DNA of 64,000 nucleotides from an uncultured Chthonomonadaceae bacterium (GTDB lineage Bacteria; Armatimonadota; Chthonomonadetes; Chthonomonadales; Chthonomonadaceae), in the NCBI GenBank assembly GCA_963817895.1, contig CAWFQB010000001.1, positions 64,001-128,000 of the forward strand, in the 5' to 3' direction. Under the pieces are notes generated by a model, which was given only the letters and a program-made list of their open reading frames with translations, ran no database searches and was not told the origin of the DNA. Shown one piece after another: positions 1 through 64,000 of the stretch. Position numbers and translations under genes: made by a program. The stretch's first letter is position 1. The number at the start of each line of letters is the position of its first letter.

Positions 1-909
1 AGCCGGTTGACAATCCCACCCCGCCCATAACGCAGCCCCGCCCCGGACACGCCGATTTTGCCGGGATGCTGAAATACCATTACGACGATTTGCGTCCGAT
101 TCTGGAGCGTTCCAGCGCGCGCAATACCGTTGCGCTTGTCGCCGTGGGAGCCATTTGCCGCCAACTTCTCGCGCATATACACATCGAAATCGTCAGCCAT
201 GTCACGGTGATCGGCGGCGTTCACGCGCATTTTGACCCCGGCGCGTCTTACCATAACATTGCCGCCCGCGCTGAAACGTCACCCGTTCGCTGCGGCGATC
301 CCGGATGCGGAAGCGCGGATGATCGCGGCCATTGATACGTGTATGCAGGAGGGGACGCGGGACACGCTTGGCGGCGTCTTTGAAGTTGTGGCGATGGGCT
401 GTCTGCCGGGATTGGGCAGTTTCGTGCATTGGGATCGCAAGCTGGACGCGCGGATCGCCTGCGCCATGATGAGCATACAGGCGATGAAGGGCGTGGAAAT
501 CGGCATGGGTTTTGGGGTCGGGGAAATCCCCGGTTCGCAAATCCATGATCCGATTTATTACGATGAGGCGCAGGGTTTTACGCGGGGAACCAACAGCGCG
601 GGCGGTATCGAGGGCGGCATGACGAACGGTGAGCCGGTTGTGGTTCGCGTCGCCATGAAGCCGCTTTCCACGCTGCCCACGCCCCTCGCTTCCGTAGACA
701 TGAAAACGCGGGAGGCCGTGAAAGCGCATTTCGAGCGTTCCGATGTGTGCGCCGTACCCGCAGCGGCCACGATTGGCGAAGCGATGATGGCAATCGTGCT
801 GACGGAAGCCGCGCTGGAAAAATTCGGCGGCGACAGCCTGGAAGAGTGGACCCGCAACGTTCGCGCCTATCGCGCCGATATTGAGGAACGAGGGTTTCGC
901 AAAGGATGA
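1..909 (+). CDS. aroC: Chorismate synthase (5' end outside the window; frameshift near 300)
   Basis: Motifs [31 protein letters not shown] and [11 protein letters not shown] spread over two frames. Confidence 0.95.
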
Positions 910-993
910 AGGATGAAGGATGAAGGAGATACGAGATACGAGATACGAGATACGAGAAGAGGATTTAGCCTTCATCCTTCATCCTTCATCCTT
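903..993. repeat. Inverted heptamer array element (AGGATGA)n-(GAGATAC)n-(TCATCCT)n
   Basis: Read directly from the sequence; supplies the aroC stop and the aroK start. Confidence 0.85.
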
Positions 994-1515
994 AAACCTT
1001 GTCCTCACCGGCTTCATGGGTACGGGCAAATCCACGTTGGGCAAATTGTGCGCGGCGCAATTGGGGTTTACATTTTGTGACAGCGATCAGGTGATTGAGG
1101 CGCAGGCGGGCTGCCCGGTTGCGGAACTGTTTCGGAGCGCAGGGTGAGGCGCGGTTTCGGGAATGGGAGCGAGAGGTTATCAGCGATCTGGCCGCAACGC
1201 CCCATCTGGTGATTGCGACGGGCGGCGGCGCAGTTCTGGACGCGATGAATGTCCAGACATTTGCGCGCAACGGGGCTGGTGGTGCTGCTGACCGCGTCGC
1301 CGGATGTGATTTTGCGGCGTGTGGGCGGGCGGCGTTCGCGTCCCCTGCTGGCAAACGCGCCCGATCCCCGCGCCCGCATTGTGGAGATGTTGGCGCAGCG
1401 GATAGCCGCGTATCGGCAGGCCGCGCATTGTCAGGTGGAAACTGGAACCCGCCCCGCCGCGCGAAATCGCCGAACACATCGTGATGCTGTACGAACTGGC
1501 AAAACAGTAGGATGA
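920..1515 (+). CDS. aroK: Shikimate kinase (frameshifted; N-terminus encoded by a heptamer repeat element)
   Basis: NLVLTGFMGTGKS Walker A, GEARFREWE, VIATGGG, RPLL; sits between aroC and aroB. Confidence 0.9.
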
Positions 1516-1541
1516 TTGCAGTAGGATGATTGGAGCAGTGT

Positions 1542-2636
1542 ATGGCGCAGGTTATTCCGGTTCCGTTGGGGGATCGGAGTTATAATATTCATATCGAGGC
1601 GGGGATGATTGCGGGTGGGCAAGCCGGAAATCTGCTGGCGGAGATTTTGCCCGGTCGGCGCGCGTGTCTGGTGACGCATCCCAAACTGGAAGCGCGATAC
1701 GCCGCGCCGATTGCGCAGGGCTTGGAAGCGCGGGGGATTGGAAGCGCGATTGTCACCGTTCCTCCCGGCGAACGCGGTAAAAATCTGGCGACCGTCGCGC
1801 GTTTGTACCGCGCGTTCGCTCAATCAAAACTGGATCGCAAAAGCGTGGTTGTGGCGGTGGGCGGGGGGGTATTGGGCGATATGGCCGGTTTCGCCGCCGC
1901 CTCCTATTTGCGCGGTATCGGCTTTGCGCAGGTTCCCACAACCCTGCTGGCGCAGGTGGATGCGAGCGTGGGCGGCAAAACCGGCGTGGATTTGCCCGAA
2001 GGCAAAAATCTGGTGGGCGCGTTCCATCAGCCGCTGGCCGTGCTGATTGACCCGGATACCCTGCTGACCCTGCCCCGTCGCGAACTGCGGGCCGGTTTGG
2101 CCGAGGTAATCAAGTATGGTATAATTTACGATGAGAGGTTTTTCCATCGTATTGGCGCGGATGTAAAACTGCTGTTGAGCGGGGATGCGGTTGCGCTTTC
2201 TCATGCCATTGCGCGTTCGTGCGAGATCAAGGCGGAAGTGGTTGCGCAGGACGAGACGGAGCAGGGATTGCGCGCCATTCTCAACTTCGGGCATACGGTT
2301 GGACATGCGCTGGAAGCCGTCACCCATTATCGGCGCTACAAACATGGCGAGGCGGTTGCTATCGGCATGGTATCCGCGTGTCTTGTGGGCGAGGAACTGA
2401 ACCTGACGCCGCCCGAAGTGACGCGCCAATTGGAAGCCGCGCTCAAGGCTGCCGGACTGCCGACAGCGTTTCCCGCTGATGTGGACGCGGACGCGATTCT
2501 GGAAGCGGCGCAACGCGACAAGAAAACGCTGGACGGCAAATTGCGCTTTGTGCTGGCGACGCAATTGGGAACCGTGCAGGTGGTAAACGACGTACCTGCA
2601 AATGCGATACGCGCCGCGCTTGCCCGACAGTCTTAG
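1542..2636 (+). CDS. aroB: 3-dehydroquinate synthase
   Basis: GGGVLGDMAGF, PTTLLAQVDASVGGKTG, LNFGHTVGHALE, HGEAVAIGM. Confidence 0.97.
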   Translation: MAQVIPVPLGDRSYNIHIEAGMIAGGQAGNLLAEILPGRRACLVTHPKLEARYAAPIAQGLEARGIGSAIVTVPPGERGKNLATVARLYRAFAQSKLDRKSVVVAVGGGVLGDMAGFAAASYLRGIGFAQVPTTLLAQVDASVGGKTGVDLPEGKNLVGAFHQPLAVLIDPDTLLTLPRRELRAGLAEVIKYGIIYDERFFHRIGADVKLLLSGDAVALSHAIARSCEIKAEVVAQDETEQGLRAILNFGHTVGHALEAVTHYRRYKHGEAVAIGMVSACLVGEELNLTPPEVTRQLEAALKAAGLPTAFPADVDADAILEAAQRDKKTLDGKLRFVLATQLGTVQVVNDVPANAIRAALARQS

Positions 2637-2747
2637 ATCGGTATTCAGGTGTTCGGTGTTCAGGTGTTCGGGCATTTCAAACACGGAAGGTTTTACCATA
2701 ATCAGTTTAACGCCTGAATTTGCCGCGAAGAGGACGCGCCCGATGTT

Positions 2748-3029
2748 TTGCCTGCGCCCGTCAATACGCTGCTGGCAACGCTGTGGGTAGCATTGTTCGG
2801 CGGGCGCTGGCTGCTTGTGCCGATGCTGCAAATGGTGGGGCTGCTGTCACCCGATCAGACTGCCGATTGGGATGAGGGCATTTTAGCCAAACTGTATCTG
2901 ATTTTACTGTCTATCACCTGTGTTGTGTTGGCCTTACGCGCTGTTCGGCGTTGCAAAGTGGCAACGCTGCGCCTGCGCCGAAGAGAGACGAAACAACGTG
3001 ATCAATCAACTCGTGAGTCAGCGCTATGA
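2748..3029 (+). CDS. Small membrane protein, hypothetical
   Basis: Two hydrophobic segments; fills the gap between aroB and the kinase; start uncertain. Confidence 0.55.
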   Translation: MPAPVNTLLATLWVALFGGRWLLVPMLQMVGLLSPDQTADWDEGILAKLYLILLSITCVVLALRAVRRCKVATLRLRRRETKQRDQSTRESAL

Positions 3030-5007
3030 AGTGCTGGAAAAAATCGGCGAAGGGCCGCTGTTCACCGTGTACAAAGCGCGGGACAAGCATCAGAATCGCG
3101 TGGTGGCCCTGAAAGCCGTTGCGGGCGCGTTTGTTCGGGACAGCGCGCTTGCTGGAGGGCTTGCAGCGCGGCTTGAGGCCAGCGCCAACCTGAACCAGCC
3201 GAACATCACGCAATTTTACGAGTGGGGGCAGGAGAACGACGCGGCTTATGCGGCTGTCGAGTTTGTGCGCGGCATCAATCTGCGCGAACGCATCCGCCGC
3301 ATCGCGCCGTTCACGCTTTCCGTTGCCGTAGATGTGGGCGTCGCCATCAGCGAGGCGCTGCAATACGCGCACAGTCAGGGACAAACGCACGGCGACCTGC
3401 GCCCGCATAACATGATTGTCACCCCGGAGGGAGCCGTCAAGGTTACGGACTTCGGCGTGATGGCTGGCGTGGCGCAATCTCCCCGCGCTCAGGCCGATGT
3501 GCTGGCGCGTTCCGCGCCCTATCGCGCCCCGGAACTCACGCCTTCGCAGGCGGGCAGCGTGGCGGGCGACATTTACGCGCTCGGCGCGATTTTCTATGAG
3601 ATGCTGACCGGCGCGACCTTGTACGCGGGCGATTCGCTGGACGCCATTGCTGACCAACACGCCTATTCTCCCATTCCCCTGCCCCGCGTTATCAATCCCG
3701 GCGTTCCCCGCTCTGTGGAGGGCATCATTGTCAAGTGCCTGCAAAAGCGCCCCGAAGCTCGCTACCGCACCGCGAACGAAGTTCTCAGCGATCTGAAATC
3801 CGTCCACGACGCGCTGCGCTTCGGCAAGCCCCTGTCGTGGTCTCCGGTAGACGCGGACAAACTCGCCAATGACGTGCCGGTACGGAGGGGACAGGAGGAA
3901 GAAGGGAAAAGGGAAAAGGGAAAAGGGAAAAGCGCAGGGGAGCAATTAATTGCGCCCTCCTCCAATACGCCCGGTGAGCAACCCTCAACCCGCCCATTCT
4001 CCCCAACGGGAAGGACACAACTCTCAACCAATACAGCCTATGCCTTCCAACAACCGTTTGCGCCGGGATGATGAGCGCGTTTCCGTCGTGCTGAAAATCG
4101 CTATCGGCATGGTCACGGGCGTTATCATCGCCTGTCTGATCGCCATTGCCGGCATTTATGCCGAGAAGTGGATTGAGCCGGAACCCGTTATTGTGCCGAA
4201 AATGGTCGGCAAGGCCGTTGATGAGGTTCGGGCGTTCGCGCAGCAGAAGAAACTGCATTTGATTGAACACGCCGGTCTACACTTCGCAGCCGCGCGGAAT
4301 TGTCTTTAAAACGGATGAGGTCTTGGGGCAGAAACTGAAGCAGGGACAGGACTTCAACATCTGGTACAGCAAGGGGCTGACGTATGTGCCGGTTCCCAAC
4401 GTGGTCGGCCTGCCCCGCGACGAAGCGGAACAGAAGATTAAGGATGCGGGGCTGACGGTCGGCAAGGTGACGCCGGAATACAGCGACAAAGTTGCCGTCA
4501 ACAGCATCATTTCCCAAAACGTTTCTTACAAGAAAACCATTCTGCACGATATGCCTATCGGCCTGGTCGTCAGCGATGGCCCGAAACCCGATTACGGCAC
4601 GGACCCCAACCCGGACAGCGGCAATGCGAATCCGCCCCCGCAGCCGGAAGGCGTTCCCACCAACGGCAACGAAAATACCGACTCGACCGCAACGCCCTAT
4701 CAGGAGCCGCACGCCGAACCCGGTGGACGATCCGGGCAACAGCGAGTCGCACGAGTTCAAGCGCAAAATACAGGTGCAAAAAGATGGCTTGGGCAAGCGC
4801 AAGGTAAAAGTAGAATTCGTAGACGCGAACGGCCTGAGCGTAACGCCGGTCACGGATGCAGTGTACGGCGAGGATGACAGCATTCACCTGAACTTCACGT
4901 ATTTCGGCAAGAAAATCACCCTGCGCGTGTACTACAACGATCAATTGAGCTTTACGCAAAACTTTCAATCCCGCTACGGAGAAGGACGGCATGAGGTAGG
5001 TTGCTAA
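2998..5007 (+). CDS. Hanks-type Ser/Thr kinase with TM helix and PASTA domains (PknB/Stk1-like; several frameshifts)
   Basis: RYEVLEKIGEG, VALK, HGDLRPHN, KVTDFG, APE; TM segment near 4085-4165; PASTA repeats VPKMVGK and VPNVVGLPRDEA. Confidence 0.9.
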
Positions 5008-5083
5008 GTTGTTAGGTTGTTAGGTTGTTAGGTATGAGTCTTGTTCTCATATCTTGTATCTTGTATCTCGTATCTGGAACAAC

Positions 5084-5760
5084 ATGAGCCACGCAAACAG
5101 CATTGTAATCGCGCCGTCTATTTTGTCGGCGGACTTTGGGAATCTGGCGCAGGCGGCGCGGGATGTGGAAGCGGCGGGAGCCGAGTATCTGCACATTGAC
5201 GTGATGGACGGCATGTTCGTGCCAAACATCACGATTGGCGTTCCCGTCGTCAAAGGATTGCGCCCCGCGTCGCAGGCGTTTTTCGACGCGCATCTGATGA
5301 TCGTACAGCCGGAGCGGTACGTGGAAGCGTTCGCGCAGGCGGGCGCGAACGGCATCACGGTTCATGCGGAAGCCTGTACGCACTTGCAGCGGACGCTGGC
5401 GCTGATACGAGACGCGGGCGCGAAAGCGGGCGTCGCCCTGAACCCCGCCACGCCGCCCGACGTACTGGAATATGTCTTGGATGATCTGGATTTGATTCTG
5501 GTAATGACGGTCAATCCCGGCTTTGGCGGCCAGAAGTTTCTGCCCTGCCATGCTGCCCAAAATACAGCGCGTGAAGGAGATGATTGCCCGCGCTGTCCCA
5601 TCCCATTCATCTGGAAGTGGATGGCGGCATTACGCCCCAAACCGCGCCGCTCGTTGTAGGGGCGGGCGCAACCGCGCTGGTTGCAGGCACGGCCATTTAC
5701 GGACACGCGGGCGGACTGGAACCGGCGATACGGGAGTTGCGGACAGCGGCAGGAGGGTAA
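5084..5760 (+). CDS. rpe: Ribulose-phosphate 3-epimerase (frameshifted near the 3' end)
   Basis: IAPSILSADF, HIDVMDGMFVPNITIG, MTVNPGFGGQKF, LEVDGG. Confidence 0.95.
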
Positions 5761-5764
5761 CAGA

Positions 5765-6265
5765 ATGAATGATACGCCTACAGTATATCAATCGCTGATT
5801 TCAGCCAAATCGCGGCGGCTGCGCGCGTATCGCTTCTGTTTTGCTGGCAATGGTTCTTGCCATGACGCTGTATGGCTACTATCAGCCTGATGCCCTCGCT
5901 GCGAGTTGCCGCCGCCCGCATGGAGCAGGACAATAAGCGTCCGGCGACAACCGCTTCCAGCACCACAAATCACGCCACTGCCCGCGCAGGATACGGTAGC
6001 GCGAATGTCGCAGCGAGAACGGGACGCGCAGGCCGCCAAACTGGTCTTCGCGTATGCCTACTGGGGCGTGTGCCTGTCCCTGCTCGTTGCCCTGATGCTG
6101 GTCGCGTGGCTGGACTTCCGCGAAGTGGGCCGCAGTTTCGATCAACAGCAGGCGGCCATCTTCGCCGGCTTCGCTGAAAAACGAAACCACGCCAAACCGA
6201 TTAAACCACGGGGAACACGGGGTGAGGAGAGGGGAACAACAATACAGTGGTGGCAGGAAACATAG
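5765..6265 (+). CDS. Hypothetical membrane protein (frameshifted)
   Basis: Hydrophobic segments such as VFAYAYWGVCLSLLVALMLVAWLDF; SD-like AGGAGG before ATG 5765. Confidence 0.55.
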
Positions 6266-6320
6266 ATGTGTTTTCTACTTTGGTTCGTATTCTCCGTGTC
6301 CCCCGTGTTCCCCGTGGTTT
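6203..6320. repeat. ACCACGG-type inverted 9-mer array element (related copy at 15825-16017)
   Basis: AAACCACGGGGAACACGGGG ... CCCCGTGTTCCCCGTGGTTT. Confidence 0.8.
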
Positions 6321-6350
6321 ATATCTCCTCGGTAGCAGGTGGGTGAAGTG

Positions 6351-7507
6351 GTGAATGAGGATGCGCGTTGGATGCGCCGCGCGCTGAAGTTGGCGCAGAA
6401 TAGTTTTGCCACGCCGAACCCGATGGTGGGCTGTGTGCTGGTACGCGATGGCGTGATTGTCGGGGAAGGCTGGACGCAGCCGGTTGGGCAGGCCCATGCG
6501 GAAGCGATGGCGTTGCGCGACGCAGGGGAACATGCGAAGGGCGCGACCGCGTATGTAACGCTGGAGCCGTGCTGCCACTGGGGGCGAACGCCGCCGTGCA
6601 GCGACGCGCTGATTGCGGCGGGCGTGGCGCACGTGGTGGCGGCAACAGTGGACAGCAACCCGCAGCGTGGGCGGGCAGGGGATTGCGCAATTGCAGGGCG
6701 GCAGGCATAGAGGTGACGGTCGGGCGTTTTGGAACAGGAGGCGCGGGCGTTCAACGAGGCGTTCTTCCATTTTCAGGCAACCCAAACGCCGTTTGTCACG
6801 CTGAAAACCGCCATGACGCTGGACGGCAAAATCGCCACGCGCACCGGACAGTTCACAATGGATTACGGGCGCAATTGCCAGGCAGTATGTGCATAAACTG
6901 CGCGCGCAGGCGGGCGCGGTTATGGTGGGCATTGGAACGCTGCTTGGCCGATGACGCGCAATTAACGGCGCGTTTGCCCAATGTGGCACTTCCGCGCCAG
7001 CCCGATGCGTATTATCGTGGACAGCCGGTTACGGACGCCGCCGGATTGCCGCGCGGTTCGCGCCATTCAGCCGCGATACAAGCGCGATGGAGCAAAATGA
7101 ATGCGGCAGCGAATGTTCCCGCGCCCCTGCTGATTGCCACAACGGAGCAGGCGGACAGCGAACGCGCAGAGATTTTGCGGCAGGCGGGCGCGGAAGTGGT
7201 TCGGTTGCCTGCAGCGGAAAGTGGGCGCGTGGATTTGACGGCCCTGATGAAGGTTCTGGCGTCCCGGCAAATCAGCAGCGTTCTGGTCGAGGGCGGCGGC
7301 GAACTGAACGCGGCGTTGCTTGCGGATGGTCTGGCGCATAAGATGCTGTGCTTTGTGGCTCCGAAACTGATCGGCGGGCGCGACGCTCCGACACCGATTG
7401 AGGGCGCGGGCATTGCGCAAATGTCGGACGCCATTTTGCTGGACAAATTGACGGTGCGGCGGTTCGGCGCGGATATTGCCTTGGAAGGACGCATACAGTC
7501 GCCGTAA
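6351..7507 (+). CDS. ribD: Bifunctional riboflavin deaminase/reductase RibD (frameshifted)
   Basis: PNPMVGCV, HAE, TLEPCCHWGRTPPC, TLDGKIA, VLVEGGGEL. Confidence 0.95.
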
Positions 7508-7512
7508 AAGAA

Positions 7513-7544
7513 TTAGCCGCGAATGAACGCGAATAAACGCGAAT
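7513..7544 (+). repeat. 32-bp dispersed repeat TTAGCCGCGAATRMACGCGAATRMACGCRAAT (also 30983, 48912, 56623)
   Basis: Four near-identical copies seen in the window. Confidence 0.85.
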
Positions 7545-7589
7545 CAGCGTCGTTTATCCTTGACACCTAGAGTGTGATAGAGAACGCTT

Positions 7590-8219
7590 ATGTTTACAGG
7601 ATTGGTTGAAGAAACAGGAACGGTTGTTGCGATTGAACTGGCGGAACGCTCGGCGCGGCTGACCGTGCAGGCTCCGCTCACGCATCAGGACGCGCATTTG
7701 GGCGACAGCATCGCCGTCAATGGCTGCTGCCTGACCGTTGTGGCGCAGCAGGACGACCGGCTGACGTTCGACGCCGTGCCGGAAACGCTCGACCGCACAA
7801 ATTTAGGCGCGCTTAATGTCCGGTTCGCGGGTGTAATCTTGAGCGGCCGCTTGCTGTTGGGGCGCGATTGGGCGGGCATTTTGTGCAGGGGCATATAGAC
7901 GGCGTGGGCATTGTGCGCGCGCTGACGCCCGAAGAAAACGCGGTTGTCATGGAAATCGAAATGCCTGCTGCGCCTGCGCCGCTACTTTGTGGAAAAAGGT
8001 TCCGTGACCGTAGATGGCGTCAGCCTGACGGTTGCCGAAGTGCGACCGGAAACCTTTACCGTCTGGACAATTCCCCACACTCGCGAAATCACCACGCTGG
8101 GCGAGCGCAAGCCGGGAGATCGCGTGAACCTGGAATGTGATTTGCTCGGCAAGTATATGGAGCGTTTGCTGTCGGAACGCCTGGAAGCTGTGTCTTCTAC
8201 GTTAAAATTTTGCTCATGA
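7590..8219 (+). CDS. ribE: Riboflavin synthase alpha chain (frameshifted)
   Basis: N-terminal MFTGLVEE, GDSIAVNGCCLTV, GGHFVQGHIDG, KGSVTVDGVSLTV. Confidence 0.95.
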
Positions 8220-8330
8220 CGAAACCAAAACGAATTTCTCACTCTGTTACGCGAAGGTTTCCGCGCGGCCGCCCCCGTGCTGTTTCGTGTTTCCCCATAC
8301 TTCCCGTCTCGACTGCGCCGCCGTTCTCGC

Positions 8331-9627
8331 ATGAGGTACGGCGTGACGTCGCGTCGCCTTGCCTGCCTGCCGCCTTGCGCTTGCGGGCAGCCTTATCGTC
8401 GACCGCGCTGCGCCGGGCGTGCGGGCGCAATCCGCGCCCCATCGACAGGCAGGGAAAACGGCGCAAAATCCCTGCCGATGCAGGCTGCGCCTGTCGCCTG
8501 CGCCAGACAATCGGTCCGGCTTCCAGACTGCCGCTGCCGATTGTGCGCGTGACGCTTTCCCGGCCCGTTTACGACATTGCCATTGATCCCAAAACCGGCG
8601 CTCCGCAGATGCCGCGCGATGTGACCGCCATTGCGCAAATCGCTGAACTGGCCTGCCGACACGCCCCTGCCCAATCCTTTACCTGGCATGTCGCGCTGGA
8701 CTGGGATTATAAGCCGTTTCCCACGCATCACGACATCAGCAAAGCCACTTTCGTTCATGCCAGCCCCTTTACGGTTGACTTCGGCAAGCAGATACGCGGC
8801 GGCAAACTGACCGTAACGGCGAAAGCCACGGTAAACGGGCGCGAAATCAGCGGGCAGGCAACGGCCATTGTGCGGGGCGTAAACCCCTCGCAGTACGGCC
8901 ATTTTGAAGGCGTTTCCGCGTACCCGCTTCGGCCTGATCGCGTCCAAAGTGGCGATGGCGGAAAGCAGTATGTGCCAGTTTACCCCCCCTGGCAAAAACG
9001 ATCCGGGCGGCATGCCCAACATGTCGCGCACCAACGATCTGGGCATCATGCAGCTTAACGCGCCCACAGGAAGCGTCACCAGCGCGGATCAAATCTGGGA
9101 CTGGCGCGAAAATGTGCGGCGGGGCATGGACGAACTGACGGGCAAGCAGCGGACGGCGCTGCAAGCGTCGCGTAACGCGCTCGAATCCGACCGACTGCCC
9201 GATCAAACCGCCATTTCCCTGAGCCTGCTGAACTTTTGTCGCGGGTTCATGGGGCTTGCGCCCGCGAAACTGCCCCCTCCCGCGCCGCTCTCCCCGCTTC
9301 CCGGCACGGGGGTTCTGCCCGACGACCCGGATGTGGACCATCTGAAGTCTGAGCCAGTTGGAGCGCGAGGCTATCCGCCGCTACAATGGCGGGCGGGAAT
9401 ACATGTTCGCGTTTCTTCCCGGCGCGGTTTTGCCGGAAATCAGTTGGGCCGGCTGGCAGGTAGACCCCACGCGGGGCGGCATCAGTTCCCGTTCGGGCGA
9501 TCTGGATTACGTCCGGCACGTCCTGCGCGCCCACAGCGGCCTGACCCTGCCCCCGCCGCCCAAACCGCAAACCAAACACGACGGCAAACACTCTTCACAT
9601 CATAAATCGCGCCGTCGGCATAAGTAA
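8331..9627 (+). CDS. Exported protein with a lysozyme-like/lytic transglycosylase C-terminal domain (frameshifted; start approximate)
   Basis: Ordered motifs AMAES, DLGIMQL, WRENVRRG, AIRRYNGG. Confidence 0.6.
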
Positions 9628-9710
9628 CGATATAGCGGCCAAGTGTTCAAAACGCTTGCTGTGAAACAGGGTTCCGGGAATCTTCAATCCCCGGCGGACT
9701 TCACATAGCC

Positions 9711-10652
9711 ATGTCCAACCAACCACCAACCACCAACCACCAACCACCAATCCTATCCCTACTGGAAACCGAACTGCGCAACCCGCGCACGACGGAACTG
9801 GACACGCTGCCGACGGTCTGCGCTTGTGGAAACGCTTACATGCGGAAAACTATGCGGTTGCGGATGCGGTTGCCGTTGCGCTTCCGATTGTGGCGCAGGT
9901 GGTGGACATTCTGGCCGAGCGTTTGGGGAGTGGCGGACGGTTGTTTTATGTGGGCGCGGGCACGAGCGGGCGATTGGGCGTACTGGATGCCAGCGAATGT
10001 CCGCCCACCTTTGGCGTTTCTCGCGAACTGGTGCAGGGGATTATCGCGGGCGGCGAAACCGCGCTGACAACTTCGATTGAGGGCGCGGAAGACAGTCCCG
10101 ACGTGGGCGCGGCAGACTTGCGGGCGCGCAATATTACGGCAAACGATGTGGTCGTGGGCATTGCCGCCAGTGGCCGGACGCCCTATGTCATTGGCGCATT
10201 GGACGCGGCGCGGCAAATCGGAGCCGCTGCGGTTGCGGTTGTAAACGTTTCGCAGGCGCAAATGCGGCGAACATGCCGACCTGACTATCGCGGCCGTCAC
10301 CGGCCCGGAAGCCCTGACGGGTTCCACGCGCCTGAAAGCGGGCACGGCGCAAAAAATGGTTCTCAATCTGCTGACAACGGCGGCGATGGTGCGGCTGGGC
10401 AAAGTGTACGGCAATCTTATGGTGGACGTGCGGGCGACCAACGTAAAGCTGCGGGATCGCGCCATTCGCATTGTGCAGGCCGCCACCACTGCCGACTACA
10501 ATCAGGCGCAAGCCGCTTTGAACGCCTGCGACTGGCATTGCAAAACCGCCATCGTGATGCTGGAATGTGATCTCAGCGCGTCCGAAGCCACACAGCGCTT
10601 ACAGGAAGCGAACGGTTGGGTACGCGCCGCGCTTGAAGCATGCGACAGATAG
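9711..10652 (+). CDS. murQ: N-acetylmuramic acid 6-phosphate etherase (frameshifted)
   Basis: [50 protein letters not shown]. Confidence 0.96.
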
Positions 10653-10847
10653 AAAGAGAAAAGTGTAAGCGAATTGTGTCAACACTGCTACTACAATCGT
10701 TCTGTGCCGGACAATGCTGCTACCCCGTAATACTGACAGATTTGGACTGTACAGCGAAAACAACCCGTAAGAATTGCTTCCTGTGTGGAATAAGGTTATT
10801 GTGAGACGTTCGCTAAGGAAAAAGGTTGGATACAGGGAGGTTACAGA

Positions 10848-10928
10848 ATGTTGCTGTCGGTTGTGATGGTGATGATGGCGCTGATGTGTATGTTCAGCGC
10901 GCTTAAAATGGTAACGGAGAGTTTCTAA
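10848..10928 (+). CDS. 26-aa Met-rich hydrophobic small protein MLLSVVMVMMALMCMFSALKMVTESF
   Basis: Strong SD GGGAGG 7 nt before ATG 10848; TAA at 10926-10928; below the ORF-track size cutoff. Confidence 0.55.
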   Translation: MLLSVVMVMMALMCMFSALKMVTESF

Positions 10929-11055
10929 CAGGTCAGCGTAGAGGACAATATCAGATAGCGCGGGAATTCCCGCCATTAACAGGGGCGTTTAAGTACGAGC
11001 CAATGGCTCATTGACATAATTCAGAGGTAACTTAATACAGGTAATTTAATACAGA

Positions 11056-11104
11056 AAACAACGCCGTCAATCTCAATATAGAGACTGGCGGCGTTGTTCT
11101 ATTA
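11056..11104 (+). terminator. Hairpin, probable intrinsic terminator
   Basis: AACAACGCCGTCA ... TGGCGGCGTTGTT inverted repeat followed by CTATT. Confidence 0.5.
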
Positions 11105-11116
11105 ACGGCGTATTAG

Positions 11117-11162
11117 AAGTTCATGTTGGCGTAGCAAGCGACGCCCCTACCAACATGAACTT
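11117..11162. repeat. Inverted repeat with a GTAG-REP-like core just downstream of the clostripain gene
   Basis: AAGTTCATGTTGG ... CCAACATGAACTT arms; minus-strand core GTAGGGGCGTCGCTTGCTACGCC. Confidence 0.5.
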
Positions 11163-11187
11163 GCGCAAGTTCACAAACACTTGTGAA

Positions 11188-12726
11188 CTACTGCTGCTGC
11201 GCCTGTAGGAAACTGGCCCAGTTGGGAGCCACTTTGGCGATGCCCAGGTTGTTCCATTGCGGGTCGAAGCCGGTCGTGTCATCCACGCTGCTCGGCGTTT
11301 GCGGCCCGGGCAGGAAGATGCTCAGGCCACTGGCTTGCGCCTCCTGGCCGTTAGGATCGTGGGCCGACATCAGAATCGCGCCGTTGCTTCCAAGCAGGCT
11401 CGTTTCCACATTGGCCGCCGATTGCGCCAGGTCAGTTGGCACACTGCCGGAAGTTCGAATCAGGTCGGCGAAGTGGTACAGGTCTTTGAACTCCGCGAAG
11501 TCAAAATACTGCGCCGACTGCCGCGCCGTTCGGATCAGGTTGGCCTGCGATGAGGTATAGGTGCGCAGACTGCCGCCGAAACTGTTCAGTGCGCTGGCAA
11601 CCGCATCCATTTTGGAAAGGTCGGTCATGGCCTGCGTGATGTTGGTTTCGTTCGGGATACAGGGCAATGGTGTCGCTGATCAGGTTGGAGCCACAATCGC
11701 CGGGTGACGCGGGCGTGGTCTGCAAGAAGCCCAGCCAGGCGTCATACGGATAGCCGGTTCCGGGCGGGCTTTCTTCCGAAGCCACCAGAATACGGGCGGA
11801 GTTGCGAACATCGTAAGCCAGTTCCGTCGTGCCTTGCAGGGAACAGTCAATGATCAGCGCGTCAATTTTCTGCGCCGCGTTTGCCAGTCCGAGCGGCAAT
11901 TCCTGCGTGGCGATCTGGCTGCCGGTCTGCACGTCCTGCGATAGTCCGCGCGTCAGTTTCTTCGCATCTGGCCGTCGTTGGCGTTCCCCGTTTCAGTTTG
12001 CCGGATTTTGCCGCGCGGTTGTTGACGTTCAATGCGCCGGAACCGTGATCCCATACCACAACCGCCAGATGGTCGGCGGGATAGTTTGAGGAACCCCACT
12101 GCACGAAATCCGCCAGGGTGCGGTAACTGCCCATGTCCGCCGTCTTGCTGCCGTTGTCGTTGATCGTATCGGTGGGCGGGTCGGCCAGACGGTCGCCGTC
12201 CAGAACCGTTGTATCGCCTACAATATTCGCATTGCTGTCAATGCCGGCGGGCGCAATGCGGTTCAAATCGGATTGACTATGCTTGCTGAGTTTGATAGCG
12301 GCGCGTGCCAACAAAGGACGGGGTTGTGTCAATGGCGACGGAGGGGAAGAAGCTGGATTGCCGGGTCTGCTTCCACTGCACCACGATGTTGAGGTCGGCA
12401 TTGGAGCCGACGGAGGCCATCTGCGCGATGTTAATCAGGCTGAATGGCTGAAGGTTGCTGGCCGCGTTCATATAAACCAGAACCGTCCAGCGCGCCCGCC
12501 CGTTCTGATGCGCGTTCTGCTGAAACACGGGCCGCGATGAGTTGTTGCTGTTGACAAACGGCGATGTGCCAGGTGTGGTGAACGTGCCGGTAACAGGCGT
12601 TGGATTGGGCCGGCATTGGGATTGGAAGGAACTGCCTCCGCCCCCGCAGCCCGCAACCAGCGCGCCGAAAAGTCCCGACAGACCGGCGGCAAGCGCGAGC
12701 CGACGGGTAAAACGTGACAAAGACAT
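11188..12726 (-). CDS. Clostripain-related (peptidase C11) lipoprotein (several frameshifts)
   Basis: Signal TRR...[21 protein letters not shown]...[45 protein letters not shown]. Confidence 0.88.
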
Positions 12727-13106
12727 GCGTATCAAACTCCCTTCGCGAGAAAAACGTTCACGGCTTCAAAGTAATCGATGAAAGCCGCGCAAGCGACGGG
12801 CTCGTTTTCGGGCGCTGAAAACAAGCCCGCCAGATCGGAAATTGCGCATCGAAGCAAACAATTTGAAAGCGAACACAGTTGGCGGAAAAATAATTGGCGG
12901 TTCCTGCTGTTAGGGACGCGCGGCAAGCGCAAAAGGTGAACATAAGAATTGCCGACGCCTGTCTGTTTATACGGCAAAAACAACGCGCTGTACGGCAGGT
13001 CAGGCTGAAATTGCCGTATTTCATGCCCAAATGAACAGGCATCCGGCAAACAATCGCGCAAAATGGGAGGAAAGCGACAGGCGGCTTATCACGGTTACAG
13101 GGGGTA

Positions 13107-13115
13107 TGATATAAT
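13107..13115 (+). promoter_or_regulatory. Extended -10 promoter element upstream of the GGDEF gene
   Basis: TGATATAAT about 110 nt before AAGGAGG-ATG 13225. Confidence 0.45.
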
Positions 13116-13224
13116 ACCCTATAGACAGCGTTTTGTCGCGTCAGTTTTGTTCTTCGTTCGCTGTTTCGATGCTTAACTGAAACAGGCGGCGTAATCTGCA
13201 AGGCCAGGTAAAGGAGGGGCGCGT

Positions 13225-15047
13225 ATGGACTTCCGGGATAACAGGCGAGCTGACCAACATTCTGACCGCGCACTCCCGCTCCCTTTTCTGCGGCAGATGT
13301 ACATGCAGTCCCTGTTCATTCGGCAGACATTGCCCGGACAACTCCTCTTGAGGCCGCGCTTTCCGCCGCAACAACGCTTCTCGCCCTCGCCTGCCTGCTG
13401 TATGACCTGCATCGGAATACGCCTATCCCGCGCCGATTTTCTCCTGTTGCTGATTTTCATTCCCCTGCTGTTGGCGGCCCGTTACGCCCCGCTTTCCGCC
13501 AACCCGCGAACATTCGCTGACATTTGTGGCTCCCCTGGTATTCGGCCTGACGCTCTGGTTTGGTCCGCTCCTCGCCGGATTAAGCGCGTTTGCGGCCTGT
13601 TGGATTTACGCCCGGTTTGGAGCGCCTGCGGGCGTTTCGCGGCATCGGGCGCGCGCGTATACGCGCTGGCAGGGAGCGCAGTTCGCGCTTGGGGCGTATG
13701 CCGTCCGCGGCATTATGCCTCCTGCTCGCGCCGCCTTTTGCGGACGTGGCGGCAATGCGCTTCCCGCGCTGGAGCGGCTTTCGCAGGCCGCCTGCGGCGC
13801 AATCGTCTTTTGCGCTTGCGCTGGCGCTGTGCTATTGCCTGGTATACTTCACCGCGCTGAGGCAGGAGGAGAATACGCCGACGGCCGCGCGCATCTGGCG
13901 CGTCTGGTGGCCGTGATAACGCTTGGCCTGCTGCCGTTGTTCTGCTGGCTCCATTGGGCGCGGTTTACGGGGCGGGAATCGGCCTGCCGCTGCTGCTGTT
14001 TTTGCTGTTGTCGCGCGCGCGTGGCGCGGCAGCAGGAGGAGATGCACAGCCTGCGCAAACAACTGCGCGCGTCCGAAGCGATGGGGCGCGCCAGTATCCA
14101 CGACCCGGATGTGGCGGACGGCTCTGTTTTGCTGCAGCGGTTTCTGGCGCTGGCGCAGGAACTGGTTCCCGCCGACCGATCCCTGGTATGGATACTGAAT
14201 CAGAAATCCGGGGAACTGACACCCGAAATTGCCCTGCCGAACAAGGGGCCGTTTGCGCGGCGAACGGCCCTGTTCGGAGAGGGAATCATCGGCCATGCCG
14301 CCGCCCGCATGTCGCCGCGCCTGATTGAGGACGCAGGCGAAAGACCCCCACCGCCTGCCCGCGAGAACGTGTCCGGCGCGTGGCTGCTGTACCCGATTGT
14401 GGTGCATGAGCAGTTACTGGGCGTGGCGCAGTGGACGCGCCCGCTCAGCCGCGCCTTTCACGAGCGAAGATATTGCCCGTCTGGATTCGCTGGTTCCGCA
14501 GGCCGCGATTGCGCTGGAAAACGTGTACATCCGGGCGCAAATGCACGACCTGGCGGCAACGGACGGCCTGACCCGACTGTGGAACCATGCAGCGGATGTA
14601 CGATCTGTTGCGCGAGGAGATTCGGCGCGCGACCCGCTACAAGCGCGCCCTGTCCGTGCTGATGATGGACGTGGACAGTTTCAAAACGTTTAATGACAAC
14701 TACGGGCATCCGCAGGGCGACCAGTTGCTCAAGACCGTTGCGGGTATTTTGCAGGCCGAGCGTGCGTAATGTAGATCATGTGGGGCGATATGGCGGCGAG
14801 GAGTTTATGATTATTTTGCCGGAAACGTTCAAAGACGACGCCTGCCACCTGGCCGAGCGTATCCGCGCCGCAAGTGGAGGAACATGCCTGGGTGCTGATT
14901 GACGAGCGCCCCATCCGCCGCACCGTCAGCATCGGCGTGGCCGCGTACCCCGAAGACGCCCTCAATGCCAATGAACTGGTGCAGCGCGCCGACGAAGCGA
15001 TGTACCGGGCCAAGCGCGCCGGTAAAAACCGCGTCCTGTGGGCGTAA
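13225..15047 (+). CDS. Membrane-bound GAF-GGDEF diguanylate cyclase (several frameshifts)
   Basis: TM region; GAF (GEGIIGH, QAAIALEN); TDGLT, DVDSFKTFNDNYGHPQGD, RNVD I-site, RYGGEEF, ADEAMYRAK..GKNR. Confidence 0.9.
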
Positions 15048-15073
15048 AGTTAGGATTGGTAAAGGAACGAATT

Positions 15074-15884
15074 ATGGCGTATGAGGGGATTGGCAGTGTT
15101 GCCGGAATGGCAAACGGATGCCGAAATTGACGGCACGCAGGCGGGCGCAGAGGAGCGGGGCGGCAAAGCGGCGCATTGTGGTATCCGTTTCGCGGCATAC
15201 GCGGGGCTTTGTGGAACGGGCGCGGGAACTGCTGGAAGCGGACGGGCTATGAAGTCACTCTGCTGGATATTGCCGATACGGATGCCGAGCGGGTGCGAGA
15301 AACCATTGACATCGCTTCCGTTGCGGGCGTGCTGGATGTGACGCTGACCGGGTTGGCGAATGAACTCATCGGACGCGCGCCGACGTTGGGTCTGATGCTG
15401 CTGGATCTGGCGGGGCAGGCGGGCGTACCGCTTGTGCTGGCTCCGGGCGGGCTGGACATGCTGACGTTCCCGTCCCGCGAAGCGGTTCCGCCGCAATGGG
15501 GCAGGCGCAAGTTCGTGGACGTGGCCCCCGACCATATCGTGATGCGGACGGACACGAGCGACAACGCGCGCCTGGGCCGCTTGCTGGCCGAAAAAGTCAA
15601 TCAGGCGACGGGGCCGGTAGCGGTGGCGCTTGCCCCTGCGCGGCCTGTCCGATCTGGGCGCGCCCGGCGAGCCGTTTTCCTCCGCCGACATCACGATGGC
15701 CCTGTTCGGCAACCTGACCACGCACCTGCGCCGCGACATCCGCCTGGTAGACAGCAACGTCGCCATCAACGACCCCGGCTTCGCCCAACTATGCGTGGAA
15801 GTCCTGCAAGCGCTAATCAGGAAATTAACCACGGAGAACACGGAGGACATGGGGAGGAGAGGGAAGAGGGATTACCGCAGATGA
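15074..15884 (+). CDS. Tm-1-like (UPF0261) protein, C-terminal half only (frameshifted)
   Basis: GVLDVTLT, APGGLDMLTF, MRT...N..LGRLLAEKVN..TGPV, PLRGLS, INDPGFA. Confidence 0.75.
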
Positions 15885-16017
15885 AACGGATGAAACAGGT
15901 ACAAACGGATTAACTCAAAATGACCGTTTCATCTGTATTGTTCCACATTATTTGTTTTATTGTCGTGAACTTTTCCTCTTCTCTCCTCTCCGTGTCCTCC
16001 GTGTTCTCCGTGGTTAA
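15825..16017. repeat. ACCACGG-type inverted array element with nested repeats
   Basis: TTAACCACGGAGAACACGGAGGACA ... TGTCCTCCGTGTTCTCCGTGGTTAA. Confidence 0.8.
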
Positions 16018-16025
16018 ATCGTCTT

Positions 16026-16913
16026 TTACCAGTTCAGCGTAGGCGGGAAGAACTCGGCGATGAGGTCTTCGTAGTAGGGGCGGAGTTGCGCCACATTGGG
16101 CGGCTGATGGCTTTTGGAGTACAGGTCGTAGGGATTGAAGGCGCGTACCCAGGCGAACAATTCGCGGTCATGGTCGTTCATCAGATGTTGGTACGCGCCT
16201 TCCGTATGCGCCGGGTAGAACGAGTGGTAGCGGATCATGGCAAGGCCGGATTCGGGCAGGTACTCTTTGACGACGTTGTACAGATACTCGTCATGTCCCC
16301 ATGAAAGGTGTACGTTGTCCAGTCCGCAGCCCGGTTCATAAATGCCGTTTTCGGTCTGATACTCGGCAATCTGCATATCGGGATTATCGCGGAAGAATTC
16401 GGGGTACACGATTTTATCGGAGTACCTGCAGCCGACGGGGAAGGTATCGCCCACAACCGCCCATTGCGGCTCGTCCCACAGGCACAGAATTTTGCCCAGG
16501 TCGTGGATCAGGCCGGTCAGGATAAACCAGCGCGGGTGTCCATCGGCGCGAATGTCTTCCGCCGTTTGCAGCAGGTGCTGAATTTGAGAGAGGTCGGTAT
16601 CCGGGTCGCTGTCATCAACAAGCGTGTTCAGATACTCCATCGCTTCCCAAATCCCCATTTTGCGCTGCGCGAGGGGCAGGTACTGCCGTTTCTTTGCCAG
16701 CACAAAATCAAGCGTCTGGTAGCGATGGTTCAGGCGATAAAATTCCCGCACGGACGAACGCGCTTCCGCCTCATAGTTGCGAAACTCTTCCTGCGCTTTA
16801 TCCGCATCCGTGAAAGCGTTGGAAGCATAGCGTTCCCGGCGGGCTTCATCCAATTCGTCCATATCCGTCAAAGGCGCGGCGTTGTCAGGTACGGCAATAG
16901 CGGTTTGATTCAT
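16026..16913 (-). CDS. Myo-inositol oxygenase
   Basis: [75 protein letters not shown]; likely start MNQT at 16913, not the longer ORF. Confidence 0.93.
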
Positions 16914-16964
16914 GGCTGTCCTGATTCCTTCAAATGGGAGGTTCTGCAAAAGGGGTACTGCTAT

Positions 16965-17448
16965 CTGTCCACGACATAGCGTTTGTAGTGCTATTCCGGC
17001 TCTGAACAGCGTCAGCAGGGTGAGAAGGCACAACATTCCCGCCATCAGCAATTCTACAAAACGCGCATTGGGCATCTGCGGGGTGAGACGGGACAGACCG
17101 CCGCCTAAGAGAAATAGCGCGGACGCCGAAAAACTACGAGCGCGGCAATGACATGACCGCTTAACACAACAATCCACAAGATCTTTCACATCGTTCTCCC
17201 TGACGGCCGCCCTCCACAGCATCCTAACAAATCCGCGCTTTGCCTGCCGAATCGTCAAAAGGTCCCGGCCATCCGCCGTTCCGCATATCGTCTATGTCGC
17301 GCTTGCTCTTTTTCCATCTTTCGTAACTGTTGATCCATCCGTGCATTGATCTGGCGACAGCGTTCGTCAGCCTCAGCTTGAAGGCATTTTATATTTTCGC
17401 CTGCTCTTCCTCTGTGAGTATTTCGCGTTTGCGTCGCCGGAAGAACAT
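16965..17448 (-). pseudogene. Frameshifted hypothetical protein (basic coiled N-terminus plus TM segments)
   Basis: GGAG-N7-ATG giving MFFRRRKREILTEEEQ; continues in other frames to hydrophobic [16 protein letters not shown]. Confidence 0.4.
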
Positions 17449-17483
17449 AGTTGTCTCCTTGTACTTTCTTTATTCGAGTTTTA

Positions 17484-17936
17484 TTAAAGTGTGGGACTTT
17501 CGTTTGGGTCAATTACCAAAGCAGCGACATCAGGGAATATAGCGCGAAAATGCTTTGCATTCAGGGTAATGAGATGGTCTACGCTTGCGAGCAATGCAGC
17601 CTTCGCAATCAAAGCGTCATAAGTTTGTCCGCCGCCGATGTGATGCGCGGCAAGCTGCTCCAACACTGTCGGGTAATCAGCGGCAGATAAGGCAACTACT
17701 TCGACATGAGGCAAAACCTCTGTTTGCAATACTTTCCAAGCTGTTGCAGGAGAGATGGGAGGCTTTACAGGCATACGAGTCAGCACGGCATAAACTTCAG
17801 CGACGGTATGGGCAGCAATGTAACCAGTGACTTCTTTGCGTTGAACACGCTGTAACCAGGCAACAGCAAGAGCATGGGCGACGTGGCTTTGAACGAGAGC
17901 CGCCACTAAAATGGATGTGTCAAGCAGCACCTTCAT
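17484..17936 (-). CDS. PIN-domain VapC-like toxin
   Basis: VLLDTSILV, AEV, TYDALI, TLNAKHF. Confidence 0.9.
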   Translation of the reverse strand: MKVLLDTSILVAALVQSHVAHALAVAWLQRVQRKEVTGYIAAHTVAEVYAVLTRMPVKPPISPATAWKVLQTEVLPHVEVVALSAADYPTVLEQLAAHHIGGGQTYDALIAKAALLASVDHLITLNAKHFRAIFPDVAALVIDPNESPTL

Positions 17937-18208
17937 GGTTGGTTGACGCCTTCAAAGAAACCGGCGATACGCGCTTCACGTTCGTTGTCATAATTTTTCT
18001 CATGTCCCCGCTTCTGCCTGGATAATACATATCGTTTTCAAGTACCAACGGCGCATTTCTCGCGTTACGCGCAAACGCACTTCGTTTTGGTCGTATCCAC
18101 AATCAACGTTGTTCTCGCGTTGATCTGCATGTTGTCGGCGTATAAGTTGCTTGGCAACGCAATACGTCCTTTCTTCGTGACTACAGGTCCGCGAATAGAC
18201 ATCGTCAT
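17933..18208 (-). pseudogene. AbrB/MazE-like antitoxin broken by several indels
   Basis: Fragments VTKKGRIALP, EVRLRV, APLVLEND and EREARIAGFFEG in different frames; its stop overlaps the vapC ATG (ATGA). Confidence 0.6.
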
Positions 18209-18300
18209 CAATTCATCAACGGCTCCGCATGAATTGCGCCGGGAGTCATCCTGTATTGATTTAGTTTACTAGTTGTTTAACAGCCTCGTCAAGAGGCAAG

Positions 18301-19148
18301 TTATCTATTGGAAGATTGGGCGGGGCGGAGGGTGAGGGCGGACACTTCGGGCGGGCAGAGGAAGCGCAAATGCCGGGTGGAGCAGACGCCGCGCGAAACA
18401 TACACGCGGCAGCCTTTGCCCTGACATAATCCCGCCCGAAACTTCTTGCCGTAGCGACTGGTAATCCAGGGCGCGGGCAGGCCGGGAAAGTGTGCCTGCC
18501 CGCCGTGCGTGTGTCCCGACAGCATCAGGTCAATGTGTAAGAGCGGGATCAATGCGCTCGGCAAAATCCGGGTTGTGCGAAACCAGCAGGCGGGGAATAT
18601 CAGCGGGAACTCGCGTCAAAGGCTTTTTCCGGGCGCACTTCGCCGCGCCATAAATCGCCCACGCCGCCGATAGCGATTTGTTGCCCGTTTCGTTCAATGA
18701 GAAAACTCGTATTTTCAATCAGGCGCAGGGGCGTGTGTTCGGCAAATTCGCGGCACAATTCTTCGGCAGGGTAATAGTGGTCATGGTTGCCCCGGACGCC
18801 GACAATCCCATCCCGCGCCCGCGCGTCGTCGAACAGTCCGGCAAGGGACGGCACAATGGCGGGCTGTTCTCTGGTCTTGTCGCAAATATCGCCCGCAAGC
18901 ACAATCAAGTCGGGATCGAACGTGTTTGCGAGATGAACGGCGCGGCGTATCGCGTTCGCGTCCGTCCAGCGGGGATAGTGGAAGTCGGAAAGAACGGCAA
19001 TGCGGTAGCCGTCGAACGCGGGCGGCAGGCGCAAAATCGGAATGTCCCGCCGTTCCAGCACAAGGCGGTTCGGCTCGATAAACCGCGCGTCCACCGCGCA
19101 GGCCACGCCCAATCCCGCAATCCCCGCCACAACATAGGGTACAATCAA
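18301..19148 (-). CDS. Calcineurin-like metallophosphoesterase (YkuE/YaeI type; frameshifted)
   Basis: SDFH, AGD, GNHD, SHNPD, SGHTHGGQ, YVSRG. Confidence 0.92.
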
Positions 19149-19167
19149 AGGAAAATCCTTTAAGGAG

Positions 19168-19251
19168 GTTGTTAGGTTGTTAGTTGTTAGGTTGTTAGGA
19201 ACGCGCTTTCCTCACACCTGATTACCTGACAACTAACAACTAACAACCTAA
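19168..19251. repeat. Inverted GTTGTTA(G) array element (also near 5000, 28160-28283, 40553)
   Basis: GTTGTTAGG arrays facing CTAACAAC arrays. Confidence 0.8.
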
Positions 19252-19255
19252 TTCC

Positions 19256-20164
19256 ATGACCTGGATCATTCTCGGAACCGTCGCAACCATTATTTCTACT
19301 ATTGCCTACATCATCACCGCGCTTTATATTCGGGCGGAGTTGAAGGGGCTGGAAAAAGACCGTTATCTGACGGTTACGAATCAGCTCTTCACAACGTGGC
19401 AGAGTACGGAATTTATGCAGGCGCAATTGTGGCTGCTGCATAAATTACAGGAGAGCGATTGGGACGCTTTTGTTGCCGCGCACCGCGCCGACATGGGCGA
19501 ACTGGCGTTTCACCGTGTCGGCTCTTTTTATGACCGGGTGGGTACGCTGATTAAAATGGATCTGGTGAACGAGCAGGAGATTCTCGCCACGATGGGCGGG
19601 TACGCGATTGCCGTATGGCAGAAGATCGGGCCGCTTGTGCAGGAAGCGCGGCAGATTGAGAACTCCGTGCTGTTCCAGAACTACGAGGCGATGCTGCCCG
19701 CCTGTCACGAGTGTTACGTTCCCGCGCTGAAAATTAGTTCCGGGGGCAGTATGGGCCGGAGTATGCCGGTCAACATGTTCATGGAGAAAACGCCGGTTCG
19801 CATCAGCCTGTCGGAACTGCGGCGCAAACAGGAACGCGGGGAACCGCTGACACTGCTGGACGTTCGGCAGGCAAAACAGCAGGTCACGCCCGAAAACCGG
19901 ATACTGCCCAACGCCATTCTCATTCCCCCGGACGAGATCGAAACGCGCTACGGAGAATTGCCCCGCGACAAAGAGGTCGTCGTGTATTGCGCTTGATCGG
20001 ACGAGGCTACGAGCGCCCGTGTGGCGCTCTTCTTACAATCCAACGGCTATACCGCCCGCGCCCTGACCGGCGGCTACGACGCCTGGAAAAACGCGGGGCT
20101 GCCGCTTGTCTCGTTTCCCGCTGCGCAACCGGCTGCGCCGTTGCAGATCACGCCGCGCCTGTAA
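19256..20164 (+). CDS. TM + DUF4760-like + rhodanese fusion with in-frame UGA (19994-19996), predicted selenoprotein of about 302 aa
   Basis: The frame continues past TGA: VVVYCA-U-SDEATSARVALFLQSNGYTARALTGGYDAWKNAGLPL to TAA 20162-20164, completing the rhodanese fold. Confidence 0.82.
19997..20035 (+). promoter_or_regulatory. Candidate bacterial SECIS element
   Basis: 7-bp stem GAGCGCC(20011-17)/GGCGCTC(20023-29) with a GU-containing loop CGTGT, starting 15 nt after the UGA. Confidence 0.65.
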
Positions 20165-20184
20165 GCGCGGGGTAAACTACCGAC

Positions 20185-21010
20185 TTACTCTTTTGCGCCC
20201 GCCGCGCGCAGCAGCGGAATACACTCGGCGACATTCCTCATGTGCTGCCATTGCAGGGCATAATGCAGTGGCGATAAAGTGTCCATGCGCAAGTTGGGAT
20301 CGGCATGGCGCGAAAGCAGCAGCCGTACAATTTCCGCATGTCCACGCTGCACAGATTTAAATAACGGAGTCTGGCCGCCTTTATCCCGCGCGTTCACATC
20401 AGCCCCCTTATCCAGAAGCATTTGTACCATTGCCTCACTGCCAAACGCGGCGGCAAGCATCAAGGGCGTTTCCATGCTCCTGAGGCGTCGCGCATTCACG
20501 TTGGCGTGATGAGCAAGTACAAGCCTGAGCGCTTCCACAGAAGAAGGGTCGCTCTCCTCTCCCATCACGACCCCAAAAAGGATGGTATCCCCCTGTGGTC
20601 CTGTAGCGTTCACGTCTGCGCCGTGTTCCAGAAGCGCCTTTAAAATCGTGATATTGGGAGGGCTGAACGTGACATTAAGCGAAGTATAACGGGTGTACGC
20701 TCCGGGCATCAGTGCCAGATCAAGAGCGGAGTAGGAAGCGAGATAAGAGGGTTGTCGGCGCAGTTGCGCGAGGAGCGTTTGCCAGGGTGAACCAGGGGTA
20801 AGAGTATCATCGACATAAAGGCGCCCATCCGGGTCCGCGCTCTGATCCAGAAGTTGAAGCGCCAGCGGCGTGTCGTTATCATCTATGGCATACAATAGCG
20901 CATCCGTTGTCTGATGCCGACGTTGCGCATGGTAAACCATCCCCACTATCCCGCCTCCAAGAAGAACACTCAGCAGGAGGAATCTGAAAGAGACGAGAAG
21001 TTGATTTCAA
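20185..21010 (-). CDS. Ankyrin-repeat protein with N-terminal TM/signal (5' end probably frameshifted)
   Basis: LLEHGADVN, ETPLMLAA, LLDKGADVNARDKGGQTPL, SPLHYA. Confidence 0.88.
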
Positions 21011-21015
21011 GGCGT

Positions 21016-21510
21016 TCACCATCCCCAGGTTCCCGGCTCACCTTTGAACGGGCCAACAATATCGCTTGTAATCCAGCCGCCGTAGAAATCGCCCGCCTGT
21101 GCCGTAACAGTTTCGCCGTCTACAAGGCAGGCGTCCATTTTGCTCGGATAAAAGGCGATGTAGTTTTTGATACCGGCAAATTCGGGAGTGGGGTCGGCAT
21201 AAAACCAGCCGGCGTTTTCCATCCGTTTGCCGCCGACTGCGAGAGTTGCGTATCCGGCGCGGCCCTTGAACTCGCAAAAACTGGAATGGGGCGCAGAAAT
21301 TATGACTTCATCGCGAATGTCTTCACGCGGAATGTAGTATACAGGCGGGTGACTGGTTTCCAGAACGCGCTTCGCCCGTCGCGTGTCGGCAATGGTGACG
21401 CCGTTGAACACCACCTGAATATGCTTGCCGCTGTCTTCCAGTTTCGGCGGGCGCGGATAATTCCAGACGGATTCCTGTCCCGGCCCCGGCACAATGCGCC
21501 CCTTCTGCAT
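21016..21510 (-). CDS. DUF427 family protein
   Basis: PGPGQESVWNYPRPP, VLETSHPPVYYIP, SFCEFKG, GDFYGGWIT. Confidence 0.9.
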   Translation of the reverse strand: MQKGRIVPGPGQESVWNYPRPPKLEDSGKHIQVVFNGVTIADTRRAKRVLETSHPPVYYIPREDIRDEVIISAPHSSFCEFKGRAGYATLAVGGKRMENAGWFYADPTPEFAGIKNYIAFYPSKMDACLVDGETVTAQAGDFYGGWITSDIVGPFKGEPGTWGW

Positions 21511-21647
21511 ACAACCCTCCGCAAACCGCGTACAGTCAGTAAACCGCGAAATACGCCAAACAAACGAAAAAAGAACAAAACAAGATGAAGAATGGAAGAT
21601 GAAGAGTGAACCACGCTCTGTTTTCATCCTTCATCCTTCATCCTTTG

Positions 21648-21983
21648 CTACTTCACATCCAGCAGTTCCACTTCAAACACCAGCGTCGCGTTCGGGGGAA
21701 TCGCGCCGCCCGCGCCGCGCGAACCGTAGCCGAGTTCGGAGGGAATAGTCAGTTTGCGGATGCCGCCGACCTGCATGGTCGCCACGCCCTCATCCCAGCC
21801 CTTGATGACCCGGCCCATGCCGAGCGGAAACGAGAACGGTTCGCCCCGGTCCCGTGAACTGTCGAACTTGGTTCCATTGGTCAGTGTGCCGATATAGTGA
21901 ACGACGGCGGTTTGCCCCTTTTGCGGCGTTGCGCCTGTCCCCTCTTTGATCTCTTCGTATTCCAGCCCCGATGCCGTTTTCAT
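21648..21983 (-). CDS. FKBP-type peptidyl-prolyl cis-trans isomerase
   Basis: [40 protein letters not shown]. Confidence 0.96.
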
Positions 21984-22065
21984 GACAATATTCCTTTCGC
22001 TTGTATGCAGCGGTTTGATGTACGAAATTCTTACGAGCGCAGGCAAAGAATGGTTGCTGAATGTC

Positions 22066-22989
22066 CTACTTCACCCAGGCGTTCCAGAGCAGTTGAAATG
22101 TCAGCACGAAGCCTAATCCAATCACGACGCGCCGGACGTTCTTCTGCCCAATGCGCCGCGCGATTCCCGCGCCCGCGTAGCCCCCGAAAATCGCGCCGCC
22201 TGCCATGAGTCCGGCTGTCGGATAGTCCACAAGATGCTTGAACACGAAAATAAGCGCGGCGATGCCGTTGATAAACAGCGTGAAGATGTTTTTCACGCCG
22301 TTCATCTGGTGAATGTTGGTAAAGCCGAGGAAGCCAAGCGCGGCCAGTGTCAAAATGCCGATTCCCGCGCCGAAGTAACCGCCGTAGATGGCAATGACAA
22401 AGGCAAGCAGGCCGATAGGCAGAGTTAATTTGCGGAACAGAGTGTTTGGCGCGGATGTGGTCGAAGCGGGAGTGGGCGTACTCGCTTCGGTTGGCGTGTT
22501 TGTGGAGGTGGAAGCGGTCAGGGGCGGCGAAGCGGCCTGCGCGGTTGTATCATTGGCTTCCGCGCTGTTTGTCGCTTGTGCCGCGTCCTGTGTGGCCTGC
22601 GCGAGTCGGGCGCGTTGTCGCCGCGAAAGTGGTTCCTGCGCCATAAACAGGGACGTGGCCGCAAGCACCAGAAACGGCACGAGTTTGTCAAACGTTTTGC
22701 TCGGCGTGACAAGCAGCAGAAATGCGCCGATTACCCCGCCAAGCAGTCCTAAAATCGTCAGGGGCAGAATGGCGTCGCGGGTCTGCCCAATCTCTTTGCG
22801 GTAGCCCCACAGACTGCTGAGTTGCCCCGGCCACAGCGCGACCGTGCTGGTGGCGTTGGCGATGATGGCGGGATGGCCCGTCGCGAGCAGGGCGGGAAAT
22901 GTCAGCAGCGTTCCGCCGCCCGCTACGGAGTTGACGGCCCCCGCCGTCATGGAAGCCAGAAACAGTATCAGGGAGTGTTGCCAGTTCAT
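22066..22989 (-). CDS. TauE/SafE family sulfite exporter with a low-complexity Thr/Ala loop insert
   Basis: [43 protein letters not shown]. Confidence 0.92.
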
Positions 22990-23154
22990 AACGGGATTTT
23001 CGGCAACGCGCCGTCAATATCCTGCCCGAATGTTGTTGTAGATAAACAGTCTGCCGGACGGACGCCAGAAACTGCGCATGTAATCCATTGGCGCCGACAC
23101 GCCCCGTTTTCTCGCCTGCTTGTCGGCTGCCATTGCGCAATCCGTGCCGACTCG

Positions 23155-23163
23155 TGCTATAAT
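23155..23163 (+). promoter_or_regulatory. Extended -10 element upstream of pdhA
   Basis: TGCTATAAT, with TTGCGC at 23133-23138. Confidence 0.45.
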
Positions 23164-23310
23164 GACGTGTACACAATCTTTATACCTGGTGAACACGGAC
23201 AGGAAAGGCGCAAGAAACGCTCTGCCTGCGCCGTCTTTTGCAGTGTCAGAAACGTATTAACCACGTATCTGCGCGACTCGGAAATAATCAAACTCGAGAG
23301 GATAGTATAG

Positions 23311-24321
23311 ATGGCCGATATTACCATGGAACGACCTGCGGAGGATGACCTCCAGCGCGATGAGTTGGTTGAGTCTTACCGCCTGATGCTTCTCATACGC
23401 CGCCTGGAAGAGTCCGTTTACCGCAAATTCCATGAAGCGAAAATCGGCGGCTATCTGCACCGCTACGATGGCATGGAAGCCCTCGTCGTCGGCGTTATCC
23501 CCCAATTGCAACTGCCCGGCGATTACGTGCTCTGCACCTACCGCGACCACGCCCACGCCCTCGCCTGCGGCACGTCCGCCCGGGCGGTCATGGCCGAACT
23601 GATGGGACGCGCGACCGGCTGCGCGATCGGCAAGGGCGGCTCCATGCACCTGACCGATCCCGAACGAGGCTTTCTGGGCGGCGACGGCATCGTGGGCGGC
23701 CCGGTTCCCGTTTCGCTCGGCGTCGGCTTTGCCCTGAAATACCGCAATACCAAAAACATCTGCGTGTGCTACTTCGGCGACGGCGCGATGAACCAGGGCG
23801 GCGTTCACGAATCGCTCAACATGGTCGGCTTGTACAAACTGCCCGTTCTCTACATTCTGGAAAACAACCAGTACGCGATGGGCACCTCCGTCGAGCGCTC
23901 CACCGGCCAGCCCGATTTTGTGCTGAAAGCCAAAGCGCACGGCATTGCCGGCGAACAAGTGGACGGCATGGACGTTCTTACCGTGCGCGACGCGGCCAAA
24001 CGCGCCCTCGAGCGCATCCGCGAAACGGGCGAGGCCTATTTCCTGGAAATGGACTGCGAGCGCTTTGTCGGACACGGCATCGGCGACGACAACACCAAAG
24101 GCTGGCAGACCTACCGCACCCAGGAGGAGATCGCGCGGCATCAAGGAACTGGACCCGCTCCGGAGACTGCAAGACATGCTCCTCGAAGACGGCTACCTGA
24201 CCCAACAAGACGTGGACAAGTACGAGCAGGAAGTTCACGAAGTGTCGAGGACGCCGTCGCCTTCGCCGAATCCAGCCCCGAACCGCCGCTCGACAGTTTG
24301 TATGAGAATGTATTTTCGTAG
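23311..24321 (+). CDS. pdhA: Pyruvate dehydrogenase E1 alpha (compensating frameshifts near the 3' end)
   Basis: IGGYLH, TYRDH, GKGGSMH, FGDGAMNQG...ENNQYAMGT TPP motif. Confidence 0.93.
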   Translation: MADITMERPAEDDLQRDELVESYRLMLLIRRLEESVYRKFHEAKIGGYLHRYDGMEALVVGVIPQLQLPGDYVLCTYRDHAHALACGTSARAVMAELMGRATGCAIGKGGSMHLTDPERGFLGGDGIVGGPVPVSLGVGFALKYRNTKNICVCYFGDGAMNQGGVHESLNMVGLYKLPVLYILENNQYAMGTSVERSTGQPDFVLKAKAHGIAGEQVDGMDVLTVRDAAKRALERIRETGEAYFLEMDCERFVGHGIGDDNTKGWQTYRTQEEIARHQGTGPAPETARHAPRRRLPDPTRRGQVRAGSSRSVEDAVAFAESSPEPPLDSLYENVFS

Positions 24322-24431
24322 GTAGATAAGTAGATGGGTAGATAAGTAGGATCATCCTATTACACATCTAATCCGCAATAATGAGGAAGGCTTTCATCTC
24401 GCCTACCTGTCTACTTATCTACTTATCTACC
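24318..24431. repeat. Inverted GTAGATAA array element between pdhA and pdhB
   Basis: GGTAGATAAGTAGAT ... TCTACTTATCTACTTATCTACC. Confidence 0.8.
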
Positions 24432-24445
24432 TTCTGGAGACTTGA

Positions 24446-25424
24446 ATGTCTGAAATGCGTTATCAGGAGGCGCTTCGACTCGCGATGACCGAGGAGATGG
24501 AGCGCGATGAAGATGTGTTTATTTGTGGGGAAGAGGTCGGGCAGTATCAGGGTACGTACCGCGTGACCGAGGGGATGCTGCAAAAATTCGGGCCGAAGCG
24601 CGTGGTGGATACGCCCATCAGCGAGATCGGCATTGCCGGCCTGGCAACGGGCGCGGCGATGGTCGGGATGCGCCCGGTCGCCGAGTTCATGACGTGGTCG
24701 TTCGCCCTGGAAGCGATGGATCAGCTGGTCAACCACGCCGCCAAAATCACGTACATGTCGGGCGGGCGCATCCAATGCCCCGTCGTGTTTCGCGGCCCGG
24801 CGGGCGTCGGCACGCAGTTGTCCGCGCAGCACTCGCAGAGCCTGGAATCGTGGTACGCGCACACGCCCGGCTTCAAAGTGGTGATGCCCGCCACGCCGGA
24901 AGACGCCAAGGGACTGCTGAAAACCGCCATCCGCGACAACAACCCGATCATCTTCATGGAACACGCGGGACTGTACGGCTTGAAGGGCGAAGTGCCGGAA
25001 GACCCGGAATTTCTGGTTCCGTTCGGCCAGGCCGCTGTGCGGCGCGAAGGCAAGGACATTTCGCTTGTCTCCTATTCGCGCGGCGTCCATCTGTGCCTGA
25101 AAGCGGCGGAAGCGCTGGCGAAAGACAAGATTGACTGCGAAGTGATTGACCTGCGCACCCTCGTTCCGCTCGATATGGATACGGTTGTCACATCCGTTCG
25201 CAAAACCCACCACGCGGTAGTGGCGCAGGAAGAGTGGAAAAACGTCGGCTTCATGGCGGAACTCGCGGCGCGCATCTACGAGCAGGCGTTCGACGAACTG
25301 GACGCGCCCGGTCGAGCGCGTAGGCGGCGCGGACGTGCCCATGCCCTACGCCAAAAACCTGGAACGCGCCGCCATCCCCACCTCCGACGACGTCGTCGCC
25401 GCCGTCAAACGCGCATTGGCATAA
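24446..25424 (+). CDS. pdhB: Pyruvate dehydrogenase E1 beta (frameshift near 25310)
   Basis: [42 protein letters not shown]. Confidence 0.94.
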
Positions 25425-25428
25425 GGAG

Positions 25429-25541
25429 GGTGTTCGGTGTTCGGTGCTCGGTATTCGGTGAAATTGTATCTTCTACCTCATTATTGCAGGTATGGTGAAT
25501 ACAGGGATTTACCGAACACCGAACACCTGAACACCGAATAC
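25429..25541. repeat. Inverted GGTGTTC array element between pdhB and pdhC (related arrays near 2640, 37112, 43590)
   Basis: (GGTGTTC)n ... (GAACACC)n. Confidence 0.8.
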
Positions 25542-25558
25542 CCACAGAGGTACTCTGC

Positions 25559-26901
25559 ATGGCTGAAATTACGATGCCCAAAATGGGCGATGGAATGGAA
25601 GAAGGCACGATCAACAGTTGGCTGAAAAAGGAGGGCGATCAGGTCAAGGCGGGGGACGCCATTGCCGAAGTCGAAACCGACAAAGCCAACGTGGAGATCG
25701 CCGCTTATGAGACGGGTATGCTGTCCAAAATCATCGTGCAGGTCGGGCAGACGGTTCCCGTCGGCGCGGTAATCGCCGTTATCGGCAGCGCGACGGCGGC
25801 AAGCCAGACGCCCGCGAAAGCCAACGGCGGCAAGCCTGAACCGTCGGTCACTCCTGCTGGCGCCAACAAAGGCGGGGTGAAGAGGGCAGCAATACGCCCC
25901 TGATTCCTACCGGCAACGGCTCCGGCAGTAATGGGCATGGACAGCCTTTACGCCACGCTGACAGCCTCGCCCACCACCGAGCGCGTGAAAGCCTCCCCGC
26001 TGGTTCGCGCAATGGCGAAAGAGATGGGCCTGGAACTGGCGGCGATTTCCGGCACCGGGCCGGGCGGGCGCATCGTGCAGCGCGACGTAATGGCGTACCT
26101 GGAAACCCGCGACGAGCAGACTCTGCTGCGTCCTGCTGCCGCTCCGCCAACGCGCAAGTGGGAACCGCGTCCGTTGCGCCGGTTGCTTCCGCTACCTCAG
26201 ATGCGGACACCACGCAGGAGATCGCCACGTCCAACATGCGCAAGGCGATTGCCAAGCGCACCGTGCAAAGCAAGCAGAACACGCCCCATTTCTACGTCAC
26301 GATGCTGATCGAGATGGATCGCGCGCTGGCCCTGCTCAAAGAACTGAATGCGGACGCGGCGAAGGACGAAAAGTCACGGTCAACGACATCATCGTGAAAG
26401 CCTGCGCCCGCTCGCTCGCCAAAGTGCCGGAAGTGAACGCGACATGGACGCCGGAAAACACCATTCGCCGCTACGCGGAAGCGCATATCGGCATGGCGGT
26501 CGGCATCGACGACGGCCTGATTATCCCGGTCGTGCGCGACTGCCACAAGAAAACCCTGCGCCAAATCTCCGTCGAAGCCAAGCAGTTGATTACCAAAGCC
26601 CGGAACAATCAACTGAAGCCGGAAGAGTATCAGGGCGGCACGTTCAGCGTGTCCAATCTGGGCATGATGGGCGTGGACGAGTTCATCGCCATCATCAACC
26701 CGCCGGAAGCGGCGATTCTCGCCATCGGCGGCATTGCCCGCGAACCCGTTGTGGTCGGCGATGCGCGACGAAATCGTGATTCGCTCCCGCATGAAAGTGA
26801 CGATCAGCGCCGATCACCGCCTGCTCGACGGCGTAGTAGCCGCCCGCTTCCTGCAGGAAGTGAAAAAAGCGCTCGAAGCGCCCTTCTCGCTCCTTTCCTA
26901 A
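25559..26901 (+). CDS. pdhC: Dihydrolipoamide acetyltransferase E2 (frameshifted)
   Basis: Lipoyl ETDKA, E3-binding GTGPGGRI, GGTFSVSNLG, SADHRLLDG. Confidence 0.94.
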
Positions 26902-26926
26902 AATCTGTAACGTTTGTGTTTGCGCG

Positions 26927-26967
26927 AACGCCCGTTCTGATTCATCACAACGGGCGTTTTACCTTTT
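26927..26967 (+). terminator. Intrinsic terminator of the pdh operon
   Basis: AACGCCCGTT/AACGGGCGTT stem followed by a T-rich tail. Confidence 0.7.
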
Positions 26968-27002
26968 CTCTTAAGAAGCGCCTATTCTGAGCAGGTAACA
27001 CG

Positions 27003-27277
27003 ATGCCACATTCACATTTCAGCAGTGAAGACATAGGCCGTCTTGGTAAAGAACTTTACGAACAACGCATCCGCGCGTAAGTAGAGACAGAGGAAAATAT
27101 CGGCAAATTGCTCTCCGTTGACATCGAAACAGGTGACTATGAAATTGGCGATGACCGTAGTTTAGACGCGCCTCGCCGCCTGCATCAGAAGCATCCCGGC
27201 GCGGCTGTCTATACCCTGCGCATTGGTTACAATGCGTTTACGCCTTTGGCGGAAACTTGGAACGTATAGTCCCATGA
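27003..27277 (+). pseudogene. Small conserved hypothetical protein with internal TAA and a 3' frameshift
   Basis: MPHSHFSSEDIGRLGKELYEQRIRA*VETEENIGKLLSVDIETGDYEI...RIGYNA; TAA at 27078-27080. Confidence 0.65.
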
Positions 27278-27324
27278 GAACGTCCGGCCTGAATGTTCAG
27301 GCCGGACGTTTTTGCATTTGCATC

Positions 27325-28146
27325 TTATACGGGCGCGGAGGTTTCGTCCTTCTCTTCCACTGCCCATGCGCCGTGTTCGTCTTCGGGCGCTTCGCCGGGA
27401 AAGGTGGTTTCCCACGGTTTGCGGGGCGGGCGCGGGTGACGCGGCTTGCCCCTGCGCGGCGGGCGAACAATGACTATGGGCGGAGTTCCGCGATAATGGC
27501 TGCGCTTGCGCTCGTTTTCCTCTTCCAGCAGCGTGTCTGACAGAGCCTTGCCCACCGCGTAGGCAACCGGGTCGCTTGCCATAATTTGTACGATGCGGTG
27601 TTCTCGTTCCATGCGCTCTGTCGCGCTCAATACCGCATCCAGCGCTCTGCCGTTGTGCAGCAGCGAGATCAGAATGGCAAGTTCCGGGGCTACGCTCTCA
27701 TCGCCCGCAACCGCCGCTCGAATTTGTTTGTGCAGTTTTTCCACATACGCGGGTTCCAGCACGGGATAGGTTGTCCAGCGTACCACCCACAGGGCGCGGT
27801 GGTCGCTTGCCGTCAGAATACCGCGCTCGGTCAGCCGTTCCCCTAAAATCCGCACCGGTTCCGATTGACTGGTATACAGGTGGCGTATCCACCAGGCCAG
27901 GGGTTTGGAACGCGCTGTGAGTCCGAAGCGGACAAAAACATCGTCTATGGCGCGGTCACCAAGCGGCTGCGTTTGCCGCACCTTGACGCGGTTGAGTTCC
28001 ACTTCCAGCCGTTTTTGGCGCAGCAGTTCGGCCAATGCCGCGCCACTGAGCATGTCGCGGAAGTTGCGCGTGTGCAGTTCGCCCGTGCGCGGCTGAACGC
28101 AGAGCAGCAATAGTTGTTCTTGCAGCGTCAATTTGATTTCCGGCAT
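27325..28146 (-). CDS. GPP34/GOLPH3-like family protein
   Basis: LTLQEQLLLL, GAALAELL...RL, LTERGIL, TYP. Confidence 0.8.
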   Translation of the reverse strand: MPEIKLTLQEQLLLLCVQPRTGELHTRNFRDMLSGAALAELLRQKRLEVELNRVKVRQTQPLGDRAIDDVFVRFGLTARSKPLAWWIRHLYTSQSEPVRILGERLTERGILTASDHRALWVVRWTTYPVLEPAYVEKLHKQIRAAVAGDESVAPELAILISLLHNGRALDAVLSATERMEREHRIVQIMASDPVAYAVGKALSDTLLEEENERKRSHYRGTPPIVIVRPPRRGKPRHPRPPRKPWETTFPGEAPEDEHGAWAVEEKDETSAPV

Positions 28147-28274
28147 AGCAACCTCCAAAATAGGTTGTTAGTTGTTAGGTTGTTAGGTTATAGAGTTCTC
28201 AGGAAAGACCACCATCTTCCCACATTGAAGGCGAAACGAACTCACTTGAACCTGACAACCTAACAACTAACAAC

Positions 28275-29384
28275 CTACAACCTCGTTGTTCTTGACAGCC
28301 AGCGCGTTTCGCCGCGCATCCGGGCCGTCAGCCAATTCTGATCCGCGCCAAAACCGGTCAAGAGCGCGGCTCCCAATCCGCCAAGGGCAAGGGCGAATTC
28401 CAGCAGCAGGCCGACAATACCCAATCCCTGATTGATTCGGCCCAATCCCGCATTTATCAGGAAGAACGCGCCCAATCCCATTGCGATTTGTATCCACATT
28501 CCGATACCGCCCGCCCGTCCGAAACGACGCGCCACGCGCTGCCCGATGTAGCGCATCCCGCAAATCCAGCCGAACGCCAGCGCGCCCAAGCACAATCCCG
28601 CGAACCCCGCCGCGAACGGCAGCCAGATGAAATGGAACGGCGACCGCATTAAGCCGGAACTGAACCACAGGCCAACCAGCATCGCGCCCGAACCTAACAC
28701 GCCGACCACAAGGCAGCGTCCGGGTTCCTGCGTCAAACTTTCGCCGGTTCGCTCTGTGGCGCGCGGCGCGACAATCAACGCCAACACACCCGCCAGGCCG
28801 CCAAGCAGCATCAGCGCGAACTGCCCACCCGCCCAATCGTCTTTGGGTTTGTCGCGCCGGACTGTTGATGTTGAAGGAGAAGATGTCTGCGCTTTTGGCT
28901 GTGTTGCCTGTGGCGCAACGGGTATGCGGGCAGATGTTTCCGTGTCCAGATCGTAAATCAAGTCTACGCTCTGTTGCGTATAGCGAACCTGCCCATGCGT
29001 TTCATCTATAATGTCGCCACCAACAGCTGTTAAAGCGTTACCGACGCTTGCTCCGGGTTTGATGATGACATGGCAGTTGATAGCGAGAACGTCATCGGTT
29101 ACATGACCAGCCAGAATCAACGTTTTTTCGCGCGCCACCAGAAAAGGCAGCGTCTGGTCAGCGGCCAGTTCATACGGCGGCAGCCAGCCTTTTTCGTGAC
29201 GCGCGGCAGGATCAATCGGCAAGGGACGCAACGCCTGTTCCGACGTATTCGGATTCGGATGCCACGCCTGCTCTACGGGGGGAGGCGCAGACGGCCTGTT
29301 GTCAGGCTGCTGCGCGCCTGCCGGGTAGAGGGTGGCAGCCAAAAGAGAGACCAGCGCCATCAAAGCCGTAATCAGTCGGTGCAT
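28275..29384 (-). CDS. Signal peptide + bactofilin-like repeat region + multi-TM membrane protein
   Basis: GHVTDDVLAINCHV...VGNALTAVGGDI, then about 6 TM helices; third gene of the sigma operon. Confidence 0.7.
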   Translation of the reverse strand: MHRLITALMALVSLLAATLYPAGAQQPDNRPSAPPPVEQAWHPNPNTSEQALRPLPIDPAARHEKGWLPPYELAADQTLPFLVAREKTLILAGHVTDDVLAINCHVIIKPGASVGNALTAVGGDIIDETHGQVRYTQQSVDLIYDLDTETSARIPVAPQATQPKAQTSSPSTSTVRRDKPKDDWAGGQFALMLLGGLAGVLALIVAPRATERTGESLTQEPGRCLVVGVLGSGAMLVGLWFSSGLMRSPFHFIWLPFAAGFAGLCLGALAFGWICGMRYIGQRVARRFGRAGGIGMWIQIAMGLGAFFLINAGLGRINQGLGIVGLLLEFALALGGLGAALLTGFGADQNWLTARMRGETRWLSRTTRL

Positions 29385-29411
29385 CCGTAATCTTTCCTTT
29401 GCAAACGTATA

Positions 29412-30284
29412 TTATAATCGCATTTGTACGCTGCGACGACGGTTGTTGAGATACATATACGCGACGGCGCATACCGCAACGTCCATCCCCAGTCCAACCG
29501 CTGCCATCGTACCCATCGCGTGATAGGTATGACTGAGCATCGCGTTTGCCTGCGCCAGCGCGGAGAAAATAAGGCCGAATATCCAGGTGACAACGGGAAC
29601 GCTGCGCAATACGTCTGCCGTCTGTCCGAGCCATGCGCTGACGATATTCACGTTCGCGCCCATCGCGCCCAGCATTTGCCGTCCCCATGCGGTGGACAGG
29701 CAATAGGCAAGCAGACCGGACATCAGGCTTCCCGCTGTTACGCGCTGCATCAGTTGGGAGCGGGTCTGCGTCTGCTGCGTTTGCGTGGTGGACAGGGTTT
29801 CCCGCGTATGAAGCGCCAGCGTCTTTTGTTCAATGGTTTGCTCGGCGGCCACTTTCACGCGAATGGACGCGACGGCCTGCGTATGCGCGGCTGTTTTGCC
29901 AGGCGTCTGCGGCGACACAACATTTTGGGCAAAGGGCGCGTTCTGCTGCTCGATGCGCTGCATCACCAGCCCGGAGAAATCGCGCGGCAGAGCGACGGGC
30001 GGCAGGTTTTCCACGAGGGCGACGACGTTTTGCATCTCCTCCCATTCCTGCGCGCAGTGGCGGCAGAGGGCCAGATGCCCATGTATGCCTGCGGCCTGTT
30101 CGGGGCGGACGCTGCCGTCATTATCCAGCAGATAGGAGAGTTGTTCGCAAACCCAGGCGCACAAAGCGTCCTGAGACACATTCTGTTGTTGTGGCTGCTG
30201 AACAGTCTGCGGCGGATTTACCGGCTGTAGATACTTTTTCCAGTTCTGCTGTTCCGGCTCGTTATGTTCAAATTTATTTTCCAT
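29412..30284 (-). CDS. Zinc-binding (zf-HC2) membrane anti-sigma factor
   Basis: C...HLALCRHC (HxxxCxxC), LPRDFSGLVM, C-terminal TM helices; overlaps the sigma stop. Confidence 0.85.
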   Translation of the reverse strand: MENKFEHNEPEQQNWKKYLQPVNPPQTVQQPQQQNVSQDALCAWVCEQLSYLLDNDGSVRPEQAAGIHGHLALCRHCAQEWEEMQNVVALVENLPPVALPRDFSGLVMQRIEQQNAPFAQNVVSPQTPGKTAAHTQAVASIRVKVAAEQTIEQKTLALHTRETLSTTQTQQTQTRSQLMQRVTAGSLMSGLLAYCLSTAWGRQMLGAMGANVNIVSAWLGQTADVLRSVPVVTWIFGLIFSALAQANAMLSHTYHAMGTMAAVGLGMDVAVCAVAYMYLNNRRRSVQMRL

Positions 30285-30898
30285 CTGGTTCCACTTCCAA
30301 TACGGGGCGCAGGCGCTCACGGAGCATTTCTCTGGCCCGAAATAGATGTGTTTTCACCGTGCCTGTCGGCATGTCTAAGGCGCCGGCAATCTCATCTACG
30401 CTCATATCCTGCAAATGGCGCATGGTCACGACGATACGGTAGCGTTCCGGCAGGTTTTTGATGGCGCGCTGCACCACCTCCTGCACGCTGCCGCGCATAG
30501 CCGCCTCTTCCGGCCCGCAGGCGCGGGCAGTCGGCGGCGGGTTCGCGGCCTTCGGCCAGTTCCACGTCGAGAGAAAGCGCGCCTTTCGCTTTACGCGAGC
30601 GCAAATGGTCAATGCAAAGGTTGGAGGCGATCTTGTACAGCCAGGTCAAAAAACTGGCGTCCTGACGGAACGTGCCTAACGCGTTGTAGGCGCGTATAAA
30701 TGTCTCCTGCACCAGATCGCCGGCGTCTTCCGCGTTTCCCAACATGCGGTACGCCAGGTTGTAGACCTGTCGCTGATAGCGCTGCACGAGACTGTTATAT
30801 GCCTGAGTGTTCCCGCATAGCGTCAGCTTTACGAGTTCGGCATCGGTTTGTTCCACCAGCGTGATCGTCCTCGTTTCCCCCTTTACGAGCGCTTTCAT
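30274..30898 (-). CDS. ECF RNA polymerase sigma factor (SigW-like; frameshift near 30520)
   Basis: DAGDLVQETFIRAY, FLTWLYKIASNLCID, EIAGALDMPTGTVKTHLFRAR. Confidence 0.93.
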
Positions 30899-31128
30899 GC
30901 CGACTACGAGCAAAGGAGAGGAAGGGTTTCGTAAAATTTCTTGTTTGTTGTCCACGGAACGCGCCTTTTTCATGCAAACAGTTTAGCCGCGAATACACGC
31001 GAATGAACGCAAATGAGAACGGAGAATGGATGGCTTTGCTGTTTCCGCGCTTACGGGGGAACAGGACGTGCGAATGCAGGACGCGCTACCACAAGTTTAC
31101 ATACGCGCTTATAATTTTCTTTCGGCGC

Positions 31129-31165
31129 AAAAAACCCTGCGCTGTTTTAGAAACAGCGCAGGGTC
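31129..31165 (-). terminator. Intrinsic terminator after the fasciclin gene
   Basis: ACCCTGCGCTGTTT/AAACAGCGCAGGGT stem; T run on the minus strand. Confidence 0.7.
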
Positions 31166-31181
31166 TTCACAACATCAGCAG

Positions 31182-31295
31182 GCTTTAGAGCCTCTCCCAG
31201 TAGGCCGGGAACAAAGAACGTACCCGTCTGAGTGGCCTACGGCCAAGCGTCCTTCGGACGCAAATGCAATCGCCTATTGGGAGAGGCTCTAAAGC
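31182..31295. mobile_element. MITE-like element with 24-bp terminal inverted repeats
   Basis: GCTTTAGAGCCTCTCCCAGTAGGC ... GCCTATTGGGAGAGGCTCTAAAGC (1 mismatch); no coding capacity. Confidence 0.6.
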
Positions 31296-31300
31296 AAAGA

Positions 31301-31829
31301 CTACATTTTGCTTTTGCTCATCTTGCCGGATGTGGGCGGCATAATCACGGCGTTGATGACGTGGATCACGCCGTTGTCGGCGGCGATGTCGGCTTTGATC
31401 ACTTTGGCCTGATTGACCATCACGGCGTCTTTGGTGTGCGTGACTTTGATTTGCGGGCCGGCGAGGGATGCCACTTCGCTCGGGCGTTTTCATCTTCAGC
31501 ACATCGGCGGCCATCACTTTGCCCTTGACCACATGGTACTTGAGCAGGTCGGCCAGTTTGTCCTTGTTTTCGGGCTTGGCGAGAAAGTCCATCGTCTTTT
31601 TGGGAACCTTCTTGAACGCTTCGTCGGTGGGCGCGAACACGGTGAGTTCGTCGGTGCCGGTCAGGGCGTCGGTCAGTCCGGCGGCTTTGACCAGACTGAG
31701 CAGGGTCTTGAAATTCCCGGCTTTGGTGGCGACTTCGGCGATGTTGTCGGCCTGCGCGCGCAGCCCGGTCACGAACGTCAGGGACAGCAGCAATGCCGGT
31801 AAAACAGTGGCTTTAGAAAACATTTTCAC
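31301..31829 (-). CDS. Secreted fasciclin (FAS1) domain protein (frameshift near 31480)
   Basis: Signal peptide; TVFAPTDEAF, LLKYHVV, NGVIHVINAVIMP. Confidence 0.93.
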
Positions 31830-31997
31830 GAGAACAACTCCTTGAACAGAGAACGAGTGCAGAGTGACATCAAGAACAACACATATCGGAAAATCCCCGA
31901 TAATATATCATTAATGACTGATGTACGCCCCGCGAACGAACAAACGTTCCCGCACAGAAGCCGCATGGTCAAATACCGCCATTTTCACCTTAAAATG

Positions 31998-32645
31998 TTA
32001 ATGCGATCCCGGTTTTACCACCCTGCCTATCATGTCTACTTTGCCGACATGCCCATCCAGAAAGAGCATGAAGTTTATGGGAGGCGTTATTGAGGAACCA
32101 TGTCGGGGAGGATCGGCAAGCCCTGCCCTGCCGGACGCATGCGCATTGCGAATCATCAGGCGCGTATCGTAGCACAGCGCCGTGTCCGACTTCACCGGAA
32201 ATACGCTCAACGGGTTGTTTGCCAGATTATCATTATAAGCGTAGCTGTAGGCCACGCTGCTGCTCTGTCGAACAAGGGTGCAATCGTAGTGCTTGAGCGC
32301 GTTTAGCCCGCCCATAGGGCGCGTATACTGGACAGTGCAGTCTATCCACGCATCAGCGCGCGGCAGGCGTTCATCCCAATCGGCTGCGTACATCTGTATC
32401 GCCACGCCTATCTCCTTCAAATTCACCGCGCAGGGTTTACTGCTGCCGCTGCGTGGATTTACGAAAACAGGGAAAAGGATGAGAGTGAAAACGACAAGGC
32501 ACAGGGCGCATATCAGCATCTCGAACGGACGCGACAGTTTACGTTCCGGGCGGGTTCTGGTCAAGGCGTAGCGTTCACGTTTTAGCCACAAGCGCAGTCG
32601 GTTTCGACGCGACAATTGTGAGTTGGGCAGAGGCAGATTGTTCAC
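31998..32645 (-). CDS. Prepilin-like DUF1559/H-X9-DG protein
   Basis: LILFPVF, C..NLKEIGVAIQMYAADWDERLP, SYAYN, RH...NFMLFLDGHV. Confidence 0.8.
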   Translation of the reverse strand: MNNLPLPNSQLSRRNRLRLWLKRERYALTRTRPERKLSRPFEMLICALCLVVFTLILFPVFVNPRSGSSKPCAVNLKEIGVAIQMYAADWDERLPRADAWIDCTVQYTRPMGGLNALKHYDCTLVRQSSSVAYSYAYNDNLANNPLSVFPVKSDTALCYDTRLMIRNAHASGRAGLADPPRHGSSITPPINFMLFLDGHVGKVDMIGRVVKPGSH

Positions 32646-32724
32646 GGTATACCTCCCATACAGTCAGCGCAGCAATGAATGAATTGTTTCGAAGGCTGAA
32701 AACCCCGTCTCAGTGGCGTTTCGT

Positions 32725-32750
32725 GTAGGGACATAACATGTTATGTCCTC
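32725..32750 (+). repeat. GTAG-type REP-like palindrome
   Basis: GTAG followed by the perfect 20-bp palindrome GGACATAACATGTTATGTCC (32729-32748). Confidence 0.55.
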
Positions 32751-33464
32751 TGCATCTACTTCACACTGAAAGTAATCGCAAAACCGCTCAAACTTGCGGT
32801 TCCTGCCGCGCGCTTACGGGCGCAATCCTGCGCCTGTTTCGCATCGGTTGCATTGTCGCCGGGAGAAACGGACGTAGCGTGGCAATATTTCACATGCCCG
32901 TCTGCCAGCGCGAAATTTGCGGCCCCATTGTGCCGCCCGATCTCCTCCTGTGGCGCGGCCAGCGGATACAGGGCGCAGCCTTCCGTGTTGCCGTAACCGC
33001 CCATGATTTCAGTCACATAACGCGCGCCTGCCGCCACTTCCGGTTCCATTACGCCATCCGTTGCCGCCAACACAGTTATGCCATTGCCCGCAGCCGAGTA
33101 AACGTTTTCCGCATTATGCTCGTCGGCATCTATCACATTCGCGCGGTTTCCCGATGTTTCCGCCAGCAGGTCAGTTATTTCCGGGTGGCTCACATCAGCC
33201 AGTTGCAGTTTTAGCGCTATGTTGCGGTTGTAGGCGTAGGAAATTGGATACAGGCCGTCAGTCGCCTTTCTATCTTCATCAGGACACCGAAACACCTGAG
33301 TGTTTTTTTCATAGGGATATAGCGGCCCCGCCCATCCCTGCCCCGCATGGAATTTTGCCTGTAGGGAAGTGTCTTTGATAACGGTAATTCCCACGCGATT
33401 GTTGCGCGCGCCAACCGGGAACGTTTCGTCATAATCCTGCACATATTGCAGAATACCGAGACTA

Positions 33465-34595
33465 ATGGACTAATCAGTTAAACATGGTACATAGCACTGG
33501 AAAGTTGTGCTGTTCCAGAAGCGAGCAAGGAAATTCTGCTGTCTTCAAGTAGGTTTCGAACTCTTCAGCTAAAACGGCAAGCGTCGCACATTGATGGTTG
33601 TGTCCGACCGCTTTTCTGGCGGCTTTCCAGACATGTTCCTGCGGGTTCAACTCCGGGCAACCGGGTGGAAACCACAGGACTTCCAAGCGCGGGTTCGCTT
33701 CCAGAACCGCGCGAACCGCTTCGCCTTTGTGCCAGGGAGCGCGATCCCATAACAGCAGAAGAGGTAAGTTCGGGTAGGCGTCGAGCAACTTCTGCAAGAA
33801 CAAGGCGGATACCTCGCTGTTCATCAAGGCGGAGCGCAACAGGGTTTCCTTGCCGGTTGCCATATTGAGTGCTCCGTAGAAGTGCGTGTTGTCCCGACTG
33901 GCACTTACGGGCACAACCGGCGTGTGGCCTTTCTTGGCCCACACGCGCATCAAGGTGGCTTGCAGGTACGCGCTGGCTTCGTCGCCCGCGAGTAAGATCG
34001 TCTTGGGCGCGTTTAACGCCACATCGAGGATTTTTTTTCCAGGTGTTCCTCGAATTCCATGAGCTTGGTCGCGTTGTGGCTCTTATATTGTTTCTCAGGA
34101 CGCTGGTAGCTCATCTCGCAGGTACGCAGCAGGGTGCGTAAGGAACGTCCGGCTCTGGTATACAACGTTGTAGTCACGGGCTAAGAGGGTGACAAGATCG
34201 GAGACACTCCAAAACTGCCCGTCCCCCTGACATTTCTCCTTGCCCAACAACTGAGTGGGAGTGTAGCGATGCAACTGGTTCTGCAAGGCTTCGAGTTGTT
34301 CGCCCGATAGACGCGCCCGGTTGCCGCCGCGTCGGGCATCCACGAGCGCGGTGAGGCCGTGTTCCTGATAGGCGCGTGTCCAGCAGAATAGGCGAGTACG
34401 GCTACACCCGCAGATGTCTTGGATTTCGGCAACAGAGTAGCCCAAGCCATACAGACGAACAGCTTGGTAGCGGCTTTTAGTGTTAGCATCCTTGCAATGC
34501 AGGTATGCAGCGTTCAATGCGTTGGCGTCGGCTTCATTGAGGTGAAAAGTTCGTTGGCTCATACCTCAGTGTACCATGTTTAACTGATTTGTCCA
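33465..34595 (-). mobile_element. IS630-family insertion sequence (~1.13 kb)
   Basis: ~26-bp TIRs TGGACWAATCAGTTAAACATGGTACA (1 mismatch); TA flanks at 33463-64 and 34596-97; HTH ORF plus DDE ORF (AGDEA, WDRAPWH, PELNPQEHVW); A8 slippery run at 34031-34038. Confidence 0.95.
33474..34562 (-). CDS. IS630 transposase (OrfA/OrfB joined by frameshift)
   Basis: N-terminal HTH (RYQAVRLYGLG...W.RAY) and DDE_3 domain. Confidence 0.92.
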
Positions 34596-34810
34596 TAATC
34601 TGTTTCTCATTGGACATGCAGGAAGCCATGTGGGAGCCACGCGATGACTGAAAGATAGGAGACAGGATTGCCACCAGCATCAGACTGACAGGAATACCTA
34701 CCAATCCTGCGCGAATGGGATAACTCAGGCGACGGAAGCCGCTGACATGCGGGCGCGTCAGGATAGACCAGATGGACTCTCTCCATCGCGAACCTCCTGT
34801 TGGAAACATC

Positions 34811-36219
34811 TCAGGCGGGCTTCCAATCGCGCATTTTCTGCGCTGCCGATTGCAACTGCGCATACGCGGGCGCGAGATCAAGATGGGGAAAGCGGTCGCG
34901 CCAGTGGGTTCCCTGTCGCGCATCGTAGCGAATTTCGCCGTCAATCATCGTCAGAATAACGTCAGACGCGCGGGCGGCGTATACGAGCGCGTTGTACGGG
35001 TTGTAGGCGGGCAGGCTATGCAGGTCGTTGAGCCGGACGGCGCATAGATCGGCGCGTTTACCCGGTTCCAGCGCGCCGATTTGTGATTCCAGTCCGAGCG
35101 CCCACGCCCCGCCGATTGTTGCCAGTTCAACCGCGTCCCGCGCCGACATTGCCTCGATCCGATGCCGCGCTCCCCGGTGCATCAGTACGGCGAAACGCAT
35201 CTCCTCAAACAGGTCCATCGTGTTGTTGCTCGCCACGCTGTCAGAGCCAAGCCCAATTTTCGATTGTGGATTGACGATTGACGATTGATTTTCATCTCGG
35301 CGGAAGTCGGCCAAGATGCCTAAGGGGGCGACGCCGTTGCCCAATTTGGCGTTGGATTTGGGGCAGTGCGCCCAGGCTGCGCCCCGTTCGCGGACGATTT
35401 GTCGATCTCCTGCCGATACCTGTACGCCGTGTACCAGGAGGGTATTCGCGTCAACGATTCCCAATTGGTCCAGATACGCGACTGTGCTGCTTTGGGGTGG
35501 AATCCAGTTGATTTCGGCGGCGCGCGAACATGTCCGCAATGCCGCCCGTACCCGAACGCAACAATTCCGCTTCCGCCTGCGATTCGGCTGCATGGATGCA
35601 CACGCGCAAACCCTCCTGCCGCGCCATTCGCGCCAGTTCGCGCATCAGGGCAGGTCGAACCGTATACGGCGCGTGGGGCGAAATGCCGACTTCCAGCAGG
35701 CTGTCTCCCGCTTCGGTTTGCAGGCGTTCCACTTTCGCTTTCAGTTCCGCGACGATCTCTTCCACCGTTCGCAGTTCGTCAATGCCGAACACCTCCTGAT
35801 AAATCCGCCCGCGCAACCCCAACGTTTTCGCGCCCCATAAGGCCGCGCCGCTGTCCGTGCAATCTCCTATGGTCGTGACGCCGCCTGCAACGGCTTCCGC
35901 CGCGCCCATGATGGCCGAGCGACTGCCAATCTTCCCATGTCAACGCCATTTTACGCATCGTCAGTTCGCGTATCCAGGTAAAAAACGGAATGTCTTCCAG
36001 CAGGCCGCGCATCACCGTATAATCCAGATGCGTATGCATGTTGACCAATCCGGGCATGAGAATGGCGTCGCCAAGATCAACAACCGCGTCGCCAGACAGG
36101 TTTGCCGCGGGAACAGGCCGCGCTTCCACAATGCGCCCGTCTTCTACGACGACCTCGCCGTTCTCAATCGGCAAACTGGAAACCGGCAGTATCCACCCCG
36201 CCCGCAAAACCGTTACCAC
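34811..36219 (-). CDS. Metal-dependent amidohydrolase, MtaD/TRZ-ATZ-like deaminase (frameshifted)
   Basis: MPGLVNMHTH, SPHAPYT, IHAAES, HCPKSNAKLG, GLGSD..ASNN, GALEPGKRAD. Confidence 0.9.
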
Positions 36220-36301
36220 AGTTACGTCCTTCCCGCAAAATATGCGGATTATTTTCGTTTCCACCGCTCTCGTTTAGAACATTTATTTCGTTAAGGACGT
36301 C

Positions 36302-36348
36302 AAAAAAACCTCCCGGCTTCTCCCTCATGATGGGGAGGCAGCCGGGAG
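36302..36348 (-). terminator. Intrinsic terminator
   Basis: CTCCCGGCT...AGCCGGGAG stem followed by T7 on the minus strand. Confidence 0.7.
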
Positions 36349-36355
36349 CAAACAA

Positions 36356-36472
36356 AAGGATGAGGGATGAGGGATGAGGGATGAAAAGTATCTTGCGGAG
36401 GGCATCTGCTCAAACCGATAGGAATTACGAGCAGGCATTGTCTTCATCCCTCATCCCTCATCCCTTATCCCT
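36356..36472. repeat. Inverted GGGATGA array element
   Basis: (GGGATGA)n ... (TCATCCC)n. Confidence 0.8.
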
Positions 36473-36496
36473 TCCTCACAGCGGCTGCCGCCACAA

Positions 36497-37166
36497 CTAA
36501 TCCAACTGTTCGCGGGTCAGGCTTTTGGCGTGGCTGTCGGCGAACAGGGTGTTGTAGCGGAGGGCGCGGGGAAAGAGACTGCCGTGCCACGCGCCCGCGC
36601 CGTCGAAATACAGGTTCACTTCGGCGGGCCGCTGAATAGTCGCGTCCCCCGCGTTGCGAAACGCGATTTCCGTGCGGTAGTAGTAACTCGTGCCGAACTT
36701 CTTGTAACTGCTCGGATTGGCGTTGGGCGGAGTACCGCCCGGATCAATCGCAATGCAGGCAAAATCCTCGATATCGAACCCCGTATCCGCCGGACAATGA
36801 AAAATCTCTTTCGCTTTCACATACGGCGCTAAAGCTTCCTGTATTAAGGGCATGGTCTTGATTTGCGCCTGAAACGTCGGGCTGGCTGTTCCAGATTTGG
36901 GGCGTCCACTTGTCCGCCGGGTCCACCGCAAAGGGATACAGGCCGTCATAGTCCTGCGTATACAGGTTGTTGGCGACGCCGATTTGCCGCAGATTGGAAA
37001 CGCAGGTGATTTCCCGCGCTTTGCCCCGCGCCGTCAGGAAAACCGGGAACAGCAACGCGGCGAGAATTCCGATAATGGCAATGACGACGAGCAGTTCAAT
37101 GAGAGTGAAGGCGGTGTTCGGTATTCGGTGCTGGGTGTTGGGTACAGAGCGTTGAGTGGTAAGCAT
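36497..37166 (-). CDS. Prepilin-type N-terminal cleavage/methylation protein, DUF1559-like (frameshift near 36880)
   Basis: [45 protein letters not shown]...[10 protein letters not shown]. Confidence 0.92.
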
Positions 37167-37400
37167 GAAGAACGTCCTCCTTCGCGCCGATGGGGTTTGC
37201 CGGGGATTGAAAATCCCCGGCACAAAACTGCCGTAAATTTGGTAACGCGCTCACAATGCAGAGTTGCGTAGGAATCAAGCGCGGATACGTCTAATATACC
37301 TTTATTGTACTGTTGTACGCGCGTTGAATCGGATAATGTGTCCAGACTCCGGTTCAATCCGCGCCGTTTCACAAATTTTCACATCGAGGACGATATTGCT

Positions 37401-39498
37401 ATGCACAAATACCCTTTTTCGCCCAATTCAGGCCGCTTCGCGTTGCGCTCGGTTCTGGTTCCCACAGCCCTGCTCATTTCCGCCCTGTCGCTGTCCACGC
37501 TGACGGTTTCCAAACCTTCCAATGCGGATGGCGCGGGCGACAATCAAGTTGACAACGTTCGGCGCATCCCGCAGGCGGGTGTCGAGGTTCCCCCGGCGGA
37601 TCGCGAAGAATTGCAAAAGGGCGTGGAAAGATTGGGCGCGGAAATCGAAGGACTGCAAAAGACTCTGGTCCCCGCGCAGCAGGATTTGCTGCCCGATGTG
37701 CAGATATACCACAACGCCGTTCGCTACGCCCTGACGTACAACGAGTTCTTCAGCCCCCGCGAGATACAAACCGCCAAAGCATTGTTGCAGCAGGGACTTG
37801 ACCGGGCGGCGCAATTGAAGGCCGGTAAGCCGGAATGGACAACCGCGACCGGCTTGATTGTTCGCGGCTACGTGTCGAACATTGACGGCTCGGTTCAGCC
37901 GTATGGCCTGATTGTGCCGGAAGGCTACAATGCAAAGGGCGCGGACAAGCGGCGATTGGACGTGTGGTATCATGGCCGGGGCGAAACCTTGAGCGAACTG
38001 AACTTCATCAATGACCGGCAGCGCAATAAGGGCGAGTTCACCCCGACCGGCGCGTTCGTGCTGCATCCCTACGGACGCTTTTGCAATGCCAACCGCTTTG
38101 CCGGAGAGATAGATACGTGGGAAGCGCTGGACGCAATCGGCAAGCACTACCGGATTGACGCCACTCGGCTGGTAGACCGGGGCTTTTCGATGGGCGGCGC
38201 GGCGGCATGGCTGTTTGCCACGCACTATCCGGGCGCGTGGGCGGCTGCCAATCCGGGCGCGGGCTTCTCCGAAACGGCGGATTTTTTGAAGTTGTCTCAG
38301 AATGAACCCACGCAGCCGGCATGGTATCAACAAAAATTGTGGCACTGGTACGACAGCACGGACTACGCCGCGAACCTGTTCAACTGTCCTGTCATCGCCT
38401 ACAGCGGCGAGATTGACGGGCAGCGGCAGGCGGCAACCCTGATGGTGAAAGCCGCAAGCGCGGAGGGGTTGTCCTTCAAGCACATCATCGGGCCGAAAGC
38501 GGGCCACTTTTACGAGGCAAACGCCAAAAAAGAGGTCGCCGGATTGGTAGACGAACTGGCGGCGCAGGGCAACGATGTCAATCCGCCGCGTATTCAGTTT
38601 GTCACATGGACGCTGCGTTACAACCGCTGCAAGTGGGCCCAGATTGACGGCATGGCGAAACACTGGGAGCAGGCGCGTATAGACGCTGACCGGACGGCAA
38701 CCGACAATTACCAGGTCAAAACGCGCAATATCACGGCCTTTTCCCTTGTGCTTCCCACGACCGCGCAGGAACAAACATCCCGCCGCGCTATCCACGTCGC
38801 CATTGACGGCGCGGCATCGCCGCTGACAGTGGAATTCAATCCCGGCGCGACCTCGACGGCGCATTTCTCTCAGGACGCCAAAACGGGCAAATGGGCGGTT
38901 GGGGAGATCAAAAGCAAAGCGTTGCGTAAACAGCATCTGCTGCAAGGCCCGATTGACGATGCGTTCATGGAGAGTTTTGTCATGGTCACGCCTTCGGGAA
39001 CGGGGCGCAATCCGAAAGTGGCCGATTGGGTGAAGCGGGAACAGGCCCACGCCATTGAACACTGGCGGCGGCAGTTCCGGGGCGAAGCGCGGGTGAAAGC
39101 GGATACCGCTATTTCCAATCAGGACATCGCCAACAGCAACCTGATTTTGTGGGGCGATCCGAGCAGCAACAAAATTCTGGCGCGGATTGCCGGCAAACTG
39201 CCCGATTAAATGGGACGCGCAAAACGTGAAGGTAGGCGCGACCACGTTCGCTGCCGATCATCACGCGCCTGTTCTGATTTATCCCAACCCGCTCAACCCG
39301 AAAAAGTACATCGTGCTGAACAGCGGCTTTACGTACCGCGAGTACGACTATCTGAACAATGCGCGTCAGACCGCCAAACTGCCCGATTACGCGGTTGTGG
39401 ACGTGGACGTTCCGGTTTCATCCCGCGCCCCCGGCGGCATCGTCAAAGCCGGTTTCTTTGATGACAAATGGGAATTGCAGGCCAACGACGGGCAGTAA
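37401..39498 (+). CDS. Exported alpha/beta-hydrolase (prolyl-oligopeptidase-like; frameshift near 39207)
   Basis: Signal peptide; DGSVQPY, WYHGRG, nucleophile GFSMGG, YSGEID, GH. Confidence 0.8.
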
Positions 39499-39513
39499 TT
39501 TTGGTCTTGAATT

Positions 39514-40521
39514 ATGGATCAGGCTATGCCGGATACATTGCTTAACATCAGTCCGATTTTGACGCGGGAAGATATTGTGGCGCGCGAAGCGAAGCGCCGC
39601 AAACTCTTGCATCGTCTGGATGCGAGCCGCGCCACGGTTCGACTGGAAGCGATTGAGGAGTGTGAGCGCCTGTCGCCCGATGAGATAGGCACACTGCTGT
39701 TGCTTTCTGACCGGGCGGACGACTGGCGTTTTCCGAAATGGTTTCAGGGTATGGCCGATGTCGCCGTCGCAATGGTGGCGTCCATTTCGATTGTCGGCGC
39801 AGTTTATGGCCGGACGTTTCCCGAATACGCGCTGATGCCACACCTTAGTTTGTATCTTGGGACATGGGCGGCATTGGCGGCAGTCTGCGTTATCGTCCAT
39901 AGCGCGTATCAGAAGAACCGCTATTCCGTTCACGTACAGGAGAGTTTGCGGCAGGTGATCGCCACAAGCCAAAACCCGGATATTTTCCCCATTTTGATGC
40001 GGATGCTGCGAACTCCGACGCTGCGCTATCAGCGTGAATTTTCCAGTGATTCTGATGAGGCGTTGTATCAGGCCGCTGCTCACTGGCTGCTCCGGCTGCC
40101 AACAGAGCAAATCCGCGCTTACGCGGTTCGCCATGACTCCCTGTATCTGTTTCTGTCACCCGGTCGCGTAAGCGCCAATCCAGAAGTGGCCCTGCGCGTC
40201 CTTTACCTCCTGAAACAGATCGGCACTTCCAGCGCCATTCCGGTAGTCACGACATTAACGCGAACACTGCATAGAAACTACCAAACGATTCAGGTCGCCG
40301 CACAGGACTGCCTGACCGTCCTGCTGGAGCGCGAACGGCAAAGCCGCCAGCCGGAAATCCTATTGCGGGCATCCTGCGCGCCCCCTGTTCAGAGGGATAC
40401 CATGCTGCGCGCGGCCTCAGTTCCCCCGCCCGCGCCGGACACGCTGCTGCGCCCATTATTAGCGCAAACCGTTACCGCCGCGCCCGAACAATTGCTGCGC
40501 TCATCCACTATGCAGGAGTAA
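39514..40521 (+). CDS. Membrane protein with HEAT-like helices and C-terminal LLR(A/P/S) repeats
   Basis: Two TM segments; LKQIG...AIP, VAAQDCL; four xxLLRxS-like units. Confidence 0.7.
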   Translation: MDQAMPDTLLNISPILTREDIVAREAKRRKLLHRLDASRATVRLEAIEECERLSPDEIGTLLLLSDRADDWRFPKWFQGMADVAVAMVASISIVGAVYGRTFPEYALMPHLSLYLGTWAALAAVCVIVHSAYQKNRYSVHVQESLRQVIATSQNPDIFPILMRMLRTPTLRYQREFSSDSDEALYQAAAHWLLRLPTEQIRAYAVRHDSLYLFLSPGRVSANPEVALRVLYLLKQIGTSSAIPVVTTLTRTLHRNYQTIQVAAQDCLTVLLERERQSRQPEILLRASCAPPVQRDTMLRAASVPPPAPDTLLRPLLAQTVTAAPEQLLRSSTMQE

Positions 40522-40595
40522 TCTCCTCATATTCCGCGTATCAAGGGTAGTTCTAACAACCTAACAACTAACAACCTGAACTCAAGGAGTTTACA

Positions 40596-41018
40596 ATGGC
40601 AACCGAACGAACGTATATCATGATCAAGCCGGACGGCGTACAGCGGCAACTGGTGGGGGAAATCATCCGCCGCTTTGAAACGCGGGGATTGAAATTGCTC
40701 GGCCTGAAAATGCTGACGCCGACACGCGAAATGGGCGAAACGCACTACGCCGTACATCGGGAACGCCCGTTCTTCGGCGATCTGGTGAACTTCATCACAT
40801 CGGGGCCTGTAGTGGCAATGGTGTGGGAGGGCAGTGACGCCATCAAACTCAGCCGCAACATGATCGGCGCGACCAAGCCCGCTGAAGCGCTATCCGGCAC
40901 GATACGCGGCGACTTCACGACCGAACTGCAAACCAATCTCGTACACGGTTCCGACGCCCCCGAAGCCGCGCAGCAGGAAATCGCCCTCTGGTTCAAACCC
41001 GAAGAACTGTTGGACTGA
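40596..41018 (+). CDS. ndk: Nucleoside diphosphate kinase
   Basis: [39 protein letters not shown]. Confidence 0.97.
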
Positions 41019-41306
41019 ATAATCTGGCCGTGTCCCTGTTGTGAGGAAATCGCGTGATGCCACCGCGTTGTTAAACGGGCTGCGCAAACTTGCGTTCTGT
41101 ACGGATGTTGCGCAGGCGGTTTATATTACAGTCCTGCTTGTGCTTCTAAGTAGCCAGCCGTTGAAAGTTCGTACTTTTTCAAGATGTAGAATCTACGAAC
41201 ATTGAGCGCGTGGCTACTTATAACTGCTGCGTGGCGGAAAACGATTGTTTGCCAAATTCCACGACTTTCAGTAACATGGCCTACTACATTGTCTTCAAGC
41301 GGGTGA

Positions 41307-41738
41307 TCATATCCGCGTCCATGCCCACCAAGTGTAATGGTACTCGCCCTGTTCCACATGATACCTCGCATTACACAAGCGGCACTGACACTGGTAAGCG
41401 CTGGACCACGTTTCCCTGTCAGAGATTGATTCAAGTATCGCAACATTCCCCGTTCGCTCTTCCTCAACGGGATTGAAAAGATCGTCGAGAGGGTAAAGGC
41501 CGCAAAGACAGCCGCTGCCGTTTTTAATAAACTCCAATTTACGGATTGCAAATTCCAGATGGCTAGAGTTTGGCCGTAATGCGCCGCCAAGAGGCACGTC
41601 ACTTGTACTCTGCCTGATTTCGTCAAGATGCGCCACCAAAAGCGCTAACTCCTGTGGATCGCGAAGCGTCCTGATGGCGCAGGCGCTTGCCCATATTTGT
41701 TGCGGGTCCTTTGAAGTGATATTTTCGAGTAGGGTCAT
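41307..41738 (-). CDS. Hypothetical Cys-containing protein
   Basis: Clean 143-aa ORF with CLC and CxCxxC motifs; more AT-rich than its neighbours. Confidence 0.6.
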   Translation of the reverse strand: MTLLENITSKDPQQIWASACAIRTLRDPQELALLVAHLDEIRQSTSDVPLGGALRPNSSHLEFAIRKLEFIKNGSGCLCGLYPLDDLFNPVEEERTGNVAILESISDRETWSSAYQCQCRLCNARYHVEQGEYHYTWWAWTRI

Positions 41739-41923
41739 AATTCAACCGTTTCCTATGAAACTCCTCAAGTCGGGCCATGTGCGACTTCTACATAATTATC
41801 ACGTCGCGTCTCCTGTTATCCTGTTATACGGGGTTTATCTGATTTATTTTTGATGTGTCTTCACTTTAGAGGCAGGGGTTTCAGCTTCGGATACAGGAAT
41901 ACCGTTTTGGAGGAGTGGGAAAT

Positions 41924-43585
41924 ATGCGCGTCTTATGGACGATTGTACTGGGTCTGTGCCTGAGTGTTGGAACATATTCAGGAGTGGGAGCAGCGGAGTA
42001 TTATGTCAGCGCGGAGGGCAATGACGCGGAAACGGGAACTGCGTCGGGCAAGGCGTGGCAAACTCTTGCTCGCGCCGGAAAGCAGACGTTTCAAGCGGGC
42101 GACCGTTTGCTGCTGCATGGTGGGGATACGTTTGCGGGTAATCTGGAATTGCATGGGGCGGGAACGGAAGCCAAGCCGATTGCGCTTGCCTCGTATGGCA
42201 AAGGACGAGCCACCATTCAGGCAGGGAACGGAACCGGGCGTTCATATTCGTAACGCGGGCGGATGGAATATCAGCAATCTGATTATTGCGGGGGCGGGAC
42301 GGGAAAGCAATCGGGGCAGCGGGCTTGTGTTTCGCAACGAATTGCCGGGAAACAAGCGCCTGAACTTCATTCGCGTTGACCAATGTGGAAGCGTCCGGGT
42401 TCGGCAGGCATGGCATTTTAGTGGAGGGGGCCGCGTCCGACAAAAGCCAGAGCGGGTACGGCAATGTTCGTTTGCTTCATTGTGCCGCGCATGACAACGC
42501 TTATACGGGCATTTACGTGACCAGCGTGTTCGATGTCCACGCCACGCGCTACGCCCACGCGGATGTGACCGTTGACCACTGCTTCGCCTACGACAATCCC
42601 GGCGATCCTTACTTCACCCAAAACCATTCCGGCAGCGGTATCTTTCTGGAATTTGTGGATGGCGGCGTGATTGACCACTGCGTCGCGCATGATAACGGGG
42701 CATTGTGTCCGTGCAAATCGGGCGGGCCGGTCGGAATCTGGGCGGCGGCCTGCAACAACATTGTGATTGAGCATTGCGAGTCGCACCACAACCGAACCGG
42801 TGACCAGTCCCTTGACGGCGGCGGCTTCGATCTGGATGGCGGCGTCACCAATTCCATTCTGCAATACAACTATTCCCACGACAATGACGGCGCGGGCTAT
42901 CTCGTTTATACCTACCCGGACGCGCCCTATACCTGCCGCAACAACACCGTCCGCTATAACATCAGCCAGAACGACGGGCGCAAACACCACTACGGCGCGA
43001 TTTTCATCGGCGGCGACATACGCGACACCAACATTTACAACAACACGCTGTACGTCAGCCCCGCCGCCCAGTGCCGCTGTCACAAATTCTACTATGGGCG
43101 CGACGCCCTGCGCATTGATTTTGAGCGGCGGCAGAAACACGCGCTGCTTCAACAACATTATAATGACAACGGGCGGCGCGCCACTGGTGGAGAAAAGCAA
43201 GCCTGCCGATGTTCTGCTGCGCGGCAATGCGTACTGGAGCAGCGGCGACCGATTTCAACTGAAGTGGAACAGCGTTGTTTACGGCAGCCTGAACGCTTTT
43301 CAACTCGCCACGCGGCAGGAGGGCAAGCCCGCGCAGAATGGCGGCGGGGCGGTTGGCGTGGAAACCGACCCGCTTTTAACCAGACCGGGCGCGGCTCCTA
43401 CCCTCAACAATGCCGACAACCTGAATAAACTGGATGCTTACCGGCTGCTGCCCAAATCGCCTCTCATCAACGCTGGAGTTCATCTGCCCATCTATTACGG
43501 CATCCGCGTGGGCGAACAGGACTTTTTCGGCGACCATCTGCCCAACGGCAAAGAGTACGACATCGGCGCGCATGAGCGGAAATAG
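41924..43585 (+). CDS. Secreted right-handed parallel beta-helix protein (pectin-lyase-like; frameshifted)
   Basis: YYVSAEGND, DGGGFDLDGG, QYNYSHDNDG, NTVRYNISQND, SPLINAG, DIGAHE. Confidence 0.85.
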
Positions 43586-43659
43586 TCCACAGGTGTTCGG
43601 TGTTCAGGTATTCACAATCGTAACGGCTTCTGCAATCATCATGAACACTCGTTTCTATT

Positions 43660-44268
43660 TCAGTGGTCTTGATTTTGACCACTTCTTTGTCTCTTTTTTA
43701 CGGCTTTCAACAACTGCGTTGTACGCGGCGGCGTGGTGGCTGGCAGACGCAAACTATTGTCGTCGGCAATGCGGGTAATCTCGTGCAGGACGACATCATT
43801 GCCGGGATAGCCGAAGGTTCGATATCGTATTTTACCGGTGTTATCCAGTATAATCACTGTCGGCACATGCGCAATGCGGAAACGCTGGCTGACACTCGCG
43901 CCCCCGTCGAGCAGCACGGGGAATGGCAGGTTGCCGTTCGTGATGTTCATAAACTCTCGCAGGCGCGTGCCATCCACGCTCACGGCGACAAGCCGAAATC
44001 CCATCTCGTTCTGCCGCGCCGCAAGCGTTTTCAAATGCGGCAGTTCCGCTTTCCACGTATCGCACCAGAACGCCCAAAAATTTAGCACCACAATTTCGCC
44101 CCGATGCGCCTGCAAATCGAAAGTCTTTCCCTTTACATCGGGTAGGGAAAACGCAGGCGCAATACTGTCAGCGCTGGTTATCACTTCTGTTTCTGCCCCG
44201 TGTGTAGGTACGCTACTGAGCATTACTACTAGAACGCCCAACTGTGTCCACATTTGCTGCCTGTTCAT
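43660..44268 (-). CDS. Exported TlpA/AhpC-TSA-like thioredoxin-fold protein with a CxxW active site
   Basis: APAFSLPD, VVLNFWAFWCDTW, AVSVD, FPVLLD, VPTVIILD..G.IRY. Confidence 0.88.
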   Translation of the reverse strand: MNRQQMWTQLGVLVVMLSSVPTHGAETEVITSADSIAPAFSLPDVKGKTFDLQAHRGEIVVLNFWAFWCDTWKAELPHLKTLAARQNEMGFRLVAVSVDGTRLREFMNITNGNLPFPVLLDGGASVSQRFRIAHVPTVIILDNTGKIRYRTFGYPGNDVVLHEITRIADDNSLRLPATTPPRTTQLLKAVKKRQRSGQNQDH

Positions 44269-44284
44269 TGTTCACTCCTTGAGT

Positions 44285-44333
44285 TCCCCTTCTCTCAGGC
44301 TTTTTTGGGAGAAGGGGTTAGGGGTTGAGGGCT
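44285..44333. repeat. REP-like CCCCTTCTC/GAGAAGGGG element
   Basis: TCCCCTTCTCTCA...TGGGAGAAGGGGTTAGGGGTTGAGGG. Confidence 0.5.
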
Positions 44334-47300
44334 ACCTCTCCGTTACGCGGGCGTGGACGGGCAGGCCGTTGCCGCGTATTTCGGGAAAGTAGACGAGGGA
44401 CGCGAGTGAGGGCAAAATGCGGTACAGGCCGGGCGTTTCCGCGTGGAGGCGATACGTCAGACGCGTTTTGCCCTTCGGCAGCGAGTCGAAGAAGAATACG
44501 ACTCGGTTGTCACGGGTTTCCTGACGCGCATAGCCGCCCCCGCCCTCCTCATAAACCAGTCCTGAAGGCCGGAACTGATCGTCGCCCGGTTCCACCTCGC
44601 AGCCTGCGGGAATGGGTTCTTCCAGCATGGCGTAGCGATAACTGGCGTCAGCCGTGATTTCTACCTGCACTTCCATCGTCTGCCCCGACGCGATTCCGTC
44701 TGCGCGTGACGGGTCTATAGCCTGAATGTGGTAATAGCGCTGCACGGCGATTCCCCGATGCAGGGGCTGCGCGGCCTCTGACGGAATGGTATAGGCCGTG
44801 TTTGTCGTAACGTACAGCCTGCCCGCGCCCTGTCGGTCAATCGTCAGGGTTTGGTGTCCGGCGCGTTGGGCGGGCGTGAGCGTGACAACAAGAGGCGCGT
44901 CGAATACCTGCGCGGGCGTGGGCGCGAACGTTTGGTATGTCTGCCCGTCCAGTTTTATAGTTGCCTGAAACGCGGGATGCAGTTCGTTGGACTGCTCCAT
45001 CCACTGCGCAAGAGCAAACACGGCTTCCGCGCTGCTGCGGGTGGAGGCCCACGCCTTGCCCACGCGATTAGCCATCAGCCAGCGGACGGCTTTGGCGATC
45101 AGCGGGCTGCGCGGGCGGGCTGTCAGCAGGGCGCGAACCACCCGCGCCGTCACCTCTACATCGTCATTGCGCCACGTATAGCCGCCCACAACTGCGGGCC
45201 AATGCGCGGTTGTCCCCTGCTCCACAACTTTGGCTTCCAATTCCTGCGCCACGCCATCGGCAATGGTTCGGAAGTTCGGCAGGACAGCGTTTGGCGGCAG
45301 TCCGGCATTATTGGGCAGGCGGGCATTGTTGAGCGTGACGCCGTTTTCCTGTGACAGAGACAGGCATAGCGACGCGAGGCTGTACGTGTCCAGTTTGTCG
45401 CGGTTGTCGTACAGGTTGGTCAGGGGAATGACTATCCGGTTTGGAGCGGCGTAGGACAGGGTGAGCAGCCAGTCGGCGCGGCGGTTCCACTCCTGTTCGC
45501 CGTTGAGCAGGCGCAGCAGGACTTCCGTGCCGCGCAAAATGCGCTGTTCGTCTACGGTGTAACCCGCGTCCCGCGCCTGCACCAGTCCCCACAGCACATA
45601 CGCGGTCATGTCGCCGTCCGTCTGGTCAAATTCCCACCAGTTCCAGCCGCCGTCCGGGTGCTGATAGCGGTACAGTTTTTGCAGTCCTAAGTTGACCCAC
45701 TGCGCCAGATTGGGATTGACCGGGCGATTGGAACCCAGCCGCTTGAACGCGCGGGCAACAATCACGTCCGGCAGAAAACTGCTCATCGTTTGTTCGGCGC
45801 AGCCATACGGGTATGTGGTCAGGTAGCCAAGCGCGTCCAGTGTGGCGGACGCGAGGGACGGGGCAAGCGCGAGGGTTAGGGTAGCGTTGGGCGGCAGGCG
45901 GGTCAGGTCCAGCGAGTACGCGCCACTGGTTTCGTCCAGCGTTTCGGCTCTCGATTCAACCTGCTTGACGCCATCCTCCTGCGCGGGCAGGGTCAACTCC
46001 ATCGCGTCCTGCGCCCCGGTTCCCCCATCCACCGTGACCAGAAACCGAACGGGCGCAGGAGCGTTATCCGGCGTTTTGCGGATATGCGCCGTCCAGTCCA
46101 GACGCTGATCGCTGTTGGGCATCAGATGCAGGTTGCGGTCGGCTGCGCCGTCCAGATCGGCTCCTGTTGTTTCGATATGCGCCCGTATGTCGCGCTCGGT
46201 TCCCGTATAATTATGAACAATGGCGGATACGGTCGCCTGATCGCCCTGCACATAAAAGCGCGGCAATGTCAGCCGGACAAGCAGGGGCATCGTAGCGGTC
46301 ACGTCCCGCGTTGTACTGCCGACAAGGGTTTGGGTGGTGATTCCCCGCGCCGTCGCCCGCCATGTCGTCAGGTTGTCGGGCATCACAAAGGAAACTTGCG
46401 CTCTCCCGCTGCCATCTGTCGTGACAAACGGATTCCAATACGCAGTATCCGCGAACTGCCTGCGGACACGGATATTCGCGCTCAACGCGGGCGGCGTTCC
46501 GGGCGCGGGTTGCGGCACGGTTTGAAACGCGCCTCCGCTGTACTGCGCGGCAAAGGAGAAATCCGTTTGTACGCGAATTTGCTGTCCCGCGTAAAAGAAG
46601 TCGCCGATGTTGGGCGCGCTATCCGGCTGAATGGCGTAAATACTCGCGTCCACAACCCCGAACCCGATCTCGGCGGCAACGGGCAGACCGGCGGAATTGC
46701 GTGTGGAAACGGTATACGTGGCGGTTTCCCCCGGCTGATAGCGCGTTTTGTCGGGCGTCACCTGCACATTCAGTTTTTGCGCGTCGCGTTGCACCGTTAG
46801 GCGCGCCTGCTGCTGATAAATCTGCTTCTCCTGCACCAGCGTCACGTTCACCTCAACCGAAGGGAAATAGCTGCCCGTCAGCGGAACCTGTATCATAGTA
46901 GAGCGGCTGGAAATCGGCACAACGCGGGCAGAATACAGCCGTTCGCCCTCGACAGTTACTAAGGCCCATGCGCGAGAGTAAGTTGGTGGTTGGTGGTTGG
47001 TGGCGGGTGATTGGTGATTGGTGTTCAGTCTCCTCTTCTCCTCTTCTCCTCTTCTCCTTGTCTCCTTTAGCGCAGGCGTGACAAGGGACGTGTTGAGCAG
47101 CAACGTAGCGGTTTCGCCGGGGCGGTAGGTAGTTCGGTCGGGTAGCAGGTTCAGCGTGGGGTAATCGTAGGTTTCTGCTTCCTCCCCCGCAACCCATACG
47201 TACAACTCGGATTGAATTTTGTTGTGGTCGGTATCGAACGCCTCGACAGACAGCAGCAGATAGCCGGGACGGGGCGGCGCAAAAGTCGCTGTACCGACGC

Positions 47301-48876
47301 CTGCCGCATCCGTGCTGATATTGCGCGTCGTGGTTTCCTTATAAGGGCGGTGGCTGCGGTCGTATTTGGTTTCAATGAGCAGGACGCGGGCGGGCGTGGC
47401 GACGGGCTTGCCGTCGTAATCTTCGGCATGAACCGTGACGGTCATGCGTTCGCCCGCCCGGTACACGCTTTTATCGGTTTCCATGCGCAGATGAAACATG
47501 CCGCCCGTAATCAGCGTGTTGCCGTCCGCCTGCTGCGAACGCCGGCTCAGGTCGGTAACGGTGGCGTGTACAAGCAGGCGGCGGTTGAGCGGCAAACGCT
47601 GCGTTCGGATTTCCAGCTTCAGTTGTCCCTGCGCGTCCGTGATTCCCTGCCCGTTGTAAGCCGGTTCAGGATTGGCGGGCGTTCCGTCACTCCTCATATT
47701 GCCGCTATATTCGGGCTGAAACTGAATGGTATACGCGACGGACGCGCCGCTTACGGGCTGGCCGAAATAGTACCGCGCGTCAATTGTAACGGGAACGGTC
47801 GCGCTTCCCAAATAGTGGGATTGGGCAAACTTCACTTCCGCGCTGAATTCCGGCTTGCGGTACGCTTCCACGCTGAACGCCCCATACGCCCGAAACGCGC
47901 CAACCGCGACGCAAATCTGCCAGTTGCCAAGCGTGGGTTCGCTTGCCAGTTGGAACGAACCGTCGAAAGAGCCGTTCGCGTTCGTGGTTACGGTTTGGCG
48001 CGACAGCAGGGCATCCGTCGCGTCCCGTATCTCCACGTTCAAAGCTCTGTTGGCGAACACGCCGTATGTAAACCCACCCGGCGCGTCGGCCTCGAACCGC
48101 TGCCGAACCGTCCCCTTGAACTGTACTTTGTGGCCGGGGCGGTAAATGGGCCTGTCCGTGACGACATACACGGCGTAGGGTTCCGGCGGTGGGGGCGTCC
48201 CCGAAATGACGAACGCGGGCGAACCACTCTTCTCGCCGTACACCCACATATTGGCCTGCTCTGACGCGCATGGCAGGCGACACGCGCCCTGATTGTCCGT
48301 AAGAGTGGCCGAGCGTTTTCCGGCTGCGTCCGTGCAGTCCAGTTTTAGATTGAGAATCGGCTGGCCGGAATGGGCATTGGTGGCATACAGTAGGAGTTCC
48401 TGCCGCGAGCGTTTGGCAAGCAGGGTGATGTTGGTCACGGCAAACCACGTCCGTTTTTCCACACTCCCCGCCCGCGCCCGTACCAGATAGGTTCCCGGCG
48501 GCAGGGAGGGAATCGAAACCTGCCGTTCCGTCCACTGGTCCGGGTAGATTTTGCCCATGCCGAACGTCCACGACTTGACGGCAGGCCGTTTCCCCACATT
48601 TACCGCCTTAATTTGTTCGCCAAACTTTTCCAGCGCTTTGCTTGTCGGAACCAGAGTGGGCAGGGCAAGCCGATGAATGCTGAACGCAATTGTTTTCTCA
48701 TTGAACGCGCTCAAATTCAGCATGATTTTTTCGTCCGGCGTACTGGCGCGGCGATACAGATGAATGTCGAAATTCGGCTTCTTGACCTGTTGAACCGGCG
48801 TTTGCGCCCCAACCGGTAAAACGCCGACAAATACCGCCGCCAATAGAAACAGGCACACGACAAAACGAAATCTCAT
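44332..48876 (-). CDS. Bacterial alpha-2-macroglobulin with intact thioester motif
   Basis: Signal peptide; TDRPIYRPG, EAYRKPEF, RRQFADTAYW, PDNLTTWRATA, YPYGCAEQ, QHPDGGWNWW, EEPIPAG. Confidence 0.95.
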   Translation of the reverse strand: MRFRFVVCLFLLAAVFVGVLPVGAQTPVQQVKKPNFDIHLYRRASTPDEKIMLNLSAFNEKTIAFSIHRLALPTLVPTSKALEKFGEQIKAVNVGKRPAVKSWTFGMGKIYPDQWTERQVSIPSLPPGTYLVRARAGSVEKRTWFAVTNITLLAKRSRQELLLYATNAHSGQPILNLKLDCTDAAGKRSATLTDNQGACRLPCASEQANMWVYGEKSGSPAFVISGTPPPPEPYAVYVVTDRPIYRPGHKVQFKGTVRQRFEADAPGGFTYGVFANRALNVEIRDATDALLSRQTVTTNANGSFDGSFQLASEPTLGNWQICVAVGAFRAYGAFSVEAYRKPEFSAEVKFAQSHYLGSATVPVTIDARYYFGQPVSGASVAYTIQFQPEYSGNMRSDGTPANPEPAYNGQGITDAQGQLKLEIRTQRLPLNRRLLVHATVTDLSRRSQQADGNTLITGGMFHLRMETDKSVYRAGERMTVTVHAEDYDGKPVATPARVLLIETKYDRSHRPYKETTTRNISTDAAGVGTATFAPPRPGYLLLSVEAFDTDHNKIQSELYVWVAGEEAETYDYPTLNLLPDRTTYRPGETATLLLNTSLVTPALKETRRRGEEEKRRLNTNHQSPATNHQPPTYSRAWALVTVEGERLYSARVVPISSRSTMIQVPLTGSYFPSVEVNVTLVQEKQIYQQQARLTVQRDAQKLNVQVTPDKTRYQPGETATYTVSTRNSAGLPVAAEIGFGVVDASIYAIQPDSAPNIGDFFYAGQQIRVQTDFSFAAQYSGGAFQTVPQPAPGTPPALSANIRVRRQFADTAYWNPFVTTDGSGRAQVSFVMPDNLTTWRATARGITTQTLVGSTTRDVTATMPLLVRLTLPRFYVQGDQATVSAIVHNYTGTERDIRAHIETTGADLDGAADRNLHLMPNSDQRLDWTAHIRKTPDNAPAPVRFLVTVDGGTGAQDAMELTLPAQEDGVKQVESRAETLDETSGAYSLDLTRLPPNATLTLALAPSLASATLDALGYLTTYPYGCAEQTMSSFLPDVIVARAFKRLGSNRPVNPNLAQWVNLGLQKLYRYQHPDGGWNWWEFDQTDGDMTAYVLWGLVQARDAGYTVDEQRILRGTEVLLRLLNGEQEWNRRADWLLTLSYAAPNRIVIPLTNLYDNRDKLDTYSLASLCLSLSQENGVTLNNARLPNNAGLPPNAVLPNFRTIADGVAQELEAKVVEQGTTAHWPAVVGGYTWRNDDVEVTARVVRALLTARPRSPLIAKAVRWLMANRVGKAWASTRSSAEAVFALAQWMEQSNELHPAFQATIKLDGQTYQTFAPTPAQVFDAPLVVTLTPAQRAGHQTLTIDRQGAGRLYVTTNTAYTIPSEAAQPLHRGIAVQRYYHIQAIDPSRADGIASGQTMEVQVEITADASYRYAMLEEPIPAGCEVEPGDDQFRPSGLVYEEGGGGYARQETRDNRVVFFFDSLPKGKTRLTYRLHAETPGLYRILPSLASLVYFPEIRGNGLPVHARVTER

Positions 48877-48979
48877 AACAAACTCCTTGCCGCTGAAGGA
48901 AATAGAGGAATTTAGCCGCGAATGAACGCGAATACACGCGAATGGGATAATCCACTTCGCGCCAACCACCAATCACCAA

Positions 48980-49630
48980 TCACCTTGTTTCGGATGGCTC
49001 GACAAAACGGACATCCTGAATTCGGAACAACTCGACGGGCGTATTGGCGCGGCAGCCAGCGCGGATGCGGCCCCATTGCAGCATCCGCGCCGTTATACTG
49101 GTTTCGCCGGAAAGCGTCACGCCGTAGCGGTCGCCGGATTTCACGACAAGGCCGTCGCGGGTCGGGTCTAAATTGGCCGCTTCGCTTTCTGAAATAGGAA
49201 CAGGCTTGTCCACGATGCTGACAATTAAGGTCAGGGTTTTGGCCTCACGCGCCGTAATGGGCGCAAAGCGGCGGTCGCGCCCCGCTGCGGCAACGGCGTT
49301 TTCGATGATTTCCAGAGCGGCGTTGGGTTGCGTGGGGTACAGGGTTCCCATGCAGCACCGGGGCGCGCCGTTTCGCATCGCGCTGACGAAAACACCCGTT
49401 CTCTGCTGTAGTAAATCGGGCAGTTTGTTCGGGGGCGTAATAGTGTTGCGCCGCGCAATGTAGGCGTCGAACGCCTGCCGCGCCAGATGCAGAATGTTGC
49501 CCTGCGTTTGCGCGTCCAGATGTTTCCAGCGTTCAAATCCCGCTTCTTCACGCGCTCCAATCGGCGTACACGTCCGCGCAGAAAGCAAAAACAGGCCGAT
49601 AATTACCCAACACGCCTTTCGGAATCGCAT
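48980..49630 (-). CDS. AMMECR1/AmmeMemoRadiSam-A-like domain protein with N-terminal signal peptide
   Basis: GVFVS, RCCMGTLYP, IIENAVAAAGRDRRFAPI, DGLVV..G.RYGVTL. Confidence 0.82.
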   Translation of the reverse strand: MRFRKACWVIIGLFLLSARTCTPIGAREEAGFERWKHLDAQTQGNILHLARQAFDAYIARRNTITPPNKLPDLLQQRTGVFVSAMRNGAPRCCMGTLYPTQPNAALEIIENAVAAAGRDRRFAPITAREAKTLTLIVSIVDKPVPISESEAANLDPTRDGLVVKSGDRYGVTLSGETSITARMLQWGRIRAGCRANTPVELFRIQDVRFVEPSETR

Positions 49631-49915
49631 TCATTTTCTCCATGTCAGCAAAAGACAGTACAAGGATAACCTGTTGGCTATGTCCGAAATCGTGTCCCAT
49701 TTGCGGAAACATCGTGTCCGAAGCGCATTTGGGATTGGAAGCGTTACCATTCGGAGAAACGGGGTTGATTCCGGTACAATATTGGGTATTGAAGACAGTC
49801 GTAGAGGGCGCAACGAAATGAATTTCTTTGCTATGGGGCGTTCCGCCCAACGTCCGCCTGCGCGGACACGAACGGTTTGCGCAACATGTTGCTACCGGGA
49901 CATGAAGGAACATCT

Positions 49916-50686
49916 ATGCCACCTTATATTCGTATGCTGATTTGTCTGTCGCTGATGGGAATACTTGTCGCGGCCCCTGCGTCACGTTCTTTTGGTAAGT
50001 CGTTCGGGTACAGGGCAGAATTTAGAGGTTCACGCCGTCCAAAGCAGGGCAGCGAGAAGTTTACGGTTTGTATTGATCCGGGACACTCGAAGAAAACGGT
50101 CGGGGCGCAGGGCAGAAGTTTGCATTTGCGGGAATATCAGGTGTGCTGGCAGATGGCACAAAAGTTACAGGCCGCGCTGAGGGCAAAAGGCGTCAATGTT
50201 GTTCTTACCAAAGACGACGAGGACGCGAATGTCGGCAACGACGAACGCGCCCGGATTGCCAGCCGCGCTCATGCCGACCTGTTCATTCGCCTACACTGCG
50301 ATTCGGGTTCCGATAGCGGCATTGCCACCTTTTATCCGGCCAATCAAGGCACGATACGCGGCAAAACCGGGCCAAGCGAGGACATAATTGCGCAAAGCCG
50401 ATCCTGCGCCCGCGCTTTTCATCCGGCCCTGCTCAAAGCCCTGCATGGCGTCCTGCACAATCGCGGGATACGCACAGACGCGCAAACCGCTGTCGGGAGT
50501 AAGTTGGGCGGGGCGTTGGAAGGCTCTATCTATTCGGAAGTGCCGGTAATTCTCGTGGAGATGTGCGTACTGGACAACCGGAAGGATGAAGAATTTATCG
50601 GTTCGGAAGAGGGACAAAACCGTTTGGCGCAGGCAATGGCGGCAGGCGCACAGGCGGCGGTAAAAGCGAACCACGTTCATAAGTAG
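49916..50686 (+). CDS. N-acetylmuramoyl-L-alanine amidase (Amidase_3), exported
   Basis: VCIDPGH, E, RA..A, IRLHCD, PVILVEM. Confidence 0.92.
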   Translation: MPPYIRMLICLSLMGILVAAPASRSFGKSFGYRAEFRGSRRPKQGSEKFTVCIDPGHSKKTVGAQGRSLHLREYQVCWQMAQKLQAALRAKGVNVVLTKDDEDANVGNDERARIASRAHADLFIRLHCDSGSDSGIATFYPANQGTIRGKTGPSEDIIAQSRSCARAFHPALLKALHGVLHNRGIRTDAQTAVGSKLGGALEGSIYSEVPVILVEMCVLDNRKDEEFIGSEEGQNRLAQAMAAGAQAAVKANHVHK

Positions 50687-50707
50687 ACAATGCTTAAAAT
50701 GTCCCTC

Positions 50708-50762
50708 TTGACATATACAACAGATTTGTTGTACAACAAATCTGTTGTATATCATTTGGAGG
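50708..50762 (+). promoter_or_regulatory. Promoter (TTGACA) overlapped by a perfect 40-bp palindrome (double operator), then SD
   Basis: TTGACA 50708-13; ATATACAACAGATTTGTTGT|ACAACAAATCTGTTGTATAT 50713-52; GGAGG 50758-62. Confidence 0.8.
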
Positions 50763-50769
50763 CACAATC

Positions 50770-51980
50770 ATGGTTGAAAATCGTGTGGGGACGCCGGTAC
50801 GGGGAGAAGATTGCTTCGGGCGTGACAGGTTTGTGGAATTGACATGGCAAAAGATTGGGGCAGGGCATGTGCTGCTTGCCGCGCCCCGTCGGTTTGGCAA
50901 AACAAGCGTGATGTACCGCCTGATGGATGCGCCACGCGACAATTACAAGATCGTTCACGCGGATTTGGAAGCGCATACGGATGCCGCCACCTTTCTGACG
51001 GAACTGGTTGTGCAGTTGGCGAATGACAGCCGCTTTACGCAGATGGTACACGGTTTGAGCGGACTGCGCAAAAACTTCTGGTCTGCTTTTCGAACAAACT
51101 TCTCCGAGTTGGAAGCGTTCAAGTTCAAAATCAAACTACGGGACGAACTGAAACAGGATTGGCAAAACGCGGGCGAAGAGTTGTTCAAGAAACTCAGCGC
51201 GCAGCCGCATCCGGTTTTGTTTATACTGGATGAGTTCCCGATGATGATTGATCGTATGGCGCGGTCGGAAGCGCACCGCGAAGAGGCGAAAACGCTGCTG
51301 CGCTGGCTGCGGAAACTGCGCCTGTCGCCGGACATCAAAAACGTTCACTTTCTGATTGCGGGTTCCATCGGCATCGGACAGGTGCTGAACGATCTGGGCG
51401 AAATTGCCTCTATCAACGATTTTGAGCAACTGCGATTGGAACCGTTCACGCCGAAGGTAGCCACACAGTTCCTTGCCGCGCTTTCAGAACGCCATAAGAT
51501 GGCACTCTCCGCAGAGTGTCAGGAGAAGATTCTAAAACTGTTGGGAACGCTCGTACCCTACTTCATTCAAATTCTGTTTCAGAAATTTACAAGACGTTTG
51601 TACAGGATGAGGAACCCGTTACGCCGGAACGGATCGAGCGCATTTATCGCGACAAGGTGCTTGGCGTGGACTGTAAAACGTATTTCGATCACTATTATGG
51701 CCGCCTGCGCGACTACTACCGCCCGCATGAGGAGAAGGCCATCAAGCGGCTGTTGCGCGAATTGGCGGTGACGAATACGCTCAAACGCGACGCCGTATAC
51801 CTTATCTATCGGGCGGAACGCGGCGAACAGGCCGACATTGAAGAGTTCAATACCCTGATGACGAACCTTGAAAACGACTTTTATATCGCCTTCAAGGATG
51901 AGACACAGCAGTATGAGTTTGCCTGCAAATTATTGCGCGACTGGTGGCTGCGGCATTACGCGCTGGAAATCGGCAACTGA
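50770..51980 (+). CDS. STAND/archaeal-ATPase-like P-loop NTPase with probable C-terminal winged helix (frameshift near 51578)
   Basis: CFGRDR, APRRFGKTS (Walker A), FILDEFP (Walker B), IAGSIG, PYFIQ, LLRDWW. Confidence 0.88.
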
Positions 51981-51991
51981 GGCAAAACACG

Positions 51992-53947
51992 ATGGAACAC
52001 CTGTACAATCCCGACCGCATGACGGAAGAAGAGATCAAGCGTACCTTTGTCGCTCGCCAAAAGGTGATTGACGAACTGGTGTCGCTTGTCGAGCGTCAGC
52101 CGCAGGGCGCAGGTGTTCAGCATGTCGTGGTTGTCGCGCCGCGCGGCATGGGCAAAACAACCATGCTGCTGATGACGCAGTTTGCCATTCGGGATCGCGG
52201 TTTGTCTTCCCAATGGCAGACGGTACGGTTTGCCGAAGAATCGTATGGCGTCACATCGCTTGCCGATTTCTGGTTGCAAGCCATCCGCCTGCTGTCCGAG
52301 GAGGCAGGGGAACCGGAACTACAGGCAGAGGCCGAAGAACTGGCGCGGGAGTTCCGCAAGGACGACGAACTTCAAGAAGCGGCTTTTGCCCTGCTCAAAG
52401 ATTGGAGTCGGCAGCGCGGCAAGCGTCTCGCGCTGCTGGTAGACAACTTCGACATGATTCTTTCCCAAATCAACGATGAGCAGGAAAACGCGCGACTGCG
52501 CAACATCCTGATGAACGACGGCACGATCATGCTTATCGGCGGCGCGACAACGTTCTTCCGCGAAGCCCGCGCCTACGACCAACCGCTCTACAATTTTTTC
52601 AAAATCATTCATTTAGATAATTTGGACTTCGAGGAAATGCAAGACCTATTGCGTCACCATGCTCAATGGAACGCAGATACAAACATTGAGGAAGTTATAC
52701 GCGCAAATCCCACACGGTTAAAAGTATTGGAATACTTTACGGGCGGCAATCCGCGCCTTGTTTTAATGCTGTACCGCATCATCAGCAGTTCCGAAGTGGT
52801 AGACGTGAAACGTGGGCTGGAACAATTGCTGGATCAGGTCACGCCCTACTATAAAGCGAAGTTGGAAAGCCTGCCCCCACAACAGCGCAAAATCCTCGAT
52901 CATGTTGCCAAAATCAGCGCAGAAACAGATAAAGGGCTGATGCCTATGGAGATTGCGGATGCCACTCGTCTTGCTCCCAACGTGGTGAGTGTGCAACTTA
53001 AACGCTTGTCTGAACAGGGTTATGTGCGTAGCGCAAATCTACGAGGACGCAATTCCTTCTATACCCTTTCCGAGCCGCTGTATGCTATCTGGCACCAGAT
53101 GCGCTTTGGCCGCAACATTCGCCAAAAAATGCAGTGGCTTGTCAGTTTCCTCAAAGGCTGGTACGATGCAACGGAACTCAGTACAGAAAGCAAACTGTTA
53201 GGAAAGCGGTTTCACGCCTGCTTGAAGTCGGGGCAAGTACGCGAAGCGCGTCAACTTATCGAGCAGAACTTCTATGTTGCAGAAGCAATGAGTGAACCTG
53301 CGCGTACACAAGAAATCAACAGTATTCTTGCCAACTTTCTAGCGCTTAACGAACTGGAAGTAACAAGGTTGGACGTTGTTTCGGAACAGCCGCTTAACCC
53401 TGCGTATGAGCACTCACTGGAACAACATATTCATGGTTTGCCGATTTCTCTTGAGCAAGAAGATATACCTATCGCGCTGGCTTCACATGTCAGGCTTCAA
53501 CGGGCATTCGCGCTAATCGGAGATGAGCAGTATCAACAAGCAAGGGAAGAACTTGACTGCGCCATTGCGCTTGTGGATAAACAAGGTGATTCCCCCTCGC
53601 ATCTCAAATTGATGTACCTTTGCAGGCTGCACACAAACCTGGCTCTGAACGACATACAACAATTGAAACGCGATTGGCGACATTTTTTAATCATTGATAG
53701 TGAAGGTGATGAGTGGCATCCTACGGCGACACAGGCGCTAGTTCAAATTGCGCTCCACGGAGATATTCAGTTGACGCAAGAATTAATTGCAATTTCAGGC
53801 AAGAAACATGCGTTCCTGCCACTTACCTACGCTCTGGATACTATAGTGACAGGCAGTAGAACAGAACTTGAGAAACTGTCACCCGAATTGCGCATTATAG
53901 CGGCAGAATTAGTTGAGCGGCTGGGTTTTGCGCAGGTAGCAGCGTAG
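51992..53947 (+). CDS. STAND-like ATPase + winged HTH + helical/TPR-like C-terminus
   Basis: YNP...FVAR, APRGMGKTT, LLVDNFD, TGGNPR, EIADATRLAPNVVSVQLKRLSEQGYV. Confidence 0.88.
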   Translation: MEHLYNPDRMTEEEIKRTFVARQKVIDELVSLVERQPQGAGVQHVVVVAPRGMGKTTMLLMTQFAIRDRGLSSQWQTVRFAEESYGVTSLADFWLQAIRLLSEEAGEPELQAEAEELAREFRKDDELQEAAFALLKDWSRQRGKRLALLVDNFDMILSQINDEQENARLRNILMNDGTIMLIGGATTFFREARAYDQPLYNFFKIIHLDNLDFEEMQDLLRHHAQWNADTNIEEVIRANPTRLKVLEYFTGGNPRLVLMLYRIISSSEVVDVKRGLEQLLDQVTPYYKAKLESLPPQQRKILDHVAKISAETDKGLMPMEIADATRLAPNVVSVQLKRLSEQGYVRSANLRGRNSFYTLSEPLYAIWHQMRFGRNIRQKMQWLVSFLKGWYDATELSTESKLLGKRFHACLKSGQVREARQLIEQNFYVAEAMSEPARTQEINSILANFLALNELEVTRLDVVSEQPLNPAYEHSLEQHIHGLPISLEQEDIPIALASHVRLQRAFALIGDEQYQQAREELDCAIALVDKQGDSPSHLKLMYLCRLHTNLALNDIQQLKRDWRHFLIIDSEGDEWHPTATQALVQIALHGDIQLTQELIAISGKKHAFLPLTYALDTIVTGSRTELEKLSPELRIIAAELVERLGFAQVAA

Positions 53948-53992
53948 CCAATCAGAATTTCGAATCTCTTTTCACGTCTGGTACAATAAACT

Positions 53993-55321
53993 ATGACTAC
54001 TGAAACCAAATCTCATTTTCCTGCTTCAGCGACGAATGGAACCGGCCACCATGCGGTGGATAATATCGCCCTGGAAGACAAAACGATGAAGTGCATCCGG
54101 TGCGGGTTCTGTCTGGATGCCTGCCCGACGTTTCGCCTGACGGGGAAGGAAACCTTCAGCCCGCGCGGTCGCATCTATCTTGTCCGGTCATGGCTTGAGG
54201 GCATTATCAAGTTCGATACCGATGTGGTGGAGGCGTTGGATACCTGTCTGGGCTGCCGCGCCTGTGAAACCGCCTGCCCGTCCGGCGTGGAATACGGCGC
54301 GATACTGGAAGGGGCGAGGACGCATATCGAACAGGATCACCTGCGTCCGCGCCAACAATCCATTGCCCGTCAACAGTTTCTGAACATGCTCACCAATCCC
54401 GGGATGCTGCTCGCTTCCCTGAAAATCGGGGGGGTATTCGGCAAACTGATGGGCGGCAAAATGCCCGGTTTTATGGCGAAACTGCTGACCGGGTCTTCCG
54501 ACGACGCTATCAGCCTGCCGACAACGGGTGGCAAAGTGAAAATACACAACCTGCCGGAACGCAGTCTCGCGACGGGAACCAAACGCCATACGGTCGGCAT
54601 ACTCGCCGGGTGCGTGATGCGCGTCTTGTTCGGCGCAACGAACGAAGCGACGGTTCGCGTGTTGCAGGCCAATGGCTGCGAAGTTGTCGCGCCCAAATTG
54701 GCCGGCTGCTGCGGCGCCCTACATCTGCATACGGGATTCCATGACGACGGACTGGCGCGGGCGCGTGGCCTGATCGACGCTTTCGCCCCCTATTTGGAAG
54801 AAATGGACGCCATCATCATCAATTCCGCCGGGTGCGGTTCCACGATGAAAGAGTACGGCGACCTGTTTCAGAACGACCCCAATTATGCGGAAAAAGCGCG
54901 AATGTTTGCCGCCAAATGCTGCGATGTAAGCGAGTGGCTGATGAAAATCGGGCTTGTGCCGCCCACCAAACCGCTCAACGCGACCGTTTCCTACCACGAC
55001 GCCTGCCACCTCGCGCACGGCCAGAAAATCCGCCTACAGCCGCGCCAACTGTTGCAGCAAATTCCCGGCGTGAAGTATGTGGAACTGGACGAGTCGGATA
55101 CGTGCTGCGGCAGCGCGGGCGTGTATAACATCACCCAACCCCGACTGGCGCGCCGCCTGCTCGACCGCAAAATCGGCAACCTGCGCGAAACGGGCGCAAC
55201 CATCATCGCGACCGGCAACCCCGGCTGTCTCGCGTGGATACAGCAGGGCGCGCAGGAACAGGGCTTGAAACTCCGCATCTGCCATCCCGTCGAACTGCTG
55301 GATGAGGCATACAGGACGTAA
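53993..55321 (+). CDS. glcF: Glycolate oxidase iron-sulfur subunit-like protein (2x[4Fe-4S] + CCG domains)
   Basis: [57 protein letters not shown]. Confidence 0.85.
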
Positions 55322-55337
55322 ATCAGGAGGAGTTTGC

Positions 55338-56636
55338 ATGAACCCACTACCTGATCCGACCTCGCAATGGCGCACCGTGCTTCGGGTTTGCAGCGGCAAC
55401 TTTCTGGAAATGTACGACCTGATGGTGATCGGCTACTATGCAACGCCGATTGCCCATACGTTCTTTCCAACCGGCAGCGCGTTCGCGTCGCTGATGCTGA
55501 CGCTGATGACGTTTGGGGCCGGGTATCTCATGCGTCCGCTCGGCGCGATTGTCCTGGGCGCGTACATTGACCGTATCGGGCGGCGCAAGGGGCTGCTGCT
55601 CACGCTCGGCCTGATGTCAGTGGGAACGCTCTCGATTGCCTGTACGCCCGGTTACGCGCAAATCGGCGTACTGGCTCCCCTGCTCGTGCTGCTCGGCAGG
55701 CTTTTGCAGGGCTTTTCCGCCGGGGTGGAGTTGGGCGGCGTGTCCGTGTATCTGTCGGAAATCGCCACGCCCGGACACAAGGGCTTTTATGTCAGTTGGC
55801 AGTCGGCCAGTCAGCAAGTAGCCGTGATTGCCGCCGCGCTGTTCGGCGTCGCGCTCCTCTCCCTGCTGTCGCCCGACGCCATGAACGCCTGGGGCTGGCG
55901 CATCCCGCTGTTAATCGGCTGCCTGCTGATCCCGTTTCTGTTTGTGATTCGCCGCTCGCTTCAAGAAACCCCTCAGTTTCAGGCGCGAACCCATCGCCCC
56001 ACCACGAACGAGATTCTGCGCTCCCTGTCCCGCAACTGGCGTATCGTCCTCATCGGCATGATGCTGGTGATGATGACAACGGTTTCGTTTTACCTGATTA
56101 CCGCGTACACGCCCACATTCGGCAAAACAACGCTGCATCTATCCGAACGCGGCACGATGCTTGTCACCGGCTGCGTGGGCCTGTCCAATTTCCTCTGGCT
56201 GCCAATTATGGGCGCGGTTTCCGACCGTATGGGACGCCGCCCGCTGTTGATTGCCGGCACGGTTCTGACCCTGCTGACCGCGTACCCCGCCCTCCACTGG
56301 CTGGTGGGATCGCCCTCCATAGCCCGCCTGCTGATTGTTGAATTATGGCTGTCGTTCCTGTTTTCCGGTTATAATGGCGCAATGGTCGTGTACCTGACGG
56401 AACTGATCCCGCCCGATGTCCGCGCGTCCGGCTTCGCGCTCGCGTACAGCCTCGCCACTACGTTTGGCGGTTTTACCCCCGCGCTTTGTACCTCGCTCAT
56501 TCACATCACGCACAACCGCGCTGTTCCGGGCGTGTGGCTGTCGTTTGCCGCCGCGTGTGGGCTGATTGCCGCGCTCACATCGCGCCTGTATCTCCCCACG
56601 CTGCCACAAGATAATTCAGAAGTTAGCCGCGAATGA
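55338..56636 (+). CDS. MFS metabolite:H+ symporter (citrate/tricarballylate CitA/TcuC-like)
   Basis: [52 protein letters not shown]. Confidence 0.92.
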
Positions 56637-56969
56637 ACGCGAATACACGCAAATAACAGAAAACAGAGACAAATCGCTTACACATTGCACACTCTTCGTC
56701 CGCAGGACGGTTGGCCGTAGGCCTATGTAACCGACGTTTTACACGTCGGGACCACGCGATTTTACGAGTTTTAGTCGCCTTGATAGTGACGTTGTGGGCA
56801 AAGGGGCATTTATGAAACGCTGTGTATACGGTGGGATTGTACACTGTGAATGGTTGGGACAAACCGGCGCGCAAAGCCGAGTGGAGCCGGACAAAGTCCG
56901 GCGCAGCGCGTTTATCGCCCCGACTGCTCATCACTGTTTCAGTTTTCCGCGTACAGGAGTGTTCCAATC

Positions 56970-57632
56970 ATGTCTCGCTTCATTATCAAATCGTCTTCTT
57001 TTTCGCGCCCGTTGCGGCGTACCAGTATGCTATGCGCTCTTGCTGTTCTCAGCGTGGTCGGCAGCGCAGCCCTGACCGGATGTAGCAGCGGCAGTTCCAC
57101 AACAACCCCGACAAACGGCACGACAGGCACTACCGGAACAACAGGCACTACCGGAACAACGGGAACGACGGGAACCCCCGCCGCCGGACGCGGGACAATC
57201 AACCTGACGTTTTCCAATCCTTCAGGAACGAACGCTTCCACTTCCGCGTTTCAGTCCAGTCTGGCGTCGGGCGCGTTGGGAGTGGGCGCAGCCAACTTGA
57301 ACAATCTGGGCGTGAGCGGCAGTTCCGTATCGGGCAGCGCGATTCGCTCAATCCTGCTCAATGTGCTGTCCAATGGCCCCGCCGTTGTGGGAACAGCCTA
57401 CCCGTTCAGCGACACCAGCGCTACGACCCTGAGCTACACGGAGTCCTCCACCTCCGGGGGAACGCCGCGCCTGTGGCTGGCGACGGGCGGCAATGTCGTT
57501 GTGGATAGTGTTTCGGGCAAAACCTACAAACTGCGCGTGGTGGATGCCAAAATGACGACCGGCGACGGCAACGACAGCGCCTCAACCGGCTCCTTCACGC
57601 TCAATGGAACCGCCGAAGTCACCGTACCCTGA
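56970..57632 (+). CDS. Hypothetical lipoprotein with (GTT)n linker
   Basis: Lipobox LTGC; tandem GTT tripeptides; beta-rich domain. Confidence 0.78.
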   Translation: MSRFIIKSSSFSRPLRRTSMLCALAVLSVVGSAALTGCSSGSSTTTPTNGTTGTTGTTGTTGTTGTTGTPAAGRGTINLTFSNPSGTNASTSAFQSSLASGALGVGAANLNNLGVSGSSVSGSAIRSILLNVLSNGPAVVGTAYPFSDTSATTLSYTESSTSGGTPRLWLATGGNVVVDSVSGKTYKLRVVDAKMTTGDGNDSASTGSFTLNGTAEVTVP

Positions 57633-57649
57633 ATTGTCTTAAACTAAAG

Positions 57650-57697
57650 AAAAACGACCACCCTCTGTGTCTCTAGCACAGCGGGTGGTTCGTTTTT
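57650..57697. terminator. Bidirectional intrinsic terminator between convergent genes
   Basis: AAAAACGACCACCC...GGGTGGTTCGTTTTT. Confidence 0.7.
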
Positions 57698-58547
57698 ACG
57701 GCAGTTGCAGCAGTCCGTTTTGCCAATGGGCGGGGGCAATGTCGGCGGTGTGGGTCGCGTCGGGCAGGAATCGCGTGAGTTGATGGGCAAAGGTGGTGGG
57801 ATCGCCGGTCGTGGTCAGCAGGTGGCGGGAAGCCAGAGCGGGCGCGGCCAAATTATGTTCAAAAAAGACGTTTCGCGCGTGAACTACAGTGGCATAAGCG
57901 GGGTCTATAAAGTGAATGGGTTCGGGCGCGAGTTGCCGCAATACGGGCAGCAGGAACGGATAGTGGGTGCAGCCTAAGATAATAGTGTCCACGCCCAATT
58001 TCAGCAGGGGGGCCAGACAGCGCCGCGCAGAGTCAAATGCGGCGGGAGATTGCTCCTGCTCGGACTCGACAAGCGGCACGAATTCGGGGCAGGCCATTTC
58101 CACCACAATGGCGCGGGAATCCAGCGTTTGCAGGGTTCGGGTATACGCGCCGCTGCTCACCGTACCCTGCGTGGCAAGGACTCCGATACGGTGATTTCGC
58201 GTGGCGGATACGGCAGAGCGCGCGCCGGGTTCGATCACGCCTAAAATGGGAATGGTTGGGTTCGCGGCCTGCGCGTAAGACAGTCCGGTTGCCGACGAAA
58301 TATTGCAGGCCATAATGACGGCTTTGCAGCCATACGCGAGAAGCGCGTCGGTAATGCCGCAGGCGAAGCCGCAGACCTGCTTCAGGTCGCGCCCGCCGTA
58401 AGGGACATGCGCTTGATCGGCCACAAACACGATGCGCTCATGCGGCAACTGTTGCTGTATCTGCCGCACAACGGTCAGGCCGCCCAATCCGCTATCGAAC
58501 ACGCCGATGGGCGCGTTGCGGCCCGCCTGGTTGGAGAAAACCGTCAT
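57696..58547 (-). CDS. murI: Glutamate racemase
   Basis: IGVFDSGLGGLTV, PYG, ACN, ILGCTHYP. Confidence 0.96.
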   Translation of the reverse strand: MTVFSNQAGRNAPIGVFDSGLGGLTVVRQIQQQLPHERIVFVADQAHVPYGGRDLKQVCGFACGITDALLAYGCKAVIMACNISSATGLSYAQAANPTIPILGVIEPGARSAVSATRNHRIGVLATQGTVSSGAYTRTLQTLDSRAIVVEMACPEFVPLVESEQEQSPAAFDSARRCLAPLLKLGVDTIILGCTHYPFLLPVLRQLAPEPIHFIDPAYATVVHARNVFFEHNLAAPALASRHLLTTTGDPTTFAHQLTRFLPDATHTADIAPAHWQNGLLQLP

Positions 58548-59107
58548 CGGTCAACACTCCCGGCATTTTGCAGTCCGACAGACTTTTGCGAACTGCCGCC
58601 CGTCGCCGCCCCATCTTTGCCGACCCGCACGGGGATGCTGCGCCAGTCTGCCGCCTGACTCTCGTAATCCTTGCCCTCGACCGTCAGGCGCAGGGTGTCT
58701 ACGGTGGGAAAGTCGGCAAGCGCGGCGCACAACTTCTTTTGCGCCAGCCCCTCCATAGATTCGCCCTTATTCGCCAGTTCGTTGAACTCTTTGCTGACAT
58801 CCACGGACGCGGTTTTATCCTTCAAGTCCACGCTCAACAGATGTGTGCCTTTGGGAAACGGGCTTTTGGCGTCTTCGGCCTCTTTCGCGAACAACGTGGT
58901 CAGCGCGTCTTTGATGGGCGTGGGCGTGGAAGTATTTTGCGGAACGGCATCCGGCTGCGGCGTTGGGGTGGCCGGGGGTGTCGGCGTGTTGGTTACAACT
59001 GCGGGGGGCGCGGGTTCAGAATCGGTCTTCTGGCAGCCCGTACAGCAAACGACACTGCCAAGCGCCAGAAGCAAAGCAAGATTAAGGGATGTTTTCATGT
59101 TGGGCAT
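58544..59107 (-). CDS. GerMN-domain lipoprotein
   Basis: Lipobox CTGC; PKGTHLLSV, ASVDVSKEF, FPTV...LTVEG; coupled to murI. Confidence 0.82.
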   Translation of the reverse strand: MPNMKTSLNLALLLALGSVVCCTGCQKTDSEPAPPAVVTNTPTPPATPTPQPDAVPQNTSTPTPIKDALTTLFAKEAEDAKSPFPKGTHLLSVDLKDKTASVDVSKEFNELANKGESMEGLAQKKLCAALADFPTVDTLRLTVEGKDYESQAADWRSIPVRVGKDGAATGGSSQKSVGLQNAGSVDR

Positions 59108-59348
59108 GGACTTCTGCTATCACAAGATTGAGGACAAGGGATGCCAAAAACGACATTTCCAATGTAAACAACGGACTCCGGCAGCCATTGGTTTCAAAGA
59201 GAAGTTTCTTATGGCGATAGTATGGCACAGATACGCGCCAAAAGGAACAGCTTCCTGCGCAAACGCCGCAACCTTCACGAACCGCATGTAGGCTCCCGTC
59301 CCTCGATAGTCGGTACGCCCACCTACCAGTACAGCCACACAACTCCTC

Positions 59349-59378
59349 TTGTCAATTCCCTTCCGCCTTTGCTATAAT
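59349..59378 (+). promoter_or_regulatory. Sigma70-type promoter of the TA operon
   Basis: TTGTCA-N18-TATAAT with TG extension. Confidence 0.6.
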
Positions 59379-59415
59379 GTTTGTATAACGCATAGAAACT
59401 GCTTTCAGGGAGGAA

Positions 59416-59670
59416 ATGTCAATGCCATCGCAAACCGTAGAAGAACGGCTGGAAGAACTGGAAACGAAAGTAGCGCAACTCCTGGGCAAAGAGCCGAAAA
59501 CAAAGAAACCGGCTTCGTGGCTGGAACAGTGGTTCGGAGCCTTCAAGGACAACCCGGATTTCGACGCCGCGATGGAGGCTGGTGCTGCGTATCGCCGCTC
59601 CCAACCGACCGCAGAAGAAGAGTATGACGCAGCGCGCGCCAACGGGGAAGCCAATGATCCACTTGCTTGA
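59416..59670 (+). CDS. Putative antitoxin
   Basis: VEERLEELE...WLEQWFGAFKDNPDFD; overlaps the vapC start. Confidence 0.75.
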   Translation: MSMPSQTVEERLEELETKVAQLLGKEPKTKKPASWLEQWFGAFKDNPDFDAAMEAGAAYRRSQPTAEEEYDAARANGEANDPLA

Positions 59671-60079
59671 TACCGATCATATCTCCCTCGTTGCCAGAGG
59701 GGGAGCGGAAGGACAACAAATTCTCCGGCGTCTCTCCGCCCTTGATCCCGCCGATATAGGGGTCAGCATAGTCAGTTACGAGGAACAGATGCGTGGGTGG
59801 CTGGCAGAAATTGCCGCCGCGCGAAGTCTTGATACACAAAAGAAGAAATATTCGGAATTAGGGCGCATGTTGGGGTACTACTGCGTCACTCCCCTGTTGC
59901 CCTTTGATGACGCCGCCATTGCCGTATTTCAAAACCTCTGGATACAACGTCTGCGTATCGGCACAATGGATTTGAAAATCGCTTCCATCGCGCTTGCCAC
60001 TGATGCCACTCTCCTGACACGCAACTCATCCGACTTCAACAGGGTTCCCAACCTGCGCATCAAAGACTGGTCCTTCTAA
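59654..60079 (+). CDS. vapC: VapC PIN-domain toxin
   Basis: LLDTDHIS, SYEE..RG, IGTMDLKIASIAL, LLTRN..DF..VPNL. Confidence 0.92.
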   Translation: MIHLLDTDHISLVARGGAEGQQILRRLSALDPADIGVSIVSYEEQMRGWLAEIAAARSLDTQKKKYSELGRMLGYYCVTPLLPFDDAAIAVFQNLWIQRLRIGTMDLKIASIALATDATLLTRNSSDFNRVPNLRIKDWSF

Positions 60080-60424
60080 TGCTGCCTGTTTCTCCTCTTC
60101 TATGGCAGAGTATCCTGTGCAGGTAGCGAAGGCGGTGTTTGTGGAGAAAGTCTGTACCTGCCGCGCCAACACCGACAAAGAGCGCCACACTGCCGTTCTG
60201 CGAACCCTTCTTCATGCGCGAAATGCGTATTGGAGAGGGGTTTTCAATGCTGTCAGGGTGGGCGGGTGGGCAGGTAAACTATCGGGGAAGGGATGAGGCT
60301 TTCATTTTAGCAAAGGCTGTCTGCGAACGCCCCTTGCCCGGAAAATATTGTGAGGCAGGAAGCGGCGTGTTGCGCGTAGAATATTGCAATACAGACAGAA
60401 GACAGCGAGGAATGGGGCAGTTTT

Positions 60425-60787
60425 ATGAGCAAGGAAGAAAAATGGGGCGATTGGGGCAGACTGGAAGCGTTTCGCGTCAAGGTGCAGCATGAATTCGGGC
60501 GCAATCTGGAAAAAGCGACGCCCGCGAATGTGCGCGACTTCATGGACACCTATCAGGACGAATTCTTCGAGTTGTCACCGCGCGGGCGCATCGAACTGAA
60601 TGAGACGAAAACCACGTATGAAGAGATACTCAAAGATTTTTTCATGCGTGTGCTGGAACGCCCCTCGGATGAAGCCCTGATTATGCTATGGCTGATGGCC
60701 TTTGAAATGTCGTTCTTTAATATCGAACAGCACCTTTCGGATCGGCTGCAATCCTTCTTTGGCGATTTTATGGAGGAGAACAGTTGA
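60425..60787 (+). CDS. Hypothetical acidic protein
   Basis: Clean 120-aa ORF; stop overlaps the next start. Confidence 0.75.
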   Translation: MSKEEKWGDWGRLEAFRVKVQHEFGRNLEKATPANVRDFMDTYQDEFFELSPRGRIELNETKTTYEEILKDFFMRVLERPSDEALIMLWLMAFEMSFFNIEQHLSDRLQSFFGDFMEENS

Positions 60788-63216
60788 TGCCGATGATGCG
60801 TTACGATATTGATATTGTCCGCCTGCCCGCATGGATGCTGCGCCTGCTCGGACAGCAGAACATCACGGCAGGCCATATCACGCCCGCCACGCCTCTCCCG
60901 TGGTATTTAATTGCGGGTGTTTTGCTGGCCGCTTTAGTCTGGTTCACGGTCTTCTATTACAAGGACGGAACACGCCCCTCGTGGTGGGTGAAAGGCCCGC
61001 TCGTCGGCTTGCGCCTGTTCGCCGTTGCCGTTCTGCTTGTTGTGCTGACGCAGCCGACCACGCGCCTGACCAAAGTGGATACGGTCCGGCCCAGCGTCGC
61101 GATTATTGTAGATAATTCCGCAAGCGTGGCTGTTCCCGATCCCCGCCTGCCGGCTTCCCGCGCCGAAGTGGAAGCGAATGGCGCGGGCGTATCCCCCGAC
61201 CGCGTCCGCGCCATGACCCGGCTGGAACGCGCAAGCGCCATACTCAATAAATCTCATGCCCTTGTGGAACTGAGCAAAAAGTACAACGTTCGGACGTATA
61301 CCGTTGACAGCGTGGCCCGCCAGATTACGTTACCGGCAGATGCCAAACAGCGGAATTCCTATCAGTTTGCGCTTCAGCCCGATCCAAAAACCGGTAACTC
61401 GACGCAGTTAGGCGTGGGATTGCGCCGCGCTCTGGATGACATGTCCGGGCAGCCGGTTGCCGGAATGTTATTGATGAGCGACGGCGGCAACAACCTGGGC
61501 GAAGACCCCGCTGCCGCAGCGGACAGCGCAAGACAATCCCATGTTCCCGTCAGCGCGTTGGGCATTGGCGACCCGACCAAAACCAAAGACGTGTCGCTTT
61601 TATCCGTACTGGCGGATGATGTTGTCCGCGTCAACAACACGGTCACAGTCTATGCCGCCGTTTCGCACCGGGGTTACAAGGGCCGTTCGCTTCCCATTAT
61701 TTTGCAGCGCGACGGAATTGAAGTGCAGCGGCAGAATTTAACTTTGGGCGCGGACGAGCAGAAGCAGGAAGTCCATTTCACGTATACGCCCGACCATGCG
61801 GGGCGTTTCTTGTATACCGTGATTGCCACCGGGCAGGCGGGCGAAGTGACCCTTGCCAACAACAAGCGCTCGTTCGTGCAGACGGTCATAGACAAAAAAC
61901 TGAAAGTGCTGTATGTGGAGGGCGAGCCGCGCTACGAGTTCCGCTATCTGCGCAACGCCATTATGCGCGATACCAGTCTGGATTTCGCCTGCCTGCTGCT
62001 TTCCGGCAGCGATGTGAACGAGGGCGGCGAAGGCAACATTCCCGTCAAGGGGTTTCCGTCCGACGAAAAATCTCTATTTGAGTACGACATCATCGTGTTG
62101 GGCGACGTGCCGCGCTCCTACTTCTCGCAGCAGCAACTGGAGGCCATTCGCCGCTTTGTGGAAGATCGGGGCGCGAGCCTGCTGGTGATTGCGGGCGAAC
62201 AGCACATGCCGCACGAGTACGCGGGTACGCCGCTTGAAGCCGTCCTTCCCGCCGTTATCAGCCCCACGCCCGACCCTGTCTTGACGGACGACGAGTTCAA
62301 GTGGCAGCTCACGCCCGAAGGCAAGCGCAGCCCGATTACGCAGATCGAGGACGACCCGACGCTGAACGCGCGGGTGTGGGACACGATGCTTCCGGGCATG
62401 TTCTGGGCGGCGGGCGTTCCCCGCGCCAAACCGGGCGCGACCGTGCTTGCCACACACCCCACGCGGCGCAACGCGGACGGCCCCTATCCGCTCGTGCTGA
62501 CGCAGCCCTTCGGCGCGGGCAAATGCTTTCTGGAACTGGTAGACAGCACATGGCGCTGGCGTTGGCGCGTGGGGGATCGCTACTTTTATCGGTACTGGGG
62601 GCAGGTGTTCCGTTCGCTCACGCCCAAAGAACTCCCCGGCAACAGCCGCTTCGTGCAGTTGAACGCCGACCGCAGCAACTACCGGTTGGGGGAGCGCGTC
62701 GCCCTGAACGCCCGACTGTTGGATGCGTACTACCATCCTATCAAGGTGAACAGCGTGACCGCCACAATCACAACCGAGGGCGGACAGCAGCAAAAGGTCG
62801 TGTTGCAGGCCACGCCGGGTTCGCCGGGATTGTATACGGCTTTGTATCAGCCGGAGCGCGTCGGCAAGTACGCGGCAGGCGTCATTTCGCCCGTCAACCC
62901 GTCCGCCAAAGCAAGCGCGGCGTTTGTCGTGGAATGTCTCGCATTGGAAAAGCAGAAGCCGGAACTGGACGAAGCGATGCTGCGCAAGATCGCGTCTTCG
63001 GGCGGCGGCAAACTCTACGCGCCCGACAAAATGGCGGACTGGATAAAGTCCCTGCCCTACCATCCCCTCGAAGTGCGCAGCGAACAGGAATACGAACTGT
63101 GGGACAAGCCCCTCTGGAACGCGCCCATTGTCAAATACATCCCGCTATTCCTCGCCCTGTTCCTGCTGCCATTAAGTATAGAGTGGTTCGTTCGCAAGCG
63201 CAAGGGGATGCTGTAA
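60787..63216 (+). CDS. Membrane protein with vWA-like and class I GATase-like domains
   Basis: TMs; VDNSAS, MSDGGNN, VLYVEGEPRYEFRYL, YDIIVLGDV, STWRWR, EWFVRKR. Confidence 0.82.
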   Translation: MPMMRYDIDIVRLPAWMLRLLGQQNITAGHITPATPLPWYLIAGVLLAALVWFTVFYYKDGTRPSWWVKGPLVGLRLFAVAVLLVVLTQPTTRLTKVDTVRPSVAIIVDNSASVAVPDPRLPASRAEVEANGAGVSPDRVRAMTRLERASAILNKSHALVELSKKYNVRTYTVDSVARQITLPADAKQRNSYQFALQPDPKTGNSTQLGVGLRRALDDMSGQPVAGMLLMSDGGNNLGEDPAAAADSARQSHVPVSALGIGDPTKTKDVSLLSVLADDVVRVNNTVTVYAAVSHRGYKGRSLPIILQRDGIEVQRQNLTLGADEQKQEVHFTYTPDHAGRFLYTVIATGQAGEVTLANNKRSFVQTVIDKKLKVLYVEGEPRYEFRYLRNAIMRDTSLDFACLLLSGSDVNEGGEGNIPVKGFPSDEKSLFEYDIIVLGDVPRSYFSQQQLEAIRRFVEDRGASLLVIAGEQHMPHEYAGTPLEAVLPAVISPTPDPVLTDDEFKWQLTPEGKRSPITQIEDDPTLNARVWDTMLPGMFWAAGVPRAKPGATVLATHPTRRNADGPYPLVLTQPFGAGKCFLELVDSTWRWRWRVGDRYFYRYWGQVFRSLTPKELPGNSRFVQLNADRSNYRLGERVALNARLLDAYYHPIKVNSVTATITTEGGQQQKVVLQATPGSPGLYTALYQPERVGKYAAGVISPVNPSAKASAAFVVECLALEKQKPELDEAMLRKIASSGGGKLYAPDKMADWIKSLPYHPLEVRSEQEYELWDKPLWNAPIVKYIPLFLALFLLPLSIEWFVRKRKGML

Positions 63217-63249
63217 TAACATAAAATCACATGCTGATTGGAGTAGAAC

Positions 63250-63534
63250 ATGACTATTCTGCTGGACAACGACTTAGAACAACTTATCAACGCGAAACTT
63301 GAAAAGGGCGCGTATCCTTCAGCGAACGAACTTTTACGGGAAAGCCTGCGCCTGCTGGAGGAAAGAGACTCTATTGATGAGCAGCAACGCGACAGGTGGC
63401 GGCAAGAGATTGCTCATGGCGCCCAGCAAATGCGAGAAGGCCGTACATTGGTCTGGAATGAAGAAACGTTGGCAGGCGTCAAAGCTCGTGGAAGGGCAAA
63501 ATTGGCGCAGCAATCTCAGCAGGAGAAGATGTAA
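63250..63534 (+). CDS. ParD-like (RHH) antitoxin
   Basis: G.Y.SANELLRESLRLLEE, R.EI..G. Confidence 0.87.
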   Translation: MTILLDNDLEQLINAKLEKGAYPSANELLRESLRLLEERDSIDEQQRDRWRQEIAHGAQQMREGRTLVWNEETLAGVKARGRAKLAQQSQQEKM

Positions 63535-63837
63535 ATGGCAGCGCGCGAACCTGTCATTACTGAAGACGCCCATGCCGATGTAGACGAGATTTGGCTATAT
63601 ATTGCCGAGGATAGTGTTAGAGCGGCAGACAAGGTAACAGATGCAATCTCCGACGTCTTTTCTCAACTGGCCGATTACCCAAACATCGGGCATGTCCGAG
63701 AAGATTTAACGGATGAGCCGTACCGTTTCATAAGCGTTTATGATTACTTGATTGTCTACGATCCAACCAAGTCGCCAGTAGTAGTCCTGCGAGTTTTACA
63801 TGGACGGCGCGATGTGAAATCCATCCTCAAACCCTGA
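63535..63837 (+). CDS. ParE/RelE toxin
   Basis: DVDEIWLYIAEDS, P.IGH.REDL, YLIVY, LRVLHGRRD. Confidence 0.9.
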   Translation: MAAREPVITEDAHADVDEIWLYIAEDSVRAADKVTDAISDVFSQLADYPNIGHVREDLTDEPYRFISVYDYLIVYDPTKSPVVVLRVLHGRRDVKSILKP

Positions 63838-64000
63838 ACGGTGGCAACGATTGAACATAGATTCGCAATTGGGATGACAGAGGCATGAGCATGAAGCGTG
63901 ACAGACATGGCGGCTTTGCGCAATATGAAATTTTATATGTCGCTGCCATACTTGCCATATTGATAGCGATTTTTTGGAGTGTTTACTCACAAATGGCAAA

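Follow-up and report, generated by a model that had tools for sequence, protein, structure and literature searches.

Selenocysteine (Sec) in a rhodanese fold has been catalogued before. The CxU rhodanese appears as 'form 3', with the motif CxU, in the available part of PMC13188914, and as form 2 of COG0607, named rhodanese-related sulfurtransferase, in that of PMC9312934; a UxU variant had already been reported in the accessible text of PMC1976440. The same part of PMC13188914 includes the NF045694-type system, a membrane-associated rhodanese selenoprotein fusion with a UxxxxU motif, two Sec residues and a DsbD-like partner. The term DUF4760 (PF15956) was met in a single paper, which deals with another topic, and no description of a function was found for the domain. 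DUF4760 is absent from the main texts of PMC13188914, PMC12013277 and PMC13326102 and from the portion of the supplements of the last two that was examined, while the available section of PMC1794560 contained nothing relevant. A DUF4760 selenoprotein was not found in the literature searched.

The window, a 64,000-nucleotide stretch of the genome of an uncultured Chthonomonadaceae bacterium, was found to carry a gene in which these two domains are joined. The best NCBIfam match of its product is NF041203 (rhodanese_LYCAU; 72.3 bits across residues 175–284, below the cut-off of 115), with which it has in common the rhodanese fold, a predicted Sec two residues past the catalytic-position Cys (YCAU) and the existence of Cys-containing homologs. 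NF041203 is a stand-alone equivalog model of 126 positions, whereas the window protein is a 302-aa fusion that adds a linker and a 175-residue region composed of a transmembrane (TM) helix, a DUF4760 domain and a CxxC. As both score and length disagree, the protein is not counted among the equivalog's members; NF041203 was also the best NCBIfam match of five full-length Cys homologs, which scored 71–87 bits, and all six fusion proteins tested were below 115. NF045694, which differs in its motif, its two Sec residues and its partner, was not among the NCBIfam matches of the window protein or of five homologs. BSepDB, whose supplement in its accessible part lists Armatimonadota genomes, may hold these genes under form 3 by their rhodanese part. 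The preliminary description had called the architecture unrecognised, which stands for the fusion, not found in print, and not for the CxU rhodanese, catalogued as NF041203 and form 3. What is new is the fusion of a CxU rhodanese to a TM, DUF4760 and CxxC module; the Sec domain is known.

The gene and its predicted read-through product

The gene stands alone between two minus-strand neighbours, a divergent metallophosphoesterase and a convergent ankyrin protein. It starts at ATG 19256, and under table 11 its frame ends at TGA 19994–19996, right after EVVVYCA; past the TGA, 55 further codons follow in frame up to TAA 20162–20164. The preliminary description was exact in placing the TGA inside the rhodanese loop with an open frame beyond it, and the 55 codons complete the rhodanese fold. 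A promoter and terminator scan gave nothing above chance. The features, in window coordinates, are as follows.

19256..20164, plus strand: full gene, 302 aa with UGA read as Sec (ORF list, translation, Pfam)
19262..19330, plus strand: single predicted N-terminal membrane helix, residues about 3–25 (hydropathy, K/R bias)
19382..19693, plus strand: DUF4760 all-helical domain, residues 43–146 (PF15956, 35.3 bits, cut-off 25; helical with high confidence in AlphaFold2)
19697..19723, plus strand: near-invariant P-x-C-x-x-C-Y-V-P motif with C150 and C153, where the last helix ends
19718..19783, plus strand: flexible linker, residues 155–176 (pLDDT <50; length varies in alignment A1)
19793..20116, plus strand: CxU-type rhodanese-fold domain, residues about 180–287 (NF041203, structure match, DxR)
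19988..19990, plus strand: Cys245 at the catalytic-Cys position of rhodaneses, kept in 120/121 sequences
19994..19996, plus strand: in-frame TGA, predicted Sec247
20011..20029, plus strand: putative bacterial SECIS, 7-bp stem (5-bp conserved core), 5-nt loop CGUGU

The N-terminal segment is hydrophobic over residues about 1–27, with a 19-residue hydropathy of up to 2.1, and in 121 sequences the mean number of K/R is 0.08 before the segment against 3.8 in the 12 residues after it. Positively charged residues flanking a membrane helix tend to stay inside (the positive-inside rule), and the charge bias suggests an N-out/C-in topology with the rest of the protein in the cytoplasm. The DUF4760 domain lies behind an N-terminal hydrophobic helix, as in distant members of PF15956; those are proteins of 160–200 aa that, unlike the window protein, lack both the CxxC and fused domains. 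The CHEC sequence corresponds to C150–C153; C150 is present in 121/121 sequences, C153 in 120/121 and Y154 in 121/121. CxxCH is the heme-binding motif of c-type cytochromes, and this possibility failed, the residue past C153 being Tyr in all 121. Besides the Sec/Cys site, only three Cys columns are conserved in this set, C150, C153 and C245.

On the read-through protein, the Pfam Rhodanese model matched residues 185–280 (48.6 bits, cut-off 22.2), and the DxR motif was present in 121/121 sequences. AlphaFold2, run on a 43-row alignment, gave a model with a mean pLDDT of 86.7, in which the N-terminal part is helical, the linker disordered and the rhodanese domain complete; the pTM was 0.55, with no fixed orientation between the domains. 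The rhodanese domain superimposed on 3gk5 with a VIA-align Z of 17.1 and an rmsd of 1.5 over 100 residues, and the residues past the UGA were required for the match to solved rhodaneses. Among the nearest structures are the persulfide-handling enzymes 5ve3–5ve5 and 3nt6, and in an alignment the Cys245 equivalent of the homolog P0009 falls on the Cys in the loop of the 5ve3 rhodanese domain. Rhodaneses filled the matches of whole-model structure searches. The N-terminal module modelled from its single sequence reached a pLDDT of 46.7, and no solved structure was matched by its profile below E 0.48. PADLOC and PHROGs gave matches in 0/25 and 3/25 cases, the latter to one unnamed family.

Predicted selenocysteine at the TGA codon

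The protein search returned 280 matches, and the analyses rest on the best 120 of these, the named ones being mostly 'hypothetical protein'. Among the 120 matches listed, 104 end at x-C-[A/T/S/D/G/N], i.e. at the Sec codon, 13 continue with CxC and one with CxW; the remaining two, unclassed by pattern, are one CxC and one frameshifted protein. At the DNA level 49 loci were collected, of which 45 cover the codon (37 TGA, 6 TGY, 2 TGG) and 4 do not. After removal of loci more than 85% alike, 33 non-redundant loci were left, the window's own included, and the tabulation of TGA against TGY that the preliminary description had proposed gave 27 TGA, 5 TGY and 1 TGG, with no TAA or TAG. In the TGA loci the frame runs on for 38–59 codons through the conserved ATSARVA...GG..AW, except in two that end earlier at contig ends.

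The gene is patchy, occurring in 9 of the 401 genomes sampled from the phylum and at full length in 8 of 61 close relatives; by source name the carriers belong to Chthonomonadaceae, Chthonomonadales, Fimbriimonadaceae and Isosphaeraceae. In a quick tree, where 51 of 119 inner branches stayed open, Cys rows fell at about ten separate places, which suggests that Sec and Cys were switched repeatedly in the family. A Trp codon (TGG) at the site was met in the loci L044 and L105 (genome G057) and in the protein P0050, together with a remnant hairpin and CxxS in the module; G057 has selA, selB and tRNA-Sec. Three further loci hold rhodaneses of other build: a stand-alone rhodanese of a Nitrospirae MAG (L024:4848-5330) has two in-frame TGAs, at both loop positions (U-x-U), and lipoprotein-like CxU rhodaneses (YCS-TGA-PNE) are present in Blastocatellia/Pyrinomonadaceae MAGs (L022:4755-5310 and L023:4800-5310).

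A search of the genome for the Sec machinery, likewise proposed beforehand, found all four genes. SelA scored 517.7 bits, selD 364.2 bits with an in-frame TGA of its own, and tRNA-Sec 63.9 bits (cut-off 47) with the anticodon TCA, while selB is in three frameshifted pieces, the best of which reached 222.5 bits, below the cut-off of 242.25. Since the SelB C-terminal domain of a same-genus genome lies within a 641-codon open frame, the split is probably an assembly error, like other broken genes in the window. A scan by coding score disclosed four more in-frame TGAs, each at the first Cys of a WxxC-type motif; all four read-throughs match ResA/TlpA-type models, and a G-loop hairpin lies about 17 nt downstream of each TGA. 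These UxxC proteins are, on sequence grounds, further predicted selenoproteins of the genome. The genomic positions (genome G000, by contig) are:

C14:204962-206852, minus strand: selB, split over three reading frames
C6:13945 (minus), C11:128878 (plus), C3:2465 (minus), C5:542719 (minus): in-frame TGAs of the four ResA/TlpA-like UxxC proteins

Genome-wide reassignment of TGA was rejected, as only 135 TGAs have coding-like flanks on both sides by hexamer score. The presence of selA in 11/11 gene-bearing genomes is weak evidence for Sec, because the background is high (218/401 in the phylum, 27/32 in the family) and four genomes with Cys or Trp also have selA.

The hairpin had been placed 15 nt past the UGA, and this location was borne out: GAGCGCC (20011–20017), CGTGT (20018–20022) and GGCGCTC (20023–20029) begin at the 15th base past the UGA, with G at +23 and U at +24, so that the loop has G in its second place followed by U. 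The bacterial SECIS model in the available part of PMC13188914 allows a loop of 3–9 nt with G in its first two positions, a stem of 4–16 bp, a distance of 16–37 nt from the UGA and an energy of at most -7.5 kcal/mol; the hairpin agrees with that text, having by our own script a 5-nt loop, 7 bp, a spacing of 21 nt and -12.1 kcal/mol. Its stability is unremarkable: in four windows the folding energy was not unusual against shuffles (z = -0.95 to +0.57), and energy was discarded as evidence on this account. Among 5000 random genomic TGAs judged by our own hairpin rule, 248 (5%) passed -7.5 kcal/mol and 41 (0.8%) reached -12.0.

Its conservation is another matter. When 80 conserved positions, each with at least four synonymous codons, were compared, the most constrained were the stem codons 253, 254, 256 and 257, where a single synonymous codon is used in 26/27, 25/25, 22/22 and 24/24 Sec loci, respectively; the median constraint was 0.57 and the next best position after these four 0.85. 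Arg255 is encoded by CGT or CGG only, which keeps the loop G. The best hairpin was in the same register in 24/26 Sec loci against 1/5 non-Sec loci, the five core pairs hold in 25–26 of 26 Sec loci, and the loop-closing pair holds in 1/6 non-Sec loci; three of the 26 Sec loci miss the energy limit, and the Cys homolog L097 retains the full hairpin. The stem covariation that the preliminary description proposed to examine did not appear, one of the five pairs having one compensatory change in 26 loci, so that the stem is frozen and not co-varying. A function as SECIS is supported by the synonymous constraint, i.e. by conservation and not by energy.

The opposite reading, in which the TGA marks a true stop or arose by nonsense mutation or faulty assembly and the product is a truncated protein of 246 aa, draws on an assembly with many frameshifts, selB included, and some stray in-frame TGAs. 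Two such TGAs, C3:742917 (plus) and C3:92662 (minus), lie at non-Cys positions in long frames with coding-like flanks, which we take to be ClpB-like and chromate-transporter-like, and are probably errors or nonsense changes. With them the earlier argument that an in-frame stop is a different type of error from the indels of this assembly loses its weight, and the case for Sec is carried by the homologs. Against a stop or an error, the same codon is TGA in 27/33 divergent loci and never TAA or TAG, Cys is the main alternative, the downstream frame is conserved and the synonymous sites are frozen; this reading is very improbable. In a look-up of raw reads, three runs held 5–6% of the words, and the contigs were from relatives only.

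TGA 19994 therefore almost certainly is read as Sec, predicted to be inserted via SelB and the hairpin 15–33 nt downstream, because TGA stands in 27/33 loci with the rhodanese C-terminus conserved past it, because the genome has the Sec machinery and five other in-frame TGAs at redox-Cys positions, and because 104 of the 120 homologs among the matches listed end at this codon and 14 have Cys. The earlier proposal of Sec is in this way backed by the machinery, by TGA/Cys interchange among homologs and by the constraint seen at synonymous sites of the stem.

The DUF4760-CxxC module and its sister family

A profile search recovered the same DUF4760-CxxC module joined to another tail. With P0132 as the query, 215 matches were obtained, the best 120 of which are all DUF4760 joined to AhpC/TSA, and both CxxC motifs, that of the module and that of the thioredoxin fold, are present in 120/120 of the matches listed.

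P0132, P0280–P0398; P0134, P0424, P0425, P0427: sister family, TM, DUF4760, CxxC and AhpC/TSA

Two named members are from Candidatus Binataceae and annotated 'peroxiredoxin family protein'. The sister module is 48% identical to that of the window protein over 165 aa, and the two families have in common the module, its CxxC, the topology signal and a redox domain on a variable linker; in the sister, a thioredoxin-fold CxxC (probably UxxC in some) replaces the rhodanese, and an extra Cys is conserved at position 76. Four 90% clusters, P0134 (7 members), P0424, P0425 and P0427 (4), stop exactly ahead of the first thioredoxin Cys, the pattern expected of UxxC, and judged from these protein ends they are probably unannotated UxxC selenoproteins; none of 151 genomes in an unrelated phylum gave DNA for the UxxC codon of the sister family.

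The nine most distant DUF4760 proteins (alignment A2) are short and have neither the CxxC nor a fused redox domain, and the one CxxS protein among 121 is P0050, whose Sec site is occupied by Trp. Counter-examples to such coupling are P0130, whose rhodanese domain stops at the Sec position and whose module has CxxA, and P0135, P0136 and P0138, with CxxC and no visible fused redox domain. The sister family is the best functional lead for the DUF4760-CxxC module.

Possible chemistry and gene neighbourhood

The active-site loop, Y-C245-A-U247, is a CxU motif. GlpE/PspE sulfurtransferases and Cdc25-type phosphatases or arsenate reductases have the fold, the DxR motif and a Cys heading the loop in common with the window family, and the accessible part of PMC10135228 gives Cx4R/T and Cx5R as signatures of rhodanese-fold loops. 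Judged by those signatures, the family loop C-A-U-[P/S]-D-E-A-T-S has neither the Cx4R/T of GlpE/PspE nor the Cx5R of Cdc25, with Glu at +5 and Ala at +6; it is acidic and longer, by two residues with respect to 5ve3 when aligned via the Cys homolog P0009. Arg at +6 never occurs in the listed counts for full-length homologs.

The proposed protein would cross the membrane once, and its DUF4760 domain, its CxxC and the rhodanese domain on the linker would most likely lie on the cytoplasmic side. Cys245-x-Sec247 would act as a thiol/selenol redox pair and not as a classical anion-binding sulfurtransferase site; a selenenylsulfide between the two would be formed and broken, and the pair would exchange with C150-x-x-C153 of the module to which it is tethered, either in cis or between molecules. 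The module would then serve as a redox switch or relay at the membrane, with the rhodanese domain as an oxidoreductase built into it. This mechanism is suggested by the longer, acidic loop that matches neither Cx4R/T nor Cx5R, by the fusion of the same module to a thioredoxin-fold CxxC domain in the 120 sister matches listed, by the lack of both CxxC and fused redox domain in the nine most distant DUF4760 proteins, and by the coincidence of Trp for Sec with CxxS in P0050, a correlation resting on one sequence. The UxU form of the rhodanese (L024, and the accessible text of PMC1976440) points to both positions being reactive. Against the relay are P0130, P0135, P0136 and P0138, the AlphaFold2 model with its free domain orientation, and the want of a conserved neighbourhood naming a pathway in 44 loci. 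Taken whole, Sec insertion together with a membrane-tethered thiol/selenol relay has, in our estimate from sequence, a little under an even chance.

The same loop bears on a different view, in which Sec is real and the domain is a carrier of sulfane sulfur (or selenium): a donor protein or polysulfide would load a persulfide onto Cys245, Sec247 would hasten the release, and the acceptor would be either the CxxC module or a different protein. The rhodanese fold with Cys at the catalytic position, the persulfide-handling enzymes among the nearest structures (5ve3–5ve5, 3nt6) and the family name rhodanese-related sulfurtransferase in the available part of PMC9312934 speak for a carrier; a loop without the Cx4R/T signature, as the accessible text defines it, a sister family with a thioredoxin fold in place of the rhodanese and the absence of recurring sulfur-metabolism genes beside the gene in the family loci make it unlikely.

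No conserved neighbourhood was detected, the ORFs of at least 100 aa from 44 loci being clustered to the gene itself, shadow frames and small clusters; the latter come mostly from near-identical contigs, and no neighbour recurs beyond close kin. The functional link to a TauE sulfite exporter, offered earlier as speculation, is unsupported: the TauE gene is on the opposite strand, and among 49 family loci, many of 1–4 kb, the only match is in L021, a 10.9-kb locus of a same-genus genome. Around the gene, window 16026–17258 (minus) encodes a myo-inositol oxygenase (MIOX, 376.8 bits) that adjoins the divergent metallophosphoesterase region and is partly syntenic in a same-genus genome. A PIN-domain protein with a short upstream ORF region at 17484–17936 (minus) is possibly a VapBC-type toxin-antitoxin pair, the pairing being putative. 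The ankyrin-repeat protein at 20185–20946 (minus), which converges on the selenoprotein gene, is absent at the same place in L021, and ORFs at 23311–26990 (plus), broken by frameshifts in the ORF list, are presumably pyruvate dehydrogenase E1-alpha, E1-beta and E2-like.

The neighbourhoods also bear on the idea that CxxC and CxU jointly coordinate a soft metal or metalloid (Zn, Cu, Hg, As) in order to sense or detoxify it. Both motifs are common metal ligands and one chain has two conserved dithiol-type pairs, and yet metal-resistance genes do not recur in the 44 loci and the AhpC/TSA swap fits redox chemistry better; this is improbable, the least probable of the functional alternatives. Distinctly unlikely, too, is the view that the CxU rhodanese is a movable tail, placed by bacteria on many membrane proteins to sense or regulate (through redox state, persulfide or metal), and that it modulates DUF4760 with no chemical exchange with the CxxC, which would be structural. 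Stand-alone and lipoprotein forms (L022–L024) and the tail of P0130, which lacks the full CxxC, are in its favour, and it is opposed by the CxxC, which is invariant across the two redox-fused families and missing from those distant DUF4760 proteins, all unfused, that were examined.

Going beyond the redox relay, we put forward only tentatively, as rather unlikely, that DUF4760-CxxC represents a class of redox switch, anchored in the membrane and so far unrecognised, which independently recruited two selenium-using catalytic domains, the CxU rhodanese in Armatimonadota and other groups and the UxxC/CxxC thioredoxin fold in Candidatus Binataceae.

The locus brings no new recoding and no new Sec motif. 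Its reading puts right a truncation that is systematic in the databases, where 104 of the 120 homologs among the matches listed stop at the Sec codon, and adds a membrane fusion to the CxU rhodanese selenoproteins. The exchange of the rhodanese for a thioredoxin-fold partner is a first functional lead for DUF4760, and the main interest left lies in the DUF4760-CxxC module with its two interchangeable redox partners. For the CxU selenoprotein family, which reviews list as predicted only, the CxxC is a candidate substrate in cis. If the tentative redox-switch reading is true, the CxU rhodanese would be a thiol-disulfide oxidoreductase, a chemistry not found described for the rhodanese fold, and the self-contained two-domain protein would allow the function of the orphan form-3 selenoprotein to be tested directly.

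Follow-up and report, generated by a model that had tools for sequence, protein, structure and literature searches.

A patchily distributed operon of two paralogous STAND-type ATPases with a predicted operator of its own: a candidate self-repressing sensor switch

The window, a stretch of 64,000 nucleotides from an uncultured Chthonomonadaceae bacterium (C1:64001-128000 of a 7.5-Mb assembly), carries a two-gene cassette, single copy in its genome, in which the ATPase genes A and B follow a palindromic array that is probably their own operator (Table 1). We propose, giving the reading as a whole about an even chance, that this cassette is a self-repressing sensor switch that probably acts in biological conflict. 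Repression of the cassette by itself, likely via B, is well supported by comparison of upstream regions across the family. The family is found in many bacteria and some archaea, from Acidobacteriota to Methanoperedens, and the cassette is patchily distributed among them. The initial annotation placed two P-loop NTPase genes 11 nt apart between an amidase gene and a glcF-like gene; coordinates and Pfam matches agree, the flanks being an Amidase_3 gene on one side and a CCG/Fer4 glcF-like gene on the other. One contig of run X6 joins position 50753 to 53976, its short side counting just 24 letters, too weak a junction to be relied on.

Table 1. Features of the cassette, numbered from the first letter of the window
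Feature	Position	Strand	Remarks
Candidate -35 box TTGACA	50708..50713	+	Touches the operator; read from sequence
Operator (predicted)	50713..50752	.	Perfect 40-bp palindrome; two TACAACA-N4-TGTTGTA boxes from 50716 and 50732, period 16
GGAGG ribosome-binding site of gene A	50758..50762	+	Read from sequence
Gene A	50770..51980	+	Start ATG 50770; one-base frameshift near 51576 inside
Gene B	51992..53947	+	Start ATG 51992, 11 nt past the end of gene A
Gene B core, residues 1-400	51992..53191	+	Paralogous ATPase; Walker B hhhh[DE]N, GNP motif, basic DNA-binding-type wHTH (predicted)
Gene B tail	53192..53947	+	Low-GC, fast-diverging, helical TPR-like; family-wide capping motif at end

Beyond these two, the genome has no exact copy of the TACAACA-N4-TGTTGTA box. 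At least two CAAC-N6-GTTG sites, each called with at most one mismatch, precede A in 58 of 71 loci (a set that omits six loci lacking an A start or matching weakly); among 2,034 random windows the share is 0.2%, among shuffles 0.1%. The spacing between sites is 16 bp 62 times and 15 bp 17 times. Since the motif was derived from these same loci, a motif-free test was added, in which a score of 20 or more out of 24 is reached by 52 of 94 loci and by 0.2% of shuffles. The letters of the half-sites change by clade (TATTCA, ACGATA and GACAAA elsewhere, ATAACA in Methanoperedens), and the 6-N4-6 layout with its period of 15 or 16 persists. Genome-wide, the operator has a tandem score of 57.2 and the next best site 18.6, with single weak sites elsewhere. 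Because the array accompanies the cassette from bacteria to archaea and is present once in the genome, self-regulation is its best explanation, and the autoregulation through an upstream palindrome suggested in the initial annotation is supported, in the form of a predicted cassette-specific operator.

Of 59 homologous loci, 41 have TTGAC in the array or no more than 45 nt upstream of it, as against 6.9% of shuffles. Just 8 of the 59 show a full -35/-10 match that overlaps the array, and a sigma-70 scan makes no call at the window promoter. The palindrome was also considered as an element of glcF. This was rejected, the array being absent before glcF in all 26 pair-less loci, one of them with just 27 nt readable. 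It appears that B is the likelier operator binder of the two proteins, because it has matches, all below cut-off, to HTH families and because its recognition helix and wing are basic (mean charge +2.8, 124 rows) whereas those of A are acidic (-2.0, 116 rows). Operator letters covary loosely with the B helix, which is suggestive and is confounded by shared ancestry.

Gene A encodes a stand-alone STAND/Cdc6-like ATPase with a helical domain and a wHTH, 403 aa long in intact relatives. Its Walker A reads APRRFGKTS, with GK invariant, and its Walker B is the canonical FILDEFP already recognised in the initial annotation, DE being kept in 167 of 167 rows (rows include duplicates). G259 and P263 make up a GxP-type motif in the helical domain, and a winged helix follows. 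In STAND proteins the helical domain carries a GxP motif and a winged helix comes after it. The model of A (pLDDT 89) is closest to 2QEN (Z 26.7, 333 residues) and 2FNA (Z 26.6, 337 residues), with an rmsd of 3.5-3.6 and 15-17% identity over the whole length of A; the next matches are an NLR and Orc1/Cdc6. Pfam returns weak ATPase_2 matches, NCBIfam nothing above cut-off, the Atlas only unnamed or generic ATPase clusters, and a search of solved structures by sequence nothing useful. The A family is a large one: at E<=1e-30, clustering at 50% identity gives 1,499 clusters. It has no name in Pfam, NCBIfam or PADLOC.

The frameshift in gene A, which the initial annotation put near 51578, is present in the sequence near 51576 and is probably an assembly error rather than a biological feature. 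At this position the contigs of relatives, which are strains other than that of the window, have one T more in three of four runs, the fourth run having no coverage there; P0002 is an intact A protein of 403 aa, 97% identical to the window copy; and a test of 96 orthologues of proteins from a relative flags 14 as frameshifted in the window assembly, or about 12 when two test artefacts are subtracted.

Comparison of the A and B profiles (probability 97.8 over 320 columns) indicates that the two proteins are paralogues across their NTPase, helical and winged-helix domains. The motifs LLVDNFD (Walker B) and GGNPR and the winged HTH listed for B in the initial annotation are all present, together with the Walker A APRGMGKTT. 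G251, G252 and P254 are invariant or nearly so, and the HTH, at about residues 293-353, matches HTH_20, LexA_DNA_bind and MarR_2, in each case below the curated cut-off. The Walker B of 158 rows ends in EN (81), DN (71), DS (5) or DE (1), so that 152 have [DE]N with the glutamate replaced. GK[TS] of Walker A is kept in 159 of 159 rows (again including duplicates), and B therefore probably binds nucleotide. An hhhhDN Walker B is also found in active AP-ATPases. Of the proposal that B is a degenerate ATPase, the loss of the glutamate stands, whereas the intact Walker A leaves a dead ATPase unproven.

The model of B (pLDDT 83.8) has as its top Foldseek match PH0952 (6MFV, E 1.1e-8, TM only 0.22), with further structural matches to Avs3 (8DGC) and ORC/Cdc6. 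B falls below the ATPase_2 cut-off (28.6 versus 33.2) and passes that of nSTAND1 (34.5 versus 27.1), with a match that covers just part of the family model. The NTPase comes first in both proteins, neither having a domain ahead of it. The models of A and B thus bear out a STAND-type fold, matching STAND/Cdc6-like structures, and both sequences combine a P-loop with Walker A and B motifs, a GxP helical domain and a winged helix, as STAND proteins do.

Beyond this core, B carries a variable tail. In the window copy the modelled tail consists entirely of helices, and Pfam finds no family in it at E<=0.001. TPR_2 matches occur in 51 of 64 tails of the family, and the 25 most frequent of 81 families on B tails are TPR-type. 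The helical TPR-like tail of the initial annotation accordingly holds as to helices and as to the family, and has no Pfam match behind it in the window copy itself. Identity of core and tail to three relatives is 86/57, 77/31 and 69/26%, compared with 87, 76 and 80% for glcF, and GC3 is 0.44 in the tail versus 0.61 in the core. Complete B reading frames range in length from about 465 to 1,197 aa, broken copies accounting for the shortest.

A and B keep company in other genomes: in 73 of 77 loci, the gene immediately after A is B. As to the four exceptions, a contig edge cuts two of them short, a third matches weakly at 44 bits, and the last, L073, looks like the remnant of a deletion, B being largely lost beside a truncated A. 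In a sample from the window's phylum, B is found in 17 of 20 regions, four of which duplicate loci of the main set; the other three comprise two weak matches and a PtuA fusion. For two other phyla, 20 regions were taken from 28 places; 19 of them have B, and the last one ends at a contig edge. A single locus, L012, has B without an upstream A.

The initial annotation had also raised the possibility of a fixed housekeeping locus, which does not hold. B is present in 6 of 41 relatives versus 37 of 41 for glcF, and A, at differing thresholds, in 21 of 301, 21 of 401 and 6 of 401 genomes. The neighbouring genes differ between lineages and recur just among close kin. The family is essentially non-viral: a phage collection gives no match, viral contigs give one weak match, and plasmids with homologues are rare (7 records).

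PADLOC assigns the window proteins to no catalogued system, the best matches having E ~5e-4, and gives none for P0002 at 1e-6; with NCBIfam equally bare, the initial annotation was right to match the pair to no named system. It was right, too, in recognising no effector in the window copy, where domain searches find none; in the clade that holds this copy there is neither an effector domain nor a recurrent third gene. Among the nearest neighbours, 5 of 109 have PADLOC matches at E<=1e-25 (109 of 126 scanned), three of these being generic sigma-54 activators. In the other phyla the count is 8 of 123 (123 of 143 scanned), the convincing ones, which sit at two loci, being AbiD, Dsr1 and a type III REase. 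Control regions give 6 of 129 (11 arbitrary regions of one relative with 160 proteins, of which 129 were used). The check for defence-island enrichment thus finds none, with 13 of 232 neighbours against 6 of 129 controls that are other than taxon-matched. Distant homologues on plasmids have Qat genes as neighbours in Moraxella and DUF262/WYL genes in Segatella, and neither of these in Clostridium. This lack of neighbour enrichment and of an effector in the window copy speaks against a role in defence, as does the position upstream of glcF in four genomes of two genera, which is stable for a defence gene.

A sister clade offers a possible output. In L104 and L112 the array precedes a third gene, of the RelA_SpoT family (PF04607 at 36.6 and 39.3 bits, cut-off 27), and gene A has a 120-aa N-terminal extension, for which the Atlas holds nothing at 0.9 or above. 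L137 is a third case, in the window's own phylum. A metagenome scan seeded with the A proteins linked to RelA/SpoT genes yielded 55 loci. In all, the RelA_SpoT gene is present at 38 loci and the extension at 41, counts that are partly redundant, several coming from the same organism, and are unsuited as frequencies. The five loci with the extension alone start at contig edges. The operator precedes the RelA_SpoT gene wherever contig and motif permitted a call. The distinct rows from these loci form one clade in a quick tree (29 rows, SH-aLRT 95), sister to the group in which the window copy falls; the 3 rows of 29 without the gene start at contig edges.

The enzymes keep the D and ExQ motifs, while most rows have G[EHV]R at the position of the GY motif usual in RelA/SpoT-type enzymes. 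Because this motif is altered, the product is uncertain. The placing of a RelA/SpoT gene under the same operator, with a 120-residue domain added to A, is a new observation. In a single case, on a short contig, PtuA of Septu (E 4.7e-157) is joined to an A homologue in one fusion protein; the next ORF shows HNH-like residues on inspection by eye. A search for long A fusions (897-2,560 aa) found none, which is weak evidence.

These findings led us to the following model. Quite likely, B would as dimers occupy the tandem CAAC-N6-GTTG boxes next to the -35 region, keeping expression low. The variable tail of B may, with a chance we put a shade above even, bind a foreign ligand in the manner of the TPR sensors of other STAND proteins. 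Such binding would provoke nucleotide exchange, then assembly with A. It is rather probable that A, which has the catalytic Walker B glutamate, co-assembles with B and supplies hydrolysis, the ligand causing derepression together with formation of an A/B oligomer. In the sister clade, the N-terminal domain of A might hold and then release the RelA/SpoT-type nucleotidyltransferase. For the window copy, which has no linked effector, we suggest only weakly that the induced oligomer or an unlinked partner acts. Self-repression is the best supported of these steps, and we infer the ligand, the heteromer and the effector-less output.

A bolder version, which we offer as a tentative possibility, makes the cassette a widespread and so far undescribed split NLR-like receptor class, composed of a STAND ATPase that would serve both as repeat sensor and as sequence-specific repressor of the operon, and of a paralogous catalytic helper into which effectors could plug. 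The RelA/SpoT enzyme would do so in one clade and Septu PtuA in a single genome; copies lacking an effector, the majority, would act via the ATPase oligomer. The ligand would in this manner couple assembly of the receptor to transcriptional self-amplification.

The pair might, on the other hand, be a signalling regulator outside defence, akin to MalT, PlcR or Rap, whose tail binds a metabolite, a peptide or a stress protein and which controls its own transcription, perhaps with read-through or weak distant sites. We hold this doubtful. The absence of defence enrichment and the housekeeping neighbours fit it, and the top match of B, PH0952, is a MalT homologue according to the part of PMC6468293 available to us. 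The tail also aligns to PlcR and Rap, at a Z of ~14.5 that is near noise level for helical repeats, and just 198 of 589 STAND clades are classed as defensive by Lee et al. (PMC13581612, in the accessible portion). However, a search of the window genome for a regulon finds no second strong tandem site and no visible target, and genes downstream of the cassette vary and often face the opposite way. Moreover, several genomes have the same TGGTACAAT motif ahead of glcF whether the pair is present or absent, and divergence of the tail is far above that of the core.

A selfish module of the toxin-antitoxin type, in which B is repressor and antidote, A or the RelA/SpoT gene the toxin, and persistence comes from addiction, seems improbable. 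Its operon is self-contained, with the operator beside the promoter, its spread is patchy and its insertion sites varied; the extra domain of A appears in the RelA/SpoT clade, and some small alarmone synthetases are toxins of this kind, as far as the consulted part of PMC7229694 goes. Such a module would nevertheless have no need of a large variable repeat tail, and domain searches recognise no toxin domain in A; L073, with B largely deleted beside a truncated A, also counts against it.

It is very improbable that the pair is a Cdc6/TnsC-like DNA machine that replicates or moves an element with the boxes as origin- or transposon-end-like sites, since the fold neighbours Orc1/Cdc6, TnsC and MuB are offset by the absence of a recurrent transposase or integrase neighbour, of a second array downstream of B in 77 loci, and of more than the few viral and plasmid matches noted above. 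It is likewise highly unlikely that a host transcription factor, neither A nor B, binds the boxes: the RelA/SpoT clade does retain CAAC boxes despite a different B helix, but the same layout recurs in unrelated bacterial phyla and in Methanoperedens archaea, and the array is found nowhere else in the window genome.

Should the cassette be a self-repressing sensor switch, its conserved operator offers a way in, as a promoter reporter could screen phage genes and stresses for the trigger with no need of the output. If the wHTH of the B core binds DNA specifically, the cassette would link a Cdc6/ORC-like use of DNA binding with NLR-like sensing. The RelA/SpoT clade would place a nucleotidyltransferase under the control of a STAND pair. 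Our literature searches gave no description of the pair, the operator or the RelA/SpoT variant, and supplements of the two bioRxiv preprints or of eLife papers could list the pair. Six plasmid-homologue accessions and five family terms are absent from those supplements of PMC13581612 that were accessible; that paper lists clustered representatives, so the family may still sit among its 589 clades.

Several known systems resemble the cassette in part. It shares with Avs/AVAST and bNACHT proteins, as these appear in the available portions of PMC13581612 and bioRxiv 2022.07.19.500537, a STAND core and a variable C-terminal region of TPR type. Unlike Avs/AVAST, it has no N-terminal effector, PADLOC match or enrichment of defence neighbours, and it consists of two paralogous ATPases with a predicted DNA-binding-type wHTH and an operator. 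Like nSTAND2 (Kaur et al. 2021, PMC8195603, where the Npun2340/2341 family is named), it is a mobile two-gene operon in which both products are STAND proteins predicted to form a hetero-oligomer. As described in the part of that paper at hand, one nSTAND2 copy has eroded NTP-binding motifs, and there are fusions to a GT4 or HEPN effector. Here, in contrast, Walker A is intact in both A and B, and GT4 and HEPN are absent from the 25 most frequent of 81 tail families.

With MalT and PH0952 the cassette has in common a NOD joined to a TPR sensor, going by the accessible text of PMC6468293. Unlike these single proteins, B has a core wHTH that is likely a DNA binder, and its partner ATPase is near-obligate. 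TA-ParA/HINPO systems (bioRxiv 10.64898/2026.10.19.760177, available in part) are alike in combining a toxin or nucleotidyltransferase with an NTPase-TPR or ORC/CDC6-like component; they use a ParA NTPase, whereas the cassette has two STAND-type ATPases and no ParA. A likeness to toxSAS is confined to the sister clade, in which the RelA_SpoT domain is present above cut-off.

The best whole-length structural matches of A remain SSO1545 (2FNA) and PAB2304 (2QEN), which we take to belong to the MNS clade in the sense of Leipe et al. 2004. To judge from their fold, A and B may well be members of that clade too, with ATPase_2 scores below cut-off and, for B, a partial nSTAND1 match above it. What sets them apart from SSO1545 and PAB2304 is a fixed two-gene operon, in which A is accompanied by a TPR-bearing paralogue and an operator.

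At the 5' boundary of the cassette, the Bryobacteraceae loci L063 and L066-L071 have a final operator box that reaches, or nearly reaches, the start codon of A, and no ribosome-binding site precedes A in these loci. This arrangement suggests leaderless transcripts. On the 3' side of B, the TCTGGTACAAT motif recurs, exactly or nearly so, before glcF in several family members, both those that have the pair and those that lack it, and is possibly the glcF promoter.

In the three-gene variant, the operator is followed by a RelA/SpoT-family gene, then A and B. Its A protein carries an additional, unclassified N-terminal domain of 120 amino acids, and the GY motif of the RelA/SpoT-family enzyme is altered.

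Features in the window and at homologous loci
Feature	Position	Remark
TCTGGTACAAT motif	window 53977-53987	immediately 5' of glcF-like gene
Three-gene variant	L104:5878-6651; L112:5862-6635; L137:3097-3831; also loci L156-L210	
A homologue-Septu PtuA fusion	L135:3556-6315 (G097:C259)	
A-like ATPase with TIR-like N-terminal domain	L147:7228-8907 (G038)	weakly A-like; PADLOC E 5e-9
Small ORF, then overlapping PIN-like ORF	window 59416-60079	motifs by eye
ORF of 1,546 aa	window 44332-48972	by-eye reading

Records L050, L084 and L088 are titled Klebsiella, Enterobacteriaceae or Clostridia, whereas their A proteins group within Acidobacteriota-type sequences; this could reflect mistaken titles or binning, or else a recent transfer. 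Of the orthologues tested across the window's own assembly (G000), roughly one in eight seems to carry a frameshift, and other "pseudogenes" reported from it are therefore suspect. Elsewhere in the window, the long ORF looks like a bacterial alpha-2-macroglobulin, and the small ORF together with the overlapping PIN-like one resembles a VapBC toxin-antitoxin pair.

The nearest relative of the PtuA-fused protein is a second A in the same genome, and a 239-aa ORF with HNH-like residues follows the fusion. The ATPase with the TIR-like domain is a different relative, one that bears an effector.
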